Positions 1 to 64,000 of a DNA stretch of 64,000 nt are shown in pieces. The notes beneath the pieces were generated by a model. It worked only from the letters and a program-made list of their open reading frames with translations, ran no database searches and was not told the origin of the DNA. The stretch comes from an uncultured Rhizobium sp. Its GTDB lineage: Bacteria > Pseudomonadota > Alphaproteobacteria > Rickettsiales > UBA1997. Made by a program: the position numbers and the translations under genes. The stretch spans positions 6,033-70,032 of the forward strand of contig CAYUHG010000001.1 in NCBI GenBank assembly GCA_964444545.1. Reading direction: 5' to 3'. Position 1 is the stretch's first letter; each line of letters starts with the position of its first letter.

Positions 1-209
1 GCATTATTGCTCTAGCACTTACTTTGCGTGACGGAAAATTTGGTGAATCAAATAGTTATAAATTATTAAATTTTTGCGGTGGGCTTTGTTTGCTTTACTA
101 TGCGATTGTTACTCACAGCGTGCCCTTCATCATTTTGGAAAGTATTTGGGTTGCTTTGCCTTTGATTTCGCTGATAAAAAATTTTTTGCAGCTAGGCGAA
201 AAATCTTAA
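1..209 (+). CDS. 3' end of a membrane-protein gene that starts upstream of the window
   Basis: Frame 3 is open from base 3 to the stop at 207-209. The tail LLNFCGGLCLLYYAIVTHSVPFIILESIWVALPLISLIKNF is hydrophobic and looks like two TM helices. No family assignment. Confidence 0.3.
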   Translation, partial: IIALALTLRDGKFGESNSYKLLNFCGGLCLLYYAIVTHSVPFIILESIWVALPLISLIKNFLQLGEKS

Positions 210-1639
210 AAAATTTCCGGATAATTTCCCCAGCCAAACAAGCTCAAATTCAGCTCTAAATAAATAAAATCAGAAACGCCGTTGCGCCCAACATTTTTTG
301 TGAATTTTCCGGGTTCAAAATGGGCGTATCCCAAAGTAGTGCTGACATTTTTTGTGATGTCGTAATGAGTACGAAAATCGAAATCATGACCTATGGCTTT
401 GCCATTCAATCCATTTTCGTCTTGTAGGTTACCACGCTTCCAACTATCGGAAGCGCTGGCCAGCCAATAATAGCTGTAACTTGCTTCAGAGCGTAATTTT
501 TTGTGTGGTGAAAATTCGACTCGACTTTTTACGGTCTCTAAATTTTCCCATTCGATGGTATTACTATTCGACCACGATCTGTTGAAACCATAAAATCTTT
601 CAAAACGCTGATTCTTGCCATCGTTAGGATTTTTATCGCCGCTGGCATAGGAATAAACTACGCTAAATCTTGGATTCCACTTGTGTTCGTAGCTGTAACC
701 AATCTCAACAGATGAGGCGTTAGCGCGATGAGTCTGGTAATTACTTTCTCCAAATTGGTAAATTCCGATCAAGTCGTAATCGAATTTGCTGTTACCGAAA
801 TTACCAAAAATTCTTACACCCGGTGAATTGATTTTTCGGCGACTAGTCGTCAAAGATTTATCTTGATCGAGCATAAAATAAAAAGGCTGCAAAGTGAATT
901 TTTCTGACCATCTGCGCCAATTTAAAATTGTAGCATAAACCCATTTGCTTGTATTAACGCGATCACTTTCATTAGTTGATTTTGTCATCGGCTGTAGCGC
1001 AAAGCTGTCGAGCTGCCAATCGTTTTCTTTTTTGCCGATTATGGTACGAAATCCCTGAAAATTGGTGCCGGTATTTCCCCAATCATCACGCGCCAAAAGT
1101 TTGCGATCAATTACTTCAAACGCCATACGACCAGCTCTAAAGCTGATTGGTCGGTCTAAAATTGTCGGATCTTTAAAATATAATTCTCCGTAAGCTTGAA
1201 AAATATCGAGTGTATTTACGTCACCAGTACTTTTGGGAAACTTGCTGTGATCTATGCGTGAGTCTTGAAGCTCAATGGCAAAACGCAGAGGATCGAGAAT
1301 ATTTTTTATACCAAAATAAGCTTGAGTACGTCTTAAAAAAGCATCATCAGTGGCGTTGGTTGATCTACGAAAATCATTTTCGCGATGTTCATATCTTACG
1401 CGATAAGACAAGCCAGCATCAATCCAGTCGATATTTTTGAAATCTTCAATTCCAGTTTGGTCAAGTTGATTGACATAGCGCGGAGGATCTGTTTCAGGAG
1501 TAGAGCTGTAGCTTCTTGATTTCACGTAATAGTTGCGCTTACGCTTTGATTCACTTGATTCTTTTTCAAAACCTTCAGCAAACGATAATTGCGCGCCAAA
1601 TATAGCAAAAATAGTAGCGGTTAAAGTCAGTTTTTTCAT
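206..1639 (-). CDS. Outer-membrane beta-barrel protein, alginate-export (AlgE)-like family candidate
   Basis: 477-aa ORF with signal peptide MKKLTLTATIFAIFGAQLSFA. Alternating aromatic/polar beta-strand pattern (GLSYRVRYE, FSVVYSYASG, EASYSYYW). C-terminal residue is Phe, as is typical of OMP barrels. Confidence 0.5.
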   Translation of the reverse strand: MKKLTLTATIFAIFGAQLSFAEGFEKESSESKRKRNYYVKSRSYSSTPETDPPRYVNQLDQTGIEDFKNIDWIDAGLSYRVRYEHRENDFRRSTNATDDAFLRRTQAYFGIKNILDPLRFAIELQDSRIDHSKFPKSTGDVNTLDIFQAYGELYFKDPTILDRPISFRAGRMAFEVIDRKLLARDDWGNTGTNFQGFRTIIGKKENDWQLDSFALQPMTKSTNESDRVNTSKWVYATILNWRRWSEKFTLQPFYFMLDQDKSLTTSRRKINSPGVRIFGNFGNSKFDYDLIGIYQFGESNYQTHRANASSVEIGYSYEHKWNPRFSVVYSYASGDKNPNDGKNQRFERFYGFNRSWSNSNTIEWENLETVKSRVEFSPHKKLRSEASYSYYWLASASDSWKRGNLQDENGLNGKAIGHDFDFRTHYDITKNVSTTLGYAHFEPGKFTKNVGRNGVSDFIYLELNLSLFGWGNYPEIF

Positions 1640-1707
1640 TGCTGTTTTGTATTTTTGCCATCAGCAACTGATAATAAAATCTCTTCTTAAAAAATTGAAG
1701 ACCTAAA

Positions 1708-3015
1708 TTATTTGACCAGCATCTGCGAAAATTTCTTCACATCACGGGCTAAATGTAGTGAGCCGCAAATGATTATGCGGCAAGGATCTGCATGATTTTT
1801 TGTGATGTAATAAAAAGCATCAAGCAAATCGGCAGCAGCAAAAATTTCCATGCCGATTTCACAACCAATTTCTGAAATTCGTTCACAACTTTCTGGATAA
1901 GGTTCGCCGTCAACTCTTACAGCAACAACTTCCGCGATATTTCTAAATTTTTCTAAAAATTCTTTTTTACATTTATTGCGACTGAATCCGCAAACTACAA
2001 AATTCTTTTTATCATCATTCTGCTCTGTGATAAAACGCGCCAGACTAAAAGCTCCAGCCTCGTTGTGAGCGCCATCAATCCAAATTTCCGCTGCGTAATT
2101 TTTAAAAATTTTGTTTAAATTATTGTTGATCTTTTCCAAACGACTTGGCCAAAAAACGTTGGAGATTGCTTGTCGGATGTGACTTTCTTCAATGTTGAAT
2201 TGATCTTTAATTGCCAACACAGCCGCAATTGCCGTGGCAAAATTAATATATTGATGATCGCCCAAGAGAGCAGGGCGTGGCAAATTTTCAAAAAATTCTT
2301 CTTCAAAAAAGAAATCAAATTCGCCGTTTTCATCTTTGGCGACACCAAAATCTTCGTCGTAAAAATAAGTTTTGATCTGTTGATCGTTAGCCAGAATTTC
2401 AATTATCTCACGCGCTTTTTGTGGTTGTGAAGCAACAATCAATGGCGTTTCTGGTCGCATAATCATGGCTTTTTCTAGAGCGATTCTTTCAATCGAATTT
2501 CCCAAATATTCTACGTGATCGAAAGAAATCGGCATAATTAAAGTCGCCAATTTTTTTTGAATAATGTTGGTCGCATCAATTCTGCCACCCATGCCGCATT
2601 CAATCACAGCAACGTCTGCTGGAATTTTTGAAAAAGCAAGAAACGCACCGATCGTAAAACTTTCCATAAAAGTAAGTGGTATTCCTTCAGCGGCGATTCT
2701 GGTTTCCTCCATAATTTCGAAGAGAAAATTATCGGAAATTTTTTCGCCAGCTAAAACAATTCTTTCGTTGGAATCATGCAAATGTGGCGAAGTGTAAATA
2801 TGAGTTTTGTAGCCAGATTGTTTAAAAATTTCCGCAATCAAAGAAACCGCTGAACCTTTACCATTTGTGCCGGCAACATGAATTACTGGCGGTAGTTTTT
2901 GATGAGGATTTCCTAACTTTTCTAAAACAATCGCCATGCGTTCGAAAACTGTTTCGTAGTCGATTTGTCTTTTTCCTAATGTCGATGGAATTGGCCAATG
3001 AGGTAGATAAACCAT
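1708..3015 (-). CDS. folC: Folylpolyglutamate synthase / dihydrofolate synthase
   Basis: 435 aa with the Mur-ligase P-loop HVAGTNGKGS. Overall FolC-like layout: ...ECGMGGRIDATN..., C-terminal IDGAHNEAG. Confidence 0.85.
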   Translation of the reverse strand: MVYLPHWPIPSTLGKRQIDYETVFERMAIVLEKLGNPHQKLPPVIHVAGTNGKGSAVSLIAEIFKQSGYKTHIYTSPHLHDSNERIVLAGEKISDNFLFEIMEETRIAAEGIPLTFMESFTIGAFLAFSKIPADVAVIECGMGGRIDATNIIQKKLATLIMPISFDHVEYLGNSIERIALEKAMIMRPETPLIVASQPQKAREIIEILANDQQIKTYFYDEDFGVAKDENGEFDFFFEEEFFENLPRPALLGDHQYINFATAIAAVLAIKDQFNIEESHIRQAISNVFWPSRLEKINNNLNKIFKNYAAEIWIDGAHNEAGAFSLARFITEQNDDKKNFVVCGFSRNKCKKEFLEKFRNIAEVVAVRVDGEPYPESCERISEIGCEIGMEIFAAADLLDAFYYITKNHADPCRIIICGSLHLARDVKKFSQMLVK

Positions 3016-3038
3016 TTTGATTTAAGTTTTAGATTCTT

Positions 3039-3140
3039 ATTGTCATCCTGAGCGCAGCGAAGGATCTCGTTAGTCGAGAGCAATCTCACACTAAATCACT
3101 CTCGACTCACGAGATCCTTCGCTGCGCTCAGGATGACAAT
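3039..3140. repeat. Hairpin-forming dispersed repeat, family 1, copy 1 (perfect 31-bp outer stem plus 9-bp inner stem)
   Basis: ATTGTCATCCTGAGCGCAGCGAAGGATCTCG ... CGAGATCCTTCGCTGCGCTCAGGATGACAAT read directly. Lies in the divergent folC/porin intergenic region. Confidence 0.9.
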
Positions 3141-3161
3141 TACTACACTATCTATCCGATT

Positions 3162-4373
3162 TTGAAAAAACTAAATTTTATTGTGCTGCTACTTGCGTTT
3201 CCAAGTTTCGCCAACGCAGCTAATTCCGGAAATAAATTTCAGATTACACCAAATACACAATTGCAAATCAGTGGATTGAGCAATTTTTCTAGTGCTGTGC
3301 AAAATCAAAGCAGCGTCTATGAGCAAAAACAATTTGAGGATGGCGCAAATAATCGCAACGACAGAAACCCAGCTCTAGAAAATAATTCGCAGCTTTATCT
3401 CAAGCTTGAAAACAAAGCTTCGGCGTTTTCTAAAAATAAATTTGGCGTGAATTTAAAAATCGAATCAGAAGTTTATTCAGCACAAAATAAAGGCACAATC
3501 AACGCCGATCAGGGTTTTATTTATGCCGATTCTGAAGATTTCGGCAAAGCAGAAATTGGTGATATCGTTGCCGTAAACCAAAAAATGAAAGTAGGGCCAG
3601 CAAGCTTTGTGCGTGGCTCTGGCGGTATTAATGGCAACTACTTGAAATATATAAATTTACCAACTTCGTTACAATTTATTTTGGTCGCACAATCACCAAT
3701 TGGTCACGGTGGCAACGCGCTAAATTCTCAAATCAATCAAGATTCGATCAAAATTTTGCGCAACGGCAGTTTTAACGGAGCGGAAGATGCGACAAAAATA
3801 AATTATTACAGTCCGCGAATTGAAGGATTGCAAATCGGTGCCAGCTACACTCCAAACACCTCAGATTCGATAGTTTCTTCGACAGTTTTTAGCGGACAAA
3901 ATAATGCCATTTCAGATGTCTTGAGTTTTGGTGCAAATTACACCAATAATTTTGAAAATTTTGATTACGCTTTTTCTGCAACTTCTGAGCAAGGTAGATC
4001 AAAAAATTCTGCACAAAATAATTTATCTTCTTACGACGTCGCCACAACCATGGCGTATTTTGGATTCACCTTCGGCGCTTCTTACGGCAGTTGGAAAAAA
4101 TCTTTGCAAAGCAATTCGCAAAATTTCAAGAATGCCACTTACAGAACTTTAGGAATTTCTTATCAAATCGGACATTTTTCGGTGAGCTTAACTAACTTAA
4201 AAAGTAGCTTCCAAAAAAATGATTATCAGGCGAGCTCTCTAGGTCTTGACTATAAGCTTAGCAAAGCTTTTATGCCTTACTTTGAAATTACCCAATTTAA
4301 ATTTTCGCCTTCCCAAAACATTGCTAACAATGCTGGATTCGTGGCTTTAGGCGGTTTTGTATTTTCATTCTAA
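3162..4373 (+). CDS. Outer-membrane porin (Gram-negative general porin-like)
   Basis: 403 aa with signal peptide MKKLNFIVLLLAFPSFANA (TTG start). Rich in Gly, Asn, Ser and Tyr with beta-strand periodicity. C-terminal GGFVFSF ends in Phe. Confidence 0.65.
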   Translation: MKKLNFIVLLLAFPSFANAANSGNKFQITPNTQLQISGLSNFSSAVQNQSSVYEQKQFEDGANNRNDRNPALENNSQLYLKLENKASAFSKNKFGVNLKIESEVYSAQNKGTINADQGFIYADSEDFGKAEIGDIVAVNQKMKVGPASFVRGSGGINGNYLKYINLPTSLQFILVAQSPIGHGGNALNSQINQDSIKILRNGSFNGAEDATKINYYSPRIEGLQIGASYTPNTSDSIVSSTVFSGQNNAISDVLSFGANYTNNFENFDYAFSATSEQGRSKNSAQNNLSSYDVATTMAYFGFTFGASYGSWKKSLQSNSQNFKNATYRTLGISYQIGHFSVSLTNLKSSFQKNDYQASSLGLDYKLSKAFMPYFEITQFKFSPSQNIANNAGFVALGGFVFSF

Positions 4374-4392
4374 TTAAATAAGATTTCACAAA

Positions 4393-5391
4393 ATGAGTAT
4401 AGCAGCTCTTGATTCCTATCTGTTGCCTTTAAAACAAATATTGGACAGAGATGGTGTAAACGAGGTTTCAATCAACCGTCCGAACGAAGTTTGGGTTGAA
4501 TGTAAAGGCGATACTTTTCGTGAAGAATTACCCACTTTTGATTTTAACCACTTAAAATCTTTGGCACGTCTGGTTGCGCAATCAACTGAACAAAGATTGA
4601 GTGAAGAAGAACCTTTGCTTTCGGCAACACTTCCCAATGGTTTTCGTATTCAAATCGTATTTCCACCAGCCTGCGAACCAGGTTCGGTAATCATCTCAAT
4701 TCGTAAACCTTCAAGCATCAAATGGAGTTTGGAAGATTACGATAAAATGGGCATGTTCGCTAGCGCCTCAGTTGGTGAAGTTGAAGACAAAAACGATCTA
4801 ATTTTAGCAAAACTTTTACAGCTTGGTCGCATTAAAGATTTCTTGATGCGCGCAGTTTTGTACAAAAAAAATATCATCATTTCTGGCGGTACTTCAACCG
4901 GTAAAACCACATTTACCAACGCCATGATTCAAGCAATTCCACATGAAGAACGTTTGATTACGGTGGAAGACGCTCGAGAAATTGACTTAACTTTTCACCA
5001 AAATCGTGTGCATTTAATTGCGTCAAAAGGTGGGCAGGGCAGGGCAAAAGTTACTACACAAGATTTGATCGAAGCCTGTTTACGTCTTCGTCCGGAAAGA
5101 ATTATTGTGGGTGAGTTACGTGGTGCTGAAGCTTTCTCGTTCCTTCGTGCGATTAACACCGGTCACCCTGGATCAATTTCAACGCTTCACGCCGACACTC
5201 CGAAAATGGCGATGGAACAGCTGAAAATGATGGTAATGCAAGCCGGTCTTGGTATGGCTCCAAGCGAAATTAATTCTTACATTCGTAACGTAGTTGACGT
5301 TGTCGTGCAGTTAAAACGCGGCGCCAAAGGTAAACGTTACATTTCTGAAGTTTACTTCAAAGCTATTCACAACCAACCAGCAAAAGAATAA
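4393..5391 (+). CDS. virB11: Type IV secretion traffic ATPase VirB11
   Basis: 332 aa. Walker A ISGGTSTGKTTF, Walker B/Asp box RPERIIVGELRGAEA, His box NTGHPGSISTLHA. Size is typical of VirB11/TrbB. Confidence 0.8.
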   Translation: MSIAALDSYLLPLKQILDRDGVNEVSINRPNEVWVECKGDTFREELPTFDFNHLKSLARLVAQSTEQRLSEEEPLLSATLPNGFRIQIVFPPACEPGSVIISIRKPSSIKWSLEDYDKMGMFASASVGEVEDKNDLILAKLLQLGRIKDFLMRAVLYKKNIIISGGTSTGKTTFTNAMIQAIPHEERLITVEDAREIDLTFHQNRVHLIASKGGQGRAKVTTQDLIEACLRLRPERIIVGELRGAEAFSFLRAINTGHPGSISTLHADTPKMAMEQLKMMVMQAGLGMAPSEINSYIRNVVDVVVQLKRGAKGKRYISEVYFKAIHNQPAKE

Positions 5392-5397
5392 TACAAG

Positions 5398-6423
5398 ATG
5401 GATCACACACGTTTTTTTGATAAAAAATCTGAGTCTCTAACATTACAGCAAATCGTTGATATTACTGGTGCAAAACCTTTCACAGATGTTGATCTAAATG
5501 TAAAAATTTCTGACATTTCAACTTTAGAAAAAGCTACTTCTTCCGAAATTTCTTTCTTTAGTTCTGGCCAATATTTTGAGCAGTTCCAAAAATCTCAGGC
5601 CGGATTTTGTTTAGTTGATGAAAAAAGCGCGTCCAAAGCTCCGCAAGGAATGACTGTTTTGGTTCACAAAAATCCGTACTTCGCTTATTCGCAAATTGTG
5701 AACAGTTTTTACAAAGTTAAAGATATTGAATTTGACGGCACAAAATTAATCCACGGATCAGCAAAAATTGGTGAAGGTACCAAAATTGCACCGAATGCTT
5801 ACGTTGGTAAAAATGTTACAATTGGCAAAAATTGTTTTATCGGTCCAAACGCTTCAATCATGGATAATTGTGTGATTGGCGATAATTGCATCATTAACGC
5901 CAATGTAGTTATTTCTTTCGCGGTTATCGGAAATAATTGCGGATTTTTAAACGGTGCCAAAATTGGCCAAGATGGTTTTGGTTTTGCTCACAACGCTGGC
6001 GTGAATCACAAAATTTTGCAGCTTGGCATTGTTGAAATTGGCAATGATGTTGAAATTGGGGCGAATAGCTGTGTTGATCGCGGCGCGATTGAAAATACTA
6101 TTATTAGAGATGGCGCGAAAATCGACAATTTAGTTCAAATCGCCCACAACGTAATCATCGGCAAAGGCACAGTAATGGCTGGATGTTCAGCAGTTGCGGG
6201 CAGCACAAAAATTGGAAATTACGTTCAAGTTGGTGGTGGTTGCAGCATCAGCGGTCACATTTCAATTGGCGACGGCGCTAGAATTGCCGGCATGAGCGGC
6301 GTAATGCGTGACATCGAGCCAATGCAAATTATGGCGGGAATCCCAGTTCAACCAATCCGCGACTGGCACAAAATTAATTCAAAGCTGGTGGCGTTGATCA
6401 AGAAATCGGATAAAAACAATTAA
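5398..6423 (+). CDS. lpxD: UDP-3-O-acylglucosamine N-acyltransferase
   Basis: 341 aa. N-terminal LpxD domain followed by a long left-handed beta-helix of hexapeptide repeats (IGxNxxIGxN...). C-terminal helical tail. Confidence 0.9.
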   Translation: MDHTRFFDKKSESLTLQQIVDITGAKPFTDVDLNVKISDISTLEKATSSEISFFSSGQYFEQFQKSQAGFCLVDEKSASKAPQGMTVLVHKNPYFAYSQIVNSFYKVKDIEFDGTKLIHGSAKIGEGTKIAPNAYVGKNVTIGKNCFIGPNASIMDNCVIGDNCIINANVVISFAVIGNNCGFLNGAKIGQDGFGFAHNAGVNHKILQLGIVEIGNDVEIGANSCVDRGAIENTIIRDGAKIDNLVQIAHNVIIGKGTVMAGCSAVAGSTKIGNYVQVGGGCSISGHISIGDGARIAGMSGVMRDIEPMQIMAGIPVQPIRDWHKINSKLVALIKKSDKNN

Positions 6424-6977
6424 GATTTTTTACGACTTCCTTCCGTCCAAAATAAAGTTAGCAAATGTAATGCTAGCAAGAATCCAGCAATCATCAAAGT
6501 TACGACAACTCGGCTGTTATTTATCATTTCCAAACTATTGCCAATAAAGCTGATAGAAGAGGGTAGAGGCCAGAAAATTAAGAAGCTGAAAATTACGACG
6601 ATAAATAATTCACGGCAAATTTGTAAGTTTGAGATTGTAACTAAATCCGCTTTTTTTGTGATTGCACTAAGATCTCTCAGCCAATGTTTGACAGAGATTA
6701 GAGATGTCAAAATTGATAGGAATAACAGCAAATTCCAAAAAATTATTTTAACCAGAATCTCGCTTAATTGTATTCCAACTTTGAATAAAATTAAAAGATC
6801 AAGAACCGCCGAAACCGCGACGATCAACATCAAAAGCGATATGAAAGTAAGAGGAATTGAACGAACGAGAATGAATTTGATGCTGCGATTTTTTAGAATT
6901 GGCAGATAAATCGAGAAGTTGGTTAAAAATAATGCCACGAAATAAAAACAAAAAATCACCACCGAATTATTTGGCAT
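6420..6977 (-). CDS. Polytopic inner-membrane protein, unknown function
   Basis: 185 aa with 5-6 hydrophobic segments. No recognisable motif. Converges on lpxD with a 4-nt overlap. Confidence 0.5.
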   Translation of the reverse strand: MPNNSVVIFCFYFVALFLTNFSIYLPILKNRSIKFILVRSIPLTFISLLMLIVAVSAVLDLLILFKVGIQLSEILVKIIFWNLLLFLSILTSLISVKHWLRDLSAITKKADLVTISNLQICRELFIVVIFSFLIFWPLPSSISFIGNSLEMINNSRVVVTLMIAGFLLALHLLTLFWTEGSRKKS

Positions 6978-7015
6978 CGTATTTTTTATGAGTTGATTTT
7001 CACGAGATCGCTTAA

Positions 7016-7609
7016 CTAGTTGTTAGGAGAAGTCACACCTATCACTTTGATATAAGCTCCTTTCTGATAAGTAGTGGTTTTTTGGTAACCACCTTCATAT
7101 TTGTAGATACCGGTAGTTTCGTATTTTCTACCAGGAAAAGAGGGCAGAAAATACATGTTTTCTGGATGTGATTTTTCAAATGCAATATCTTCAATACTGC
7201 CATTTTCTGTGTTATAAGACAGAGTTGCTTTGCCGTATTTTTTCTCAGCATCAGCAATTAAAGATGTAACACCAATACCTTCTGCTGTTTTGAAAATTTT
7301 ATTAGTGGTATCAGCACCAAGGATTAGTCCATCACATTCTTGATAAGTTTCTTCACTCAAAGAAACAGAAAATAATTCATCTCCTGTTTTCTTGTTTGAA
7401 ATCACACATTTATAGAAGTCAGCGTCCAAATCATCAGTTTTATAATTATATTCTGCCGGCGGTAATAATTTTTTTAAATTAGTCATCGAATCGCCGATTT
7501 TCACGGGGCCAATTGATTTTTCAGTGATTAAAGTATTGATGTTTTGAGCGAAGCAAAAAGAAATATTTCCACAAAGAAAGGTAAGGATGATGACTAGTGT
7601 TTTTTTCAT
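7016..7609 (-). CDS. Secreted/periplasmic protein, unknown function
   Basis: 197 aa with signal peptide MKKTLVIILTFLCGNISFCFA. No recognisable catalytic motif. Confidence 0.5.
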   Translation of the reverse strand: MKKTLVIILTFLCGNISFCFAQNINTLITEKSIGPVKIGDSMTNLKKLLPPAEYNYKTDDLDADFYKCVISNKKTGDELFSVSLSEETYQECDGLILGADTTNKIFKTAEGIGVTSLIADAEKKYGKATLSYNTENGSIEDIAFEKSHPENMYFLPSFPGRKYETTGIYKYEGGYQKTTTYQKGAYIKVIGVTSPNN

Positions 7610-7846
7610 AAATTAGGAAAATTTTTTTGTATTAAAGCCTAAGCACAACATAAAAGAGGTAATCGAATTTAACTCAACTTAAAAAATAAGTTGGCATCCA
7701 AATCAGCAGTTAAGAAGATTTTTTACGAACGACTGTTATCTATCATTTCTAGACTTTAAGACAAAGCGAATATTAATTGATCATTCTTATACAGCGTGAT
7801 TTGCTAGAAAAATAAATCCCTTCTTAACGTTATTAAAAAATCTATT

Positions 7847-8686
7847 ATGAAAAATATTTTGGTCGCTACTGATTTATCGGTTCGCTCGGATAGAGCTCTG
7901 CAAAGAGCCTTGAATTTAGCAAGACATTATAAAGCAAAACTTACAATTTTGCATGTGATTGATGAGGATCATCCAGAAGTTCTTCACAGCGATTTAAACA
8001 GATTGGCTAAGAAAGAGATCTTTGAAGCTGTAGATGGAAAAACCAAGGATGTGCACTACAAAATAGAGATTGTTACCGGAATTCCTCATGTGGAAATTTT
8101 ACAATCAGCTTTAAAAATTAAAGCTGATCTAGTCGTTATCGGCTTACATCGCCATACAAATGAAGGCAATTCAATGATCGGCAGTGTAATACAAAGAGTT
8201 GTAAAAGATTCTTTAAAGCCGGTTTTGGTTGTGAGAGAGAACACTAAATCTGAATACAAGAAAATTTTAGTAGCATTCGACTTTAACTCTCATTCTAAAA
8301 ACTCCCTAAAACTCTCTCTGAAGTTATTCCCTGAAGCTAATTTTACTTTGCTACACAGTTATCACATGCCATTTGTCGGCATGATTGGAGTTTCAAATTC
8401 CGCTTTAGAAAGTGAACACAGAAAAGATTGCGAAAAGGAAATGGATGAAACTTTAAAAGAAGTTACTCGTAGCCTTTCTAAGTCAGGCAGCAAAAATTAT
8501 AAAATTAAAAATAAGTTAGAAAACGGATCGATAATTGATGTTCTAAAGAAAGAAGTTCTTTATTCAAAACCTCAACTAATGGTTATTGGCACTCATGGAA
8601 GAAGTGGGATCTCTCGCATTCTATCACTAAATGTTGCCGAAACATTTTTGATTGATCCTCCTTGTGATGTTTTAGTTTCTTTCTAG
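7847..8686 (+). CDS. Universal stress protein, tandem Usp domains
   Basis: 279 aa. Two Usp-like halves, each starting (K)ILVA(T/F)D. The second ends in the ATP-binding-type G-2x-G-9x-G(S/T) motif (IGTHGRSGISRILSLNVAE). The first (GLHRHTNEGNSMIGSVIQ) is a degenerate version that has lost the first two Gly. Confidence 0.7.
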   Translation: MKNILVATDLSVRSDRALQRALNLARHYKAKLTILHVIDEDHPEVLHSDLNRLAKKEIFEAVDGKTKDVHYKIEIVTGIPHVEILQSALKIKADLVVIGLHRHTNEGNSMIGSVIQRVVKDSLKPVLVVRENTKSEYKKILVAFDFNSHSKNSLKLSLKLFPEANFTLLHSYHMPFVGMIGVSNSALESEHRKDCEKEMDETLKEVTRSLSKSGSKNYKIKNKLENGSIIDVLKKEVLYSKPQLMVIGTHGRSGISRILSLNVAETFLIDPPCDVLVSF

Positions 8687-8708
8687 CTAATCACACGCAG
8701 ATCTTAAT

Positions 8709-8747
8709 AAAAAAGCCCGTCAATTTCAGTATTGGCGGGCTTTTTTT
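8709..8747. terminator. Bidirectional rho-independent terminator between convergent genes
   Basis: AAAAAGCCCGTCAAT-TTCAGT-ATTGGCGGGCTTTTTTT. 10-bp stem with one G-U pair, A-tract on one side and T-tract on the other. Confidence 0.6.
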
Positions 8748-8846
8748 ATGATTGGAATCGTAACGCCTTGTAACAACAAACTCATCATGTTGCTACTTTC
8801 CTCGAAAATCTCCTTCACCCTATCTTGGGTTGAGCTAATGAGATAG

Positions 8847-9572
8847 CTACCTTGAACTACCTTTAGAAAAAGTATTTTTTCCACCAATTTGTGATTCACG
8901 ACCAAAACGCCCATTAACAAAAGACTTGGTCTCATCATAAAGAATGCCACCTTCTGTAATTTCTCCTTTAACTCCACGCCTCTCTTGGAATTTTATAGTT
9001 ATGGGATTAGTGGTGCTAGCCTTACCAAATCCAGTTATTGAATAATCGCCATCAAATGCAGCTCCAAGATAGCCACCAATTTCTGTTTCAGGGGAAACAA
9101 TTTTGGGCAATTTTTTAAATTTTTCTTCAAAAAGTTTGACGAACTCAGTCAATAAAGAACCACCATCGATTTCACTTTTTTCCTTTAAAGACTTAAAAGT
9201 ATGTGATCGAAAATCGATTAATTTGCCATCGCAGAAAAAATCTTCTCTGTTGTTTGGGGAGAACTCAGCGGTGTGGCAACCTTCAAGAATAATTCTACCG
9301 CAAAAAGGCTTACTGCGAAAATCAGCTCTGCTAAAATCTTCATAAAATTTTTCAAAAATTTTTCGCGCCGTTTCGTTGCCTAACTCCATTTTTTTAGTAA
9401 ACATCGGATCGTTGCCGTGGCCAATTATATAAATATTGGTGTCGAAACGAATGTCTTTAGGATCTCTGATGATAGAAAAATATTTCCCCAATGTATCTAC
9501 GGTATTTTGGAGAGTTTTATCTCCTTCTTCTCTTTCAGAACCGACAACTATCAGAAAAGCTGATTTAATCAT
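8847..9572 (-). CDS. Hypothetical protein with a clan-CD-peptidase-like His-Gly / Gly-Cys dyad (function unproven)
   Basis: 241 aa with no signal peptide. Hydrophobic strand then His: NIYIIGHGN (H52). Hydrophobic strand then Cys: GRIILEGCH (C99). See findings. Confidence 0.45.
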   Translation of the reverse strand: MIKSAFLIVVGSEREEGDKTLQNTVDTLGKYFSIIRDPKDIRFDTNIYIIGHGNDPMFTKKMELGNETARKIFEKFYEDFSRADFRSKPFCGRIILEGCHTAEFSPNNREDFFCDGKLIDFRSHTFKSLKEKSEIDGGSLLTEFVKLFEEKFKKLPKIVSPETEIGGYLGAAFDGDYSITGFGKASTTNPITIKFQERRGVKGEITEGGILYDETKSFVNGRFGRESQIGGKNTFSKGSSR

Positions 9573-9580
9573 AACTATTT

Positions 9581-10498
9581 TTAGTGATTAGAATTGATTT
9601 TTACTCCAAGCAAAAATTCCTTAAGCGGCATTGGTTTTTTACCTTGGCGCTGTAAAATCAATGGCCTGATTGTGCCTTTACCACATTGGAATAAAAGCCT
9701 GTCGTCTAAAATTGTTCCGGCGGGTTTTGTGTTGGAATTTTTATCAACAATTTCAGCGGCGAAAATTTTAATTTTTTCACCATTATGCATAAAATGAGCT
9801 TCGAGAGAGCCATTTAAACCACGAATTTTACGTTCGATTTCTTCGGCTGATTTTGTCCAATCAATTTCACATTCTGATTTCTCAATTTTTTTAGCGTAAG
9901 TCATCAAATTGTTATCTTGTTTGACTGGAACAATGTTTCTATCACGTAAATTTTTTAAAGTTTTAACTAAAATTTCAGCGCCCATTTCTGATAATTTTTG
10001 CGCTAAAGTTTTGTAAGTTTCAGTTCCATCAAGTGTGAATTTTTCTTGATAAATCATGTCGCCACTATCCAAACCTTTATCCATTTGAATGATTGTGATG
10101 CCAGTTTCTGCATCACCTTCCATGATTGGACGCTGAATTGGTGCTGCTCCACGCCATCTTGGCAAAAGAGAAGGGTGAATATTTACACATCCCATTTTGG
10201 TGCCATCTAAAATTTCTTGCGGCAAAAGCAAACCGTAGGCAACCACAACTGCAACATCAGCTCCTAAATCAGTAAATTCTTTTTGTGCCTCTAAAGTTCG
10301 CAAAGTTTTTGGCGTAACTACTTTTAAATTGTGCTGCAAAGCTAAATTGTGAATCGGCGAATTTTGCAATTTATGACCACGTCCTGCAATTTGTGGTTCA
10401 CGCGTATAAACCGCGACAATTTCGAAATCAGGATCACTCAGCAATTTTTCCAAAGTAGGGCAAGAAAAATCAGGTGTTCCCATGAAGATAATTTTCAT
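9581..10498 (-). CDS. fmt: Methionyl-tRNA formyltransferase
   Basis: 305 aa. MKIIFMGTPDFS N-terminus, formyltransferase core NIHPSLLPRWRGAAPIQ, C-terminal Fmt domain. Confidence 0.9.
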   Translation of the reverse strand: MKIIFMGTPDFSCPTLEKLLSDPDFEIVAVYTREPQIAGRGHKLQNSPIHNLALQHNLKVVTPKTLRTLEAQKEFTDLGADVAVVVAYGLLLPQEILDGTKMGCVNIHPSLLPRWRGAAPIQRPIMEGDAETGITIIQMDKGLDSGDMIYQEKFTLDGTETYKTLAQKLSEMGAEILVKTLKNLRDRNIVPVKQDNNLMTYAKKIEKSECEIDWTKSAEEIERKIRGLNGSLEAHFMHNGEKIKIFAAEIVDKNSNTKPAGTILDDRLLFQCGKGTIRPLILQRQGKKPMPLKEFLLGVKINSNH

Positions 10499-10577
10499 GA
10501 ATTTTAGATTAAGGTTTAAGATTTATAGTTTAGATTAGACTAGATTAGATTGTTTAAATTCAAATTTTTAAAATCCC

Positions 10578-11072
10578 TTGAAAGTCAGAAAATTATTTTT
10601 GCTAGGAATAGCCATCGCTTTTGCCGTGGCTTTTTTCGATTTGCTGACCAAAAGACTAATCTTCGCAATTCTTGATAATATTGCCTTAACGACAGATGTC
10701 ACAAATCCCGAAATTGTGATTTTTGATTTTTTCAGTTTGGTAATGGTGTGGAATCGCGGTGTTAGTTTTGGTATGTTTAATCAAATTGGCAGTGCTCCCG
10801 TAATTTTGTCGCTGCTACAATTTTCTATCATGGTGATTGTTTTCGTTTGGCTCTATCGCAACGAAAAACCTCACTTTGCTTGGGCTCTTGGCTTAATTGC
10901 CGGCGGAGCTTTGGGAAATTTAAGTGATCGAATCAAAAATGGTGCAGTAGCAGATTTTTTAGATTTTCACATTGCATCCTATCATTGGCCAGCCTTTAAT
11001 TTGGCCGATTCAGCAGTGTTTATTGGCGTTGCGATTTTAGTTCTCGACGACCTTATTTTTAAAAAAAGATGA
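10578..11072 (+). CDS. lspA: Lipoprotein signal peptidase (signal peptidase II)
   Basis: 164 aa with 4 TM segments. Conserved WNRGVSFG and GGALGNLSDR, plus VADFLDF ... FNLAD. Confidence 0.85.
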   Translation: MKVRKLFLLGIAIAFAVAFFDLLTKRLIFAILDNIALTTDVTNPEIVIFDFFSLVMVWNRGVSFGMFNQIGSAPVILSLLQFSIMVIVFVWLYRNEKPHFAWALGLIAGGALGNLSDRIKNGAVADFLDFHIASYHWPAFNLADSAVFIGVAILVLDDLIFKKR

Positions 11073-11263
11073 AAAAGATTTTTTTACTTACATTCGTACT
11101 GTTGTTATCTTCTTGTTTGTCAAAAAAAGTTGATGATCCATTGATCGTGCCACCTAATTTTGCCGACATGCCAGATGTCAACAATCCCGAAAAACCATCT
11201 GAAGAACAGAGAGACGAAAGCGTTGCTCGTCTCAAAGATCTTCTTTTGAAAAGTGATGATTAA
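11069..11263 (+). CDS. Small lipoprotein (DUF3035-like position downstream of lspA)
   Basis: 64 aa with lipobox LLSSC. ATGA overlap with the lspA stop. Pro-rich mature part. Confidence 0.55.
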   Translation: MKKIFLLTFVLLLSSCLSKKVDDPLIVPPNFADMPDVNNPEKPSEEQRDESVARLKDLLLKSDD

Positions 11264-11293
11264 CCCTATTTACTAACCTTAATTTTTTGAAAA

Positions 11294-11650
11294 ATGTTAA
11301 ACCAACTTTTGATTTCTGACGCATTCGCTCAAGCCGCTGAAGCCGCTCCTACACAAGAATTCTCAATCACCAGCTTCGTGCCATTGATTCTGATTTTCGG
11401 TGTATTTTATTTTTTGATTATCCGTCCTCAAAGCAAAAAATTCAAAGATCATCAAGAATTGGTTAAAACTTTGAAAATCGGTAACAAAGTTGTGACAACT
11501 GGCGGCATTATTGGTGTTATTAAAGATATTAATGACAAAGAAGATTTGATTTCTCTCGAAATTTCTGAAGGTGTAACCATCAAGATCATCAGAAGTTATG
11601 TGGCTGATTTAGTTGGCAAAAAAGAGAAAGAAGAAAAAAAGAAAAAATAA
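11294..11650 (+). CDS. yajC: Preprotein translocase subunit YajC
   Basis: 118 aa. Single TM helix then RPQSKK...H and GDxVxTxGGIxGxI (IGNKVVTTGGIIGVI). Confidence 0.85.
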   Translation: MLNQLLISDAFAQAAEAAPTQEFSITSFVPLILIFGVFYFLIIRPQSKKFKDHQELVKTLKIGNKVVTTGGIIGVIKDINDKEDLISLEISEGVTIKIIRSYVADLVGKKEKEEKKKK

Positions 11651-11655
11651 CAAAC

Positions 11656-11739
11656 TGTCATTCTGAGCGAAGCGAAAATATCTCTAAGCTAAGCTCAGAA
11701 ATCGACTCAAGAGATCCTTCGCTAACGTTCAGGATGACA
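11656..11739. repeat. Hairpin repeat family 1, copy 2 (decayed arms)
   Basis: TGTCATTCTGAGCGAAGCGAAAATATCTCT ... AGAGATCCTTCGCTAACGTTCAGGATGACA, with several arm mismatches. Lies between yajC and secD. Confidence 0.7.
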
Positions 11740-11757
11740 AAAATTAACAATTGAAAT

Positions 11758-13305
11758 ATGCTTAATTTCTCCAAACTAAAAATTTTCACAATTTTAGCTG
11801 TATGTGTGCTAGCTTTTATCTACGCTGCTCCATCCTTCTTGCCACAAAGCCAAGATTCAGCTGTATCGAAAATTCTACCAAATCAGAAAGTTAACCTTGG
11901 TCTTGATTTACGAGGCGGTTCACAGCTTATGTTGGAAGTTGATTCTGAATACTACATCAGAGAACAACTCAATAATTTAAAGGAAGAAATTAAAGCAAAT
12001 TTCAGAGATGCATCTGTACGCAGCGTTCCTTCAGTTATCGGTAACAAAATTGTTTTTTCTTTAAGTGATGATGAACAAAAAAAGGCCGCTAAAAAAATTA
12101 TCAAAAAATTAAGTGGTCGTGTTGATATTTCAGAAAACTCAGGCGAATTCGAAGTTTATTTCTCGACAGAAGAAAATTTGCTGATGCAGCAAAATTTAAT
12201 CAAACAATCGATCGAGATTGTTCGTAAAAGAATCGATGAAAGCGGTACTAAAGAACCAGCAATTCAGGCTCAAGGATCAAACCGAATTTTATTACAAGTT
12301 CCCGGAGTGGAAAACTCAGAAGAGATCAAAACAATCTTGGGAAAAACCGCTAAAATGACTTTTCATCACGTTTCAGAAAAAAGTTTTACTGGTGAATCTG
12401 GTGCTGGCGAAACAGATTTAGAAAGACTCTATGACTATCAAGGCCGCTCATATTTAATCAAAAAAGAAGTAGTTTTAAGTGGCGATTTATTGATCGATGC
12501 TTCGGCAACTTATCATGAAGGACAACCAGCTGTAGCCTTCCGTTTTAATGATGTTGGAACCAGAAAATTCGCTCAAATTACTAAAGAAAATATCGGCAGA
12601 TTTTTTGCGATTGTTTTGGATGGAAAAATTATCACCGCACCAAGAATTAATACCGTGATCAACCAAGGTTCTGGGGTTATCTCGGGAAATTTCACTGTTG
12701 CCGAAGCTAATCAAGTAGCTCTTCTACTTCGTGCTGGTGCTCTTCCAGCTCCATTAAAGGTTATCGAAGAAAGAACAGTTGGTCCATCACTTGGATTGGA
12801 TTCAATTAAAAGCGGTAGTATTGCTGCCATTGCTGGGCTTGCGTTCGTCGCGATCTTTATGATGTTTTTTTATGGCTTCTTCGGATTCGTTGCCAATGTC
12901 GCGATGGTTATCAACATTATCTCAATCATGGCAATTTTGTCGATTTTGGGTGCAACATTAACTTTACCGGGAATTGCTGGTATTGTTTTGACAATGGGTA
13001 TGTCGGTTGACTCAAACGTTCTGATTTTTGAAAGAATTAAAGAAGAACTCCGTGCTAAAAAAACTATCCTTGCTTCAGTTGAGCAAGGTTTCTCTCAAGC
13101 TTTCCGTACGATTGTTGATGCTAATATCACAACTTTAATCGTGGCATTTTTCCTCTACGTTTTTGGAAATGGTCCGGTGAAAGGCTTCGCTGTTACACTT
13201 TCAATCGGTATCATTTCTTCAATGTTTGCTGCAATTCTTCTTACCAGAATGATGATTGCTTTGTGGATCAAACATGTGAGACCAAAAAAATTAAATTTGA
13301 TTTAG
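11758..13305 (+). CDS. secD: Protein translocase subunit SecD
   Basis: 515 aa. N-terminal TM helix, large periplasmic domain (LGLDLRGG...), C-terminal six-TM SecD/F domain. secF is not adjacent. Confidence 0.9.
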   Translation: MLNFSKLKIFTILAVCVLAFIYAAPSFLPQSQDSAVSKILPNQKVNLGLDLRGGSQLMLEVDSEYYIREQLNNLKEEIKANFRDASVRSVPSVIGNKIVFSLSDDEQKKAAKKIIKKLSGRVDISENSGEFEVYFSTEENLLMQQNLIKQSIEIVRKRIDESGTKEPAIQAQGSNRILLQVPGVENSEEIKTILGKTAKMTFHHVSEKSFTGESGAGETDLERLYDYQGRSYLIKKEVVLSGDLLIDASATYHEGQPAVAFRFNDVGTRKFAQITKENIGRFFAIVLDGKIITAPRINTVINQGSGVISGNFTVAEANQVALLLRAGALPAPLKVIEERTVGPSLGLDSIKSGSIAAIAGLAFVAIFMMFFYGFFGFVANVAMVINIISIMAILSILGATLTLPGIAGIVLTMGMSVDSNVLIFERIKEELRAKKTILASVEQGFSQAFRTIVDANITTLIVAFFLYVFGNGPVKGFAVTLSIGIISSMFAAILLTRMMIALWIKHVRPKKLNLI

Positions 13306-13317
13306 GGGATTTAGAGT

Positions 13318-15495
13318 TTGTTTTTTTCTCGCCGACTTTCATTCATTGCGATTTTTCTAAGCTCGGCCCTTGCAGATCTTAATGCCTACGCCGCATTTCA
13401 AAAACCCACTTCTAAAGATAAACAATCTTTGCCTTCGGTTTTGAAAGCTGACGATGTTGAAGGTGATCAGATAACTAACCTGATGAAGGCAACAGGAAAT
13501 GTTGAATTGCGTCGCGACAATAGTACAGTTTATGCCGATCAGATGATTTACGATAAAAACAGCGGCTGGGTTAGGGCGATTGGCAATATCAAAATTAAAA
13601 ATATCGAAATCGGCAACGTCGTAGCAACTGATGCCAAAATTAAAGATGATTTTTCCAGCGGCGTTTTTTCTAACAGCAAAATGGTAATGATTGACGGTTC
13701 TTATTTGGTTTCCCCAGAAATAGAACGTCAAACACCAGAAGTTACAATTTTGAAATCTTCGACTTATTCGATTTGTCCAAATCCAGAAATCGCTTCAGAT
13801 AATTCTTTGGCAGGTAAAGATCGCGACATGGTTTCAATAAAATCACAAACTACTACAATTGATCGCGGACAGCAAAATTTTAAAGTGAAGCACGGCATCG
13901 TAAGATTGTACAACGTTCCGATTCTCTACACACCTTATTTGAAATCAGCTTTTCCATCAAAAGAACGCCAAACTGGTTTCTTACCACCATCTTATATTCG
14001 TAATAAATTTGGTTTTGGTGTTCAAACTCCTTTTTACGTAAATATCGCTCCTAACAAGGAATTAACGATTACACCTTACATTAACCCAGGCCAAAATCTT
14101 TATATAATTAAGAACGAATTTCATCACTTAACTTCTTACGGCGATTACAAAATCATCCCTGAGATTGCCAATAACAACATCATTTATTCAAACGATACGA
14201 CTACAATCAGCCGTTCAAAAAGTGAATATCGTTGGAACTTAAGAGGTGAAGGTATTTTCGATTTCACGCACAATACTGGAATGGATTTTATCTTAAATGA
14301 TGTTTACGACCGTGACTATCTTCGCGACTATCACAATAACTACATCGGCTATACAATGTCGAAGGTTAACGTCGATTACATTTATCGTCGCGATTATTAC
14401 GCTGTTAAAACCATTAAATTCCAAGAATTAGAAAATCCAGTCACTGAAGAATCTGCACCAACAATATTGCCGATGATTGATTCTCACATCGAAACCAAAC
14501 CAATGGCTTGGAAAGAAAAATTTTCTCTTACTTCTAACACAGCAGCGATCACCAGGAAAGACGGGCTGCACTATCGTCGTGCTACAGCAATTCCAGAAGT
14601 TAATTTACCGCTAAATCTCAACGGTAACTTGTTTAGCTTTAACGCCAAAGTTCAAACCGATTTTTATTCTTTAGATAATAATTCCAGCGGCACAACTCCA
14701 ACTAATTATTACGACTCAACAGCAGTAAATTATAAACCTGGAGCCTCCATTAACTGGTCATTGCCACTAATTAAAAGAACCGGCTCGAACGCTTTTATGA
14801 TTGAGCCGATGGCCAACATCGTAACTAGTACTTTCAAAAAAAATTACACCGGTATTCCTAATGAAGATAGCAACGATTCGGAATTAACGGTAAATAACTT
14901 GTTCTTGAATGACCGTATTGCCGGTTTTGATCGCAACGAAGCTGGAACCAGAACTAGCTACGGTGCTAAAAGTTCGTTCTTTAATAAATATGGTGAATAT
15001 GGCTTAACTTTAGGTCAGAGTTTTAGAATCAAAAACCAAACTCAAGATGTGGCAATTCGTGGTTTTAATGATAACAACAAATCAAACATTGTTGGTTTAA
15101 TGTCTTACAAAGCGATTAAACATTTTAATATTTCTTACGCTTTTCAACTTAATGAGTCGAACTATCAAAACGAAGTTAACGAAGTTCTAGCTTCAGTTAA
15201 TTATGATCGTTTTACCTTCTCAACCAACTATCTTTTGCTTTTGCAAAATTCTCAGAATTCAACAAAAAGAGAGCAGCTATCTTTTTCTTCACTTGTAAAA
15301 GTTACCGAAAAAACTTCGATAAACTACACCACCAGCAAAGACATGGTAACCGGACGTATTTTGAATCGAGGATTAATATTCAACTATAACGGATGCTGTA
15401 CAATATTTAGCTTTACAGTCACGCAAAATAACCAAAGTAATTTGACCAAACCTTCAAATTCTTTCAGCTTTAACTTGTCCTTTAAGAACTTGTAA
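13318..15495 (+). CDS. lptD: LPS-assembly outer-membrane protein LptD (OstA)
   Basis: 725 aa with a signal peptide. OstA-like N-terminal domain (ADDVEGDQ...ATGNVELRRDNSTVYADQMIYD), then a large beta-barrel rich in Tyr, Asn and Ser. Confidence 0.8.
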   Translation: MFFSRRLSFIAIFLSSALADLNAYAAFQKPTSKDKQSLPSVLKADDVEGDQITNLMKATGNVELRRDNSTVYADQMIYDKNSGWVRAIGNIKIKNIEIGNVVATDAKIKDDFSSGVFSNSKMVMIDGSYLVSPEIERQTPEVTILKSSTYSICPNPEIASDNSLAGKDRDMVSIKSQTTTIDRGQQNFKVKHGIVRLYNVPILYTPYLKSAFPSKERQTGFLPPSYIRNKFGFGVQTPFYVNIAPNKELTITPYINPGQNLYIIKNEFHHLTSYGDYKIIPEIANNNIIYSNDTTTISRSKSEYRWNLRGEGIFDFTHNTGMDFILNDVYDRDYLRDYHNNYIGYTMSKVNVDYIYRRDYYAVKTIKFQELENPVTEESAPTILPMIDSHIETKPMAWKEKFSLTSNTAAITRKDGLHYRRATAIPEVNLPLNLNGNLFSFNAKVQTDFYSLDNNSSGTTPTNYYDSTAVNYKPGASINWSLPLIKRTGSNAFMIEPMANIVTSTFKKNYTGIPNEDSNDSELTVNNLFLNDRIAGFDRNEAGTRTSYGAKSSFFNKYGEYGLTLGQSFRIKNQTQDVAIRGFNDNNKSNIVGLMSYKAIKHFNISYAFQLNESNYQNEVNEVLASVNYDRFTFSTNYLLLLQNSQNSTKREQLSFSSLVKVTEKTSINYTTSKDMVTGRILNRGLIFNYNGCCTIFSFTVTQNNQSNLTKPSNSFSFNLSFKNL

Positions 15496-15549
15496 AAGCG
15501 GTTTCAAAGATTATTTATTTAACCCACTTACCAACTAATTTTAAAAAAA

Positions 15550-15867
15550 ATGGCACACGAACTTACCGACAATAATTTTACAAAAAATGTCCTCGAATCT
15601 AAAGGCGTAACTTTAGTTGATTTTTGGGCACCTTGGTGCGGACCTTGCCGTCAGCTTTCTCCAATCGTTGAAGAATTAGCTAACGACATGGCAGGAAAAA
15701 TGGATGTCTACAAATGCAACATCGATGAAAATCCTGAAACTCCTTCAAAATATGCCGTTCGTGGCATTCCAACTTTGATGATTTTCAAAGAAGGAAAGTT
15801 AATCGACACTAAAGTTGGCGCACTTTCAAAAGCTGCTCTTTACGAATGGGTAAAAAATAATTTGTAA
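15550..15867 (+). CDS. trxA: Thioredoxin
   Basis: 105 aa with active site WAPWCGPC and the GIPTL cis-Pro loop. Confidence 0.9.
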   Translation: MAHELTDNNFTKNVLESKGVTLVDFWAPWCGPCRQLSPIVEELANDMAGKMDVYKCNIDENPETPSKYAVRGIPTLMIFKEGKLIDTKVGALSKAALYEWVKNNL

Positions 15868-15868
15868 A

Positions 15869-16804
15869 ATGAGTGATAAAAAATCTTCGGGCAACTCGCC
15901 CGAAGAAATTCTTCTGCAAAATTTCTATCACCATAAAAACTCTCTTCTTCAGCAAGTTTCTTCTCACTTCTTTGGTGAAACTTCTCTCATCTGCAAAATC
16001 GGTATCGAGCTAGAATTTTATCTCACTAACTCAGATCAATCACAAATTTCTCAGAATCAAATTGTCGAAAATTTCATCGCTGATTTGACTAAACAAATTC
16101 CACAAAATTCAACAATTTACCAAATCGAAAAAGAGCAGGGACAAGGTCAAATTGAAGTTAAAACTGCTTTCAATTCTGATTTATTAAAAGTCTGCCGCGA
16201 TATTTTGGAGATCAAATCTTTGGCAAAAGATTTAGCACAGCAAAAAAATCTAGTCGCTTCTTTCGCCGCTCAACCTTTTGTGCATGATTGCGGCAGCGCG
16301 TTACAATTTAATATTTCGCTGCACGATAAAGATGATAACAATATTTTATTTTCTGACGAAAAATTTTTAGCTAAAGTCGCCTCTTCTTTGTTAGAAATGA
16401 CTGATGCAATGATGATTTTTTTAGCACCGCATTCACAAGATTATGTCAGATTTTCTCACGAGATAAACCGCAATTTATTTAAGAAAGGAAAGTTCATCGC
16501 CCCAACAAATCTGAGCTTTGGCGCTGATAATCGCACTTGCGCAATCCGTATTCCTGCTAAATCACAACGCTTAGAATATCGCGTCGCTGCCGCAAATTGC
16601 GAAATCACTCTTGCCATGTCCGCAATTTTGTTAGCCATTTTATCGGGAATCAAAAACGAGATAAATCCACAAAAACAAATTCACGGCAATGCTTTTGATG
16701 AGCAGTATAAAATGAAGGATTTTTGTCAGAGTTTTGATGAAGCGAAGGAAAAATTTTTTGCGGAAGGTAATTTTCTTCGTCTAAAATTAGGGAACTTCTT
16801 GTAG
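15869..16804 (+). CDS. Glutamine-synthetase catalytic-domain protein, lacking the N-terminal beta-grasp domain
   Basis: 311 aa with GS-like motifs GIELEFYL, GQGQIEV, and NRTCAIRIP...RLEYRVAAANCEITLAMSAIL. About 160 aa shorter than canonical GlnA. Confidence 0.6.
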   Translation: MSDKKSSGNSPEEILLQNFYHHKNSLLQQVSSHFFGETSLICKIGIELEFYLTNSDQSQISQNQIVENFIADLTKQIPQNSTIYQIEKEQGQGQIEVKTAFNSDLLKVCRDILEIKSLAKDLAQQKNLVASFAAQPFVHDCGSALQFNISLHDKDDNNILFSDEKFLAKVASSLLEMTDAMMIFLAPHSQDYVRFSHEINRNLFKKGKFIAPTNLSFGADNRTCAIRIPAKSQRLEYRVAAANCEITLAMSAILLAILSGIKNEINPQKQIHGNAFDEQYKMKDFCQSFDEAKEKFFAEGNFLRLKLGNFL

Positions 16805-16839
16805 AAAAAGAACCAGATTGCCGTTTCGCTATCCGGTTC

Positions 16840-17958
16840 TTATTTCTTTCTCATCTTATCAACCACGTTGATTGGCAATAAAATATAATATTGTCCTTGT
16901 GCTGAAGTATAAGAAGCACGTTCTTCAGCATCATTTCCATGACCGAAGAATATATCGCCACGAACTACACCTTTGATTGCCGCTCCGGTATCCTGAGCAA
17001 TAAAAAGATGCTGATATTGCTCTTTCACTCCACCTTTCTTTCTTAAAGTTGTATCAAGCCAAAGCGGAAATCCGTAAGAAAATACATCATTATCAATTGC
17101 CATTGAGCGCTCTGGAGTAAGCGGAGCACCTTGAGCACCAACAACATATTCACCATCAGAATTTTTGAAGAAAATATAAGCCGGATTGACATTCATCACT
17201 TCTTCAGCTTTGTCAGGATTTTTTTTGAGCCACTCTTTAATGCTTTCGGCATTAGTTTCGCTGCGGCTGATATATTTTTTCTCAAGCATGTAGCTAGTAA
17301 TACCGAGGAAAGGCTGATTATTTCTCGCAGCAAAAGTTACGCGAGCAATTGTGTTATCTGGCAAGTTAATGCGTCCTGATCCTTGAATATGCATGAAAAA
17401 TAATTCTGCGGCGTCATCAACGTAGAATAATTCCAAACCACGATTTTTCAGAGCACCTTTCGAAATTTCTTCGCGAGTTAAATAAGGCTCAGAAGTCAGA
17501 TCTCTTGGCTTGGCATAAATCGGATATTTGTATTTTTCCGTTTTGACTCTACTGCCTTTAAGATCAGCTTCGTAATATCCGGTGAAAGTTCCTTTGCTAT
17601 TTCCTGATTTGTCTGAAACCAAAAATACTTTAAACCAATTTTCGAAAAAATTACGCGCTTGTTTGGCGCTCATAGTTTTAACGATTTGCGCAATTTCACA
17701 AACATCACGAAAATCACCGACGGTAATATCACCAATTTGGCCACCAATCACACGGTTCTGCGCCATTTTAGAGAATTTATTACAAGATTGCACAAAAGCC
17801 AAAAGTGCCTTTTTTTGATCATCTTCTTGCCAACCATCAAGTGCCATGAAGTCAACTTGTTCAAGTCTGACGTTACCTTTACCTTTAATAGTTATTTTTT
17901 CGTAGATGAAACATCCCGACAAAATAACTAATAATAAAATAGGCAAAATTCTGCGCAT
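16840..17958 (-). CDS. mltA: Membrane-bound lytic murein transglycosylase A
   Basis: 372 aa with lipobox LSGC. MltA domain, then a 3D domain (SMAIDNDVFSYGFPLWLD ... FIAQDTGAAIKG..RGDIFFG). Confidence 0.85.
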   Translation of the reverse strand: MRRILPILLLVILSGCFIYEKITIKGKGNVRLEQVDFMALDGWQEDDQKKALLAFVQSCNKFSKMAQNRVIGGQIGDITVGDFRDVCEIAQIVKTMSAKQARNFFENWFKVFLVSDKSGNSKGTFTGYYEADLKGSRVKTEKYKYPIYAKPRDLTSEPYLTREEISKGALKNRGLELFYVDDAAELFFMHIQGSGRINLPDNTIARVTFAARNNQPFLGITSYMLEKKYISRSETNAESIKEWLKKNPDKAEEVMNVNPAYIFFKNSDGEYVVGAQGAPLTPERSMAIDNDVFSYGFPLWLDTTLRKKGGVKEQYQHLFIAQDTGAAIKGVVRGDIFFGHGNDAEERASYTSAQGQYYILLPINVVDKMRKK

Positions 17959-17969
17959 AAAAAATTTTC

Positions 17970-17994
17970 GATTTAAGATTTACGATTTAAGATC
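17970..17994 (-). promoter_or_regulatory. Recurrent upstream motif (two copies of AAATCTTAAATC-like on the mltA strand)
   Basis: Plus strand reads GATTTAAGATTTACGATTTAAGATC, 11 nt from the mltA start codon. The same word occurs upstream of ychF, argD, asd and the mnhE-like gene. Confidence 0.35.
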
Positions 17995-18031
17995 ATTCTC
18001 CAATTGGTTCGAATCTAGAATCCGAATTTTT

Positions 18032-18043
18032 AAATCTTAAATC
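18032..18043 (+). promoter_or_regulatory. Recurrent upstream motif AAATCTTAAATC
   Basis: Ends 9 nt upstream of the ychF ATG, in inverted orientation relative to the copies next to mltA. Confidence 0.35.
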
Positions 18044-18052
18044 ATTTTTCAA

Positions 18053-19150
18053 ATGTCTCTTCAATGTGGAATTGTTGGTTTGCCAAACGTTGGTAAATCA
18101 ACTCTCTTTAATGCGCTTACTCAAACTGCTGCTGCACAGGCTGCCAACTATCCTTTCTGTACCATCGAACCAAATGTAGGAAAGGTTAACGTTCCGGATG
18201 AACGCTGTGATAAACTTTCAAAAATTGCCGGATCGCAAACTATAATTCCCGTACAAATCGAGTTCGTTGACATCGCGGGACTTGTGCGTGGAGCCAGCAA
18301 AGGCGAGGGTTTGGGCAACCAATTTCTTTCTCACATTCGCGAAGTTGATGCAATTATTAATGTCGTTCGTTGCTTCGAAGACGAAAATATTACTCACGTT
18401 GAAGGTGGAGTTGATCCACTACGCGACATTGATTTGATTCAGCTCGAACTTATCATTGCTGACATGGAAAGTTTAGAAAAACGCATTCCAACAATGGAGA
18501 AAAAAGCAAAAACTGAAAAAGATGTTGCCGCTCAAATTGAAATGGCCAAACGCGTTTTAGCAATTTTAAAAGATGGCAAAGCTGCACGTTTAGTGAAGTT
18601 AAATTCTGCTGATGAAGAAAAAATTTTAAAAGGCCTGCAATTAATTACCTCTAAGCCGCAACTTTTTGTTTGTAACTTAAAAGAACACGAACTTGAGGGA
18701 AACAAATATTCTGAAATGGTCGAGAAATTCGGCCGTGAGAATGGTTACAAAGTTCTAAAAATCTGCGCTCAAATCGAAGCCGAAATTGCCAGCTTAGAAA
18801 CTGAAGAAGAGAAAAAAGAATTTTTAGAATCAGTTGGGCTCGCTGAAACCGGCCTTTCTCAGATCATCAGAAATTCTTACGATCTTTTGGAATTAATTAC
18901 TTTCTTCACCGTTGGTCCGAAAGAATGTCACGCTTGGATGTTGAAAAAAGGCTCTTCAGCACCAAAAGCTGCGGGTGTAATTCACACCGATTTTGAAAAA
19001 GGATTTATTCGTGCCGAAACTGTTTCATATTCAGATTACGTAAATTTAAACGGCGAAGAAGGTGCTAAAAATGCAGGCAAGTTAAGACTAGAAGGCAAAG
19101 ATTACATCGTTGCTGATGGCGATGTTTTCCATTTCCGATTTAACGTTTAA
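18053..19150 (+). CDS. ychF: Ribosome-binding ATPase YchF
   Basis: 365 aa. G1 GIVGLPNVGKST, DIAGLVRGAS, and a TGS-like C-terminus ...GKDYIVADGDVFHFRFNV. Confidence 0.95.
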   Translation: MSLQCGIVGLPNVGKSTLFNALTQTAAAQAANYPFCTIEPNVGKVNVPDERCDKLSKIAGSQTIIPVQIEFVDIAGLVRGASKGEGLGNQFLSHIREVDAIINVVRCFEDENITHVEGGVDPLRDIDLIQLELIIADMESLEKRIPTMEKKAKTEKDVAAQIEMAKRVLAILKDGKAARLVKLNSADEEKILKGLQLITSKPQLFVCNLKEHELEGNKYSEMVEKFGRENGYKVLKICAQIEAEIASLETEEEKKEFLESVGLAETGLSQIIRNSYDLLELITFFTVGPKECHAWMLKKGSSAPKAAGVIHTDFEKGFIRAETVSYSDYVNLNGEEGAKNAGKLRLEGKDYIVADGDVFHFRFNV

Positions 19151-19152
19151 AC

Positions 19153-21069
19153 ATGATAAACATGACCCAAAAGTTCAAAAACTCTAAATTAAAATTAAAC
19201 GCTTTCTCAATGATCGAACTGTCGATCGTAATTTTGATCATTGGGATTTTGATCTCAGGGATTCTTGCTTCTAACGCGATTATCAAAAAGTTTAGGATTC
19301 AAACGGCGCAGACCTTAACAATTTCTTCACCAGTTCAGGGAATTCCTGATTCGGTTTTGTGGTTAGAAAGTAGTTTGGATAAAAGTTTTAAAGATTCAGA
19401 AAGTAGTGATACTACCAGTTTGAGCACCTGGTACGATGTTCGTGAGTCGGTGAATAAAAATAACGCGACTCAAAGTAATAGCGCAAATTATCCAACTTAT
19501 TCGAATTCGATTAACAGTATTCACGCCGTGAAGTTTGATGGTACAAACGGCTATTTCAGCGTTGATGGAAGTGTTCTGAACGACACGAATTATACAATTT
19601 TTGTTCTCGAACAAAGGGAAAGTAGTAAGAGTGGAAACTATTTTATCGGCGATTCTTCATCATCAAACGAATCTACAACGAATAAAAACTTAGTTCTGGG
19701 TTACAGCGCTGACGGAACGATAAAGCACTCACAATCTTCAGATAATTCTTACACCTCTTCAATTTCTTCTTACTCATCATCAAACGGAAAGCCACGTGTT
19801 TTCACGTTTGTGCACGACAAATCTGTTGGTAAGAAAACTTACATTAACGGCTTGTTAGCTGCGACTTCGACTGACACGAATAGTTTATCTGGCATGACAA
19901 CTCTTACGATTGGTAAATCATATCAAGGTCAACTTGGTGAAATTGTGATTTTTGCCCGCGCCTTGACAACTGAGGAACGTCAATCGGTTGAAGATTATTT
20001 AGGTAAGAAGTGGAACAGTAAGATTTTAAGATCAGTTGGTTCATCAGCTTCATCTGGAGGAATTGGTGGAAGCTGTGTTGGAGGAACTGTGGGTGATTCA
20101 GGATGTTTAACTGCTTGTACAGTAACCGCTGCGAATGGAATTACTGATACTACAGTTGGTGGTGGATCTGGATCTTTGATTTGCAATACCTCAGCACACT
20201 TTAGCGGTTCTCTGCCTTATACTTGTTTGAATGGGGTGTTCCAATATACCGGTACGACTTCTTGTTCTTGTGCAAGTGGTTATAATTTGGTTAGTGGAGT
20301 TTGTACCCCAATTAATCCAAGTTGTTCTGGAGGTAACACCGTTGATACCACTTCAATGAGCGGATATAAAATTCACGTATTTACCTCATCTGGAACTCTA
20401 ACTTGTACCGCTGGTGGGACTATCCAATATTTGATTGTTGCTGCTGGTGGCGGCGGCGGTTGGGGCGGTGGTGCTGGTGGTGCTGGTGGATTAATTTATA
20501 ACTCAGCAGCCACAATTTCTGCGACTTCTTATTCTATCACAGTCGGCGCTGGTAGTGGCGGCAAGGGCGGCAACTCTGTATTTAATAACATAACTGCTAT
20601 AGGCGGTGGTAATCAATGTGGTACTGGCGGTAGTGGTGGTGGCGGCGGTTATGGTTCTGGATGCTCTGGTGCTGGAACTTCTGGCCAAGGCAATGCCGGA
20701 GGTTCCTGTAACGTTACTAACAGCTGTGGTCAAGGTGGTGGTGGTGGCGGCGGTGCAGGAAGTGCAGGAAGTAACCCAGCCGGTACTTGGTCTGGTGGTA
20801 ACGGCGGTACTGGTTTATATTATGGCAACGTATTTTCTAACAACTATGGCGATAACGGTTGGTTTGCCAGCGGTGGCGGTGGTAGTGGAACTCCTTCTAA
20901 TGGTGGAACGATTGGAACTGCAAGCTCAGGCGGAGGTGGTGCTGGATCAAATTACTCTGGTGGCACAAGATATTCAGGAACCGCTAATACTGGTGGTGGT
21001 GGCGGCGGCGGAAACGGCGCCGGAACCAATGGCGGCTCTGGTATCGTGATAATTCGTTATGCTCAGTAA
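19153..21069 (+). CDS. Prepilin-type N-terminus / LamG-like / Cys-rich EGF-like / glycine-rich C-terminal domain protein
   Basis: 638 aa. Class-III signal-like KLKLNA|FSMIELSIVILIIGILISGIL (Glu at +5). LamG-like block ending GQLGEIVIFARALTTEERQSVEDYLGKKW. A 10-Cys stretch including CSCASGYNLVSGVC. Gly-rich module from YKIHVFTSSGTLTCTAGGTIQYLIVAAGGGGG to GGSGIVIIRYAQ. Confidence 0.7.
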   Translation: MINMTQKFKNSKLKLNAFSMIELSIVILIIGILISGILASNAIIKKFRIQTAQTLTISSPVQGIPDSVLWLESSLDKSFKDSESSDTTSLSTWYDVRESVNKNNATQSNSANYPTYSNSINSIHAVKFDGTNGYFSVDGSVLNDTNYTIFVLEQRESSKSGNYFIGDSSSSNESTTNKNLVLGYSADGTIKHSQSSDNSYTSSISSYSSSNGKPRVFTFVHDKSVGKKTYINGLLAATSTDTNSLSGMTTLTIGKSYQGQLGEIVIFARALTTEERQSVEDYLGKKWNSKILRSVGSSASSGGIGGSCVGGTVGDSGCLTACTVTAANGITDTTVGGGSGSLICNTSAHFSGSLPYTCLNGVFQYTGTTSCSCASGYNLVSGVCTPINPSCSGGNTVDTTSMSGYKIHVFTSSGTLTCTAGGTIQYLIVAAGGGGGWGGGAGGAGGLIYNSAATISATSYSITVGAGSGGKGGNSVFNNITAIGGGNQCGTGGSGGGGGYGSGCSGAGTSGQGNAGGSCNVTNSCGQGGGGGGGAGSAGSNPAGTWSGGNGGTGLYYGNVFSNNYGDNGWFASGGGGSGTPSNGGTIGTASSGGGGAGSNYSGGTRYSGTANTGGGGGGGNGAGTNGGSGIVIIRYAQ

Positions 21070-21075
21070 TAATTT

Positions 21076-21624
21076 ATGAAAAAAATTGAAGAAATAATCC
21101 GTGTCGATCACGCCGGAGAATTTGGCGCTAAAGTCATTTATTCCGGCCAAATTGCGGCGCTGAAATTAAAAAAAGATTATGAAACTTTGAAGTTGGTAGA
21201 GCACATGAAAGAGCAGGAAGATGTGCATTTTGATTACTTCGATTCTGAGATTCGTCGCCAAAAAATTCGCCCGACAATCATGCAACCAATTTGGAAAGTT
21301 GGTGGATTTGCTTTGGGTTTTTTTACAGCGCTAGCGGATAAAAAAGCAGCAATGGCTTGCACCACAGCAGTCGAAGAAGTCATCGACCAACATTATCAAG
21401 AACAGCTCCACTCTCTAGAAAAAGAGGAAGTCTTTTTATACGATAATAAAAGAGAAGAGGTGAGGGAGCTAAAAAACAAAATCGAAAAATTCCGTGCTGA
21501 GGAACTAGAACATCGTGACATCGGTTACGAAAATAAAGCGGCGGAACTTACTTGTTTCACACCGCTTTCACTTTTCATCAAGGCAACAACAAAATTTGCC
21601 ATCGCCGTTTCGAAGAAAATTTAA
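21076..21624 (+). CDS. coq7: Demethoxyubiquinone hydroxylase (COQ7 family)
   Basis: 182 aa di-iron carboxylate protein. RVDHAGEFGA, EQEDVH, and a second E...EELEH motif. Confidence 0.8.
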   Translation: MKKIEEIIRVDHAGEFGAKVIYSGQIAALKLKKDYETLKLVEHMKEQEDVHFDYFDSEIRRQKIRPTIMQPIWKVGGFALGFFTALADKKAAMACTTAVEEVIDQHYQEQLHSLEKEEVFLYDNKREEVRELKNKIEKFRAEELEHRDIGYENKAAELTCFTPLSLFIKATTKFAIAVSKKI

Positions 21625-21634
21625 GTTAATTATC

Positions 21635-21705
21635 TGTCATCCTGAGCGTAGCGAATGATCTCGAGAGTTTGTTTTACGAGATCCTTCGCTACGCTCAGGA
21701 TAACA
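21635..21705. repeat. Hairpin repeat family 1, copy 3
   Basis: TGTCATCCTGAGCGTAGCGAATGATCTCG ... CGAGATCCTTCGCTACGCTCAGGATAACA, between convergent coq7 and ribH. Confidence 0.8.
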
Positions 21706-21715
21706 AGACGTATTT

Positions 21716-22177
21716 TTATTTAGCGCGATTTAGAACTAAATTTTCTCTGTGTTTAATCATTTCTACACAAGTATAAGCTGCAAATCCACCACGATCTTTT
21801 TTAGTCGGATCGGCGCGCTCTAAGGCTTGGGCTTCATTTTCCACAGTAAGAATTCCATTACCAATTGCCAATCTGTCATTCATCGACAAGTTAATCAAAC
21901 CACGGGCACTTTCTTGGCAAACATATTCATAATGCGAAGTTTCACCACGAATCACACAACCCAAAGCAACATAACCATCATACAAATCGTAACTTTTGAA
22001 AATTTTATTTTTCATGTCTTTGCACATTGAAATTATTGTAGGAATTTCAAAAGCTCCCGGAACAGTAATTACTTCGTATCCAACTTTAGCGTTATCAAGT
22101 TCTGCTTTAGCACCTTTAAGCAATAATTCAGAAATTTTTTCGTAGAAAACGGCTTGAACAATTAAGACTTTTTTCAT
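21716..22177 (-). CDS. ribH: 6,7-dimethyl-8-ribityllumazine synthase
   Basis: 153 aa. VPGAFEIP, LGCVIRGETSHYEYV, and a typical RibH C-terminus. Confidence 0.85.
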   Translation of the reverse strand: MKKVLIVQAVFYEKISELLLKGAKAELDNAKVGYEVITVPGAFEIPTIISMCKDMKNKIFKSYDLYDGYVALGCVIRGETSHYEYVCQESARGLINLSMNDRLAIGNGILTVENEAQALERADPTKKDRGGFAAYTCVEMIKHRENLVLNRAK

Positions 22178-22242
22178 TGTGTTTAGATGATTTTTTTTAA
22201 AGAATTTTAAACGTCCTTCAATACTGATAAGCCAAATCTTAA

Positions 22243-22734
22243 ATGTTAAATATTTTTAATCTTTTTTTGTTTCTCTTCGCGCTGTGGATTCTTTTCATGA
22301 TTTCTGCGGGAAATATTTCTTGGCTTTATCTGGTGCTTGGAATCATGTCTTCAGCGCTGGTGTCGATGTTTTCTTACAAGATGAAATTAATCGAAACCAA
22401 AAGCGAATTACTTTATTTAAGCTTCGGATTTTATCGAAGCTTTCTTAAAACTTATTTAGACAATTTTTTCAGCGCGATAAAATTAGTAATTGCTTTGGCG
22501 TACCGCCGGGAACCTTTCAAACCAGTAATTCACGTCGTAACTCTCAATCAAAAATTTCATCCTAACTTAGCACTTTTCACCACCACAATTAATATGACGA
22601 CAGGATTGTTTTGTATTGCAGTTCGTGAAGATGAAATCTTCGTTCACGCCGCTGAAACCGATTATTTCGCTAGATTTGATTTGAGGAAATTAATGGCGCA
22701 ATTAACTCAAGTTAATGACGATAATTTAGTTTAA
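22243..22734 (+). CDS. Small membrane protein, possibly Na+/H+ antiporter subunit E (MnhE/MrpE)-like
   Basis: 163 aa with two N-terminal TM helices. The block LALFTTTINMTTGLFCIAVREDEIFVHA resembles the MrpE ITLTPGT...VH motif. No other mrp genes are adjacent. Confidence 0.4.
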   Translation: MLNIFNLFLFLFALWILFMISAGNISWLYLVLGIMSSALVSMFSYKMKLIETKSELLYLSFGFYRSFLKTYLDNFFSAIKLVIALAYRREPFKPVIHVVTLNQKFHPNLALFTTTINMTTGLFCIAVREDEIFVHAAETDYFARFDLRKLMAQLTQVNDDNLV

Positions 22735-25070
<2,336 letters not shown>

Positions 25071-25081
25071 TCAGATAAATA

Positions 25082-26557
25082 ATGTTTCGAATTTCTGTCA
25101 TCATTTTTTCGCTTTTAGCTCTTTGCGCTCAGGCCGCAATTCCCGACAGTTTGGATCAAATTAATGCCGATCTTTTAGCTAAAAAAGCCAAAGCCGAACC
25201 TTTTAAAGACAAGGATGTAAAAGTTGATTTAGAATCTTTGGGACTTGATGAAATTGATGCCAAAGATGCAAAAATCGCCGCTGAAAATGCTCCGGAAAAA
25301 CCAGCGCCAGTAGTTAATACCTTAACAGCTGAAGACTTACCTGATCCGAAAAAAACCGAGATCAAAAAATCGCAATTAATCGCTCCAACAAAAGAAGAAA
25401 AATCAGTAGCGCCAATCGTTACAATGGAAGATAAAATCAGAGAAGCGCGCAAAAAAATTAAAGTTGAAAGTCCAGCAACATCTAAAGCTGAAAACTCAAT
25501 CAATGATAAATCTGATAAAGATGCTCAAAAAGCTGAGTTACCGACTGAAGTTAAAGCTGCACCTGGTGTAGAAGCGGCGCCAACAGTTGTTACACCATCT
25601 GAAATTAATAAAAATTCTGAACAAAACTCAGTTGAAACAGTCGCGACTAAAAAAGAGTCAAAAGCTAAAGAGGCTTACATAAATTCTCAAAAAAAGCAGA
25701 ATCTAAAAAAACAACTCGCCGCTAAAAAAGCTGCTAAAAAGAAAGCTGAAGAAAATGAAAAGAAGCGTAAAGAGAAATTGAAAAAACTTAATCAATTACG
25801 TGAAAAATACCTTATTAAAATCAACACTGATAAGTCTTTGGATAGCAAGATTCTTGATGAAGATTTATCAGATATCGATGAAAAAATCATACCGCAAAAA
25901 AAGGATATCAATAAATTTGTATCTTACGAAAGACCAGCTCCGCCAATTTTAGATCGTTACAGAAATCGCGAAAATCAAGGAATTCCAATTGTGATCAGCA
26001 GAAAAGAGAAAGCTGATATTTTATTCAGATCAATTGGTCAGGAAGATATATCGTTCTTCAACAGCGCTTACAATGACATCGAAGATCCTAATTTACGCAA
26101 TGATGTCGGAGATACAATTTTAACTTATGCGATTCTTTTACAAAAACGAGAAGTAGTCGCATCAATTTTGGCAAGAGGAGCTGATCCTGACCTGCCAAAC
26201 AAACTAGGTTATACACCTTTGCAAATTACCCTCGAGTCTTTGGATATCGCATCTTTTAATCTCGTAGTAAATGGTGGTGCCGACATTAACGCTGTCGATG
26301 GCTTTGGCAGAACTCCTTTAATGCACGCAGCTCGTCTTGGATTTCTAGCGGCAATTGACATACTAATCAAAAAGGGAGCTGATGTAAATGCTTTGGATTA
26401 TGATGGATTTAACGCTTTAGCTATCGCCAATAAATACCAACAAGATTTGGCCGTAACTCTATTGCTTAAGAATGGCGCTAAACCTTGGGTTGAAAAACCT
26501 TACGATCCAGAATCAGAATCTTTGATTAAACAATTAGACAACAAATGGAGACGATAG
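25082..26557 (+). CDS. Secreted ankyrin-repeat protein with a Lys/Ala/Glu-rich central region
   Basis: 491 aa with signal peptide MFRISVIIFSLLALCAQA. Charged low-complexity middle. C-terminal ANK repeats (GDTILTYA..., GYTPLQIT..., GRTPLMHAARLGFLAAIDILIKKGADVNA, GFNALAIA...). Confidence 0.8.
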   Translation: MFRISVIIFSLLALCAQAAIPDSLDQINADLLAKKAKAEPFKDKDVKVDLESLGLDEIDAKDAKIAAENAPEKPAPVVNTLTAEDLPDPKKTEIKKSQLIAPTKEEKSVAPIVTMEDKIREARKKIKVESPATSKAENSINDKSDKDAQKAELPTEVKAAPGVEAAPTVVTPSEINKNSEQNSVETVATKKESKAKEAYINSQKKQNLKKQLAAKKAAKKKAEENEKKRKEKLKKLNQLREKYLIKINTDKSLDSKILDEDLSDIDEKIIPQKKDINKFVSYERPAPPILDRYRNRENQGIPIVISRKEKADILFRSIGQEDISFFNSAYNDIEDPNLRNDVGDTILTYAILLQKREVVASILARGADPDLPNKLGYTPLQITLESLDIASFNLVVNGGADINAVDGFGRTPLMHAARLGFLAAIDILIKKGADVNALDYDGFNALAIANKYQQDLAVTLLLKNGAKPWVEKPYDPESESLIKQLDNKWRR

Positions 26558-26595
26558 CGATTTTGTTGAAAAATCGGTTAATTTTTTCTGGCAAA

Positions 26596-26615
26596 AATGA
26601 TTTTTAAAAATCATT
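26596..26615. promoter_or_regulatory. Perfect 20-bp palindrome AATGATTTTTAAAAATCATT upstream of the second ankyrin gene (candidate operator)
   Basis: Read directly. A 14-nt half-site copy TTTTTAAAAATCAT recurs at 26697-26710, about 15 nt before the ORF start. Confidence 0.3.
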
Positions 26616-26724
26616 CTCTGCTCGTCAAATTTTGCTGCGTTATTCTTGAAACCAAAATAACTAGCAAATCCTTTACTTTACTGGGCTTAAGTAGCTTTTT
26701 AAAAATCATCAATAAAATCTTTCC

Positions 26725-28314
26725 TTGTTTAAGATTAGGGTAAACAAAACCAAAAGCAGAAAATACTTCTTATTGTCTGTGTTTTTTGCCTGCGCTTCTG
26801 TCTCAGCAATATTGGTGGGAAGTCAGGCATTAATTGCACAGATTAAGAATATTTATAACGAAGATTCCGACCAAATCGCTGGCTTGAACTCTTTGATGTC
26901 AGCGGTCGCGGCTAATGACATCAGTGGTGTTAGATTCTTCAGTAAAGCTGGTGGCTCTCTCATTAATCAAAAAAATATTGGTGGTGCAACAGCACTTCAT
27001 ATAGCTGCACGCGAGAAAAATCTCGATATCACTCAAATGCTGATAGACAACGGCGCCGATGTTAACGTCGCAGATAATGAAGGCTGGACTCCACTAATGC
27101 GTGCCACAATGGCCGGATCATCTGATATAGTTGAACTTCTTTTGAATAAAAATGCCGATGCAACTGCTTTGAACTCAGTTGGCGAATCTGTTATAATTCA
27201 CGCAACTATTTCTAATTGTAATGAATGTCTGGATTTGATGTTTGAAAAGTTCAATTTCATCAAAGCTATGGATGATTCTTCTCTTAGATCACAACTCCAA
27301 GATGCATTCACAATTGCCAGAAATCATGAAAATGAAGAAATTCAAGCCACTTTAGAAAAATATCTCGATCAAGTAGTTAAGCTATCAAACCTAGTAAAAC
27401 CTCAACTTATTGTTGAAGATATTGGCGAAAAAGATATTTCGATTATTGAAGATAATAAGCTTAACCTTGTGACCAAAAATAAAGGCAACAGCAAATTTGA
27501 AGAGAAGAATTTATCTGCAGATAACAATCATATTAAAGGTAAATTTAAGTTTACCGGCGATGCTTCTGGGATTGCTTCGAGTCAAGCAGAGGATGATACG
27601 GTTTATATTATCGATAACAATAAACCATTAAAATCCAAATCAGGAATTACTGACAAAAGAAATAAGTTTGTGTTAATTGTTGGCGCATCAAAAAGCGATC
27701 CTAAAGCTACAACAGATGTAATTACTAAAACATTCAAGCCTAGTGATAGTAATGCTGTATTTTTGAAAAATTCAAAAGTTGATGATACGTCAATTACTGA
27801 TATCTTAAAAAGTAGAAAGTTCAGATTCTCACAAGGCCCTAAGAGCACGGAAGTTGTAAAGAATAACTTCAAAATCGAAGGTGCTAAGTCTGAGGAACCT
27901 AAAGCCTTAAAAACTCAGCCCGAGAATAAATCTGAAGAAACTGCTCCAATTCCTCCGATCGTAAATAGCTTTAAACTTTTAAAAGGCCCAGTTGGCAAAA
28001 AAGACGAACAGCAAAAAACAGATCAGGGAGAAGATATAACTAATAATTCTAAGGCAGTACCAGCATTCATTTTCAAAAAAGAATCAGAGATATCTTCTTA
28101 CGGTTCTATGCCATTGGTCCCAGAAAAAATCACCGCAAAGAAAGAAAGTGCCGAAATTAACAAAGCCGATTTTAAGTTATCCAAAGGAAAAACTCCGGCA
28201 TTTAAAATTTCTGATGATGCCAAAGACATCATTATTGAGAAGAAAAGTTTTAAACTAAAAAAAGGTGAAGCCACAAAATCAGAATCAGATAACTCTAATG
28301 ATGAAATGCACTAA
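26725..28314 (+). CDS. Ankyrin-repeat protein with N-terminal signal/anchor and a repetitive Lys/Ser-rich C-terminal half
   Basis: 529 aa (TTG start in the ORF track, start uncertain). Hydrophobic YFLLSVFFACASVSAILVGSQALIA. ANK repeats (GGATALHIAAREKNLDITQMLIDNGADVNV, GWTPLMRATMAGSSDIVELLLNKNAD). 7-9 copies of an F-[KRI]-[FLI]-x-x-G motif. Confidence 0.75.
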   Translation: MFKIRVNKTKSRKYFLLSVFFACASVSAILVGSQALIAQIKNIYNEDSDQIAGLNSLMSAVAANDISGVRFFSKAGGSLINQKNIGGATALHIAAREKNLDITQMLIDNGADVNVADNEGWTPLMRATMAGSSDIVELLLNKNADATALNSVGESVIIHATISNCNECLDLMFEKFNFIKAMDDSSLRSQLQDAFTIARNHENEEIQATLEKYLDQVVKLSNLVKPQLIVEDIGEKDISIIEDNKLNLVTKNKGNSKFEEKNLSADNNHIKGKFKFTGDASGIASSQAEDDTVYIIDNNKPLKSKSGITDKRNKFVLIVGASKSDPKATTDVITKTFKPSDSNAVFLKNSKVDDTSITDILKSRKFRFSQGPKSTEVVKNNFKIEGAKSEEPKALKTQPENKSEETAPIPPIVNSFKLLKGPVGKKDEQQKTDQGEDITNNSKAVPAFIFKKESEISSYGSMPLVPEKITAKKESAEINKADFKLSKGKTPAFKISDDAKDIIIEKKSFKLKKGEATKSESDNSNDEMH

Positions 28315-28651
28315 GGAAAGCACTGCAGATCAGATAAATCCAAAAAGCAAAGCCGCCAAGTATCCAGCGTAGTAAGCGTAAGCTCAGCATTTTGCTCATT
28401 GCTCATTGCTCATTGCACACTTACTGCTTACTGCAGCTTTGTGCTCATAATGACTATTATGTAAAATTAAACTTAAGAGAGAATCCTTTTAAATCAAAAA
28501 AGTTTTTTGACTTATAAAAGATCGGTTCTTAAACTCCGAACTCCCAAATTTTTTACTTTTTAGATTTTTTTCTTTTGGGTGGCTTGGTCAAATTGAGCAC
28601 AAAAACTCACATTTGGCCAAGCTTTTTATTTGCCAAAAATCTAGCTCATTG

Positions 28652-28738
28652 GCCTCTGTGGCGGAATTGGTAGACGCGATAGACTCAAAATCTATTGTCC
28701 CCTGGGACGTGTCCGTTCGATTCGGATCGGAGGTACCA
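28652..28738 (+). tRNA. tRNA-Leu (anticodon CAA), with encoded CCA
   Basis: Acceptor GCCTCTG/CGGAGGT (includes G-U pairs). D-arm GGCGGAATTGGTAGACGC. Anticodon stem ATAGA/TCTAT with loop CTCAAAA. Long variable arm. T-arm GTTCGATTC. 87 nt. Confidence 0.9.
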
Positions 28739-28754
28739 CACATATATAAGCAGA

Positions 28755-29552
28755 ATGTTCAATTTGGTTGATCTCTTCAAAGCCGTATTCCTTGGAATTG
28801 TTGAAGGATTAACCGAATTTTTGCCGGTGTCATCAACTGCACATTTGCTTATCTCGTCTTATCTAATCGATTTTCAATCGATCCAAAATAATCTTTTCGA
28901 AATTGTTATTCAGATTGGCGCTATTCTTGCAGTTTGCGTGATTTACCGCAAAAAAATCTTCGACGTAATTTTGAACTTACACCAAAAAACCAATCAAAAA
29001 TTTGCCATCAACTTGGCCTTAGCATTTTTACCTGCAATGGTTATCGGCGGGCTTTTTCATAATCAGATCAAAACAATTTTCTTTTCCAATTTAGTTATCG
29101 CCATCGCACTAATTGTTGGCGGCATCATCATGATCGTTGTCGAATCTAAACCAAAAGAATCAAGCGTTGAAGACATTAACAATATCAGTGCCAAACAAGC
29201 ATTTTTCGTTGGTCTATTTCAATGTCTTGCTATGATTCCAGGAACTTCACGCTCTGGTGCCACAATTATCGGCGCACTTTTGCTCAAATTTAATCGTAAA
29301 GTTGCGACGGAATTCTCTTTCTTTTTAGCCATTCCCACAATCTTTGCTGCTACAGCTTTTGATTTACTAAAAAACCTCAATGAAATTTCAACTTCTAGCC
29401 TAGAACTAATTGTGGTTGGAACTCTAGCCGCATTTGTTTCGGCAATTTTGGTCATCAAATGGTTTATTGGTTTTGTCAGCAAACATAATTTTATACCATT
29501 TGGCATCTACAGAATTGTTGCTGGAATCATTATACTGATTTTTATTATTTAA
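28755..29552 (+). CDS. uppP: Undecaprenyl-diphosphatase
   Basis: Conserved GIVEGLTEFLPVSSTAHL and PGTSRSGATI. Start moved to the ATG at 28755, because the ORF-track start at 28695 lies inside tRNA-Leu. Confidence 0.9.
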   Translation: MFNLVDLFKAVFLGIVEGLTEFLPVSSTAHLLISSYLIDFQSIQNNLFEIVIQIGAILAVCVIYRKKIFDVILNLHQKTNQKFAINLALAFLPAMVIGGLFHNQIKTIFFSNLVIAIALIVGGIIMIVVESKPKESSVEDINNISAKQAFFVGLFQCLAMIPGTSRSGATIIGALLLKFNRKVATEFSFFLAIPTIFAATAFDLLKNLNEISTSSLELIVVGTLAAFVSAILVIKWFIGFVSKHNFIPFGIYRIVAGIIILIFII

Positions 29553-29555
29553 TTT

Positions 29556-30746
29556 ATGTCGCAAGAAACTGCTCATAAATTTGCCATCAGATTTGGACTT
29601 GGAGCCATTAAAGCCGTAGGTTTTGGCATGATGGAAAACGCCATAAAAGAACGCAAAGAAAACGGAAAGTTTAAAGATATCTACGATTTTGCCGAACGAC
29701 TTGATCCACGATCAATCAACAAAAAATCCATCGAAGCTTTAGCCAAAGCCGGCGCTTTTGATTTGTTAAACAACAATCGCCGCCAAATTTCTGAATCTTT
29801 CGACACCCTTTCCTCTTATTCAGCACAGCAAAGCGAAGCTGCTTCGTCAAATCAAATGAGTCTTTTTGGCGGATTGCCCGAAGCCAATAAAAAACCCGAG
29901 TTAAAAAAAGTCGAAAATTGGAGCCGAGTTGAACGCTTACAAAAAGAATTTGAAGCCTTCGGATTTTTCTTAAATGAACATCCAGTTGACGAATTTATAC
30001 CTGATCTCAAAAAACGCGGCGTAATTTTTTCCGATAAAATCGAGCGTGACGAACTTCAAGATAATAATTTAGTAAAAATGTCCGGCGTTGTGGCTGGCAG
30101 CAAACATCGCTCTGGCCCTCGCGGACGTTTCGCTTATTTGACGATGTCTGATCCGCTAGGAATTTATGAAGCGATGATTTTTGACGAAGCATTAATTACC
30201 AACGCCCGCGATTTGTTGGTCGATGGCAGTATGGTAACTCTAGAATGTTTGATCCGCAAAGATGATGGCGGAATCAGAATTTTAGTACGTGACGTTAAAA
30301 AGCTCGAAGACTTTATCCGAATCACTCCGGCTCGCAATGAAGATTTCGAAGACATCAAACAACAACCAGCGCGCCGTGAATATAATCGCGATCGCAATTC
30401 CGATTCTAATGCGCCAAAAAACTTTGAGCGCAAAACTTTTGAAAAGAAACCCGCCGCAACTCAAGAAACTTCACATCAAGATAAGATCGAAGCTTTGAAA
30501 GCTAAAAAAATTCTTCCTGCAGTACAAATTATTTTGAAAGAGCGCGATGCACTTATTGGAATTAAGTCCCTGCTCTCTCAACGCCTTGCGCCGCAAGATT
30601 TTGAAAAATTCACCAAAGTTTATTTTGTTGTTATGAGAAATGGAAAAATAACTAAAATTGAACTCAACGAAAAATATTTAATCGATAATGCCGACATTCT
30701 AAAAATGCGCTCAGTTAGCGGCATTATTGATGTTGAAGCTTGCTAG
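29556..30746 (+). CDS. dnaE: Stand-alone C-terminal portion of DNA polymerase III alpha subunit (HhH + OB-fold + C-terminal tail); split gene or truncated remnant
   Basis: 396 aa starting at IRFGLGAIKAVG (the DnaE HhH region). OB-fold LVKMSGVVAGSKHRSGPRGRFAYLTMSDPLGIYEAMIF. The PHP and polymerase core are absent, and the upstream gene is uppP. Confidence 0.6.
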   Translation: MSQETAHKFAIRFGLGAIKAVGFGMMENAIKERKENGKFKDIYDFAERLDPRSINKKSIEALAKAGAFDLLNNNRRQISESFDTLSSYSAQQSEAASSNQMSLFGGLPEANKKPELKKVENWSRVERLQKEFEAFGFFLNEHPVDEFIPDLKKRGVIFSDKIERDELQDNNLVKMSGVVAGSKHRSGPRGRFAYLTMSDPLGIYEAMIFDEALITNARDLLVDGSMVTLECLIRKDDGGIRILVRDVKKLEDFIRITPARNEDFEDIKQQPARREYNRDRNSDSNAPKNFERKTFEKKPAATQETSHQDKIEALKAKKILPAVQIILKERDALIGIKSLLSQRLAPQDFEKFTKVYFVVMRNGKITKIELNEKYLIDNADILKMRSVSGIIDVEAC

Positions 30747-31336
30747 AACTCAGCACGAGTTTTGAAAGCAATCGAAATTGTACCTTCATCCAGATAATCC
30801 AACTCACTTCCGACCGGAATTCCGTAGGCCAAACGGGTCACTTTTACGTTAAAGTCTTTCAACCCTTCTGCCAAAAAATGCGCCGTAGTTTGACCATCAA
30901 TGGTAGCGCTGGTTGCAATGATAACCTCTTTCACTTCAGAATTTCTTAATCGACTGAATAATTTCTCTAAATTCAAATCTTCGATTGATACTCCCGAAAT
31001 TGCCGAAAGTTTTCCACCCAAAATGTGGTAACGACCTTTGTAATTTTCGGCACGCTCAATTGCCCATAAATCTGCCACTTCTTCGACTACACAAATCACA
31101 CTTTGATCACGATTGTGATTATTACAAATTCCGCACACCCTGCCTTCATCAAGGTTGCCACAGGTTTCGCAATTATGAATTTTTTCATTTAGCGCCAGCA
31201 AATTTTCAATTAGAGGTAGCAAAGTTTTTTCTTTATTCGCCGCTAAATGTAAGACAACACGCTTTGCAACTCTAGGCCCCATACCTGGAAGTTTTGAAAT
31301 AATTTTGCTGAGATTTTCAATAATATTGGTCTGCAT
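30743..31336 (-). CDS. recR: Recombination protein RecR
   Basis: LPGMGPRVAKR HhH, Zn finger CETCGN...CGIC, Toprim CVVEEVADLWAIE. Start set at the internal ATG (MQTNIIENL). Confidence 0.9.
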   Translation of the reverse strand: MQTNIIENLSKIISKLPGMGPRVAKRVVLHLAANKEKTLLPLIENLLALNEKIHNCETCGNLDEGRVCGICNNHNRDQSVICVVEEVADLWAIERAENYKGRYHILGGKLSAISGVSIEDLNLEKLFSRLRNSEVKEVIIATSATIDGQTTAHFLAEGLKDFNVKVTRLAYGIPVGSELDYLDEGTISIAFKTRAEF

Positions 31337-31536
31337 TTTGTATTTTAAAAATGTGTAAGAAGTCGCGATTTTTATAGGTTGTGATGAAAGTCTCAAGCCT
31401 CTCATAGAAAACAAATGGACCCCGTTGCATGACGTGGTCCAGCAATTAAATAATTTGACGTTTGTTTCATTCTTAAATTATTCTGCACCACGCAAACACC
31501 ACTGCATTTTCACCAACTTACACACACTTTGTCACT

Positions 31537-31779
31537 ATGACTAATCACACCAATCAAGACTTAGCGGAACTTTGCCAAACTATTTCGAAAATTCTAAACA
31601 TCTCTTCTCTTGAGGTTCGCGAGCATTTATCGCTGTTTATAAAAATTCATCCATCAATCAGAAATTGCTTGTATTATTTATCACAAATCGAAGATGATGA
31701 TTTGAAGACCAGCGCCGCTCTAGGCATAGAATATATGGTCAAATTCAAACAATCTCCTTTTCAAGACGATGTCCGATAA
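31537..31779 (+). CDS. Hypothetical small protein (80 aa), overlaps the queF start by 11 nt
   Basis: The open frame is the only evidence. No motif recognised. Confidence 0.3.
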
Positions 31780-32239
31780 AAAAAAATCCCCTCCAAAACC
31801 TTTGGCTCTTGGTAAAAAAACCGACTACCAGCTAAATAAAGTTAATCCAAAAATTCTGGAAAGCGTTGATAATCCTCACATTGGCACTCTTTACTCAATT
31901 CGCCTTTCTTGTCCGGAATTTACTTCAATTTGCCCAATAACTGGCCAGCCAGACTTTGCTCATTTAGTCATTGATTACGTTCCCGACAAAAAAATCGTCG
32001 AAAGCAAAGCACTAAAACTTTATCTATTTTCTTACCGAAATCATGGTGCATTTCACGAGGATTGCACTGTGCAAATCGCTAAAGATATAGTTTCGTGTAT
32101 AAAGCCAAAATGGCTCAGAATCGGCGGTTATTGGTATCCACGTGGTGGAATTCCCATCGATATTTTCTTCCAAACTGGTGCACAACCAAAAGATTTATGG
32201 ATCGCCGATCAAGGAATTCCAACTTATAAGGCGCGCTAA
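31769..32239 (+). CDS. queF: NADPH-dependent 7-cyano-7-deazaguanine reductase (type I QueF)
   Basis: 156 aa. [17 protein letters not shown] with the catalytic Cys. [20 protein letters not shown]. Confidence 0.85.
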
Positions 32240-33051
32240 TGTTTAACTTTCCAATCACTTTGCCGGAGATCAATCCGGTAGCACTTCAAATTGGCCCAAT
32301 TGCAATTCGTTGGTATTCTCTCGCCTACATTGCCGGCATTTTGTTTACACTTTGGTGGCTAAAAAAAGTTAACGAAAAAGACAAATTTCTTTCGCAAAAA
32401 GCTTATGATGATTGGTTGTTGTGGGCTGTTCTTTCGATTATGTTCGGTGGTCGTTTCGGTTATGTTTTCTTCTACAATCCACAATATTTCTTAGCAAATC
32501 CGCTTGAAATTCTGGCAATTTGGCAAGGCGGCATGTCTTTCCATGGCGGACTTTTAGGGGCAATTTTAGGAATGTGGCTTTTTGCCAAAAAATATAAAAT
32601 CAATTTTTTGCAACTAACTGATGTATTGGCCATTGCTGCTCCAGTTGGACTTTTTTTCGGACGCATCGCCAATTTTATGAATATGGAACTTTACGGTCGT
32701 ATCTCAAATTCTCATTTTGGGATTATCTTTCCAAATGCTGGTGAACTTCCTCGTCATCCAAGTCAACTCTACGAAGCCTTTCTGGAAGGGCTTTTGTTGT
32801 TTGTTACCCTATTTGCGCTCAATCATTTTACTAAGATCAGAAAATCGCATGGTCGTTTAAGTGGCTTGTTTCTTGCTTTCTACGGATCATTTAGGATCTT
32901 GATCGAGAATTTCCGCGAACCCGACGAACAAATCGGTTTTGTATTTTCTTATATAACTATGGGACAATTGCTCTCTTTGCCTCTGATTTTATTTGGAATT
33001 TTTTTAGTTATTTCCGCAAAAAATTCTGATTCTCAAAAAAGAAAAAATTAA
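32239..33051 (+). CDS. lgt: Prolipoprotein diacylglyceryl transferase
   Basis: 270 aa. IRWYSLAYI, GGRFGYV, GGMSFHGGLLG, GRIANFMNMELYGR, HPSQLYEA. Confidence 0.9.
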   Translation: MFNFPITLPEINPVALQIGPIAIRWYSLAYIAGILFTLWWLKKVNEKDKFLSQKAYDDWLLWAVLSIMFGGRFGYVFFYNPQYFLANPLEILAIWQGGMSFHGGLLGAILGMWLFAKKYKINFLQLTDVLAIAAPVGLFFGRIANFMNMELYGRISNSHFGIIFPNAGELPRHPSQLYEAFLEGLLLFVTLFALNHFTKIRKSHGRLSGLFLAFYGSFRILIENFREPDEQIGFVFSYITMGQLLSLPLILFGIFLVISAKNSDSQKRKN

Positions 33052-33316
33052 AAAAAAATCTTGTCAAAAAATCATCTCTTTCTTCTCTAAAGCTGAAGAA
33101 GGTTTCTAAGCCACAGAGCCTTGACTATCAAAGCTTGAAAAAGATTAGGCCTGACGCTTTTTAGTTCCGTCGACTGTCAAGATCATTATTTCACAAAATC
33201 AAAAATAATCTTCTTTACTCGGACGAATTACTACCAAAAAATCCGCCCAACTTTTTTAAGGATCATTTCCAATCTCACCTGCAAAAGTTGAAAAAGCAGG
33301 TTTCTAAAAATTACCC

Positions 33317-33751
33317 ATGTCATTCGTAACAGCTATTACCCCAAAAGAAGCTTTTGAGCTTTTGAAAAAAGATACTTTTTCTGTACTTGTAGATGTCAGA
33401 ACTCTTGAAGAGTTCGCATCTATCGGCACCGTAAACCCTGAGGAATTCAACAACCGTATGGTTTTGCTTCCTTGGCAGTTAATGCCTACAATGGAGGTTA
33501 ATGAATCTTTCGAAGATCAATTAAACGAAGAAACCAACAAACTTTTTGGTGACAAAGCTCAAGAAGCTAAAATTATTTTCATGTGCCGCAGCGGTGCTAG
33601 ATCATATCAAGCTGCTAACCACTCTTTGATGAACGGCTATAAACATTGCTACAACCTAACCAACGGATTTGAAGGCGATATTAACGACTCTGGACAAAGA
33701 GGACAAGTCAACGGCTGGAAAGCTGAATCTCTACCTTGGGAGCAAAAATAA
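33317..33751 (+). CDS. Rhodanese-domain protein
   Basis: 144 aa. LVDVRTLEEF and active-site loop CRSGARS. Confidence 0.7.
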   Translation: MSFVTAITPKEAFELLKKDTFSVLVDVRTLEEFASIGTVNPEEFNNRMVLLPWQLMPTMEVNESFEDQLNEETNKLFGDKAQEAKIIFMCRSGARSYQAANHSLMNGYKHCYNLTNGFEGDINDSGQRGQVNGWKAESLPWEQK

Positions 33752-35172
33752 TGACTCCGGAAGTGCTTTTAGCACAATCAATCCAAGATCAGTCGTCAAA
33801 CTTCCTGCCGGATTTCTTCAAATCTTGTCGCGCCGAATTTGGTGAAGATAACTTCACTAAATGGTTTTCCGAACTTGAAATTGCATCAATCTCAAGCAGC
33901 GAAGTTATTTTTAATGCCCCATCAAAATTCGTTCGCGATTGGATTATCCGCGAATTTGTTGAATCAAAATCATGGAGAAAAAATCTTAAAGCAGTAGCTT
34001 TAGACTTACTTCCACAGCTAAAAAGAATCTCTGTAATTCATATCGCTAAACCAAGCGCTGAAATTTTCGAACCTAAAGTCAATACTGACCAAAAAGTTGT
34101 CAGCATCTCTAAGCATGACAATCTTTTTGCTTTTGGAACTGAGTTAAATCCACGCTATACTTTCCAAAATTTCGTCAGCGCTAAATACAATAAAATGGCA
34201 CTTTCGATGGCTAAAATTGCCGCCGGAATTGATGCTCAAATTAATTTATTCGACGACAAAATCCCGCTTTTCATTCACGGCAATGTTGGAATTGGTAAAA
34301 GTCACTTGGCACAAGCAATTGCTTGGCAAATCAAAGAATCTGACAAATCGAAAAAAGTGGTTTATTTGTCAGCTGAGAAATTCATGTTCCATTTCGTACA
34401 GTCGATTCGCAACGGCGGCGCGATGGAATTCAAAGAAAAAATGCGTTCAATTGATGTGCTGATTGTTGATGACGTTCAGTTTATCGCCGGCAAAGAAAGC
34501 ACTCAGCAAGAATTTATGAACAGCTTCAACCATCTTGTCGAAGAAAATAAACAAGTGGTTTTGGTGTGCGATCGTCGCCCTTCTGACCTTGAAAATATTG
34601 ATGAAAAGCTGAAGTCGAGAATTGCTGGCGGCATGATCATCAACTTCAAAAATCCTGATTACCAAGACCGTCTAGAAATTTTGAAAGCTAAAGCAGCGCA
34701 GATGGAACAAGAAATTTGCCCGAAAGTTTTAAGCTATTTAGCCGAAAAAATTACTACTAACGTTCGCGATCTTGAAGGTGCTTTGCGCAAATTAGTTTGC
34801 AGTAAAGTTTTAGACGATGCCGAAGTTACTTTAGAAAATGCTCGTGAAGTTTTAGCCGATTATATTCGCGCTTCTAATGCTACTGCGCCAACAATTCAAA
34901 AAATTCAAAAAGAAGTTGCACAATTTTATAATCTTAAAGTTGCTGATTTGTCTTCGAGTAACCGCGCTCGTCAAATCGCACGTCCGCGCCAAATCGCGAT
35001 GTATTTGTCAAAAATTCTAACTACAGAAAGCTTGCCAACAATCGGCAAAGAATTTGGCGGCAAGAATCACGCTACTGTGATTCACTCAGTTAAAACTGTG
35101 CAAGAATTGATGAACTCAGATCAAAACATCTTGCAGGAAGTCAAATCTCTAGAAGAGAAAATCAGAGGATAA
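33751..35172 (+). CDS. dnaA: Chromosomal replication initiator protein DnaA
   Basis: AAA+ Walker A GNVGIGKSHL, DDVQF, and C-terminal DNA-binding domain ARPRQIAMYL...GGKNHATVIH. The ATG at 33751 overlaps the rhodanese stop (TAATG). An alternative TTG lies at 33736. Confidence 0.95.
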   Translation: MTPEVLLAQSIQDQSSNFLPDFFKSCRAEFGEDNFTKWFSELEIASISSSEVIFNAPSKFVRDWIIREFVESKSWRKNLKAVALDLLPQLKRISVIHIAKPSAEIFEPKVNTDQKVVSISKHDNLFAFGTELNPRYTFQNFVSAKYNKMALSMAKIAAGIDAQINLFDDKIPLFIHGNVGIGKSHLAQAIAWQIKESDKSKKVVYLSAEKFMFHFVQSIRNGGAMEFKEKMRSIDVLIVDDVQFIAGKESTQQEFMNSFNHLVEENKQVVLVCDRRPSDLENIDEKLKSRIAGGMIINFKNPDYQDRLEILKAKAAQMEQEICPKVLSYLAEKITTNVRDLEGALRKLVCSKVLDDAEVTLENAREVLADYIRASNATAPTIQKIQKEVAQFYNLKVADLSSSNRARQIARPRQIAMYLSKILTTESLPTIGKEFGGKNHATVIHSVKTVQELMNSDQNILQEVKSLEEKIRG

Positions 35173-35646
35173 CTAGAATTTACGCTTCAAATTATTGTGA
35201 CAGATCGCTATTGCCAAAGCATCAGCTTCATCTTCACTTCTAAATCCTGCTTTAGGCAGCAGAATTTTTATCATTGCTTGCACTTGTTGTTTCTCTGCAC
35301 GCCCTACTCCTACAACAGCTTTCTTTACAGCTGTCGCCGAATATTCATGAACTTTTAAACCACACAAACCAAGAGTTAAGATTAAAGCGCCGCGAGCATG
35401 TCCAAGTTTAAGCGAGGAAGTTGGATTACTATTTATAAAAGTTTCTTCAATCGCCGCTTCATGTGGCTGATGCAATTTTACGAAATCATTTACAGCATCA
35501 TGAAATTCTTGCAGACGCTGAGAAAGCGAGTCTGAAGCTGATGTATGAATTGTAGTTGAAGCTACAAAGCTTAGGGAATTATTTTTGACTTCAATAATTC
35601 CCAAGCCAGTTTTGGTAAGTCCGGGATCGACTCCAATTATTCTCAT
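35173..35646 (-). CDS. ruvC: Holliday junction resolvase RuvC
   Basis: 157 aa. MRIIGVDPGLTKTG, EETFIN, DEADALAIAICH. Confidence 0.9.
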   Translation of the reverse strand: MRIIGVDPGLTKTGLGIIEVKNNSLSFVASTTIHTSASDSLSQRLQEFHDAVNDFVKLHQPHEAAIEETFINSNPTSSLKLGHARGALILTLGLCGLKVHEYSATAVKKAVVGVGRAEKQQVQAMIKILLPKAGFRSEDEADALAIAICHNNLKRKF

Positions 35647-37818
35647 TTAGGAATAGAATTTTTGACCTTTTTCAGCCATTTCAATCAACAACTTGCTAAC
35701 CGCAAAACGTGATCCATGTTTTCTGTTAAGTTCGCGAAGTTGATCAACAATTTTTTGAATTCCGTAAGAATCGGCAGTACGCAACACACCACCACGGAAA
35801 GCTGGAAAGCCAGCACCCATAATCATCGCCATATCGAGATAACGAGCATTTTTAACTACGCCTTCTTCCAAACATTTTGCTGATTCGTTGATCATCATCA
35901 AAATACAACGATCTACAACTTCTGAATCTTCAATCTTAACACGCGAAATCGATTTTGCTTTTCTTAGATTGTGGACAATTTCCATAATCTTTGGATTAAC
36001 TTGCGAGTGAGATTTTGCCTTAGAACTATGTAAATAGAACCCTTGTCCTGATTTTTTGCCGAGCAAATCTTTGTGATTATTGTAGATCTCATCAAGCACA
36101 TCAGCAACACGCATGCGCTCACCGAAAGCTTCATGAAGAGAATGCGCAACTTTCACACCAACGTCAATTCCAACTACGTCAGCCAACACAAAAGGCCCCA
36201 TTGGCATACCAAATTTTTCGATCAGATTGTCGATGTGTTGAACTTCGGCACCTTCTTGAAATAAGTAAGCCGCTTCGTTCATGTATGGCAGCAAAATTCT
36301 GTTAACCAAAAATCCGGCAGAATCTTTAACGACGATTGGGGTTTTACCCATTTTTTTCGAAAGCTTAACGATAGTTGCCACGGTTGAGTCAGAAGTTTTT
36401 TCGCCGCGAATTACTTCAACCAACGGCATACGATTAACCGGATTGAAGAAATGCATACCACCAAATCTTTCTGGATTTTGTAGGTCACGTGCCATTTCTG
36501 AAATTGACAAAGAAGAAGTGTTAGAAGCAATCACTACGTCTTTTCCAACTTTAGTTTCAGCTTCAGCCAAGATTTTTTTCTTAATTGCCATATTTTCGAC
36601 AACTGCTTCGATAACAAAATCAGTCTTATCAAAACCAGAGTAATCAAGGGCTGAGGTAATTTTATTAACTTTTAGATCAACCTGACTTTTGGTATATTTT
36701 CTAATTTTTGTCAGCTGGTTATAAATTTTGATAACCTGATTATAACCCAAAGCTACAGCATTTTGCGTAATATCTTTTACGCGAATATTGATGTCATAAT
36801 TACTGAACAACCAAGCAATTCCACCACCCATAACGCCAGCACCAAGCAAAGCAGCATTTTTTACATCAGTGACTTGTACTTCACTTTCGACACCAGAATC
36901 TTTTTTTAGAGCTTCCGAAGTAAAGAAAATTTCGATCAAATTTTTTGAAATTTCACCTACCGCTAATTCACAAAAGGCTTCAAGTTCAATTTGTAAACCA
37001 CGTTCTTCTTTCGAAGATCCATAGGTTTTGCGAATAACTTCTAAAGCATAGAATGGCGCTGGATATTGTCCTTTAGTTTTGGAAAACAAATCTGATTTCG
37101 CTAAGTAGAAAACTATAATGTTTCCAAACAAAAGATGTTCAAAAACACGACGTTTTTTCGCAGCTTTATGACGTAAAGCTAAAAACTTGTTTTTGTCACC
37201 ATGCTGTAAAATTTCGGTAACAAATTTACTTAGAGTTTCTTCTAAAAATTCTTCACGAGCAAGATCATCAACCAAACCAATTTTAAAGGCTTTTCTGGCA
37301 TCAATTGCTTTTCCCGGAAGGATTATTTTTAAACTTTCTTGTAACCCAACCAATTTTGGTAAACGTTGAGTTCCACCAAATCCAGGAATTATTCCCAAAT
37401 TAACTTCTGGCAAACCTAACTTGGTTTTTTCATTCACTACGGCAACACGATATTTACAAGCCAAAGCCAATTCCAAACCACCACCAAGGCAAGCTCCATC
37501 AATCACAGCAATTGTTGGAATTTTTAATTTAGAAAGTTTGGTTAAAATATTTTGACCGCGCGAAACTTTCTCCAAGGCATCTTTTGAATCTGTAATTGAT
37601 TTAATTTCGTTAATGTCGGCACCAGCAATGAATATGTCTTTTTTTTCAGAAGTAATAAGCAAAACACGAATCGCTTTATTACCATCAATTACATTAATCG
37701 CTTTTTCCAACTCCTCTAAAACTGGCTTCGACAGCTTATTAATTTTCTCATTTGGCAAATCAAAAATCAGATTTGCGACGCCATTTTTTTCAATTTTGAG
37801 AGTCAGAGCTTCGGTCAT
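35647..37818 (-). CDS. Bifunctional enoyl-CoA hydratase / 3-hydroxyacyl-CoA dehydrogenase (FadB/FadJ-like)
   Basis: 723 aa. Crotonase N-terminal half (FIAGADI, GGGLELALAC). NAD-binding GAGVMGGGIA. 3HCDH C-terminal domains. Confidence 0.85.
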   Translation of the reverse strand: MTEALTLKIEKNGVANLIFDLPNEKINKLSKPVLEELEKAINVIDGNKAIRVLLITSEKKDIFIAGADINEIKSITDSKDALEKVSRGQNILTKLSKLKIPTIAVIDGACLGGGLELALACKYRVAVVNEKTKLGLPEVNLGIIPGFGGTQRLPKLVGLQESLKIILPGKAIDARKAFKIGLVDDLAREEFLEETLSKFVTEILQHGDKNKFLALRHKAAKKRRVFEHLLFGNIIVFYLAKSDLFSKTKGQYPAPFYALEVIRKTYGSSKEERGLQIELEAFCELAVGEISKNLIEIFFTSEALKKDSGVESEVQVTDVKNAALLGAGVMGGGIAWLFSNYDINIRVKDITQNAVALGYNQVIKIYNQLTKIRKYTKSQVDLKVNKITSALDYSGFDKTDFVIEAVVENMAIKKKILAEAETKVGKDVVIASNTSSLSISEMARDLQNPERFGGMHFFNPVNRMPLVEVIRGEKTSDSTVATIVKLSKKMGKTPIVVKDSAGFLVNRILLPYMNEAAYLFQEGAEVQHIDNLIEKFGMPMGPFVLADVVGIDVGVKVAHSLHEAFGERMRVADVLDEIYNNHKDLLGKKSGQGFYLHSSKAKSHSQVNPKIMEIVHNLRKAKSISRVKIEDSEVVDRCILMMINESAKCLEEGVVKNARYLDMAMIMGAGFPAFRGGVLRTADSYGIQKIVDQLRELNRKHGSRFAVSKLLIEMAEKGQKFYS

Positions 37819-37846
37819 AAAAGTAATTTAAATAAGTTTGGTAATA

Positions 37847-38800
37847 CTAATGTGCTAAGAACTTTTCAATTTCGAGAGCTGCCATACAACCAGTTCCCGC
37901 AGCAGTTATAGCTTGGCGATAAATTTTATCTTGAATATCTCCAGCCGCGTAAACACCAGCAACGCTAGTCGCTGTAGAGTTAGCTTTAGTAACTATGTAA
38001 CCTTCAGAATCGATTTCAATACCAGTATCTTTGAATAAATCTGAATTTGGTTTGTGACCAATAGCCACGAAAATGCCATCAATTGCCATTTCACGAATTT
38101 CGCCAGTTTGAGTATTTTTCAAACGAGCTCCGGTAACAGTTTTAGGATTTTCACTACCCAAAACTTCATCCAAAGCATGATTCCAAATCACTTCAATTTT
38201 TGGATTTTTAAACAAGCGATCTTGCAGAATTTTTTCTGATTTAAATTTGTCGCGACGATGAACCACGTAAACTTTTTTAGCGTGATTAGTCAGATAAAGT
38301 GCTTCTTCAACCGCACTATTTCCGCCGCCAATCACAATTACTTCTCGGTTTTTAAAGAAAAATCCGTCGCAAGTTGCACATCCAGAAACACCAAATCCTT
38401 GGAATTTTTTTTCTGATTCTAAACCAAGCCATTTCGCTTGCGCGCCAGTTGCAATTACAACCGCGTCAGCTTCATAAACATCGCCAGATTCACCATTTAA
38501 AACAAATTTTTTATTTGGGGGACGTTTAGAAAAATCAACTTTAACAATGTGATCGTGGAAAATTTTTGTACCTACATGAACTGCTTGTTTTTCCATTTGT
38601 TCAACTAACCAAGGGCCTTGAATGGCTTCGGCGAATCCTGGATAATTTTCAACTTCAGTTGTGATTGTTAATTGTCCGCCAGGAGTGTTTCCGTTGATTA
38701 TAATCGGCTCAAGATTCGCACGCGCGGCGTAAATTGCGGCTGTATAACCTGCTGGGCCCGATCCGATAATTGCGACTTTTGTTTTGTGAGTTGTAGACAT
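37847..38800 (-). CDS. trxB: Thioredoxin reductase
   Basis: 317 aa. GSGPAGYTAAIYAAR, redox-active CATCDG, GGGNSAVEEA, AAGD. Confidence 0.9.
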   Translation of the reverse strand: MSTTHKTKVAIIGSGPAGYTAAIYAARANLEPIIINGNTPGGQLTITTEVENYPGFAEAIQGPWLVEQMEKQAVHVGTKIFHDHIVKVDFSKRPPNKKFVLNGESGDVYEADAVVIATGAQAKWLGLESEKKFQGFGVSGCATCDGFFFKNREVIVIGGGNSAVEEALYLTNHAKKVYVVHRRDKFKSEKILQDRLFKNPKIEVIWNHALDEVLGSENPKTVTGARLKNTQTGEIREMAIDGIFVAIGHKPNSDLFKDTGIEIDSEGYIVTKANSTATSVAGVYAAGDIQDKIYRQAITAAGTGCMAALEIEKFLAH

Positions 38801-38892
38801 TTAAAAAAAATAAAAAATTGTTACGAATGCACGGGCTTTGCCCGTGCGTAGTAACGCAAATTAACCTAAAATTTTTCGTCAGAAAAATTTTA

Positions 38893-39633
38893 CTAGTTCA
38901 TGAACATTCCACCGTTGATATGAAGCGTGTGACCAGTGATGTAAGAAGCATCTTCACTAGCAAGGAATGCAACACCTTTAGCAATATCAGAAGCATCTCC
39001 CATTTTTCCCGCAGGAATTTTGGCTAAAATTGCCTCTCTTTGCTGATCGTTCAAAGCATCAGTCATAGGACTTGAAATAAAGCCTGGAGCGACGCAGTTC
39101 AAAGTAATTCCACGAGTTGCGACTTCTTGTGCTAGAGATTTAGTCATGCCAATCATACCAGCTTTTGAAGCAACGTAATTACATTGTCCTGGGTTTCCGG
39201 TAACACCTACAACAGAAGCGATATTGATGATTCGACCATATTTACGGCGCATCATTTTTTTGATGGCATTACGATTCAAAACGAAAGTTGATTTCAAATT
39301 TATGTCCAAAACTTGGCTAAAATCTTCGTCTTTCATACGCAAAATCAAACCGTCTTTAGTGATTCCGGCGTTACAAACTAAAATGTCGATTTGACCACCA
39401 GCAAGCTCTTCAGCTTTATCGAACAAAGCATCAACTTCTTCAATGTTTGAAAGATTGCAGGTCAAATATTTGATATCACCACCAATTTCAGCAGCTAATT
39501 CTTTAAGTTTTTCTTCTTTAGTTGAAGACAAAACCAATTTTGCGCCTTGTTGTGCTAAAGATTTAGCGATAGCAGCTCCAATACCACCAGTTGCGCCGGT
39601 TACTAATGCAGTTTTTCCTGTAAGTCTGAACAT
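38893..39633 (-). CDS. fabG: 3-oxoacyl-ACP reductase
   Basis: 246 aa SDR. TGATGGIG, NAG, YVASKAG. Confidence 0.85.
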   Translation of the reverse strand: MFRLTGKTALVTGATGGIGAAIAKSLAQQGAKLVLSSTKEEKLKELAAEIGGDIKYLTCNLSNIEEVDALFDKAEELAGGQIDILVCNAGITKDGLILRMKDEDFSQVLDINLKSTFVLNRNAIKKMMRRKYGRIINIASVVGVTGNPGQCNYVASKAGMIGMTKSLAQEVATRGITLNCVAPGFISSPMTDALNDQQREAILAKIPAGKMGDASDIAKGVAFLASEDASYITGHTLHINGGMFMN

Positions 39634-39645
39634 AATTTTAGAAAG

Positions 39646-40419
39646 TTAGTTTTTAGTTTTTTCGATAACATCGATGAGACGACCCAGCTTGTCGATATTT
39701 TTCTTATCATAACCGGTCTCTTTTTCGATTTTTTTTACAGCACCTTCAACATAATCAGAATCTGCATCTGGAAGAGCTTGCAAATCAAGCTCATGATTTT
39801 TTACTGCCTCTTTACTGTTATTTTCTTCCAGCGTTTCCTCAATCTTATCATCAAGAGTTTTTGGTAACATTCCCGGTTTTTCAAAGTTTTTAATAATCGC
39901 GCCGATAAAGGCTTCAACTGCTGGATCAATAGTTTCGCCAGTTATTCTTAAAATGTTGCCGCATCTCGCGTCAGTAAGCCAACTTGGAACTTTTTTGCCA
40001 TCAGGATCTTGTTTTTTGCCAAGCAAAAATCCGTAAAGATTTGCAATAACCGCATAAAAAACACCGAAGATTAAAAGAGTTTTCACCACACCATACAACA
40101 CACCCAGAGAACGATCCAAAATCGGCGGCATTTTTTCTTTAATATCGTTAACCAAACCAGAAGTTGAAAGTAGCAAAATAAAGAAAGAAACGATGAACAA
40201 CATGGTGCGAGAAACCACGTCTAGCACCATTTTGCTACCAGAATAAGAAGTCAGCAACTTAGCAAGTAGTGGTGCTCCGAAATAAGAAATTGCCAGCGCA
40301 ATAATCCAAATAAAAAGCGAAAAAATTTCTTTCACAAAACCACGAAAGAAGGCCACGACAATAAAAATAAAAGAACAAGCAAAGAAGATTAGATCGAACG
40401 TATTAAAGGTCGCAGACAT
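39646..40419 (-). CDS. cvpA: CvpA-family membrane protein with a long charged C-terminal tail
   Basis: 257 aa. N-terminal FDLIFF...FFRGFVKEIFSLFIWIIAL pattern and 4 TM segments. Confidence 0.65.
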   Translation of the reverse strand: MSATFNTFDLIFFACSFIFIVVAFFRGFVKEIFSLFIWIIALAISYFGAPLLAKLLTSYSGSKMVLDVVSRTMLFIVSFFILLLSTSGLVNDIKEKMPPILDRSLGVLYGVVKTLLIFGVFYAVIANLYGFLLGKKQDPDGKKVPSWLTDARCGNILRITGETIDPAVEAFIGAIIKNFEKPGMLPKTLDDKIEETLEENNSKEAVKNHELDLQALPDADSDYVEGAVKKIEKETGYDKKNIDKLGRLIDVIEKTKN

Positions 40420-40425
40420 GATTCT

Positions 40426-41139
40426 TTAAGATTTTATTAAGCGAAAAAATGGTAAATTTTTAATGATTTCTTTGGGAGTTTTTAGAACACCTTCTTCATT
40501 CAAAAAAGCGGCACTGACAATTTTTTTCGCCTGCATTTTATACTTCTCAAATTTCATCACTTTTGCGATTTGAGAATCAATAAAGTTTTTAGTTTTTATG
40601 AAATTTTCTGAATCGTCTTTTACGAAAACTAATAAAGTACGCAAAATAATTTTCGCTAAAGTTAATCTTTTAGTGTAGAAGTTAAAATCAGTTGATTGGT
40701 CGTTAAGCTCTTTCCAAATAAAATCAGATACTTTGAAACAAGCCTTCATACCTTGCATCATTGGCTTCACGCCAACTTCAAACGAAGTAAAATTTTTAAA
40801 ATCCAAATAGAAATTAATTAGTCTTTGCAAGGCAATTTGGTTATCTTTTTCCAACTCAATCCTGGCATAGAGCGCTAAACGAATTTTATCGCGAATTTTT
40901 TGAGAGTGAAAATTTTCAATCTCGCGAATTTTTCTCGACAACTTTTTGTTTTGGGATTCGACATAAAATTCAGCAATTTCCAGAACGCCATTTTCGAAAA
41001 TTAAATCGCTAAATTTATCCGAAATTCCGGCGTTGGTAACCGCCTGAGAAATAGCGGAATGACTCCATCCTTCAAGGGCGCAAATTTTCAAAAATTCTGC
41101 CAGGATTTTTTCTTTGGTTTCGATTGAATCAAGAAGCAC
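40426..41139 (-). CDS. COQ9-like / rpsU-divergently-transcribed family protein
   Basis: 237 aa with a GTG start. All-helical with a TetR-like N-terminus (KEKILAEFLKICALEGWSHSAISQA). Family call is by overall resemblance only. Confidence 0.45.
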   Translation of the reverse strand: MLLDSIETKEKILAEFLKICALEGWSHSAISQAVTNAGISDKFSDLIFENGVLEIAEFYVESQNKKLSRKIREIENFHSQKIRDKIRLALYARIELEKDNQIALQRLINFYLDFKNFTSFEVGVKPMMQGMKACFKVSDFIWKELNDQSTDFNFYTKRLTLAKIILRTLLVFVKDDSENFIKTKNFIDSQIAKVMKFEKYKMQAKKIVSAAFLNEEGVLKTPKEIIKNLPFFRLIKS

Positions 41140-41197
41140 AAAAAATAATTTTAGATTTAATATTTAAGTTTTAATTAGGCGCGCAAATCTAAAACTC

Positions 41198-41218
41198 AAA
41201 ATCTTAAATCTTAAATCA
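41198..41218 (+). promoter_or_regulatory. Recurrent upstream motif, tandem AAAATCTTAAATCTTAAATCA
   Basis: Ends 7 nt before the argD ATG. About 25 nt of near-identity with the asd upstream region (AATCTAAAA..TCAAAATCTTAAATC). Confidence 0.35.
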
Positions 41219-41225
41219 ATTAATA

Positions 41226-42404
41226 ATGACCACCTCTACAAAACTTCTTCCTGTTCACAAAAGATTCGATGTAACATTTTCTCACGGTGAAGGAGTTTAT
41301 TTATTTGATGAATCGGGGAAAAAATATCTCGATTTCGGCTCAGGAATTGCCGTTAATGCACTCGGTCATTGCCATCCAAAGATGGTCGCAGCGATTACTA
41401 ATCAAGCCAAAAAATTGTGGCATGTATCCAATATTTACAATGTTTCTGAACTAAATCGTTACGCAGAAAAACTGGTTAACGCCACTTTCGCCGACTACGT
41501 TTTCTTCTGCAACTCAGGTGCAGAAAGCTTGGAATGCGTAATTAAAATGATTCGTCGTCATTTTTACGTACAAAATCAACCACAGAAGCATCGTATTATA
41601 ACTTTCACTGGTGCTTTTCACGGACGCACCATCGCCACAATTTCCGCTGCCGCAAAAAAGAAATATATCGAAGGTTTTGAACCTGCTCTTCAAGGATTTG
41701 ACAACGTTGAATTTGGCAATATCGAAGCAGTAAAAAATGCCATCACCGAAAATACTGCCGGCATTTTAATTGAGCCAATTCAAGGCGAAGAAGGTATTCG
41801 AGTTTCTGATAAAAATTTCATTTTAGAATTAAGAAAACTCGCAACTGAAAAAGGGTTATTACTCGCTTTTGACGAAGTTCAATGCGGAATGGGAAGATTG
41901 GGACATCTTTTTGCTTATGATTATTACGGCGTAAAACCAGATCTTATTGCAACTGCTAAAGCCATCGCTGGTGGATTTCCTCTTGGCGCTTGCTTAGCTA
42001 CTAAAGATGCTGCAAGCGGTATGACACTTGGTGTTCATGGTACAACTTATGGTGGAAATCCTATGGCAATGGCTGTAGCCGAGTCAGTTTTAGATGTAAT
42101 GCTTGCTGATGGTTTCTTAGATAATGCTAAGAATGTTGGCGCCGAATTAAAACGTGAGCTACAAAATCTGATGCAAAAATTCCCACAAGTAATTCAAGAA
42201 ATTCGCGGCGTTGGTTTGATGCTTGGTGTTAAAATTAACGACAAAATCGAAAATACCGAAGTAGTAAAAAAACTAATCGAAGAAGGATTGTTGGTAATTC
42301 CAGCTGGTGAAAATGTAATAAGAATTATGCCACCTTTGTTGATTACGTCACAACATGTGAAAGAAGCGGTGAAAAAAATCGAGGCGGTGGTGGCTAAGTT
42401 GTAA
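41226..42404 (+). CDS. argD: Class-III aminotransferase (acetylornithine/succinyl-diaminopimelate aminotransferase-like)
   Basis: 392 aa. GSGIAVNALGHCHP, FCNSGAES, DEVQCGMGR.G, and the PLP lysine context ATAKAIAGG. Confidence 0.8.
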   Translation: MTTSTKLLPVHKRFDVTFSHGEGVYLFDESGKKYLDFGSGIAVNALGHCHPKMVAAITNQAKKLWHVSNIYNVSELNRYAEKLVNATFADYVFFCNSGAESLECVIKMIRRHFYVQNQPQKHRIITFTGAFHGRTIATISAAAKKKYIEGFEPALQGFDNVEFGNIEAVKNAITENTAGILIEPIQGEEGIRVSDKNFILELRKLATEKGLLLAFDEVQCGMGRLGHLFAYDYYGVKPDLIATAKAIAGGFPLGACLATKDAASGMTLGVHGTTYGGNPMAMAVAESVLDVMLADGFLDNAKNVGAELKRELQNLMQKFPQVIQEIRGVGLMLGVKINDKIENTEVVKKLIEEGLLVIPAGENVIRIMPPLLITSQHVKEAVKKIEAVVAKL

Positions 42405-42423
42405 TAATAGGTTCGGCGAGAAG

Positions 42424-42527
42424 AACCCCCCGACCCCTACGGGGCCACCCCCCTTGACAGGGGGGCGATGGTCCGAGTCCCGCCCCCCTGTCAAGGGTGG
42501 GGGTGGCCCCGTAGGGGTCGGGGGGTT
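42424..42527. repeat. GC-rich nested palindromic repeat, family 2, copy 1
   Basis: AACCCCCCGACCCCTACGGGGCCACCCCCCTTGACAGGGGGG - 17 nt - CCCCCCTGTCAAGGGTGGGGGTGGCCCCGTAGGGGTCGGGGGGTT, between convergent argD and dedA. Confidence 0.9.
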
Positions 42528-42530
42528 TAC

Positions 42531-43145
42531 TTAACCCCTCTTACGAGAACTAGTATAAATATAATAACCACTCACCAAAACCGCACAAACCGCAACACAG
42601 CCCAAAATAATTAAGTGAACATATTCCTTAATCAGCTCTTTATTCTCACCAATTTCATAACCCAACACCGCCAGAACAGTAGTCCAAATCAACGAACCAA
42701 CAGTAGTATAAAAACAAAACAGCTTCATATCCATTTTAGCAATCCCAGCTGGCATAGAAATAAAGTGACGAAAACCAGGTAAAAGCCTTCCAATAAAGAC
42801 TGAGATAGATCCGTGTTTTTTAAAATATTCTTCAACTTTTATGATCGTTTCTGGCTTTACGAACATATATTTTCCGATTCTAAACAAAATCGTTCTGCCA
42901 GCAAACTCGGCTAAATAATAACTAAAAATTGCACCGGCAACATTTCCTAAAGTGCCGACAAAAATAATCATAACCAAGCTCATCTGACCTTGGGAAGCGG
43001 CAATTCCGGCGGGAATTACAATCAATTCGCTTGGCAATGGAAAGGCCGTACTTTCCAAAAACATTCCAATAAAAATACCGAAGTAACCAACTTGGCTTAT
43101 GAAACTAACTAAAAAATTTATGATTGGATCAATTAATGCGTGCAT
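42531..43145 (-). CDS. DedA-family membrane protein
   Basis: 204 aa. GYFGIFIGMFLEST.FPLPSE, RLLPGFRHFISMPAGI. Confidence 0.75.
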   Translation of the reverse strand: MHALIDPIINFLVSFISQVGYFGIFIGMFLESTAFPLPSELIVIPAGIAASQGQMSLVMIIFVGTLGNVAGAIFSYYLAEFAGRTILFRIGKYMFVKPETIIKVEEYFKKHGSISVFIGRLLPGFRHFISMPAGIAKMDMKLFCFYTTVGSLIWTTVLAVLGYEIGENKELIKEYVHLIILGCVAVCAVLVSGYYIYTSSRKRG

Positions 43146-43150
43146 GGGAA

Positions 43151-43777
43151 TTAGGACAGGTTTTGTAAAACAAATTTCTGCAAATCAGATTTCGAGATTC
43201 TACTGCTACGTTTACTTTCAATGATCGAACGCACTTTATTGTAAGTCGCGTTAAGATCGTCATTAACCAAAACAAAATCATATTCGCCGAAGTGGCTGAT
43301 TTCATCTTTAGCTTTTTTCATTCGATTTTGCACCACATCTTCCGGATCTTGAGCACGACCACGCAATCTTCTTTCCAGCTCTTGCATTGAAGGCGGCAGA
43401 ATAAAAATCGAGACTACCGAATCATGATCGAATTTTTCTTTAATTTGGCGCGCACCCTGCCAATCAATGTCGAACAACACGCATTTGCCGTTTTTTAATT
43501 CGTCATCCACCAATTTTTTTGGTGTACCGTAATTATTCCCAAAGACATCAGCTTGTTCCAAAAGTTCATTTCTCTCCGACATTTGCGCAAATTCATTTTT
43601 GCTGACGAAATAATAATGCTGACCGTGAACTTCCTGCGGTCTTTGCGCACGAGTTGTAACTGAAACAGAGATTTTGATTAAAGGATCATTTTGCACCACC
43701 ATGCGGCAAATCGTTGATTTACCAGCACCCGAAGGTGAAGAAATAATTACAAGAAAAGGATCGTGATTGATGAACAT
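43151..43777 (-). CDS. gmk: Guanylate kinase
   Basis: 208 aa. P-loop SSPSGAGKST, TTR..R..E..G..Y.F. Confidence 0.9.
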   Translation of the reverse strand: MFINHDPFLVIISSPSGAGKSTICRMVVQNDPLIKISVSVTTRAQRPQEVHGQHYYFVSKNEFAQMSERNELLEQADVFGNNYGTPKKLVDDELKNGKCVLFDIDWQGARQIKEKFDHDSVVSIFILPPSMQELERRLRGRAQDPEDVVQNRMKKAKDEISHFGEYDFVLVNDDLNATYNKVRSIIESKRSSRISKSDLQKFVLQNLS

Positions 43778-43788
43778 AAATTTAAGCC

Positions 43789-43819
43789 AAAAAAAACCGC
43801 CGGTTTTTACGCCGGCGGC
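43789..43819 (-). terminator. Rho-independent terminator downstream of fabI
   Basis: Minus strand reads GCCGCCGG-CGTAAAAA-CCGGCGG followed by TTTTTTTT. Confidence 0.6.
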
Positions 43820-43828
43820 TTTAAAATT

Positions 43829-44647
43829 TTATTCGCCGTCTTTGACAATTGAAATATCTGGAGCATCAGGAGCTTTCATACCAACAACGTGATAACCAGC
43901 GTCAACATGAAGAACTTCACCAGTCACGCCAGATCCAAGTTCACTCAACAAGAACACACCAGCACCGCCAACGTCTTTTAAGTCGATGTTACGACGAAGT
44001 GGCGAGTTGTATTCGTTCCATTTGAAGATCAATCTGAAATCACCGATTCCACTTGCTGCCAAAGTTTTAACTGGACCAGCAGAGATCGCGTTAACACGGA
44101 TATTATCTTTACCCATATCCATTGCCAAATAACGAACTGAAGCTTCCAAAGCAGCTTTAGCAACACCCATTACGTTATAATGTGGCATAACTTTTTCAGC
44201 ACCGTAGTAGCTCAAAGTGATCACACTTCCACCACCAGCTTTTTTCATCAAAGGTTCAGCTTCTTTAGAAACAGCTACTAAAGAGAAAGCTGAAATATTC
44301 ATAGTATTCACGAAATTATTCGGGCTAGTGTCCAAATATTTACCACGCAATTCTTCTTTATCAGAGTAAGCGATCGCATGAACTAAAAAGTCCAATTTAC
44401 CCCATTTTTGTTCAAGAACTCTGAAAACTTCTTTTACAGATTCAGGATCGTTAACGTCACAAGGGAGAACGATATCAGATCCAACTGATGCAGCCAAAGG
44501 TTCAACGCGCTTTTGCAAAGCTTCGCCTTGGTATGTAAATGCTAAATCAGCGCCATATTTTTTTGCTTCTTCGGCGATACCCCAAGCAATTGAGCGATTG
44601 TTGGCAACGCCCATAATTAAACCTTTTTTTCCTGCTAGAATTGTCAT
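43829..44647 (-). CDS. fabI: Enoyl-ACP reductase (NADH)
   Basis: LAGKKGLIMGVANNRSIAWG, with the Y...K catalytic region and AISAGP. Start set at the internal ATG (MTILAGKK). Confidence 0.9.
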   Translation of the reverse strand: MTILAGKKGLIMGVANNRSIAWGIAEEAKKYGADLAFTYQGEALQKRVEPLAASVGSDIVLPCDVNDPESVKEVFRVLEQKWGKLDFLVHAIAYSDKEELRGKYLDTSPNNFVNTMNISAFSLVAVSKEAEPLMKKAGGGSVITLSYYGAEKVMPHYNVMGVAKAALEASVRYLAMDMGKDNIRVNAISAGPVKTLAASGIGDFRLIFKWNEYNSPLRRNIDLKDVGGAGVFLLSELGSGVTGEVLHVDAGYHVVGMKAPDAPDISIVKDGE

Positions 44648-44740
44648 GTTTAAAAAAAAATTTGTTAAAAAATTTAGGAACAAGGAACAAAAAACAAAGA
44701 AAAGCAATTTATACTGATCCTTATTTTTTACTGCTCATCT

Positions 44741-45346
44741 CTAACTATAAAGCCACGGAGTCAGCTCTTTATTTCTGACTTCGAACTGTGAAATTTCGTT
44801 AGATTTCTTTAGTGTTAAACCAATATCATCAAGCCCTTCAAGCAAGCAATATTTTTTAAAGCTATCCACTTCAAATTTATAGATTTTGTTTCCTGCGCGA
44901 ACTTCTTGTTTTGGTAAGTCAATCGTCACGCTGTTGCTTTCATCATTTGCGAAAGCCAGTAATTCATCAACTTCTTCTGATTTCAAAATCAACGGCAGAA
45001 TGCCGTTTTTAAAACAGTTATTATGAAAAATATCAGCAAAAGATGGTGCGATTACACAATTAATTCCGAAGTCGACCAACGCCCAAGGAGCATGTTCGCG
45101 ACTTGAACCGCAACCAAAATTATCTTTAGCAACCAAAATTTTAGAATTTCTGTAAGCTGGTTTGTTTAGAACAAAATCAGCAATTTCTTTTTCGTTTAAA
45201 TCGAAACGCATTTCGAAAAAAAGATTTTTCCCAAGCCCAGTTCTTTCAATGGTTTTCAGAAATTGCTTAGGAATGATCATATCAGTATCAATATTGATCA
45301 AAGGCAATGGCGCAGCAGTAGAAGTGACCGTGTTAAACTTGTCCAT
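44741..45346 (-). CDS. leuD: 3-isopropylmalate dehydratase small subunit-like protein (aconitase swivel domain), no large subunit adjacent
   Basis: [46 protein letters not shown]. Start set at MDKFNTV. Confidence 0.75.
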
Positions 45347-45536
45347 TTCTTGAAATTTAATTGGATTTACAAAGGAAGAGAAGTGCAAAAATTAACCAGC
45401 TGCTTGGTTAAATTACAAGCCGAATTAATTAATAAGATTAAAAAGTTATATTTAATAAATTTAAGGATTTTGCGAGTTTCTCTTCAATTAAACTCTAACA
45501 AAATCCTTCAATTCTAATAATTAGATTGAGAAAAAA

Positions 45537-46859
45537 TTACCTTTTATCGAATAATTTTTTCACCTCTTCTTGGACAATTTTTTCAACCACACCGTGTAAA
45601 TGTTCTGCAAGCCAATTATCTAATTTTGACTCTAAAAGATGCATTGCCACTTCAGAAAAATGCCGATTTTCCAACATCTCTTCTAAATCTTTATCAGGAC
45701 TGATATAAGTTTTTTCAACAGATGACAAATCAAGAGGAGCAATTGGACGATGCTCTTTTTTAACTTCAGGAAGCACATCTTCTTTAACTGTTACAATTTC
45801 TTCTTTAATTCGTTGTGGTTGAGAATTTTGCACAGCAGGAGCGGCAGTTTCAGAAGTTTTGGCTGATGAATCTGCAAACATTTGCTCTTCAATATCATCC
45901 AAATCTTCAAGATCAACATCACGCGCTAATTCTTCTGAAAGCGATTTTTTATCCTCAACTTTTTTATCTACTGGCGGAGTTGGAGGAGTTACTGGAGGTG
46001 TAGCTTGAACTTGAGCTACCGGAGGAATTGGCATATTCGGAGCTTGAGTTTTAATCGGGTCGCTAGCTTCAAGCTCTTTTAAAAATGCCTCATCATCAGC
46101 ACTAATCGTTGGTTTAGGAGGAATAACAGGTGCTGTTTTTTCCTGACCTTGTTTACGCGATGCATCTTCCTCTGCCAATAGTTTGTCCAAATCAATATCA
46201 TCAATATTTTGCGACGGAGATTGTGGTGTTGGAGTGACTGGTTTTGGCGCTTCAACAACTGGAGTAACAACGGGTTCTGCAGATTTTACTGGATCTTGTG
46301 GAGTCTTTTCTTCTTCCAAATCCAAATCTAAATCAAAATTCAAATCGAATTCATCATGCTCTTCTTTTTTAACTTCAACCTTAGGTTCTTCGTGATGATC
46401 ATCTAAATTTAATTCATGCAAATCATCGTGATTGGAAACTACAGGAGCTTGTTGTGGCTCAGGAATTACTGGAGATTTGTTGACATTAGCAGGAGCAACA
46501 GGAGCGGCAACTTGCGGTTGATAGGTATCTTCCAAATCACTTAAATCATCCAAACCTAAATCATCTTCTATTCCGCCATAATTTTGCGGAGCTGGTTTTG
46601 AAGGTGTCACAGCTGCGCTCGATTCAGAACCGGTTTTAGGAGCAAACTCTTTATCAATTTCTGATGCAGCATCAGCGGCAGATTTTTGTTCAGCACTTCC
46701 TTCAATTTTAACATCAGAGCTCTTTGCTTTGCTGGAAGGAATATATTCAAACTCATCATTAATGCCCGCGACTGTTTCGATCTTCTTTGGCTCTTGATCG
46801 AACTTCTGCATTTTTTTCTTGATGTTTTCCAAAATGGAAAGAGTATTTTTTTCCGCCAT
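45537..46859 (-). CDS. Acidic Pro-rich protein with a DUF2497-type C-terminus (PopZ-like pole-organising protein candidate)
   Basis: 440 aa. N-terminal helix LSILENIKKKM. Long Asp/Glu/Pro-rich linker. C-terminus LLESKLDNWLAEHLHGVVEKIVQEEVKKL matches the PopZ pattern L..WL...LP..VE..V.EE. Confidence 0.55.
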   Translation of the reverse strand: MAEKNTLSILENIKKKMQKFDQEPKKIETVAGINDEFEYIPSSKAKSSDVKIEGSAEQKSAADAASEIDKEFAPKTGSESSAAVTPSKPAPQNYGGIEDDLGLDDLSDLEDTYQPQVAAPVAPANVNKSPVIPEPQQAPVVSNHDDLHELNLDDHHEEPKVEVKKEEHDEFDLNFDLDLDLEEEKTPQDPVKSAEPVVTPVVEAPKPVTPTPQSPSQNIDDIDLDKLLAEEDASRKQGQEKTAPVIPPKPTISADDEAFLKELEASDPIKTQAPNMPIPPVAQVQATPPVTPPTPPVDKKVEDKKSLSEELARDVDLEDLDDIEEQMFADSSAKTSETAAPAVQNSQPQRIKEEIVTVKEDVLPEVKKEHRPIAPLDLSSVEKTYISPDKDLEEMLENRHFSEVAMHLLESKLDNWLAEHLHGVVEKIVQEEVKKLFDKR

Positions 46860-46977
46860 GTAATCCGCTGTAGATGTTTGATTTTATTGCCCTTAGACGG
46901 TCTGGTTAAATCAGAGCCAAAGCATTATTTTTGATTAATTGCAGTTTTTTTGATCGTAAAAAAAAATACAACCTAAA

Positions 46978-49155
46978 ATGAAAAAAGATTTTCGTGAGCT
47001 CTTCGCCTGGATTGTTATTGGAATTATTGGCGCAATCTCCTTTGGTGGAATCGCCATAATTCGCGGCGAACAAATTTCATCACTTTGGCTTGTAGTCGCC
47101 TGCATTTGCACTCAACTTATTGCTTATCGTTTTTACGGTGCTTGGATTGCCTTAAAAATTCTACACATCGATTCCAAGCACCCCACTCCTGCAACCAAAA
47201 TCAATGATGGCAAAGATTTTATCCCAACAAATAAATGGATTGTTTTTGGTCATCATTTCGCAGCGATTGCTGGCCCTGGCCCGCTAATTGGTCCAACTTT
47301 AGCGGCACAATTTGGTTATTTGCCGGGAACCTTGTGGATTCTAGTCGGATCAGTTTTAGGCGGTGCAGTTCAAGACATGATTATTTTATTTTCTTCAGTA
47401 CGTCGCAACGGAAAAAGTTTAGGACAAATGATTAAAGACGAAATCGGCGCAACAGCTGGCTACGCGGCTTTAATCGGAACCCTTACAATAATTATAGTTC
47501 TAATTGCCGTACTAGCTTTGATCGTTGTTAAAGCTTTGATGCACAGCCCGTGGGGCTCCTTCACAGTTTTTATGACAATTCCAATTGCGATGTTTGTTGG
47601 AATTTATCTATCCAAAATAAGAGTTGGCGCGGTTTTAGAAGGAAGTGTAATTGGCATCACATTTTTTCTGCTCGCGGTTTACGGCGGAAAAATTGTCCAT
47701 TACAACCCTGCACTCTCACAATTTTTTGACCGCGATGCCAAATTTTTAGCAATCAGTATTATTATTTACGGCTTTCTCGCCGCCACTCTTCCGGTCTGGC
47801 TATTGCTTGCTCCGCGCGATTATCTTTCATCATTTTTAAAACTCGGAACGATTTTTTTACTCGCCGTAGCAATTTTGATTTTCCGCCCCGAGCTGCAAAT
47901 GCCTGCCCTCACCCAATTTATCGACGGCTCTGGCCCAGTTTTTAGCGGCAAAGTTTTTCCATTTTTATTCATCACTATCGCTTGTGGCGCAATCTCGGGA
48001 TTCCACTCTCTGGTTGCTTCAGGAACTACACCCAAAATTATTTCCAGCGAAAAAGATATTCCTTTAGTTGGTTACGGCAGCATGTTACTTGAAGGCTGTG
48101 TCGCAATAATGGCAATGATCGCGGCCTGTGTTTTGCAACCTGGAGTTTATTTCGCCGTTAATTCTTCCGCCGCAGCTTTGGGCGGTGGCGATCCACAAAT
48201 TGCTGTTGCAACAATTTCGTCTTGGGGATTTCCAGTCAGCGTTGAAATGATGAATAATCTTGCCGCAGAAATGGGCGAGAACACTTTATTTTCAAGAACC
48301 GGCGGCGCTCCATCTTTGGCACTTGGAATGGCGAGTATTTTCTCTTCCGCTTTCGGCAGCAGCATGTTGTCACTTTGGTATCACTTCGCTATCATGTTCG
48401 AAGCGATTTTTATTTTAACCACTCTTGATGCCGGAACCCGCGTGGCGCGCTTCATGCTGCAAGACATGCTCGGCAATATTTACAAACCTTTAGGCAATAA
48501 TTCGTCAAACTTTTCGGCGATTTTTTCGAGCTTTGTGATCGTCACCGCTTGGGGATATTTTCTGTATCTTGGCGTAATTGATCCTCACGGCGGAGTGAAT
48601 ATTTTGTGGCCACTTTTTGGAATGTCGAATCAGATGCTTGCTGGTATCGCCCTTTCTTTAGCAACTGTAATCATTTTCAAAAGCGAGAAGAAGAAATATT
48701 TCTTTATCACAGCAATTCCGCTGGCAATACTACTTACAATTGTCACCACCGCAGTTTTTGAAAAAGTATTCTCACCAAATATTAAAATCGGATTTTTCGC
48801 GATGGCGAATTCACTTCAATCGCAGCTTGATTTAGGAGTAATAACAGATCCTGAGAAAATATCTTTAACTCAAAACATGATTTTCAATCAAAAGCTGATT
48901 GCTTTTATCGCTCTAGGATTTGTGACAATTCTGTGGATTGTAGTTTTTGAAGCTGCCCGAAAAATAATTCTAAAACAGCGCAACTTACTATCTTTCCTAA
49001 AGCTTTTAATTAGCTATTTTAACGGCGATTTCGCTTATAAAAATTATCTTGAACATCATGTCAAAAAACATCCTGAGAAAAAACCACTAAGCAAAAAAGA
49101 ATTTTTCGCCGCACAACAAAAACGTAAATGGACGAAAATTAATCGCTGCTGTTAA
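46978..49155 (+). CDS. cstA: Carbon starvation protein CstA (peptide/pyruvate transporter family) fused to a YbdD/YjiX-like C-terminal peptide
   Basis: 725 aa polytopic protein. GHHFAAIAGPGPLIGP, ISGFHSLVASGTTPK. The last ~50 aa, NGDFAYKNYLEHHVKKHPEKKPLSKKEFFAAQQKRKWTKINRCC, resemble the small YbdD/YjiX protein, including its terminal RCC. Confidence 0.85.
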   Translation: MKKDFRELFAWIVIGIIGAISFGGIAIIRGEQISSLWLVVACICTQLIAYRFYGAWIALKILHIDSKHPTPATKINDGKDFIPTNKWIVFGHHFAAIAGPGPLIGPTLAAQFGYLPGTLWILVGSVLGGAVQDMIILFSSVRRNGKSLGQMIKDEIGATAGYAALIGTLTIIIVLIAVLALIVVKALMHSPWGSFTVFMTIPIAMFVGIYLSKIRVGAVLEGSVIGITFFLLAVYGGKIVHYNPALSQFFDRDAKFLAISIIIYGFLAATLPVWLLLAPRDYLSSFLKLGTIFLLAVAILIFRPELQMPALTQFIDGSGPVFSGKVFPFLFITIACGAISGFHSLVASGTTPKIISSEKDIPLVGYGSMLLEGCVAIMAMIAACVLQPGVYFAVNSSAAALGGGDPQIAVATISSWGFPVSVEMMNNLAAEMGENTLFSRTGGAPSLALGMASIFSSAFGSSMLSLWYHFAIMFEAIFILTTLDAGTRVARFMLQDMLGNIYKPLGNNSSNFSAIFSSFVIVTAWGYFLYLGVIDPHGGVNILWPLFGMSNQMLAGIALSLATVIIFKSEKKKYFFITAIPLAILLTIVTTAVFEKVFSPNIKIGFFAMANSLQSQLDLGVITDPEKISLTQNMIFNQKLIAFIALGFVTILWIVVFEAARKIILKQRNLLSFLKLLISYFNGDFAYKNYLEHHVKKHPEKKPLSKKEFFAAQQKRKWTKINRCC

Positions 49156-49249
49156 AACACAAAACTGGATTGCCTAACTCAAATATGAAGAGTCGTGAGT
49201 TTGGCTTCCGACTCCTAGAAAACGCTACGCTTTACTCGAGAATCTAACT

Positions 49250-50173
49250 CTAAAAACCACCTAACTGTTTTTCAGGCGTTTCTTCTGCTTCGTTTTTATC
49301 ACAATAGTCAAAACCATTTACATTCAGCTTCACCAAAGAATTTTTAGCATTTTTGTTATGAGCTTTTTTAAAGCAGATATCGAGTAATTCTTTAGTCAAT
49401 TTATCACGACTTTTTGCCGTTGAGCAACCAAGGACAATTGAAATAATTCGCGTTTCCTTTTTCTTCGCTGCACTTACTAAATTAAAACCTGAAGCACGAG
49501 TAAAGCCAGTTTTCATGCCTTCTGCGCCTTTATATTCAAGCAAAACGTGATTATGGCTTTCATATTTTTGTCCGTTAAAAGTAAATTTTTTCTGACCAAA
49601 ATATTTATAATATTGCGGGAAATTTTTCTTCAGCGCCAAAGCCAATCGCGCTAAATCGTAGCTGTTGGTGTATTGCCCTTCTTCGTGAAGTCCGCTGGCA
49701 TTACTGAAGCTGGTGTTGTTCATTCCAAGCTGTTGCGCTTTTTTATTCATCTTGCGCACAAATTCCCATTCACCACCAGAAACTGCTTCAGCCAAAGTTA
49801 CTGCAGCTTCGTTGAAAGATTTTACAATCACCGCTGCAATCGCATCTTTCACAGTAATTTTATTACCTTCTTTCAAATGCATGGTGTTGCCGTTATTGAC
49901 TTTTGCCACCTCTTCACCACGTGCCGAAACTCTTAAAGTTTGGTTCAGAGTTAATTTTTTCTGCTCCAAGGCTTCAAATGTCAAATACAGCGTCATCATT
50001 TTCACCAAAGACGCTGGATAAGAAAATTTATCTGATCTTTTTTCGTATAAAATCGCACCAGTATTTTCTTCCACAACCAAAGAAGAATAGTCTTTACTGC
50101 AATCAACTTCCTGCGCCAAACACGGCAAAGAAATTGCAAAAGTCATCAGCAATAAAATAATTTTTTTGAACAT
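49250..50173 (-). CDS. D-alanyl-D-alanine carboxypeptidase (PBP5/6-like, S11)
   Basis: 307 aa with a signal peptide. SxxK as PASLVKMMT, SxN as SFN, KTG as MKTGFT. Confidence 0.8.
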   Translation of the reverse strand: MFKKIILLLMTFAISLPCLAQEVDCSKDYSSLVVEENTGAILYEKRSDKFSYPASLVKMMTLYLTFEALEQKKLTLNQTLRVSARGEEVAKVNNGNTMHLKEGNKITVKDAIAAVIVKSFNEAAVTLAEAVSGGEWEFVRKMNKKAQQLGMNNTSFSNASGLHEEGQYTNSYDLARLALALKKNFPQYYKYFGQKKFTFNGQKYESHNHVLLEYKGAEGMKTGFTRASGFNLVSAAKKKETRIISIVLGCSTAKSRDKLTKELLDICFKKAHNKNAKNSLVKLNVNGFDYCDKNEAEETPEKQLGGF

Positions 50174-50174
50174 T

Positions 50175-51326
50175 TTACAAAATTTTTAAAATTTCCTTAG
50201 CAGCTTTAAAACTAGGATTTTCAAGACTTTCCAGTCCCATTTCTTTTAAAGATGATACGCTTTCATCAAGTTGTTTTTGCGCTAAATTTTTATCGTTAAT
50301 TAATTTTTCCATCTCATGAAAAAGCAAATCTGAACGGCATTTATCCTGCAACATTTCCGGAATTATTTCACGGTTGGAAATTAAATTTATCAGATTGGCA
50401 AATTTAATTTTTACCATTCTTTTGACGATAAAATGAGTAATAAAGTTAATCTTATAAGCGATCACCATCGGCAAACGATAAAGCGAGATTTCAACTGTAT
50501 TGGTGCCCGATTTGGCAAAAGCAAAATCAGCAGCAAAAAAAGCTGAATTTTTCTCTGTTTTTTCGATTAAAAAATATGGCACTTTTAAATCTTTTGCCAT
50601 TTCAGTTACAAGATTTCGCGTTTTGTCGATCAACGGAATTATAACTTTCAAATCACGTTTTTTTTCCGCCAATAAATTTATCGCACCAATAAATTCTGGA
50701 AAAATTTTACCAACTTCACCATTACGACTTCCAGGTGTTAAAAGCACTACTGTTGAGTTCTCAGCGATTTTATATTTTGCACGAAATTCACTTCTGATTT
50801 GTGGTTTTTGCGAAAAATCAGGCGCATTTTCAACAATCGGACTGCCGATAAAAACTGTCTTCAAACCATATTTTTCAAAGTATGGCGGCTCGAATGGAAG
50901 GATTGCTAAAAGCAAATCGTAAAGCTTGGAAATTTTTTCTGCTCGACCTTCGCGATAAGCCCAGACTGATGGCGCGATCATGTGAACTTTTTTCACTGAT
51001 TTGAAATCACGCAATTTTTTCATCACACGGAAACAAAAATCTGGCGAATCAATTGTAATCACCACATCTGGCTTTTCGGACTTTACCACTTCTGCCGTTT
51101 GATTAATGCGTTTGAGCAATTTTGGAATATGCGGCAGAACTTCTAAAAATCCCATAACCGACAATTCTTCCATCGCAAAAATTGATTTTAATCCTTGTTC
51201 TTTCATCAAGGTTCCACCTACTCCGATAAACTCCGATTCGGGATTCTGCGCTTTTAATTCTTTAATCAATTTCGCTCCAAGCAAATCACCCGAAGCTTCG
51301 CCAGCGATGACGAAAAATTTTTTCAT
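50175..51326 (-). CDS. lpxB: Lipid-A-disaccharide synthase
   Basis: 383 aa. FVIAGEASGD, IDSPDF, PSVWAYREGR, SGT...E. Confidence 0.85.
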   Translation of the reverse strand: MKKFFVIAGEASGDLLGAKLIKELKAQNPESEFIGVGGTLMKEQGLKSIFAMEELSVMGFLEVLPHIPKLLKRINQTAEVVKSEKPDVVITIDSPDFCFRVMKKLRDFKSVKKVHMIAPSVWAYREGRAEKISKLYDLLLAILPFEPPYFEKYGLKTVFIGSPIVENAPDFSQKPQIRSEFRAKYKIAENSTVVLLTPGSRNGEVGKIFPEFIGAINLLAEKKRDLKVIIPLIDKTRNLVTEMAKDLKVPYFLIEKTEKNSAFFAADFAFAKSGTNTVEISLYRLPMVIAYKINFITHFIVKRMVKIKFANLINLISNREIIPEMLQDKCRSDLLFHEMEKLINDKNLAQKQLDESVSSLKEMGLESLENPSFKAAKEILKIL

Positions 51327-51406
51327 TTTTAATTTTAGATTCTTGTTTTACATTGAAGCGCGTGAACGCTGTTTCGGCTTTCGCAATTCATCACAATCTA
51401 AAATCA

Positions 51407-51419
51407 AAATCTTAAATCA
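51407..51419 (+). promoter_or_regulatory. Recurrent upstream motif AAAATCTTAAATC
   Basis: Lies 13 nt upstream of the asd ATG. TTTTAGATTCTT on the lpxB side (51333-51344) is identical to the 12-mer next to folC (3027-3038). Confidence 0.35.
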
Positions 51420-51432
51420 AAAATTAAATATT

Positions 51433-52449
51433 ATGGCTCGTCGTAAAATTGCCGTTGCTGGCGCGACCGGAAATGTTGGTCGTGAAATTTTAAATATTTT
51501 AGCAGAAAGAAAATTCCCTGCTGATGAAGTTGTTGCCTTAGCTTCTGCTAACTCTTTAGGCAAAAAAGTTTCTTACGGCGATAAGGAATTGACGGTACAA
51601 GTTTTGGATGATTACGACTTTACGGGAACATCAATTGGCCTGTTTTCTCCTGGCGGAAAAGTTTCTGCAATTCACGCTCCACGTGCTGCAGCTCAGGGTT
51701 GCGTTGTAGTTGACAATACTTCGCATTTCAGAATGGAAAAAGATATTCCGTTAGTTGTTCCTGAAGTTAATCCAGAAGCGATCGCGGATTACAAAAAACG
51801 CGGTATCATCGCCAATCCAAACTGCTCAACAATTCAAATGGTTGTAGCTTTAAAACCACTTCACGATATTGCAAAAATCAAACGTATTGTGGTTTCAACT
51901 TACCAAGCCGTTTCTGGTGCTGGTAAAGAAGCGATGGATGAACTTTACGATTCAACTAAAAAAATCTATGCTAACCAATTTTTGGAACCAAAAAAATTCA
52001 GTAAAAGAATTGCTTTCAACGTAATTCCTCAAATCGACGTTTTCATGGATGACGGCGTTACTAAAGAAGAATGGAAAATGAAAGTTGAGACCCAAAAAAT
52101 CTTGGATCCAAACATTAAAGTTGAAGCAACTTGTGTTCGTGTTCCAGTTTTCAACTGTCACTCTGAAGCGATCAACGTTGAATTTGAAAAACCAATTTCT
52201 GCCGCGCAAGCTCGCAAAATTTTGGATGAATCTGACGGCGTAGTTGTGATTGATCGTCCGCAAGAAATGAAATTTGTAACTCCAGTTGAAGTTTCAACTC
52301 AAGATCCAGTTTTCGTTTCAAGAATCCGTGAAGATAAATCAGTTGCGCATGGTCTGTCGCTTTGGGTTGTTTCTGACAACTTAAGAAAAGGTGCAGCTCT
52401 AAACGCAGTTCAAATCGCGGAGCTTTTAGTTAAGAAACACGGTTTGTAA
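51433..52449 (+). CDS. asd: Aspartate-semialdehyde dehydrogenase
   Basis: MARRKIAVAGATGNVGRE, the active-site context IANPNCSTI, and YQAVSGAG. The ORF-track start at 51106 is an antisense extension over lpxB. Confidence 0.9.
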   Translation: MARRKIAVAGATGNVGREILNILAERKFPADEVVALASANSLGKKVSYGDKELTVQVLDDYDFTGTSIGLFSPGGKVSAIHAPRAAAQGCVVVDNTSHFRMEKDIPLVVPEVNPEAIADYKKRGIIANPNCSTIQMVVALKPLHDIAKIKRIVVSTYQAVSGAGKEAMDELYDSTKKIYANQFLEPKKFSKRIAFNVIPQIDVFMDDGVTKEEWKMKVETQKILDPNIKVEATCVRVPVFNCHSEAINVEFEKPISAAQARKILDESDGVVVIDRPQEMKFVTPVEVSTQDPVFVSRIREDKSVAHGLSLWVVSDNLRKGAALNAVQIAELLVKKHGL

Positions 52450-52503
52450 AATTAGAAGAGTAGTCGAGAAACGCTAGAGGGTAAGTAAAGGAACTCTACG
52501 ATT

Positions 52504-52641
52504 GAGGGTGGCTTACTCAACCCCCCGACCCCTAGCGGGGCCACCCCCCTTGACAGGGGGGCAATGATTCGAGTCCTGCTTGCCCCCCTGTCAAGGGGGG
52601 GTGGCCCCGCTAGGGGTCGGGGGGTTGAGTAAGCCACCCTC
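52504..52641. repeat. GC-rich nested palindromic repeat, family 2, copy 2 (longer arms)
   Basis: GAGGGTGGCTTACTCAACCCCCCGACCCCTAGCGGGGCCACCCCCCTTGACAGGGGGG ... CCCCCCTGTCAAGGGGGGGTGGCCCCGCTAGGGGTCGGGGGGTTGAGTAAGCCACCCTC, between convergent asd and thiE. Confidence 0.9.
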
Positions 52642-52678
52642 GATTTGATAGTTTAGCGAACCACCATCAAATTCCTAT

Positions 52679-53308
52679 TCAAACAGATCTAATCACCGCA
52701 TCCAATTTCTTCAAAGCCTGCTCGACACCTTTCTCATTCTCCCAAACGTAAGAAATTACCGCCAAAAAATCAGCACCAGCTTCAACCAGCGTTTTACAAT
52801 TCTGAGCATTAATCCCTCCAATCGCCACAATCGGCAAATTCGTAATTTCATTAGCCCACTCTAAAATTTCCAAGGTTGGCTTGCCACGTGATTGTTTAGT
52901 TTTGCTTTCAAAAAATGCTCCGAAAGAAATATAATCAGCACTTTGCTCACCAGCTTCCATCGCCAGATGACGCGAATCGTAACAGCTTGCACCAATTACA
53001 AAATTAGGATTTATTTTTTGAGATTTTTCTCGAGCAACTTTGATTGATCCATCTTCTACACCAAGATGCACACCATCAGCACCGATCTCCAAAGCTAATT
53101 CAACATCATCATTAACAATAAATTGTGTTTTATTGGCTTGGCAGATTTTTTGTAATTCGAGGGCGATTTTTTTGACTTCTGATTTTGCGTAACCTTTCAA
53201 ACGCAGCTGGAAAACTGGAACTAATGTGGTTTTGAGGGCTTTTTCCAACTCCGCCGAAAAATCTTTTAATTCGATTTTTGGCGGGCTGATTAAATAAATT
53301 TGCGTCAT
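52679..53308 (-). CDS. thiE: Thiamine-phosphate synthase
   Basis: 209 aa TIM-barrel pattern. QLRLK, VNDDVELALEIGADGVHLG, IGASC, VAIGGI. Confidence 0.75.
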   Translation of the reverse strand: MTQIYLISPPKIELKDFSAELEKALKTTLVPVFQLRLKGYAKSEVKKIALELQKICQANKTQFIVNDDVELALEIGADGVHLGVEDGSIKVAREKSQKINPNFVIGASCYDSRHLAMEAGEQSADYISFGAFFESKTKQSRGKPTLEILEWANEITNLPIVAIGGINAQNCKTLVEAGADFLAVISYVWENEKGVEQALKKLDAVIRSV

Positions 53309-53312
53309 TCAA

Positions 53313-54965
53313 CTAACCGTTTCTTCTTCTAAAGAATGCTGGAACGTTGAGAATGTCGTCTTCAATTTTTTCTTCGACGATTTCTTTTTCTTCATCGAAG
53401 ATTGTCGAACCAAAAAATTCTTTATGTTTTTTAGCAGCTTCATCAGATTTTTCTTGGCTGATCGTAGGCTGCGCTTTCTGAATTATTGGAGCCTGAGGAA
53501 CGACTTTTACAGGAGCTGGTTCAGAAATAATATCAGTGAATTTTACTTCTGGATCATCTTGTAAATCGTTTTTGCTTTTAGTCGGATTCATGAAGCTGAA
53601 CAAACTAAATCCAGAATCTTTCTTTTCTTTTTTAGATGGAGCAGCTGTTTTAGAAGGTTTAGGTGCTTTAACCAATTCTTCTCTCTCTTCAATTTCGTCT
53701 TCAACAACAATTTCTGTTTCAGCAAAGAAATTTGATTGGTCAAACTTTTTTTCTTCAATTGTTTGAACAGATTCTACACCATAATTCGGGTTTGGCTCTT
53801 TCAAGAAGGTTTGTTTTGGCTTCAAATCAGTTTCAGCAATTTCTTCAAAACGCTCAACTGCTGGAGTTGCGATTGTTCCTGGATTAAAGAAACTTTTTCC
53901 TACAACTGCACTATTATTTTTTGAAGCTTGCGAAGGCTCAATTTTGAAGCGTCCCGACTCTTTTACTTCAGAAGCTTTTTCAATATCTTTTCTGTAGTCA
54001 TCAACATCGATACCAGTGGCAACCACAGAGATTCTGATTTTGCCTTTCATGTTTTCATTGAAGGCCGAACCGAAAATAATGTTAGCGTTTGAATCAACTT
54101 CTTTACGAATTGTGTTCACCGCTAAATCAGCTTCAAATAGCGTCATATCCGGGCCACCAGTCATATTAACTAAAACACCTTTGGCACCTTTAATTGAAAT
54201 ATCATCAAGTAACGGGTTAGAAATAGCGGCTTCACAAGCAGCGATAGCGCGATTAGGACCTTCAGCTTCGCCGGTTCCCATCATCGCTTTACCCATTTTA
54301 GTCATGATGGTTCTGATGTCAGCGAAGTCGAGATTCACCAAACCAGGCATAGTAATCAAATCTGTAACACCACGAACACCTGCGTGTAAAACGTCATCAG
54401 CCATTTTGAAAGCAGATTCAAAGGTAGTATTTTCGTTGGCGATTCTGAATAAATTTTGGTTTGGAATAATGATCAAAGTATCAACGTATTTCTTCAACTC
54501 TTCGATGCCGGCCTCAGCAGTTTCCATGCGATATTTTCCTTCGAAATGGAAAGGTTTGGTCACGACACCAACAGTCAAAACATCTCTCTCACGAGCAAGT
54601 TTAGCAATAACTGGAGCCGCACCAGTACCAGTACCACCGCCCATACCAGCAGCGATGAAAACCATGTTGCTTCCTTCTAAATATTTTTCGATTTCTTCAA
54701 CATTTTCTTCTGCAGCAGCACGTCCACGATCCGGAAAAGAACCGGCTCCTAAACCTTTAGTAGTAACGATTCCAAGTTGAATACGATTTGGCGCTAATGA
54801 ACTTGTTAAAGATTGTGCATCCGTGTTTGCAGCAATAAATTCCACACCTTCAAGATTAGAGCGAATCATATTATTGATTGCATTTCCACCTGCTCCACCA
54901 ACACCGAAAATAGTAATTTTTGGTTTTAATAGCTCAGGGGCTGGAACGTTGATTTTCAAAGACAT
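53313..54965 (-). CDS. ftsZ: Cell division protein FtsZ with a long acidic C-terminal linker
   Basis: GVGGAGGNA, the tubulin signature [15 protein letters not shown], and the C-terminal peptide [12 protein letters not shown]. Start set at MSLKINVP (54965), with an alternative ATG at 54998. Confidence 0.9.
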
Positions 54966-55179
54966 ATCGAGGCTTTTTGATTTTCTTGTTGATTTCATAC
55001 AGAAGAGGATTTTTTCAGCAATTACGCGGTAAAATTTAACAATCGAAAAAATAATCTGCAATTTTTTATAGGCAGGATTATCAAGATTGTGTGTTATTTT
55101 TTCATGCTCGCAATAACAAAAAATCAGCAACTATATCTTGTTAGTAGATTGAATTTTCAGAACCACAATAATTCGAAAA

Positions 55180-56559
55180 TTACATGACCAAAGTTGCTAA
55201 TCCGAGCAAGGTTAAAAACGAGAACATGTCAGTCATAGTTGTAAGGAATACTCCAGAAGAAATTGCCGGATCAAATTTTAAACGATGTAAAACTAACGGG
55301 ATAAATACACCAAAGAATCCTGAAAGTGTAATCGCTGCTAAAATTGCAGCAGCAAAAACTAAACTCAAATAAAGATCGTGCTGCCAAAAATAACATGCTA
55401 GAGCGGCAACAGCCGACAATGTTGCGCCGTTTATGAATGCTACCAAGAATTCTTTTAAAAAGATTTTTCCCAAAGAAATATTTTCGATCTCTTTAGTAGC
55501 AATTGCTCTTACCAAAACTGTTAAGGCTTGGGTTCCAGAATTTCCAGAAAGAGAAGATACAATTGGCAACAAAGCAGCTAAGGCTACAATTTTTTGAATT
55601 TCTCCAGCAAAAAAAGCGATGATAGTTGCTGAAAAAAGGTTGGTAATAAGACTAGTTGAAAGCCAAGAAATACGAGACTTCGCAGTGGTAAATGATGATG
55701 CATATAAGTTGATATCGTTTACACCACCAAGTAACAAAATATCTTCTTCAGCTTCTTCTTGTAAGATATCAATCACGTCATTGGCGTAAATTACGCCGAC
55801 CAGAATTCCTTTTTCATCAACAACTGGAGCGTAATCGAGGGAATATTTACTGAACAGTTGTGCACCCTCTTCTTTATCCATATTGGCGGAAAGCAACATT
55901 AGCTCTTCTTTGTCAGCCATAATTTCAGACATCAAAACTTGTTTCTTTTTCTTCAAAATTTTGCTGACACTAACTTCAGAGATCGGACGAAAATCATCAT
56001 CAACAATTACAATATTGTGAAAATCATCGGGAAGATCTGGGGTATTTTGTAAGTGATAAGTAGCCTGTGCAACGCTCCAATCTTGCTTTACCGCCACAAA
56101 ACTTTGTTGCATCAAACGACCAATCGAATTTTCCGGATAAGATAAAGCTTCTTCAATCTCACTCCTTTTCTCTTCAGAAACGTGATCAAGAATTTCGCTA
56201 ATGCCATCATTTTCGAGAGTTTCGATAACCTGAACTGCGTCTTCAGTTTCAAGTTGATCAATCGCTTTGGCAGAATTTTCACTTCCCAAAAGTTCAATAA
56301 CATCACTTTTGAGTTTATCGTCGAGATAAGTTAAAATTTCCGGATCAAATTCTGACGCAATAATAGCGATCAGATTAATTCGTTGTTCAAAATTTAATGA
56401 GGAAAGGAAGTCAGCTTGATCTGCAGGATGCAGCTCGAGGAATAATTTTTTAACTTGGCTGGTAAGATCATTTTCCAGCGAATTTAAAATACGATTTTTG
56501 ATGTTTTGATCGATACCAAACTCTGATTCGTAAACATTTTCTTTTTTCTCGATAACCAT
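55180..56559 (-). CDS. mgtE: Magnesium transporter MgtE
   Basis: 459 aa. MgtE N-domain, two CBS domains, and a 5-TM C-terminal domain with GNSGTQ and a DxxS-type motif (TMTDMFSF). Confidence 0.85.
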   Translation of the reverse strand: MVIEKKENVYESEFGIDQNIKNRILNSLENDLTSQVKKLFLELHPADQADFLSSLNFEQRINLIAIIASEFDPEILTYLDDKLKSDVIELLGSENSAKAIDQLETEDAVQVIETLENDGISEILDHVSEEKRSEIEEALSYPENSIGRLMQQSFVAVKQDWSVAQATYHLQNTPDLPDDFHNIVIVDDDFRPISEVSVSKILKKKKQVLMSEIMADKEELMLLSANMDKEEGAQLFSKYSLDYAPVVDEKGILVGVIYANDVIDILQEEAEEDILLLGGVNDINLYASSFTTAKSRISWLSTSLITNLFSATIIAFFAGEIQKIVALAALLPIVSSLSGNSGTQALTVLVRAIATKEIENISLGKIFLKEFLVAFINGATLSAVAALACYFWQHDLYLSLVFAAAILAAITLSGFFGVFIPLVLHRLKFDPAISSGVFLTTMTDMFSFLTLLGLATLVM

Positions 56560-56582
56560 TTACGCCTCAGTTTTCAAAGTTG

Positions 56583-57662
56583 TTAAGCCATCAAAGTCGC
56601 TTTAATGATTTCATCTTCGCGGTTGATCGCGACAGAATTAGTTTCTTTATTCACTAAAAGTTCAAAGAAATTAAAGACGTTTTTCGCGAATAATTTGCTG
56701 GCGTCCGCTGCAACTAAACTTGGAAAGTTTTCGTGACCGATAATTTTCACACCATCAACTTGAATGATTTTGCCTTTTTGAGTTAAAGCACAGTTCCCAC
56801 CATTTGCGGCCGCGATATCAACAATTACAGATCCTGGTTTCATCAATTTCACCATTTCTTCGGTGATCAAAATTGGCGCCGCTTTACCAGGAATTAATGC
56901 GGTTGTAATAACCACATCCTGAGTTTTAATCGTTTCTTTCAGTAATTCCTGCTGACGTTTTTTGTAATCTTCACTCATTTCACCAGCATAAACTCCATCA
57001 GATTTTTCATCAGATTTTACTTCAATAAACTTAGCTCCAAGGCTTTGCGCTTGCTCTTTTGCCGCCGCACGAACGTCAAAAGCACTTACGATTGCACCAA
57101 GTCTTTTTGCCGTTGCGATAGCTTGTAATCCGGCGACACCAACACCAAGAACTAAAACTTTCGCCGCCGAGATTGTGCCTGCTGCTGTCATCATCATTGG
57201 TACAACTTTTGATGAGTTATGAACTGCCTCAAGCACAGAAACATATCCAGCCAAATTACTTTGCGATGAAAGAACATCCATGCTTTGAGCGCGAGTGATT
57301 CGCGGCATTAATTCTAAAGCAAAAGCTGAGATTTTTGCATTAACTAAAGCTGCAACTTTCTCTTTTTGGAAAGCTGGATTTAGTAAGGCGATAAAAACAA
57401 GATTTGGTTTAACTTCTGCAAGATCAATTTCAGTTCTTTGTACTGAAATCACTACATCAATTTCTGGTAAAATTTGATTGATATCGGTAACGATTTTTGC
57501 ACCATTTTTTTCATAAACTGCATCAGCAACTCCAGAGTTTTCACCCGCACCTTTTTCAACAAAAATCTCAACATTTAATCTCTGATATTTAGCAACTAAA
57601 TCTGGCGTAAGTGCTACGCGATTTTCGTGAGTTGCATTTTCTTTTAGGACGAGAAGTTTCAT
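56583..57662 (-). CDS. pntAA: NAD(P) transhydrogenase subunit alpha part 1 (AlaDH/PNT domain)
   Basis: ENRVALTP, the Rossmann motif LGVGVAGLQAIATAKRLGA, and DIAA..GGNC. Start set at MKLLVLKE, because the longer ORF runs into tRNA-Leu. Confidence 0.8.
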   Translation of the reverse strand: MKLLVLKENATHENRVALTPDLVAKYQRLNVEIFVEKGAGENSGVADAVYEKNGAKIVTDINQILPEIDVVISVQRTEIDLAEVKPNLVFIALLNPAFQKEKVAALVNAKISAFALELMPRITRAQSMDVLSSQSNLAGYVSVLEAVHNSSKVVPMMMTAAGTISAAKVLVLGVGVAGLQAIATAKRLGAIVSAFDVRAAAKEQAQSLGAKFIEVKSDEKSDGVYAGEMSEDYKKRQQELLKETIKTQDVVITTALIPGKAAPILITEEMVKLMKPGSVIVDIAAANGGNCALTQKGKIIQVDGVKIIGHENFPSLVAADASKLFAKNVFNFFELLVNKETNSVAINREDEIIKATLMA

Positions 57663-57683
57663 AGGAAATGTTGAATATAAATT

Positions 57684-57770
57684 TGGTGCGGTCGAGAAGA
57701 TTTGAACTTCCACGGGTTTTACCCCACAACGACCTCAACGTTGCGCGTATACCAATTCCGCCACGACCGC
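57684..57770 (-). tRNA. tRNA-Leu (anticodon GAG), with encoded CCA
   Basis: The reverse complement reads GCGGTCGTGGCGGAATTGGTATACGCGCAACGTTGAGGTCGTTGTGGGGTAAAACCCGTGGAAGTTCAAATCTTCTCGACCGCACCA. Acceptor GCGGTCG/CGACCGC. Anticodon loop TTGAGGT. Confidence 0.9.
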
Positions 57771-57820
57771 ACAAAACGATTATAGAAAAATCACCCCTAA
57801 ATCCCCTAAAGGGGACTTGG

Positions 57821-57839
57821 CAATTCCGCCACGACCGCA
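57821..57839 (-). repeat. 19-nt duplicate of the 5' end of tRNA-Leu(GAG)
   Basis: CAATTCCGCCACGACCGCA at 57753-57771 (tRNA 5' end plus 1 nt) is repeated exactly at 57821-57839. Confidence 0.8.
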
Positions 57840-57850
57840 TAAATGCAAAA

Positions 57851-57931
57851 TTCCTGTCATCCTGAACAAAGTGAAGGATCTCTTGAAGATAAACTCACGA
57901 GATCCTTCACTTTGTTCAGGATGACAAGGAA
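57851..57931. repeat. Hairpin repeat family 1, copy 4
   Basis: CCTGTCATCCTGAACAAAGTGAAGGATCTC ... GAGATCCTTCACTTTGTTCAGGATGACAAGG, directly downstream of the gdh stop. Confidence 0.85.
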
Positions 57932-57945
57932 TTGGTTAAATAAGT

Positions 57946-60900
57946 TTAGTTAACCAAAGGTTTCAAACGATTTAAGGCCACAATAAAAACTGACAAATCA
58001 GGATTTGGTTGTGACTTCAATTCTGAAATGAAGTTGTCAAAACGATCAACCAAAAAGTCAGATTTTTGTATCCAATTTTTCATCGAATCAGCTTCGCAAA
58101 GAAGTTTATCTTTGCTGCTTGAATCAACGATGCTTTTCGCAATCTTCATTTGATAGCTGTACAAATCTTCTAAAATTGTTTTGGAGGAAAGTTTCTGCCA
58201 ATGATTTTCATAATTGATGCTTGAAACCTTGCTACGTAACCATTTCAAAGAGAATCTGTTACCGACAGAGAAGTAAACTTTAGCGATAATTTTCAAATCA
58301 AAGTTCGAAGCTGCTGAAATTTCAGCGATGTCAAATACTGAAGCTAGTGGATCAAGCGAAGCAATTTTGCTCGCCAATTTGCGCTCAACATTATTCAAAC
58401 AATATCTATCGATTTTACGCTCAAAAGATTCGCGTGAAGCTTGTGCTAAGACTTCTGACAACAAAGCAGAAAGCTCGTCGGCAATTTTTCTGAAACGCGT
58501 AACTACCGGAGAAAGAGCACCTTTTGATTGGTTGCGTAACAACCACAATACTGATCTTTCCAACAATTTATTTGAAGCCAAAAACATCTGAGCTTGAATT
58601 TTTGGATCAACTTTACCATCCAATTTTTCAATTTCTTCCCAGATTTCGCGAAGTCTGAACGAATCACAAGCAATCACCAAATTTTTCACCACGTCAGAGA
58701 TTGCGAACCCACTTTCCTGGCAAAGTTGACTTACAAAAGTAATGCCAGCACGGTTAACCACGAAGTTTGTAAGTTGAGTTGCAATAATTTCGTTACGAAG
58801 TTGGTGAGTTGCAATTTCGTCAGCAAATTTTTTCTGCATTGCTTTCGGGAAGTATGAGAATAGCTCTTGCTCGAAATATTTATCTTTTAACAAGTCGGAA
58901 GTTAGCAACGAGTTGTAAATATCCATTTTCGAGTAAGCCAGCATCACACAAAGTTCCGGACGAGTCATACCGACTTTATCATTCTGTCTTTTGTCAATTT
59001 CTTTTCTTGCCGGTAAAAACTCAATTTTACGGTTCAACAAACCAGATTTTTCCAAACGATCCAAGAATTGCGATTGATCTCCAAGGCTTGATACACCTTG
59101 CGAAAACGCGATCGAAATTGCTTGAGTTTGCAATCTGTTATCAGAAAGAACTAGGTGAGAAACCTCGTCAGTCATGCTTTCAAGGAATTTATTTCTTTCT
59201 TCTAAAGTGATTTTTTTGCCGCGCATAGCTTGAATCAAGGCGATTTTAATGTTCACCTCATGATCTGAACAATCTACACCAGCTGAGTTATCCATCGCAT
59301 CAGTATTAACACGACCGCCTTTCAAAGCATATTCGATACGACCTTTTTGCGTGAATCCAAGGTTTCCACCCTCACCGATCACTTTGCAACGTAAATCTGA
59401 ACCGTTGATACGAAGATTATCGTTAGCACGATCGCCAACATCTTGGTTAGTTTCATCAGCAGCTTTTACGTAGGTTCCAATACCGCCGTTCCACAACAAA
59501 TCGACCGGAGCTTTTAAAATCGCTTTAATCAATTCATTTGGTTCAAGCTCATCTTCGGAAATGTCCAAAACTGCTTTTACTTCTGGAGAAATTTTAATTG
59601 ATTTAGCGCTTCTCTCAAAAATTCCACCACCTTTAGAAATCAAAGCTTGGTTGTAATCCATCCAAGATGAACGTGGTAAATTAAACATGCGAACGCGTTC
59701 TTCGAATGATTTAGCTGCATCCGGATTTGGATCAAAGAAAATATGCATATGGTTGAAAGCAGCAACCAACTTAATGTGCTTTGATAACAACATTCCATTA
59801 CCAAATACGTCACCAGCCAAATCACCAATACCAACACAGGTGAAATCTTGACTTTGTGTATCGTGACCCATTTCAGCGAAATGTCTTTTAACTGAAATCC
59901 AACCACCTTTAGCGGTAATACCCATTTTTTTATGGTCGTAACCAACTGAACCGCCAGAAGCGAAGGCATCACCTAACCAGAAATTATATTCAGCTGAAAT
60001 TCCGTTCGCGATATCTGAGAAAGTTGCGGTACCTTTATCGGCAGCAACAACTAAATAAGGATCTGCCGCATCATGCATCACAACATCTTTTGGATGAACA
60101 ATTTTGCCTTCGATCACGTTATCAGTAACATCTAAAAGACCACGTAAGAAAGTTTGGTAAGATGAAACACCATCTTTTTGAATTTCGTCACGGCTTAATC
60201 CTGCTGTTGGTTTTTTTACAACGAAACCACCTTTAGAACCGACTGGAACGATTACCGCATTTTTAGTCATTTGCGCTTTCATCAAGCCAAGAACTTCGGT
60301 ACGGAAATCTTCGTGACGATCAGACCAACGCAATCCACCGCGAGCAACACGTCCGCCGCGCAAGTGAATACCTTCCATTGTCGAAGAATATACGAAAATT
60401 TCGGCGTAAGGAAGTGGAAGCGGAAGATCCAAAACTTGCTTACAATCAAACTTGAATGAAACGTAACCTTTAAACTCACCTTCTTTTGAAGATTGGTAAT
60501 AATTGGTACGAAGTGTAGCGCGAATTACACTTAAGAATTTTTTGATTACCGCATCATCCAACAAATCTTTAACTTGCGCTAGACCTTTGGTAATCTCAGC
60601 GATAATGGCTTCGATTTTTTTCTGTCTGTCTGTCAGGCTTGATTTTGAAGATGGGTCAAATTTTACCTCGAATAGTTCAACCAAAAGTTTGGTGATATCG
60701 TGATATTTAACCAAAACTTCTGCGATATAAGCTTGGCTATATCTAAAACCTGTTTGGTAGATATACTTAGTGTAAGCACGAAGTAGATAAATTTGTTTCC
60801 AATCTAAGTCAGCTGCAACAACCAAGCGGTTCAACATGCTAACGTCAACGGTATTATTCCAAATCAAAGAGATAGTTTTCTCGAAGTTGATTTTGATTTT

Positions 60901-62787
60901 TTCAGAGAATTTGTCGCCTTTTTTGCTGAGGTTTAAATGGAAGTAATGAATCCAAACTTTTTTATTAGGATTTCTACGATCATCTTCTTCCGGACTCACA
61001 ACATAAGTATGTTCTTGAATCACGTTAAAACCAAAACTTTCTAAGACCGGCATGATTTCAGAAAGAATTAGTTCTTTTTGCGGGTTATAAATTTTCAACT
61101 CGGTGATTTCTTCTGCCAAAGTATCCGAAGAACGATATAAGTTAAAGATGATCGAGTTTTTACCTAAACATTCTTCAACACGTGCGATATCAATTGCGGC
61201 GCGTTTTGGATCAAAACGGTTGATGTAACTTACTGAGAAAGCATTTTGGTACTTAGCGAAAAGCGCGATGCGTTTTTCATTCTCAAATTTTGCTGAAATT
61301 GCTTCTTTAAGATCATCACTCCAAACTTTGGTCATGTTAGTGATTTCACGTTCAACCTTAGCGTTATCAACGGTTGGGATGCCGTTGTTAGTACGAACGA
61401 TCACGTGGAAACGCGTAAGTTTTGACTCAGTAATTTCAACAAATGAATCAGCAACTTCACCGTTATAAATGTTAGCAAGATAGTCTTTGATTTTTTCACG
61501 TAGTTCAGAATTGCTGCGGTCTCTTGGTGTGAAAATCAAGCAGCTAACGAAACGATTATATTTATCTTTACGTGGGAAGAATCTCACTTGTGATCTGCCA
61601 CAAATTGCTACGATACCAGTTGCGATACGAAGTAAATCGTTGGCATTGGTTTGGAACAATTCATCACGCGGATAAGATTCAAGAACTGAGATCAAGTCTT
61701 TGTAGTTGTGACTGCTTTTAGTAAAGCCAGAATCTTCAATGATGCGAGCGATTTTGTTGCGCACCAAAGGAATGGTGCTTGGGCTGTGGCTATAAGCTGA
61801 AGAAGTGAACAAACCGATGAATCTATATTCACCCACAACTTTTCCATCTTCAGAAATTTTTTGGATACGGATACGCTCAGCGTTAGAAATTCTGTGAATA
61901 CGCGATCTGTAACGTGATTTCAAAATTTCGATAACGTAAGGCTCTTTTACTGAATCACAAACTTCATCAACTGAAGAATTTAGAACTTCTGGCAACACGT
62001 CTGCGTAAGGCGAAGAAAAAACACCAAGACCAGATTTTTTAACTTCTTCCAATCTGTAAGAACCTTTTTCAGCTTCTTTAATATTAAATTCTTTTGCGCC
62101 TAAAAGAATGAAGTTTCCTTCAATCATCCAATCAATGAAATCTTTGATTTCGCTGATTTCTTTCGGATTTTTTACAATTTTTTTAGCATTATCAATTTGA
62201 CCTTGAGCAGTTTTTGCCATTGCCATCATCTTCTTCCAATCACTGACGACCAATACTAGAGTTTCAATGATCTTAGAGATATTTTCCTGCAACATCTCAA
62301 TGTCAGCACTGCTAGTAATTTTATCTAAATGGAACTGAATTACTGATTCTTGTTTAGCATCTTTTTTATCAGTAACTGATTGCAAATTACCTTTGGCATC
62401 ACGAGTCACCAAATAAATTGGGTGAACAATATTTTTAATGCGAATACCGATTTTATCTAAATGTCCAACCAATGAATCAACCAAGAATGGCATGTCATCA
62501 GCAACAACTTCTAAGAAAGTGTTCATTGATTCAAAACCATCAACACTTTGTGATGGGTTATAAATTCTAACTTTGAAAGTACTGCTTTTTTCAGCGGCAA
62601 AATTAAAGCTTAAAAAAGTAGCATTGTGTAGCTCCTCAACTGAGTAATTGACGAAATCACGACCTTGATTTTGCAAGTAAAATAATTTTGTAAAATCGAG
62701 AAATTTTTCACGAAAAAAGTTCTTCTCATACTTCTTTTGATGAGAGAAGCTAATAACCTGGTCGATAAGATTTTGCATCGTTTCCAT
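57946..62787 (-). CDS. Large NAD-specific glutamate dehydrogenase (~180 kDa class)
   Basis: 1613 aa. The central GDH catalytic region (VPVGSKGGFV..., DKGTATFSD.AN, GYDHKKMGITAKG, GDMSGDVFGNG-like GDLAGDVFGNGML) is embedded in long N- and C-terminal helical domains. Confidence 0.9.
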   Translation of the reverse strand: METMQNLIDQVISFSHQKKYEKNFFREKFLDFTKLFYLQNQGRDFVNYSVEELHNATFLSFNFAAEKSSTFKVRIYNPSQSVDGFESMNTFLEVVADDMPFLVDSLVGHLDKIGIRIKNIVHPIYLVTRDAKGNLQSVTDKKDAKQESVIQFHLDKITSSADIEMLQENISKIIETLVLVVSDWKKMMAMAKTAQGQIDNAKKIVKNPKEISEIKDFIDWMIEGNFILLGAKEFNIKEAEKGSYRLEEVKKSGLGVFSSPYADVLPEVLNSSVDEVCDSVKEPYVIEILKSRYRSRIHRISNAERIRIQKISEDGKVVGEYRFIGLFTSSAYSHSPSTIPLVRNKIARIIEDSGFTKSSHNYKDLISVLESYPRDELFQTNANDLLRIATGIVAICGRSQVRFFPRKDKYNRFVSCLIFTPRDRSNSELREKIKDYLANIYNGEVADSFVEITESKLTRFHVIVRTNNGIPTVDNAKVEREITNMTKVWSDDLKEAISAKFENEKRIALFAKYQNAFSVSYINRFDPKRAAIDIARVEECLGKNSIIFNLYRSSDTLAEEITELKIYNPQKELILSEIMPVLESFGFNVIQEHTYVVSPEEDDRRNPNKKVWIHYFHLNLSKKGDKFSEKIKINFEKTISLIWNNTVDVSMLNRLVVAADLDWKQIYLLRAYTKYIYQTGFRYSQAYIAEVLVKYHDITKLLVELFEVKFDPSSKSSLTDRQKKIEAIIAEITKGLAQVKDLLDDAVIKKFLSVIRATLRTNYYQSSKEGEFKGYVSFKFDCKQVLDLPLPLPYAEIFVYSSTMEGIHLRGGRVARGGLRWSDRHEDFRTEVLGLMKAQMTKNAVIVPVGSKGGFVVKKPTAGLSRDEIQKDGVSSYQTFLRGLLDVTDNVIEGKIVHPKDVVMHDAADPYLVVAADKGTATFSDIANGISAEYNFWLGDAFASGGSVGYDHKKMGITAKGGWISVKRHFAEMGHDTQSQDFTCVGIGDLAGDVFGNGMLLSKHIKLVAAFNHMHIFFDPNPDAAKSFEERVRMFNLPRSSWMDYNQALISKGGGIFERSAKSIKISPEVKAVLDISEDELEPNELIKAILKAPVDLLWNGGIGTYVKAADETNQDVGDRANDNLRINGSDLRCKVIGEGGNLGFTQKGRIEYALKGGRVNTDAMDNSAGVDCSDHEVNIKIALIQAMRGKKITLEERNKFLESMTDEVSHLVLSDNRLQTQAISIAFSQGVSSLGDQSQFLDRLEKSGLLNRKIEFLPARKEIDKRQNDKVGMTRPELCVMLAYSKMDIYNSLLTSDLLKDKYFEQELFSYFPKAMQKKFADEIATHQLRNEIIATQLTNFVVNRAGITFVSQLCQESGFAISDVVKNLVIACDSFRLREIWEEIEKLDGKVDPKIQAQMFLASNKLLERSVLWLLRNQSKGALSPVVTRFRKIADELSALLSEVLAQASRESFERKIDRYCLNNVERKLASKIASLDPLASVFDIAEISAASNFDLKIIAKVYFSVGNRFSLKWLRSKVSSINYENHWQKLSSKTILEDLYSYQMKIAKSIVDSSSKDKLLCEADSMKNWIQKSDFLVDRFDNFISELKSQPNPDLSVFIVALNRLKPLVN

Positions 62788-62801
62788 AAAAATTTTTAAA
62801 A

Positions 62802-63347
62802 TTATTTTTTGATAAGAATAACTACCATCTGCATACCTTCCAATCTATGTGGCACCTCAGGCTTTGCGAAACTTTCTGTATCTCTTAAAATATCTTGCAT
62901 CATCTTTTCTGCCAAATCTTGGTGAGTGATTTCACGGCCTTTCATTCTAATACTAACTTTTACTTTATTTCCTTTTTCGATAAACTCTTTGGTGTGTCGG
63001 ATCTTAGTGTCAAAGTCACCTTTACCGATGTTAATCGTCATTTTGATTTCTTTAACTTCGACGACTTTTTGTTTTTTCTTGGCATCTGCGGCTTTTTTCT
63101 GCAGCTCGTATTTCATCTTACCAAAATTTGCGATCTTGCAAACTGGAGGAACTACATTTGGCGAAACCTCAACTAAATCTAAGCCGACATCTTGTGACAT
63201 TCTGAGAGCTTCGGAAGTTCCTACCACTCCAACCATTTTCCCTTCATGATCAATCAACCTTACTTCGCGGGCTTTGATCTGTTCATTAATACGAAATAAT
63301 TTATCAAAATTGTTTTGTTGTGTTGGCTGATTTTTTATTGGTTTCAC
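62802..63347 (-). CDS. infC: Translation initiation factor IF-3
   Basis: 181 aa. RINEQIKAREVRLID, LDLVEVSPN..PPVCKI, KEIKM. The ORF-track start is GTG, with an ATT codon immediately upstream (IF-3 genes often use AUU). The exact start is uncertain. Confidence 0.9.
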   Translation of the reverse strand: MKPIKNQPTQQNNFDKLFRINEQIKAREVRLIDHEGKMVGVVGTSEALRMSQDVGLDLVEVSPNVVPPVCKIANFGKMKYELQKKAADAKKKQKVVEVKEIKMTINIGKGDFDTKIRHTKEFIEKGNKVKVSIRMKGREITHQDLAEKMMQDILRDTESFAKPEVPHRLEGMQMVVILIKK

Positions 63348-63464
63348 AATAGCGATTTCAAGTTGTTAGAGGGATTTCTTCGAAAAAAATCGAGAGGCGG
63401 GGCAAATTATACATCAACTTCTAAAGTTCAACCCTGTGGTTTGAATTAATTTTGATGACTAAAA

Positions 63465-64000
63465 TTAAGATATTTTTGCCGCTATTTTTCTGGCCTGATC
63501 ATCAAAGGATAATACTTCTTCAACTGAACTTACTTCTTTGTGAGTAATTTTCTCCAAAGTTTGAGCAACAACTTTAGTAATTTTATCGAAGGAAATTTCG
63601 TTCTTTAGAAATCTTTCAACCGCAATTTCATTCGCGGCATTCAAAACTGCCGGAGCACTTCCATCAATCTCCAAAGCTTCCTGACAAAGTTTAATCGCGG
63701 GAAATTTTACGTCATTTGGCGCAAAAAAACTTAGATTCTGCAACTTCGCTAAATCAAGTTTATCGTGTTTAATCGCCATTCTTTTTGGAAAAGCCAGCGC
63801 GTAAGAAATGGGAACTTGCATGTCAGGCTTACTTAACATCGCTAAAGTTGAGCCATCAGAATAATCAACCATTCCGTGAATAATTGATTGTGGATGCACT
63901 AAAATTTTAATCTGATTTTTTTGCAGCGGAAAAAGATGAAAAGCTTCGATCATCTCTAAACCTTTATTCATCATGGTCGCCGAATCGATCGAAATTTTCG
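63465..64000 (-). CDS. dxr: 1-deoxy-D-xylulose-5-phosphate reductoisomerase, C-terminal part (gene continues beyond the window)
   Basis: SIDSATMMNKGLEMIEA.HLF, VHPQSIIHGMV.Y.DGS, NAANE.AV..FL. The frame is open to base 64000. Confidence 0.85.
   Translation of the reverse strand, partial: KISIDSATMMNKGLEMIEAFHLFPLQKNQIKILVHPQSIIHGMVDYSDGSTLAMLSKPDMQVPISYALAFPKRMAIKHDKLDLAKLQNLSFFAPNDVKFPAIKLCQEALEIDGSAPAVLNAANEIAVERFLKNEISFDKITKVVAQTLEKITHKEVSSVEEVLSFDDQARKIAAKIS

Follow-up and report, generated by a model that had tools for sequence, protein, structure and literature searches.

The gene encoding the alpha subunit of DNA polymerase III, dnaE, is found as two separate genes in a family-level clade of Rickettsiales-related Alphaproteobacteria, and the best reading of the enzyme they specify is that it is a DnaE1 replicase of the canonical type, in which a natural split with no intein has been kept throughout the family. 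The two genes, here referred to as dnaE-N and dnaE-C, encode an N-terminal catalytic piece and a C-terminal tethering piece respectively. We consider it highly probable that this division is ancient and that the two products form a two-subunit, non-covalent alpha; they would associate physically through a beta-hairpin that is broken at the point of the split, and would presumably function as the sole replicase. It is likely that the whole family replicates its chromosome with such a heterodimeric polymerase III alpha, the tethering subunit of which is supplied from the uppP operon.

The stand-alone dnaE-C gene

The window, a 64-kb stretch of DNA analysed in its entirety, contains dnaE-C at 29556..30746 on the forward strand, with an ATG start and a predicted product of 396 aa. 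Pfam, NCBIfam and phmmer all supported the proposal of the first-pass annotation that this is a stand-alone C-terminal part of DnaE, with its own start codon and directly following uppP; annotation pipelines name it 'hypothetical protein'. It was likewise correct that the PHP domain and polymerase core are missing from the window, anywhere within which neither an ORF nor a tblastn match corresponding to them could be found. The product aligns to positions 820-1129 of the 1146 in the NCBIfam DnaE equivalog PRK05673, and its residues 11-252 correspond to residues 831-1075 of E. coli alpha and 887-1128 of Taq alpha (phmmer against the PDB; 5FKU and 3E0D).

The modules of this C-terminal piece, all marked on the forward strand, follow the order expected of an intact protein. 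The motif KFAIRFGLG (K8-G16; 29577..29603) forms the second strand of a hairpin and is the putative docking element, and the helix-hairpin-helix (HhH) region is represented by a match to Pfam HHH_6 at residues 9-77 (29580..29786; E 1.9e-21). Further downstream is QMSLF (Q100-F104; 29853..29867), which aligns with QADMF, the internal beta-clamp-binding motif at residues 920-924 of E. coli alpha, and is predicted to be its equivalent; Q100, M101, L103 and F104 are invariant among 62 clade sequences. An OB fold was detected at residues 175-250 (30078..30305; Pfam tRNA_anti-codon), coinciding with a beta-barrel (E171-249) in the AF2 model and with OB-fold matches in Foldseek searches. A low-complexity linker, residues 274-305, then precedes the C-terminal domain (CTD; residues ~306-395, 30471..30740), which AF2 predicts confidently as an alpha/beta domain. 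The top Foldseek matches to the DnaE-C model were 4IQJ, 2HPI, 7PU7 and 5FKU, and the model could be superimposed on the Taq, Mtb and E. coli alpha subunits over ~390 columns, CTD included. Hence the CTD appears to be a homologue of the tau-binding alpha CTD of E. coli and Taq, and would be expected to bind tau here as well.

Upstream of dnaE-C, and on the same strand, is uppP (undecaprenyl-diphosphatase, BacA; 28757..29552; 265 aa; Pfam BacA, E 1e-83), itself directly preceded on its 5' side by a tRNA-Leu(CAA) gene identified by ARAGORN on the forward strand (28652..28738). The true start of uppP is the ATG at 28757; a TTG at 28695 was rejected as an alternative because it overlaps the tRNA. 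The uppP stop falls at 29552, with the dnaE-C ATG 3 nt further on. On the other side lies recR (30743..31405 or 31414, reverse strand; Pfam Toprim_4, RecR_C and RecR_ZnF), which is convergent and overlaps the dnaE-C stop by 4 nt; the gene calls for this arrangement at L001 are 265 aa for uppP and 220 aa for recR. As the downstream neighbour of dnaE-C varies across the clade, being drawn from 33 different clusters, recR is outside the dnaE-C system.

The exact protein encoded in the window is present on 24 contigs of several assemblies in NCBI and Logan, including GCA_013582415.1, GCA_013566075.1 and Logan SRR100360xx runs, and the uppP-dnaE-C-recR junction was identical at all six of the sites displayed among these contigs. 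The best 120 homologues of the window ORF were all 373-406 aa in length, at identities falling from 95% to 57%, and the frame was open in every one of the ~120 best protein clusters. Sizes range from 359 to 414 aa across the clade as a whole, with a common start point, which was still unchanged when the family was followed down to 40% identity in a 50%-clustered library (P0122, P0124-P0128, P0132 and P0133); the N-termini of all members conform to the pattern M-x(2-8)-K-[FYL]-AIRFGLGAIKAVG. A scan of GTDB species genomes detected relatives in 177 species, and all but three of the 80 loci retained from it are stand-alone dnaE-C genes, the exceptions being two intact outgroup genes (L094 and L096) and a partial match at the end of a contig (L095). 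The closest sequences to the window gene are from lake-derived MAGs (84% and 82% identity). Comparison with six relatives gave dN/dS values of 0.07-0.19, at dS >1, and the gene is therefore under purifying selection. An apparent second stand-alone family, consisting of matches of 350-390 aa in a representative search, was discounted, as these were full-length genes cut at contig ends, the ORFs of which had been called from internal Met codons.

The clade defined in this way includes the four founding Candidatus Gamibacteraceae MAGs, C-132, C-137, UBA2645 and RIFCSPLOWO2_01_FULL_40_26 (loci L083, L084, L020 and L051, respectively), and also takes in MAGs named UBA1997; relatives outside the clade have an intact dnaE. 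Both DnaE-C similarity and shared synteny would place the window organism in this Gamibacteraceae/UBA1997 family.

The complementary half and the site of the break

The missing half was sought with residues 1-845 of P0137 (1258 aa), the closest intact relative. About 50 intact proteins headed the matches, and below them came over 60 of 829-843 aa in which the PHP, DNA_pol3_alpha and finger domains are present and HHH_6 is absent. When a clade DnaE-N, P0361, was used as the query instead, the best 120 matches were all 797-856 aa long. These proteins have C-terminal ends of the form ...LPPDINxSEAYFSVEK[I/IS/LS]. The DnaE-N of the window organism, P0472, is 830 aa long, has matches to Pfam PHP, DNA_pol3_alpha and DNA_pol3_finger, and carries a catalytic triad (D411/D413/D567) that aligns with D401/D403/D555 of E. 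coli. Together, P0472 and the window ORF comprise 1226 aa, which are collinear both with E. coli alpha (40% identity over 1136 aligned residues) and with the intact relative P0306 (55% identity). Hence, on the basis of these alignments, the two pieces tile a full DnaE exactly, with no gap and no duplication; rather than all domains being found on one chain of ~1150-1250 aa, they are distributed between genes encoding 830 aa and 396 aa. The boundary between the split and intact forms is sharp and clade-specific, in that metagenome loci with at least 67% identity to clade DnaE-N end at ~830 aa and are not followed by dnaE-C, while those with 58% identity or less are all intact.

Among the three readings originally offered for the window gene, with no preference stated, it is that of a dnaE split into separately encoded pieces that is borne out by this complementary 830-aa partner. 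The suggestion that the replicase might be truncated fails, both halves being present, and the sequence located elsewhere is that of the complementary half rather than of the intact gene that would accompany a pseudogene.

The break falls inside a domain. In the intact protein P0320, HHH_6 spans residues 818-929 and profile positions 1-89, whereas only profile positions 21-89 are matched by the window ORF, positions 1-20 being encoded at the end of dnaE-N; the domain is cut at profile position 20/21, and so the break is not at a linker. In alignments it coincides with a hairpin turn of E. coli alpha, YHFHV-NDDG-EIVYG (residues 821-834), at the equivalent of residues 826-829. The AF2 model of the intact protein P0273 (mean pLDDT 83.8) has a beta-hairpin at this site, composed of E804-808, a two-residue turn and E811-815, for which the block-mean pLDDT is 89-94. 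DnaE-N ends with the first strand of this hairpin (...AYFSVEKI), extending one to five residues past the conserved strand, and DnaE-C opens with the second (KFAIRFGLG), ahead of which are four to nine variable residues. Residues A10, I11, R12, F13, G14 and G16 of DnaE-C are invariant in the 62 clade sequences, yet in the AF2 model of isolated DnaE-C residues 1-20 have a pLDDT <50, the remainder of the protein being folded (mean 72.7). A hairpin cut inside a domain, combined with an invariant strand that is predicted to be disordered alone, is a pattern characteristic of an obligate interface. The closest intact relatives have a K/D/E-rich insertion of 20-40 aa in exactly the turn at which the break occurs, indicating that this loop tolerates insertions.

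No intein or Hint domain was detected by Pfam in either piece; there is no IntN on the N piece, nor an IntC followed by a nucleophilic +1 residue on the C piece. Neither DnaE-N nor DnaE-C has an added docking element at its new terminus, and therefore any affinity between them must rest wholly on the native interface. That the split lies inside a domain, at the turn of a beta-hairpin, that it lacks an intein and that it is family-wide are points beyond those made in the first-pass annotation.

Given that there is neither an intein nor an added docking domain, non-covalent reassembly is most likely. The two polypeptides would rejoin by re-forming the native intradomain interface, as in fragment complementation, with DnaE-N (~830 aa) supplying the PHP, palm, thumb and fingers along with the catalytic Asp triad, and DnaE-C supplying the HhH duplex-binding region, the internal clamp-binding motif, the OB fold and the tau-binding CTD. 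The heterodimeric alpha would then bind beta, tau and epsilon as usual, with DnaE-C linking the catalytic core in DnaE-N to duplex DNA, to the beta clamp and to tau.

Gene order, linkage and origin

Of the 75 clade loci with an ORF upstream of dnaE-C, 63 have one of the uppP family directly adjacent and in the same orientation. In the others this position is occupied by gyrA (L081 and L084), a COQ9-like gene (L059, L063 and L082) or an opposite-strand ORF (L026, L027, L030, L031 and L039), with single cases at L044 and L067. Of the 61 loci at which the distance from the uppP stop to the dnaE-C start was measured, 57 have values between -28 and +11 nt; the commonest value is +3, and overlaps of the ATGA and TAATG types occur. 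No sigma-70-like promoter was detected between the two genes, matches in the region being no commoner than in shuffled sequence. This tight spacing, with no promoter-like site intervening, fits dnaE-C being a second cistron that is translationally coupled behind uppP. It would be expressed without any intergenic space of its own, and dnaE-N from elsewhere in the genome, usually upstream of mfd: most clade loci with a long enough flank have dnaE-N followed by mfd, and in the window organism there is one antisense ORF between them.

Across the clade dnaE-N and dnaE-C are in most cases not linked, and it is therefore less obvious how they would be expressed stoichiometrically. In the MAG JAGKWR01, for instance, dnaE-C is on contig 4 and dnaE-N on contig 9. 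In the case of the window organism, the longest contig is 224,200 bp both for P0482, which is the exact window DnaE-C, and for P0472, and both proteins are present in GCA_013566075.1 and the SRR100360xx runs; from the matching lengths and shared assemblies we infer that this organism carries both genes and that they are on the same contig, at a distance of >29 kb. Similarly, among GTDB genomes the nearest relative to the window gene is on CAYSUM010000002.1 (115,518 bp), which is also the length of the longest contig for the DnaE-N P0396, and the two genes would be ~13 kb apart there; for P0002 (C) and P0474 (N) the longest contig is 107,587 bp in each case. At L044 (CANEUK010000066.1) the two genes are divergent, with ~160 bp between them, and the gene order at L012 (CAZOKU010000034.1) is uppP, dnaE-C, dnaE-N, mfd, where the ATG of dnaE-N comes immediately after the TAA of dnaE-C, in the same frame.

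The C-before-N order at L012 hints that the split may have originated through tandem duplication followed by deletion, a circular permutation at the level of the gene. The contig has 5.9x coverage, and may be either chimeric or recently rearranged. In the dnaE-C tree L012 falls inside the crown, none of ~30 metagenome dnaE-N loci has a dnaE-C within 3 kb upstream, and the outgroups P0137, P0306 and P0320 do not have uppP-dnaE-mfd synteny. A search for an intermediate in which dnaE had been split where it stood, leaving the N and C genes side by side in that order, found none; L094 was rejected as a candidate, since it is a single ORF of 1301 aa.

Alternative explanations and other split polymerases

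The separation of the two genes into different operons (uppP-dnaE-C and dnaE-N-mfd), usually unlinked, along with the lack of an added docking element at the new termini, might also be expected had the pieces become sub-functionalised, such that DnaE-N were a self-sufficient distributive polymerase and DnaE-C an independent factor for clamp, tau and DNA binding with no stable attachment to it, for example an exchangeable processivity adaptor. All of the known partner-binding elements are in DnaE-C, and all of the catalysis in DnaE-N. However, such an arrangement seems improbable, as the break cuts a beta-hairpin within one domain rather than passing between domains, and the opening strand of DnaE-C has been held invariant despite its predicted disorder in the isolated protein. 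It is very unlikely that the pair instead represents an accessory, dispensable paralogue in genomes that have an intact replicative dnaE or polC elsewhere. The best 120 homologues of clade DnaE-N are all pieces of ~830 aa; of the ~50 intact proteins that ranked above such pieces in the P0137 search, the four examined are on contigs with different gene neighbourhoods. No species among the 80 GTDB loci has a stand-alone and an intact copy together, the genomes are small (one MAG contig, CAXNJM010000001.1, being 1.2 Mb), and both pieces are strongly constrained, with the catalytic triad and clamp motif intact.

Trans-splicing by an intein, ligating the two products into one alpha, would have a precedent in the cyanobacterial DnaE, the split-intein gene for which is the only natural split dnaE found in the literature searched. 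It is refuted at the sequence level by the absence of a Hint or intein domain and by termini that are too short, and the summed length of the two pieces is that of a normal alpha with nothing left over, such that its probability is negligible. There is just as little chance of the window gene being a pseudogene remnant, or a chimera formed in assembly between uppP and the middle of dnaE. The latter had been raised as a possible error at the junction, which is in fact the same in independent assemblies from NCBI and Logan, and the adjacency of uppP recurs at 63 of 75 loci. The low dN/dS, the frames open in ~120 clusters and the relatives in 177 species rule out a remnant; they are in keeping with the earlier argument against a long-dead pseudogene, and the selective constraint and family-wide stand-alone form equally dispose of the suggestion that it is a retained fragment accompanying an intact dnaE.

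The non-covalently reassembled alpha that we favour would have the domain set and order of the canonical DnaE1 proteins of E. coli, T. aquaticus and M. tuberculosis (5FKV, 2HPI/3E0D/4IQJ and 7PU7), the N piece followed by the C piece giving PHP, palm with Asp triad, thumb, fingers, HhH, clamp motif, OB and CTD; the difference is that the canonical protein is one chain and that of the clade two polypeptides. The cyanobacterial split dnaE (dnaE-n and dnaE-c) likewise consists of two distant genes, with the HhH, OB and CTD in its C piece. However, it has a split intein, whereas the clade pieces are without IntN or IntC, so no trans-splicing would occur, and it belongs to a lineage distinct from these Alphaproteobacteria. 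The site of the break would also seem to be different: of the 449-residue NCBIfam DnaE model PRK07373, which we take to represent the cyanobacterial C piece, the window ORF matches only profile positions 111-397, which would put the break in the clade tens of residues further downstream.

Split polymerases without inteins include the PolB of Methanothermobacter, which is composed of two polypeptides, and the beta-prime subunit encoded by rpoC1 and rpoC2 in cyanobacteria and plastids. These are separately encoded, non-covalent and lineage-wide, as is proposed for the clade DnaE, although they belong to enzyme families different from that of the C-family replicase. To our knowledge, and in the literature searched, no intein-free split of a bacterial C-family replicase has been described. 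A full-text literature search for a prior description of an intein-free split dnaE returned only the cyanobacterial split-intein genes and frameshift fragments, and neither dnaE nor polymerase III is named in the two Rickettsiales phylogenomics preprints in which these terms were looked for. In degenerate insect symbionts, such as Vidania, dnaE has been reported as two ORFs (bioRxiv 10.1101/2025.05.16.654412). The two ORFs of those symbionts lie side by side, N before C, are separated by a frameshift in single genomes and are regarded as possible pseudogenes or errors; the clade pieces, in contrast, have clean ends, are in most cases unlinked, and are conserved throughout a family while evolving under purifying selection.

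The alpha subunit of polymerase III is regarded as a single chain that cannot be divided, save for the intein-repaired cyanobacterial case. If the heterodimer proposed here is correct, it would be the first case of a bacterial replicative polymerase being split without an intein, and would mean that the replicase tolerates a cut inside its duplex- and clamp-binding region. The cell could then in principle tune or exchange the tethering module apart from the catalytic core, and processivity might perhaps be linked to envelope synthesis through co-translation with UppP. The clade would also represent a natural experiment in the communication between the catalytic core and the clamp- and tau-tethering module, and the break a naturally validated split site for polymerase III engineering. 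Comparative surveys discard or re-join fragments of dnaE (PMC3919608), and tools for completeness or marker genes that expect one dnaE may mis-score the genomes of this clade. The family consists of aquatic, mostly freshwater, relatives of Rickettsia; UBA1997 members have been described as freshwater epibionts of cryptophyte algae, accounting for up to 4% of surface-water cells (10.1101/2023.01.31.526412, a 2023 preprint).

Adjacency of the two dnaE genes

The two parts of the split DNA polymerase III alpha subunit lie side by side in two relatives of the window organism. In one of these (contig CAZOKU010000034.1, 1303-4953), dnaE-C, encoding the stand-alone C-terminal module, is followed in frame by a directly abutting dnaE-N, which encodes the PHP, palm and fingers part and is usually found beside mfd. 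The junction reads GTT ACA TAA ATG TAT; hence the C-terminal module is encoded ahead of the N-terminal module, and one stop codon is the sole barrier to a circularly permuted alpha subunit. This order is known from a single low-coverage MAG contig only. The other relative (CANEUK010000066.1, 2-3371) represents a second, distinct way in which the halves can adjoin: dnaE-N on the reverse strand and dnaE-C on the forward strand are divergently arranged, with approximately 160 bp between them, and uppP is absent upstream of dnaE-C. By a rough estimate, adjacency in two of about 78 genomes exceeds the level expected by chance for two unlinked genes.

Sequences flanking dnaE-C and dnaE-N

The gap between uppP and dnaE-C, otherwise typically 3 nt, is 182 nt in CANGNU010000140.1. 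This spacer is composed of a long, near-perfect palindrome (GATTAGTGAGAAATTTTCGGTAGGAGAAATTTGATTGCCG ... CGGCAATCAAATTTCTCCTACCGAAAATTTCTCACTAATC) and resembles an inserted MITE- or REP-like element. In the window, mechanical ORF calling places the uppP start at TTG 28695, within tRNA-Leu(CAA) (28652-28738); the real start is ATG 28757, with the tRNA ending 18 nt before it. Given this proximity, the tRNA, uppP and dnaE-C may form one transcription unit. At the window organism's own dnaE-N locus (L100), a 425 aa ORF with no Pfam matches lies antisense between dnaE-N and mfd (12490-13767), whereas in the relatives examined these genes abut or are separated by short spacers only.

Wider surroundings and database records

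Just upstream of the tRNA-uppP-dnaE-C unit are two ankyrin-repeat proteins of 491 and 529 aa (25082-28314), both with signal peptide-like N termini. The LigA-Ank-Ank block is kept in the closest relative, where dnaE-N is around 10 kb away (L099). As dnaA (33736-35172) is only 3 kb downstream of dnaE-C, the locus is probably near the replication origin; the 2-kb profile revealed no clear GC-skew switch at this position. Further downstream, a forward-strand 447 aa ORF (51106-52449), overlapping a 383 aa ORF on the opposite strand (50175-51326), is probably a spurious antisense ORF.

For many MAGs of the clade, the organism given in the record title (L017-L093) is implausible, examples being 'Rickettsia typhi', 'uncultured Rhizobium sp.', 'Rhizobium sp. 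Q54' and 'Ulvibacter sp.', and NCBI records label dnaE-C a 'hypothetical protein'.

Follow-up and report, generated by a model that had tools for sequence, protein, structure and literature searches.

Two GC-rich nested palindromes from an AT-rich alphaproteobacterium belong to a dispersed, REPIN-like repeat family found mostly at gene ends

Two extremely GC-rich nested palindromes, each placed between a pair of convergent genes in a 64,000-nucleotide stretch of alphaproteobacterial DNA (the whole analysed stretch, hereafter the window), are copies of a repeat family with some 46 distinct sites among contigs from the same population and from a sister population. The reading that we favor, with moderate confidence, is that they represent a lineage-specific, non-autonomous, REPIN-like palindromic family occupying several dozen sites, mostly downstream of stop codons, with two-way termination and 3'-end protection as its most likely role. 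The family is new but its kind (REPIN/MITE-like) is familiar, and it does not amount to a new kind of system; no mention of the motif or of the accessions was found in the literature. The nearest named homologues of the window proteins are from Alphaproteobacteria, in Pelagibacterales and Rickettsiales MAGs, and the gene content includes dnaA, LPS and cell-envelope genes, and genes for two ankyrin-repeat proteins. The elements have a GC content of 0.66-0.67 compared with ~0.38 for the window, which bears out the description of their composition as foreign in the initial annotation of this DNA.

Copy 1 occupies positions 42408-42545 and was matched by covariance model R1 at 42404-42547 with a score of 132 bits. 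It lies between the 3' ends of a class-III aminotransferase gene (ArgD-like; 41226-42404, + strand; PF00202, E 8e-119) and a gene for a DedA/VTT-domain protein (42531-43145, - strand; PF09335). The left outer arm (42408-42423; TAGGTTCGGCGAGAAG) starts 4 nt past the argD stop and is degenerate when aligned to the family consensus. It is followed by the left GC arm (42424-42465), which is made up of AACCCCCC, GA, a small hairpin CCCC-TAC-GGGG (42434-42444), CCA, and an inner hairpin CCCCCC-TTGACA-GGGGGG (42448-42465). The central loop (42466-42482; CGATGGTCCGAGTCCCG) belongs to loop class B. The right GC arm (42483-42527) mirrors the left, with its inner hairpin at 42483-42500 and its small hairpin at 42507-42517, plus one extra T that splits a G-run. 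The right outer arm, or T-rich tail (42528-42545; TACTTAACCCCTCTTACG), supplies the last codons and the stop codon (42531-42533) of dedA, and the C-terminus of DedA is not the same as in the relative with 93% ArgD identity.

Copy 2 occupies positions 52504-52641 (model R1 match 52499-52646, 124 bits) and, with the exception of the loop, is a perfect palindrome. It lies between the 3' ends of an aspartate-semialdehyde dehydrogenase (Asd) ORF (51106-52449, + strand; PF01118/PF02774), whose true start is probably later than 51106 (Asd has 338 aa in relatives), and the thiamine-phosphate synthase gene thiE (52679-53308, - strand; PF02581). Its parts are a left outer arm (52504-52518; GAGGGTGGCTTACTC), a left GC arm (52519-52561) with the small hairpin CCCCTAGCGGGG at 52529-52540 and the inner hairpin at 52544-52561, a central loop (52562-52582; CAATGATTCGAGTCCTGCTTG), a right GC arm (52583-52626) with the inner hairpin at 52583-52600 and the small hairpin CCCCGCTAGGGG at 52605-52616, and a right outer arm (52627-52641; GAGTAAGCCACCCTC). 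The outer stem of copy 2, initially taken to be an extra feature of this copy, is the ordinary, weakly conserved outer arm of the family. Similarly, the suggestion that the elements fill the whole gap between the convergent genes is correct for copy 1, where the 126-nt gap is filled, but not for copy 2, which takes up 138 of 229 nt.

The location of both copies between argD and dedA and between asd and thiE was verified, with Pfam in agreement, as was the near identity of their shared core. The GC cores differ at three places only: the small-hairpin loop, the central loop and one G-run. The small-hairpin loop is TAC in copy 1 and TAGC in copy 2, and the difference is mirrored in the opposite arm, giving the compensatory pairs CCCCTACGGGG/CCCCGTAGGGG and CCCCTAGCGGGG/CCCCGCTAGGGG, respectively, as first proposed. 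Every arm of the two copies contains one CCCCCCTTGACAGGGGGG (the inner hairpin motif) and one CCCCCCGACCCCTA (the outer motif), giving four occurrences of each in the window, compared with a chance expectation of 0.01-0.03 for each arm motif. A covariance model search of the window, run with no filters, found no further copies. The window also holds a second palindrome family (TGTCATCCTGAGCG...); homology between this family and the GC-rich one was considered and rejected, because the covariance model match of 55 bits reflects an alignment that is structural only.

RNA from each copy is predicted to form a single long hairpin, with folding energies of -109.7 kcal/mol for copy 1 (z -10.9) and -151.9 kcal/mol for copy 2 (z -17.5), in agreement with the folding first suggested, and the fold is equally good for both strands. 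Folds of this stability might instead point to a structured non-coding or cis-regulatory RNA, such as a tRNA-like element, an RNase III target or an sRNA, and the class B loop does resemble a tRNA T-arm (GG-TCCGAGT-CC; GGTTCGAGTCC in L133 and L144). We regard this as very improbable, and it is already largely refuted. No Rfam 15 family matched the elements at the gathering score, with only generic long-hairpin models (miRNA precursors) appearing below threshold; the tRNA model (RF00005) was unmatched even at E values up to 10, and ARAGORN predicted no tRNA there. The only Rfam matches above the gathering score in the window are two tRNA-Leu genes, away from the elements. Moreover, the central loop is the least conserved part of the element and is found in both orientations, and since both strands fold equally well, the direction of transcription would be undefined. 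The initial suggestion that the G-runs could form quadruplexes fared no better: no G4 motif was found with loops of up to 7 nt, and relaxing the loops to 12 nt gave one motif per copy, on the + strand. Because every G-run would pair with a C-run in a very stable hairpin, we judge quadruplex formation to be unlikely and the potential for it marginal.

The size of the family was estimated in two ways. A search of metagenomes for the subfamily-specific arm AACCCCCCGACCCC-N(2-8)-GGGGCCACCCCC yielded 46 loci. They come from metagenome accessions beginning with JACCD and JACCE, the series to which the window contig, JACCED010372051.1, belongs, and from another project (OFDC01), in which overlapping loci have 90-94% DNA identity to those of the first series. 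De-duplication by flanks left 56 unique arms. A covariance model built on 17 copies found ~32 unique full-length and ~14 partial copies. The family therefore has far more members than the two in the window, as the initial annotation had anticipated in proposing a dispersed REP/MITE-like repeat. Individual contigs carry roughly one copy per 15-60 kb, a figure that can be applied to the whole genome only by extrapolation because the counted loci were selected for carrying the element. The covariance model found no copy in ~72 kb from four relatives and no match in loci of the Rickettsiales E06 MAG, and a scan for C/G-runs found no element in L181 or L182. Among the copies that were recovered, some are truncated, deleted or decayed (L133 4721, L130, L159 and L161).

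Contigs often break inside the element: an identical ArgD is encoded on six independent contigs, five of which end within it, and 13 of 15 whole-contig loci end in the same way. This raises the question of whether the element is an artefact of assembly or sequencing, for example a chimera produced by fold-back at a GC-rich hairpin, and one locus (L144 14091-14233), perfectly symmetric to the contig end with palindromic flanks, is a typical assembly fold-back and was discarded. For the window copies, an artefact is refuted and its probability negligible, given that independent assemblies and samples contain the same element bordered on each side by unique sequence that is not palindromic, and that dozens of copies lie between different genes.

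Across the family, the element consists of an A-rich outer arm, a GC arm of ~43 nt, a variable loop of 15-21 nt, a mirror-image GC arm and a T-rich tail. The outer arm is weakly conserved (consensus tGAGTTyGGcTaaAgAAA), and the central loop falls into at least three sequence classes. The GC arm is nearly invariant, with the order CCCCCC-GA-[small hairpin]-CCA-CCCCCC-TTGACA-GGGGGG, although the loop of the inner hairpin varies within the family (TTAACA, TTGGCA and TTATCA). The junctions AAA/CCCCCC and GGGGGG/TTT are almost invariant, with AAA at positions -3 to -1 kept in 47-56 of the 56 arms. The consensus element has a stop codon in all three frames for an ORF entering from either side, which the outer arms and loop would supply. 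Two other interpretations of parts of the element were considered and not adopted. In one, the outer-arm motif, M, would be a separate repeat that was invaded by the GC core; 30 of 39 M hits are element-associated, and a few M-like sequences lie at the center of the second palindrome family. In the other, TTGACA would be part of a promoter, which was rejected: there is no -10-like hexamer at a distance of 16-18 nt, and a promoter scan was empty at the elements, with hits in the region no more frequent than in shuffled sequence.

The two arms of the element often change in step. In the alignment of 17 copies, 97.7% of the stem cells are paired, and both sides are altered in nine cells, belonging to four pairs, compared with 3.0 in shuffled alignments (none of 500 as high), with slid controls also lower; since 28 of the 42 stem pairs never vary in this alignment, the covariation rests on few columns. 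The small-hairpin loop is identical in both arms in 11 of 15 copies, a level that was reached by none of 20,000 permutations. Counting edits over 23 copies gave 124 between arms and the consensus but only 59 between one arm and the other, and in one copy (L157_8323) each arm has five changes, all of them mirrored. Co-variation of the arms is statistically real. The small hairpin also stays paired while using six different stems (CCCC, CCC, CTC, CTCGC/GCGAG, CTCTC/GAGAG and CCCGC/GCGGG), and in some copies the stems differ between the two arms, such that the local hairpin is kept and the long one is not. Together, the mirrored changes and the six paired stems indicate that the long palindrome is maintained, as are the local sub-hairpins. 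The mirroring may stem from selection for pairing, from master copies that were themselves palindromic, or from correction of one arm by the other; because these different origins give the same pattern, mirrored changes alone are not proof of selection on RNA structure.

The position of the elements relative to genes is consistent with a role at transcript ends. All but two or three of the ~46 sites are intergenic. Where a gene lies within 400 nt, 44 element sides face its 3' end and 23 its 5' end, and sites with genes on both sides comprise 15 tandem, seven convergent and two divergent arrangements. The GC core lies a median of ~23 nt from the stop codon, so that this codon abuts or falls within the outer arm. 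The 3' tails, counted on both strands, contain a mean of 4.9 T in 8 nt compared with ~2.45 expected, and 37 of 58 have at least five. As judged from this anatomy, the arrangement of AAA, GC-rich hairpin and TTT, together with the T-rich tails and the bias toward gene 3' ends, has the design expected of a two-way terminator, in line with the role proposed at the outset, and copy 1 scored as terminator-like on both strands. A transcript of either strand would form a very stable GC hairpin of ~45 bp followed by a U-rich tail, which makes a bidirectional intrinsic terminator and a 3'-end protecting hairpin the most likely functions; such a hairpin may also stabilize the RNA.

The same data can be read in another way, in which the elements are purely selfish mobile DNA that is found at gene ends because other insertions are lethal in a compact genome, with the A/T-rich flanks reflecting a target preference or the ends of the element itself. 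The location is not strictly terminator-like, since about one-third of element sides face gene starts and two copies are in frame within genes; it fits a selfish element that is tolerated where it lands. One of the in-frame copies lies in a Methyltransf_28 ORF (L145 2121-2244), where a single Pfam match spans the insert, and the other in the linker of a two-domain ABC ATPase (L135 1327-1466). The decayed and truncated copies are compatible with this reading, and so are the T-tails of copy 2, which are the weakest of the family (TTGAGTAAG; three T in 8 nt). On the other hand, the GC core is almost invariant from copy to copy and across populations whose flanks diverge by 6-10%, suggesting constraint or continuing homogenization, the tails are twice as T-rich as background, and elements occupy the exact spots of ordinary terminators in sister lineages. 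We consider a purely selfish origin a minority possibility, albeit a serious one, and the selfish and co-opted states are not mutually exclusive.

Comparison with relatives showed that the element is missing at both window sites. Relatives with 93%, 90% and 89% ArgD identity keep the gene order COQ9-argD><dedA-gmk, with argD-dedA spacers of 58, 47 and 111 nt, respectively, that lack a G/C-run element; the spacer of the 93% relative contains a pair of small hairpins that have T-runs and face in opposite directions. Between asd and thiE, three relatives carry a gene for a GNAT acetyltransferase. This gene was lost in the window lineage, where the element lies in a 229-nt spacer and no GNAT remnant was found near copy 2. 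A further site is filled in L129, while in L156, from the sister population and with flanks 93% identical, it has a 17-bp AT-rich stem with a T-rich tail, resembling a terminator. These comparisons suggest that the element would have replaced the ordinary terminator hairpins that sister lineages have at the same spots. A simpler form of the element, without the small hairpin, was found in L119, a MAG of a family-level relative with ~76% DNA identity over syntenic stretches, where it is again located between gene ends. The second L119 copy is a clean insertion of ~116 nt relative to L136. It is bordered by ATCATTATT and ATTATTATT, with one ATCATTATT at the empty L136 site. This filled/empty pair, which could represent either gain or loss and is also compatible with selfish DNA, together with the empty orthologous sites and the number of copies, supports the description of the family as dispersed and REP/MITE-like.

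How the elements were mobilized was addressed by examining their flanks and neighbors. GATT was confirmed on both sides of copy 2, where it had been interpreted as a possible 4-bp target duplication, but it is not a feature of the family. Flanking direct repeats were in no excess over chance at any symmetric boundary offset, which makes the GATT repeat most likely coincidental. The best 9-mer flank match was 6.80 in true pairs compared with 6.69 in mismatched-pair controls, and exact repeats of at least 6 nt were present in 14 of 30 true flank pairs compared with 28% of controls, a weak difference. There are two candidate 9-bp target duplications, at L119 1704, which is backed by the empty site, and in L158. 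Among the ORFs of the window and 49 non-redundant ORFs located up to 700 nt from an element, 10 of the latter being assessed with Pfam and the remainder recognized by eye as housekeeping, there was no RAYT or other transposase. Pfam assigned the unclear adjacent ORFs to HIT, phytochelatin synthase, DciA, MlaC, DUF3750, LpxI, SPOR and PEBP domains. Clustering of 2,755 ORFs from 160 loci produced no recurrent neighbor family other than ubiquitous ones or spurious ORFs translated from the repeats, and neither the ~160 element-bearing loci nor the window gave a transposase ORF that would mark an autonomous IS with shared terminal inverted repeats. A phage vector was not favored; only six viral contigs carry the hairpin. 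The elements were presumably spread by an enzyme acting in trans. This could be a single-strand, hairpin-recognizing enzyme of the HUH/RAYT type or a DDE transposase that makes duplications of ~9 bp, and both are possible.

The closest parallels are with REPINs. In a REPIN, two REPs in inverted orientation flank a variable spacer and fold into a hairpin, and one class of Pseudomonas REPIN has conserved A's and T's at its flanks, which was interpreted as co-option for termination (PMC3337134). The present family similarly consists of an inverted doublet of a hairpin-bearing unit around a variable spacer that forms one long hairpin, with mirrored GC arms of ~43 nt and a loop of 15-21 nt. Each unit is itself a short palindrome, here CCCC-loop-GGGG plus CCCCCC-TTGACA-GGGGGG per arm, and copies are dispersed and mostly extragenic, in numbers of tens to hundreds (~46 sites here). 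The A/T-flanked doublet, the singlets and deletion derivatives, the occasional intragenic copies and the lack of obvious terminal inverted repeats of the DDE-transposon type are also shared. RAYTs, which mobilize REPs, are Y1/HUH transposases related to IS200/IS605, and a RAYT gene usually has the repeats on its flanks. The family differs from REP elements in having two C/G-run sub-hairpins per unit, a GC content of 66% within a 38% GC genome, and no RAYT beside any copy. It also lacks the conserved tetranucleotide tag that REPs carry at one end: GTAG/CTAC was found in 6 of 32 copies, all TAC-loop variants, and CGTC/GACG in one or two of 32. Another difference is the possible 9-bp duplication at the related L119 copy; to our knowledge, RAYT/IS200-type transposition makes no 9-bp target duplication. 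Since there is no conserved tag, and no RAYT was found near the copies or in the window, the family is not assigned to the REP-RAYT system.

The palindromic elements of Rickettsia are also repeats of ~100-150 nt in an AT-rich alphaproteobacterial host, and they too insert in frame in genes that stay open, as in L145 and L135. They are not known to be rich in G/C-runs. REP dimers and intragenic REPs have been described, as have RPE-4 and RPE-6, which are REPs of the CGTC type that have no dedicated transposase (PMC3733652); no such enzyme is known for the present family either, and it has no CGTC tag. No sequence similarity was detected in a comparison made with the covariance model on the Rickettsiales E06 MAG loci, and the copies described here are mostly at gene 3' ends with T-rich tails. 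Correia elements of Neisseria, RUP, BOX and ERIC are bacterial MITE-type repeats, which are short, non-autonomous and intergenic, have inverted symmetry and can affect transcript ends. Presence/absence polymorphism between close relatives is common to these and to the present family. Classical MITEs carry terminal inverted repeats that match an IS, along with a target duplication of fixed length, whereas the present copies show no consistent target duplication, no transposase ORF was found in the element-bearing loci, and the outer arms are only weakly conserved. A looser parallel, by analogy only, is with the GC clusters and double-hairpin elements of AT-rich fungal mitochondria, which are short, mobile, GC-rich palindromes, often nested and able to form alternative hairpins, but which reside in organelles and have no known sequence relationship. 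Lastly, the succession of an A-tract, a GC-rich hairpin and a T-tract between convergent or tandem genes is that of an intrinsic terminator. Rho-independent terminators usually have stems of 5-15 bp, in contrast to the ~45-bp stem here, and they differ as well from a near-identical sequence at dozens of sites, some copies of which have poor T-tails or face gene starts.

The inner hairpin is not confined to this lineage. A scan of its 18 nt over one genome per species gave at least 114 loci, and among the matches listed, 124 of 143 hairpins, in 53 MAGs of many phyla, have an upstream ACCCCC run. Among these listed matches, the spacing between run and hairpin is typical of lineage: 3-7 nt in Nitrospinota, Poribacteria, sponge-associated MAGs, Deltaproteobacteria and others, and 17-22 nt, including an intervening small hairpin, in Cloacimonadota, soil Burkholderiales and Caldisericales. 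The window's spacer of 16-17 nt falls in the second group. Multiple copies, frequently arranged as mirrored doublets, are present in many of the MAGs among the listed matches. The hairpin was itself the basis on which the hits were chosen, so that independent evidence comes only from the run upstream of it, the presence of multiple copies and the over-representation. The recurrence could reflect common descent through horizontal transfer or convergence on a stable C6/G6 hairpin, and both are possible.

The recurrence of CCCCCCTTGACAGGGGGG with an upstream AACCCCCC run fits recognition by a conserved protein, and with it a function at the level of DNA, in which the palindrome would extrude as a cruciform or bind a host protein, with CCCCCCTTGACAGGGGGG as the binding site, to act in chromosome organization, recombination or replication pausing. 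REP/BIME elements bind gyrase, IHF and Pol I. Retention of the small hairpin where the two arms differ is consistent with such a function, and mirrored changes fit the upkeep of a DNA palindrome as well as they fit RNA pairing. We nevertheless think a DNA-level function improbable: no candidate protein emerged, with the ORF clustering of 160 loci giving only ubiquitous recurrent families, the loop variants TTAACA, TTGGCA and TTATCA argue that recognition of TTGACA is not strict, and T-rich tails and gene-end location would be left unaccounted for. The occurrence of CCCCCCTTGACAGGGGGG preceded by AACCCCCC in multi-copy repeats is the most interesting lead from this analysis. A tentative proposal, which we hold to be considerably less probable than the favored reading, is that the AACCCCCC run plus CCCCCC-TTGACA-GGGGGG is the signature of one widely transferred, non-autonomous palindromic superfamily that is read by one conserved trans-acting enzyme or host factor and gains modules, such as the small hairpin between the C-runs, its GC content being kept in AT-rich hosts because the hairpin itself is copied or selected. 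Among the matches listed, such a superfamily would span Nitrospinota, Poribacteria and sponge MAGs, Cloacimonadota, soil Burkholderiales, Deltaproteobacteria, candidate-phyla-radiation bacteria and AT-rich Alphaproteobacteria.

For the organism itself, the family accounts for the breakage of assemblies at particular gene ends, and it is a clear bacterial case of GC-rich palindromes persisting in an AT-rich genome. The element can alter the C-termini of proteins, as for DedA, and can even sit inside proteins. Its anatomy suggests that ordinary terminators could be swapped for a ready-made, mobile, two-way stop signal with its own stop codons. Beyond this lineage, the same C6/G6 hairpin module is present in repeats of dozens of unrelated MAGs among the matches listed. 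If common descent is the correct explanation, these repeats would point to an unrecognized, horizontally transferred class of small mobile DNA and to an enzyme that moves it.

The inner hairpin of the GC-rich palindromic element (the GC element) recurs far beyond the window. The hairpin CCCCCCTTGACAGGGGGG, with (A)ACCCCCC upstream, forms part of multi-copy palindromic repeats in at least 53 metagenome-assembled genomes (MAGs) from many phyla (genome contig loci L007-L120). Among the matches listed, several of these MAGs are sponge symbionts, and the distance separating the two C-runs is of two kinds, either 3-7 nt or 17-22 nt.

A single genomic site recovered in two samples (L157 10801-10896 and L167 3428-3566), with flanks that are 99.5% identical, carries variants of the GC element that differ in the orientation of the central loop, which is inverted, and in the loop of the small hairpin (TAC versus TGC). 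The loop may have flipped, copies may have converted one another, or the assembler may have traversed a different copy. At L144 14091-14233, each flank is the perfect reverse complement of the other up to the contig end, a symmetry that most likely reflects assembly fold-back at the palindrome. Beside a full GC element, L138 carries an outer-arm-like palindrome lacking the GC core (GAGTTTGTTTAAAGAAA-CTCCTCGAGG-TTAGCTAAACAAACTC, ~2340-2400), which could be either a "core-less" form or a copy that has decayed. Two further copies lie inside genes and are read through in frame: one within a Methyltransf_28 (MidA-like) gene (L145 2121-2244), while the other occupies the linker within a duplicated ABC ATPase (L135 1327-1466, the same as L152, with an orthologue in L174). 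Rickettsia palindromic elements are likewise read through in frame within genes.

A second palindromic family, with the pattern TGTCATCCTGAGCGnAGCGAAGGATCTCG followed by its mirror image, is unrelated to the GC family. It has four copies in the window (3039-3140, 11656-11723, 21635-21705 and 57848-57933), one family copy adjoining tRNA-Leu(gag), and others elsewhere (L125 ~11195-11280, L123 ~20683-20707, L145 ~9272-9372 and L162 ~2655-2685). Related variants are present in relatives, e.g., in the argD-dedA spacer of the relative with 89% ArgD identity. The GAGTTyGG-like motif that the GC family carries in its outer arm and its loop is sometimes found at the centre of the second family's palindromes.

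Relatives encode a 216-aa GNAT acetyltransferase between asd and thiE (L181 2548-3198, L182 4627-5277, and L123 from 20776). This gene has been wholly lost in the window lineage, where the spacer spans 52450-52678. The Asd ORF (51106-52449, 447 aa) and the divergent lpxB ORF (50175-51326) overlap. Since Asd is 338 aa long both in relatives and as called on this contig, translation probably begins ~330 nt downstream of 51106.

Elsewhere in the window, local GC reaches 0.48 at 19153-21069 because a glycine-rich protein (Pfam Gly_rich_2) is encoded there by tandem-like, GGT/GGC-rich repeats. A 396-aa ORF (29556-30746), whose only matches are HHH_6 and an OB-fold (tRNA_anti-codon), resembles a free-standing C-terminal portion of DNA polymerase III alpha, perhaps from a dnaE that is split or truncated. 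Two ankyrin-repeat proteins encoded side by side (25082-26557 and 26725-28314) hint at a host-associated lifestyle.
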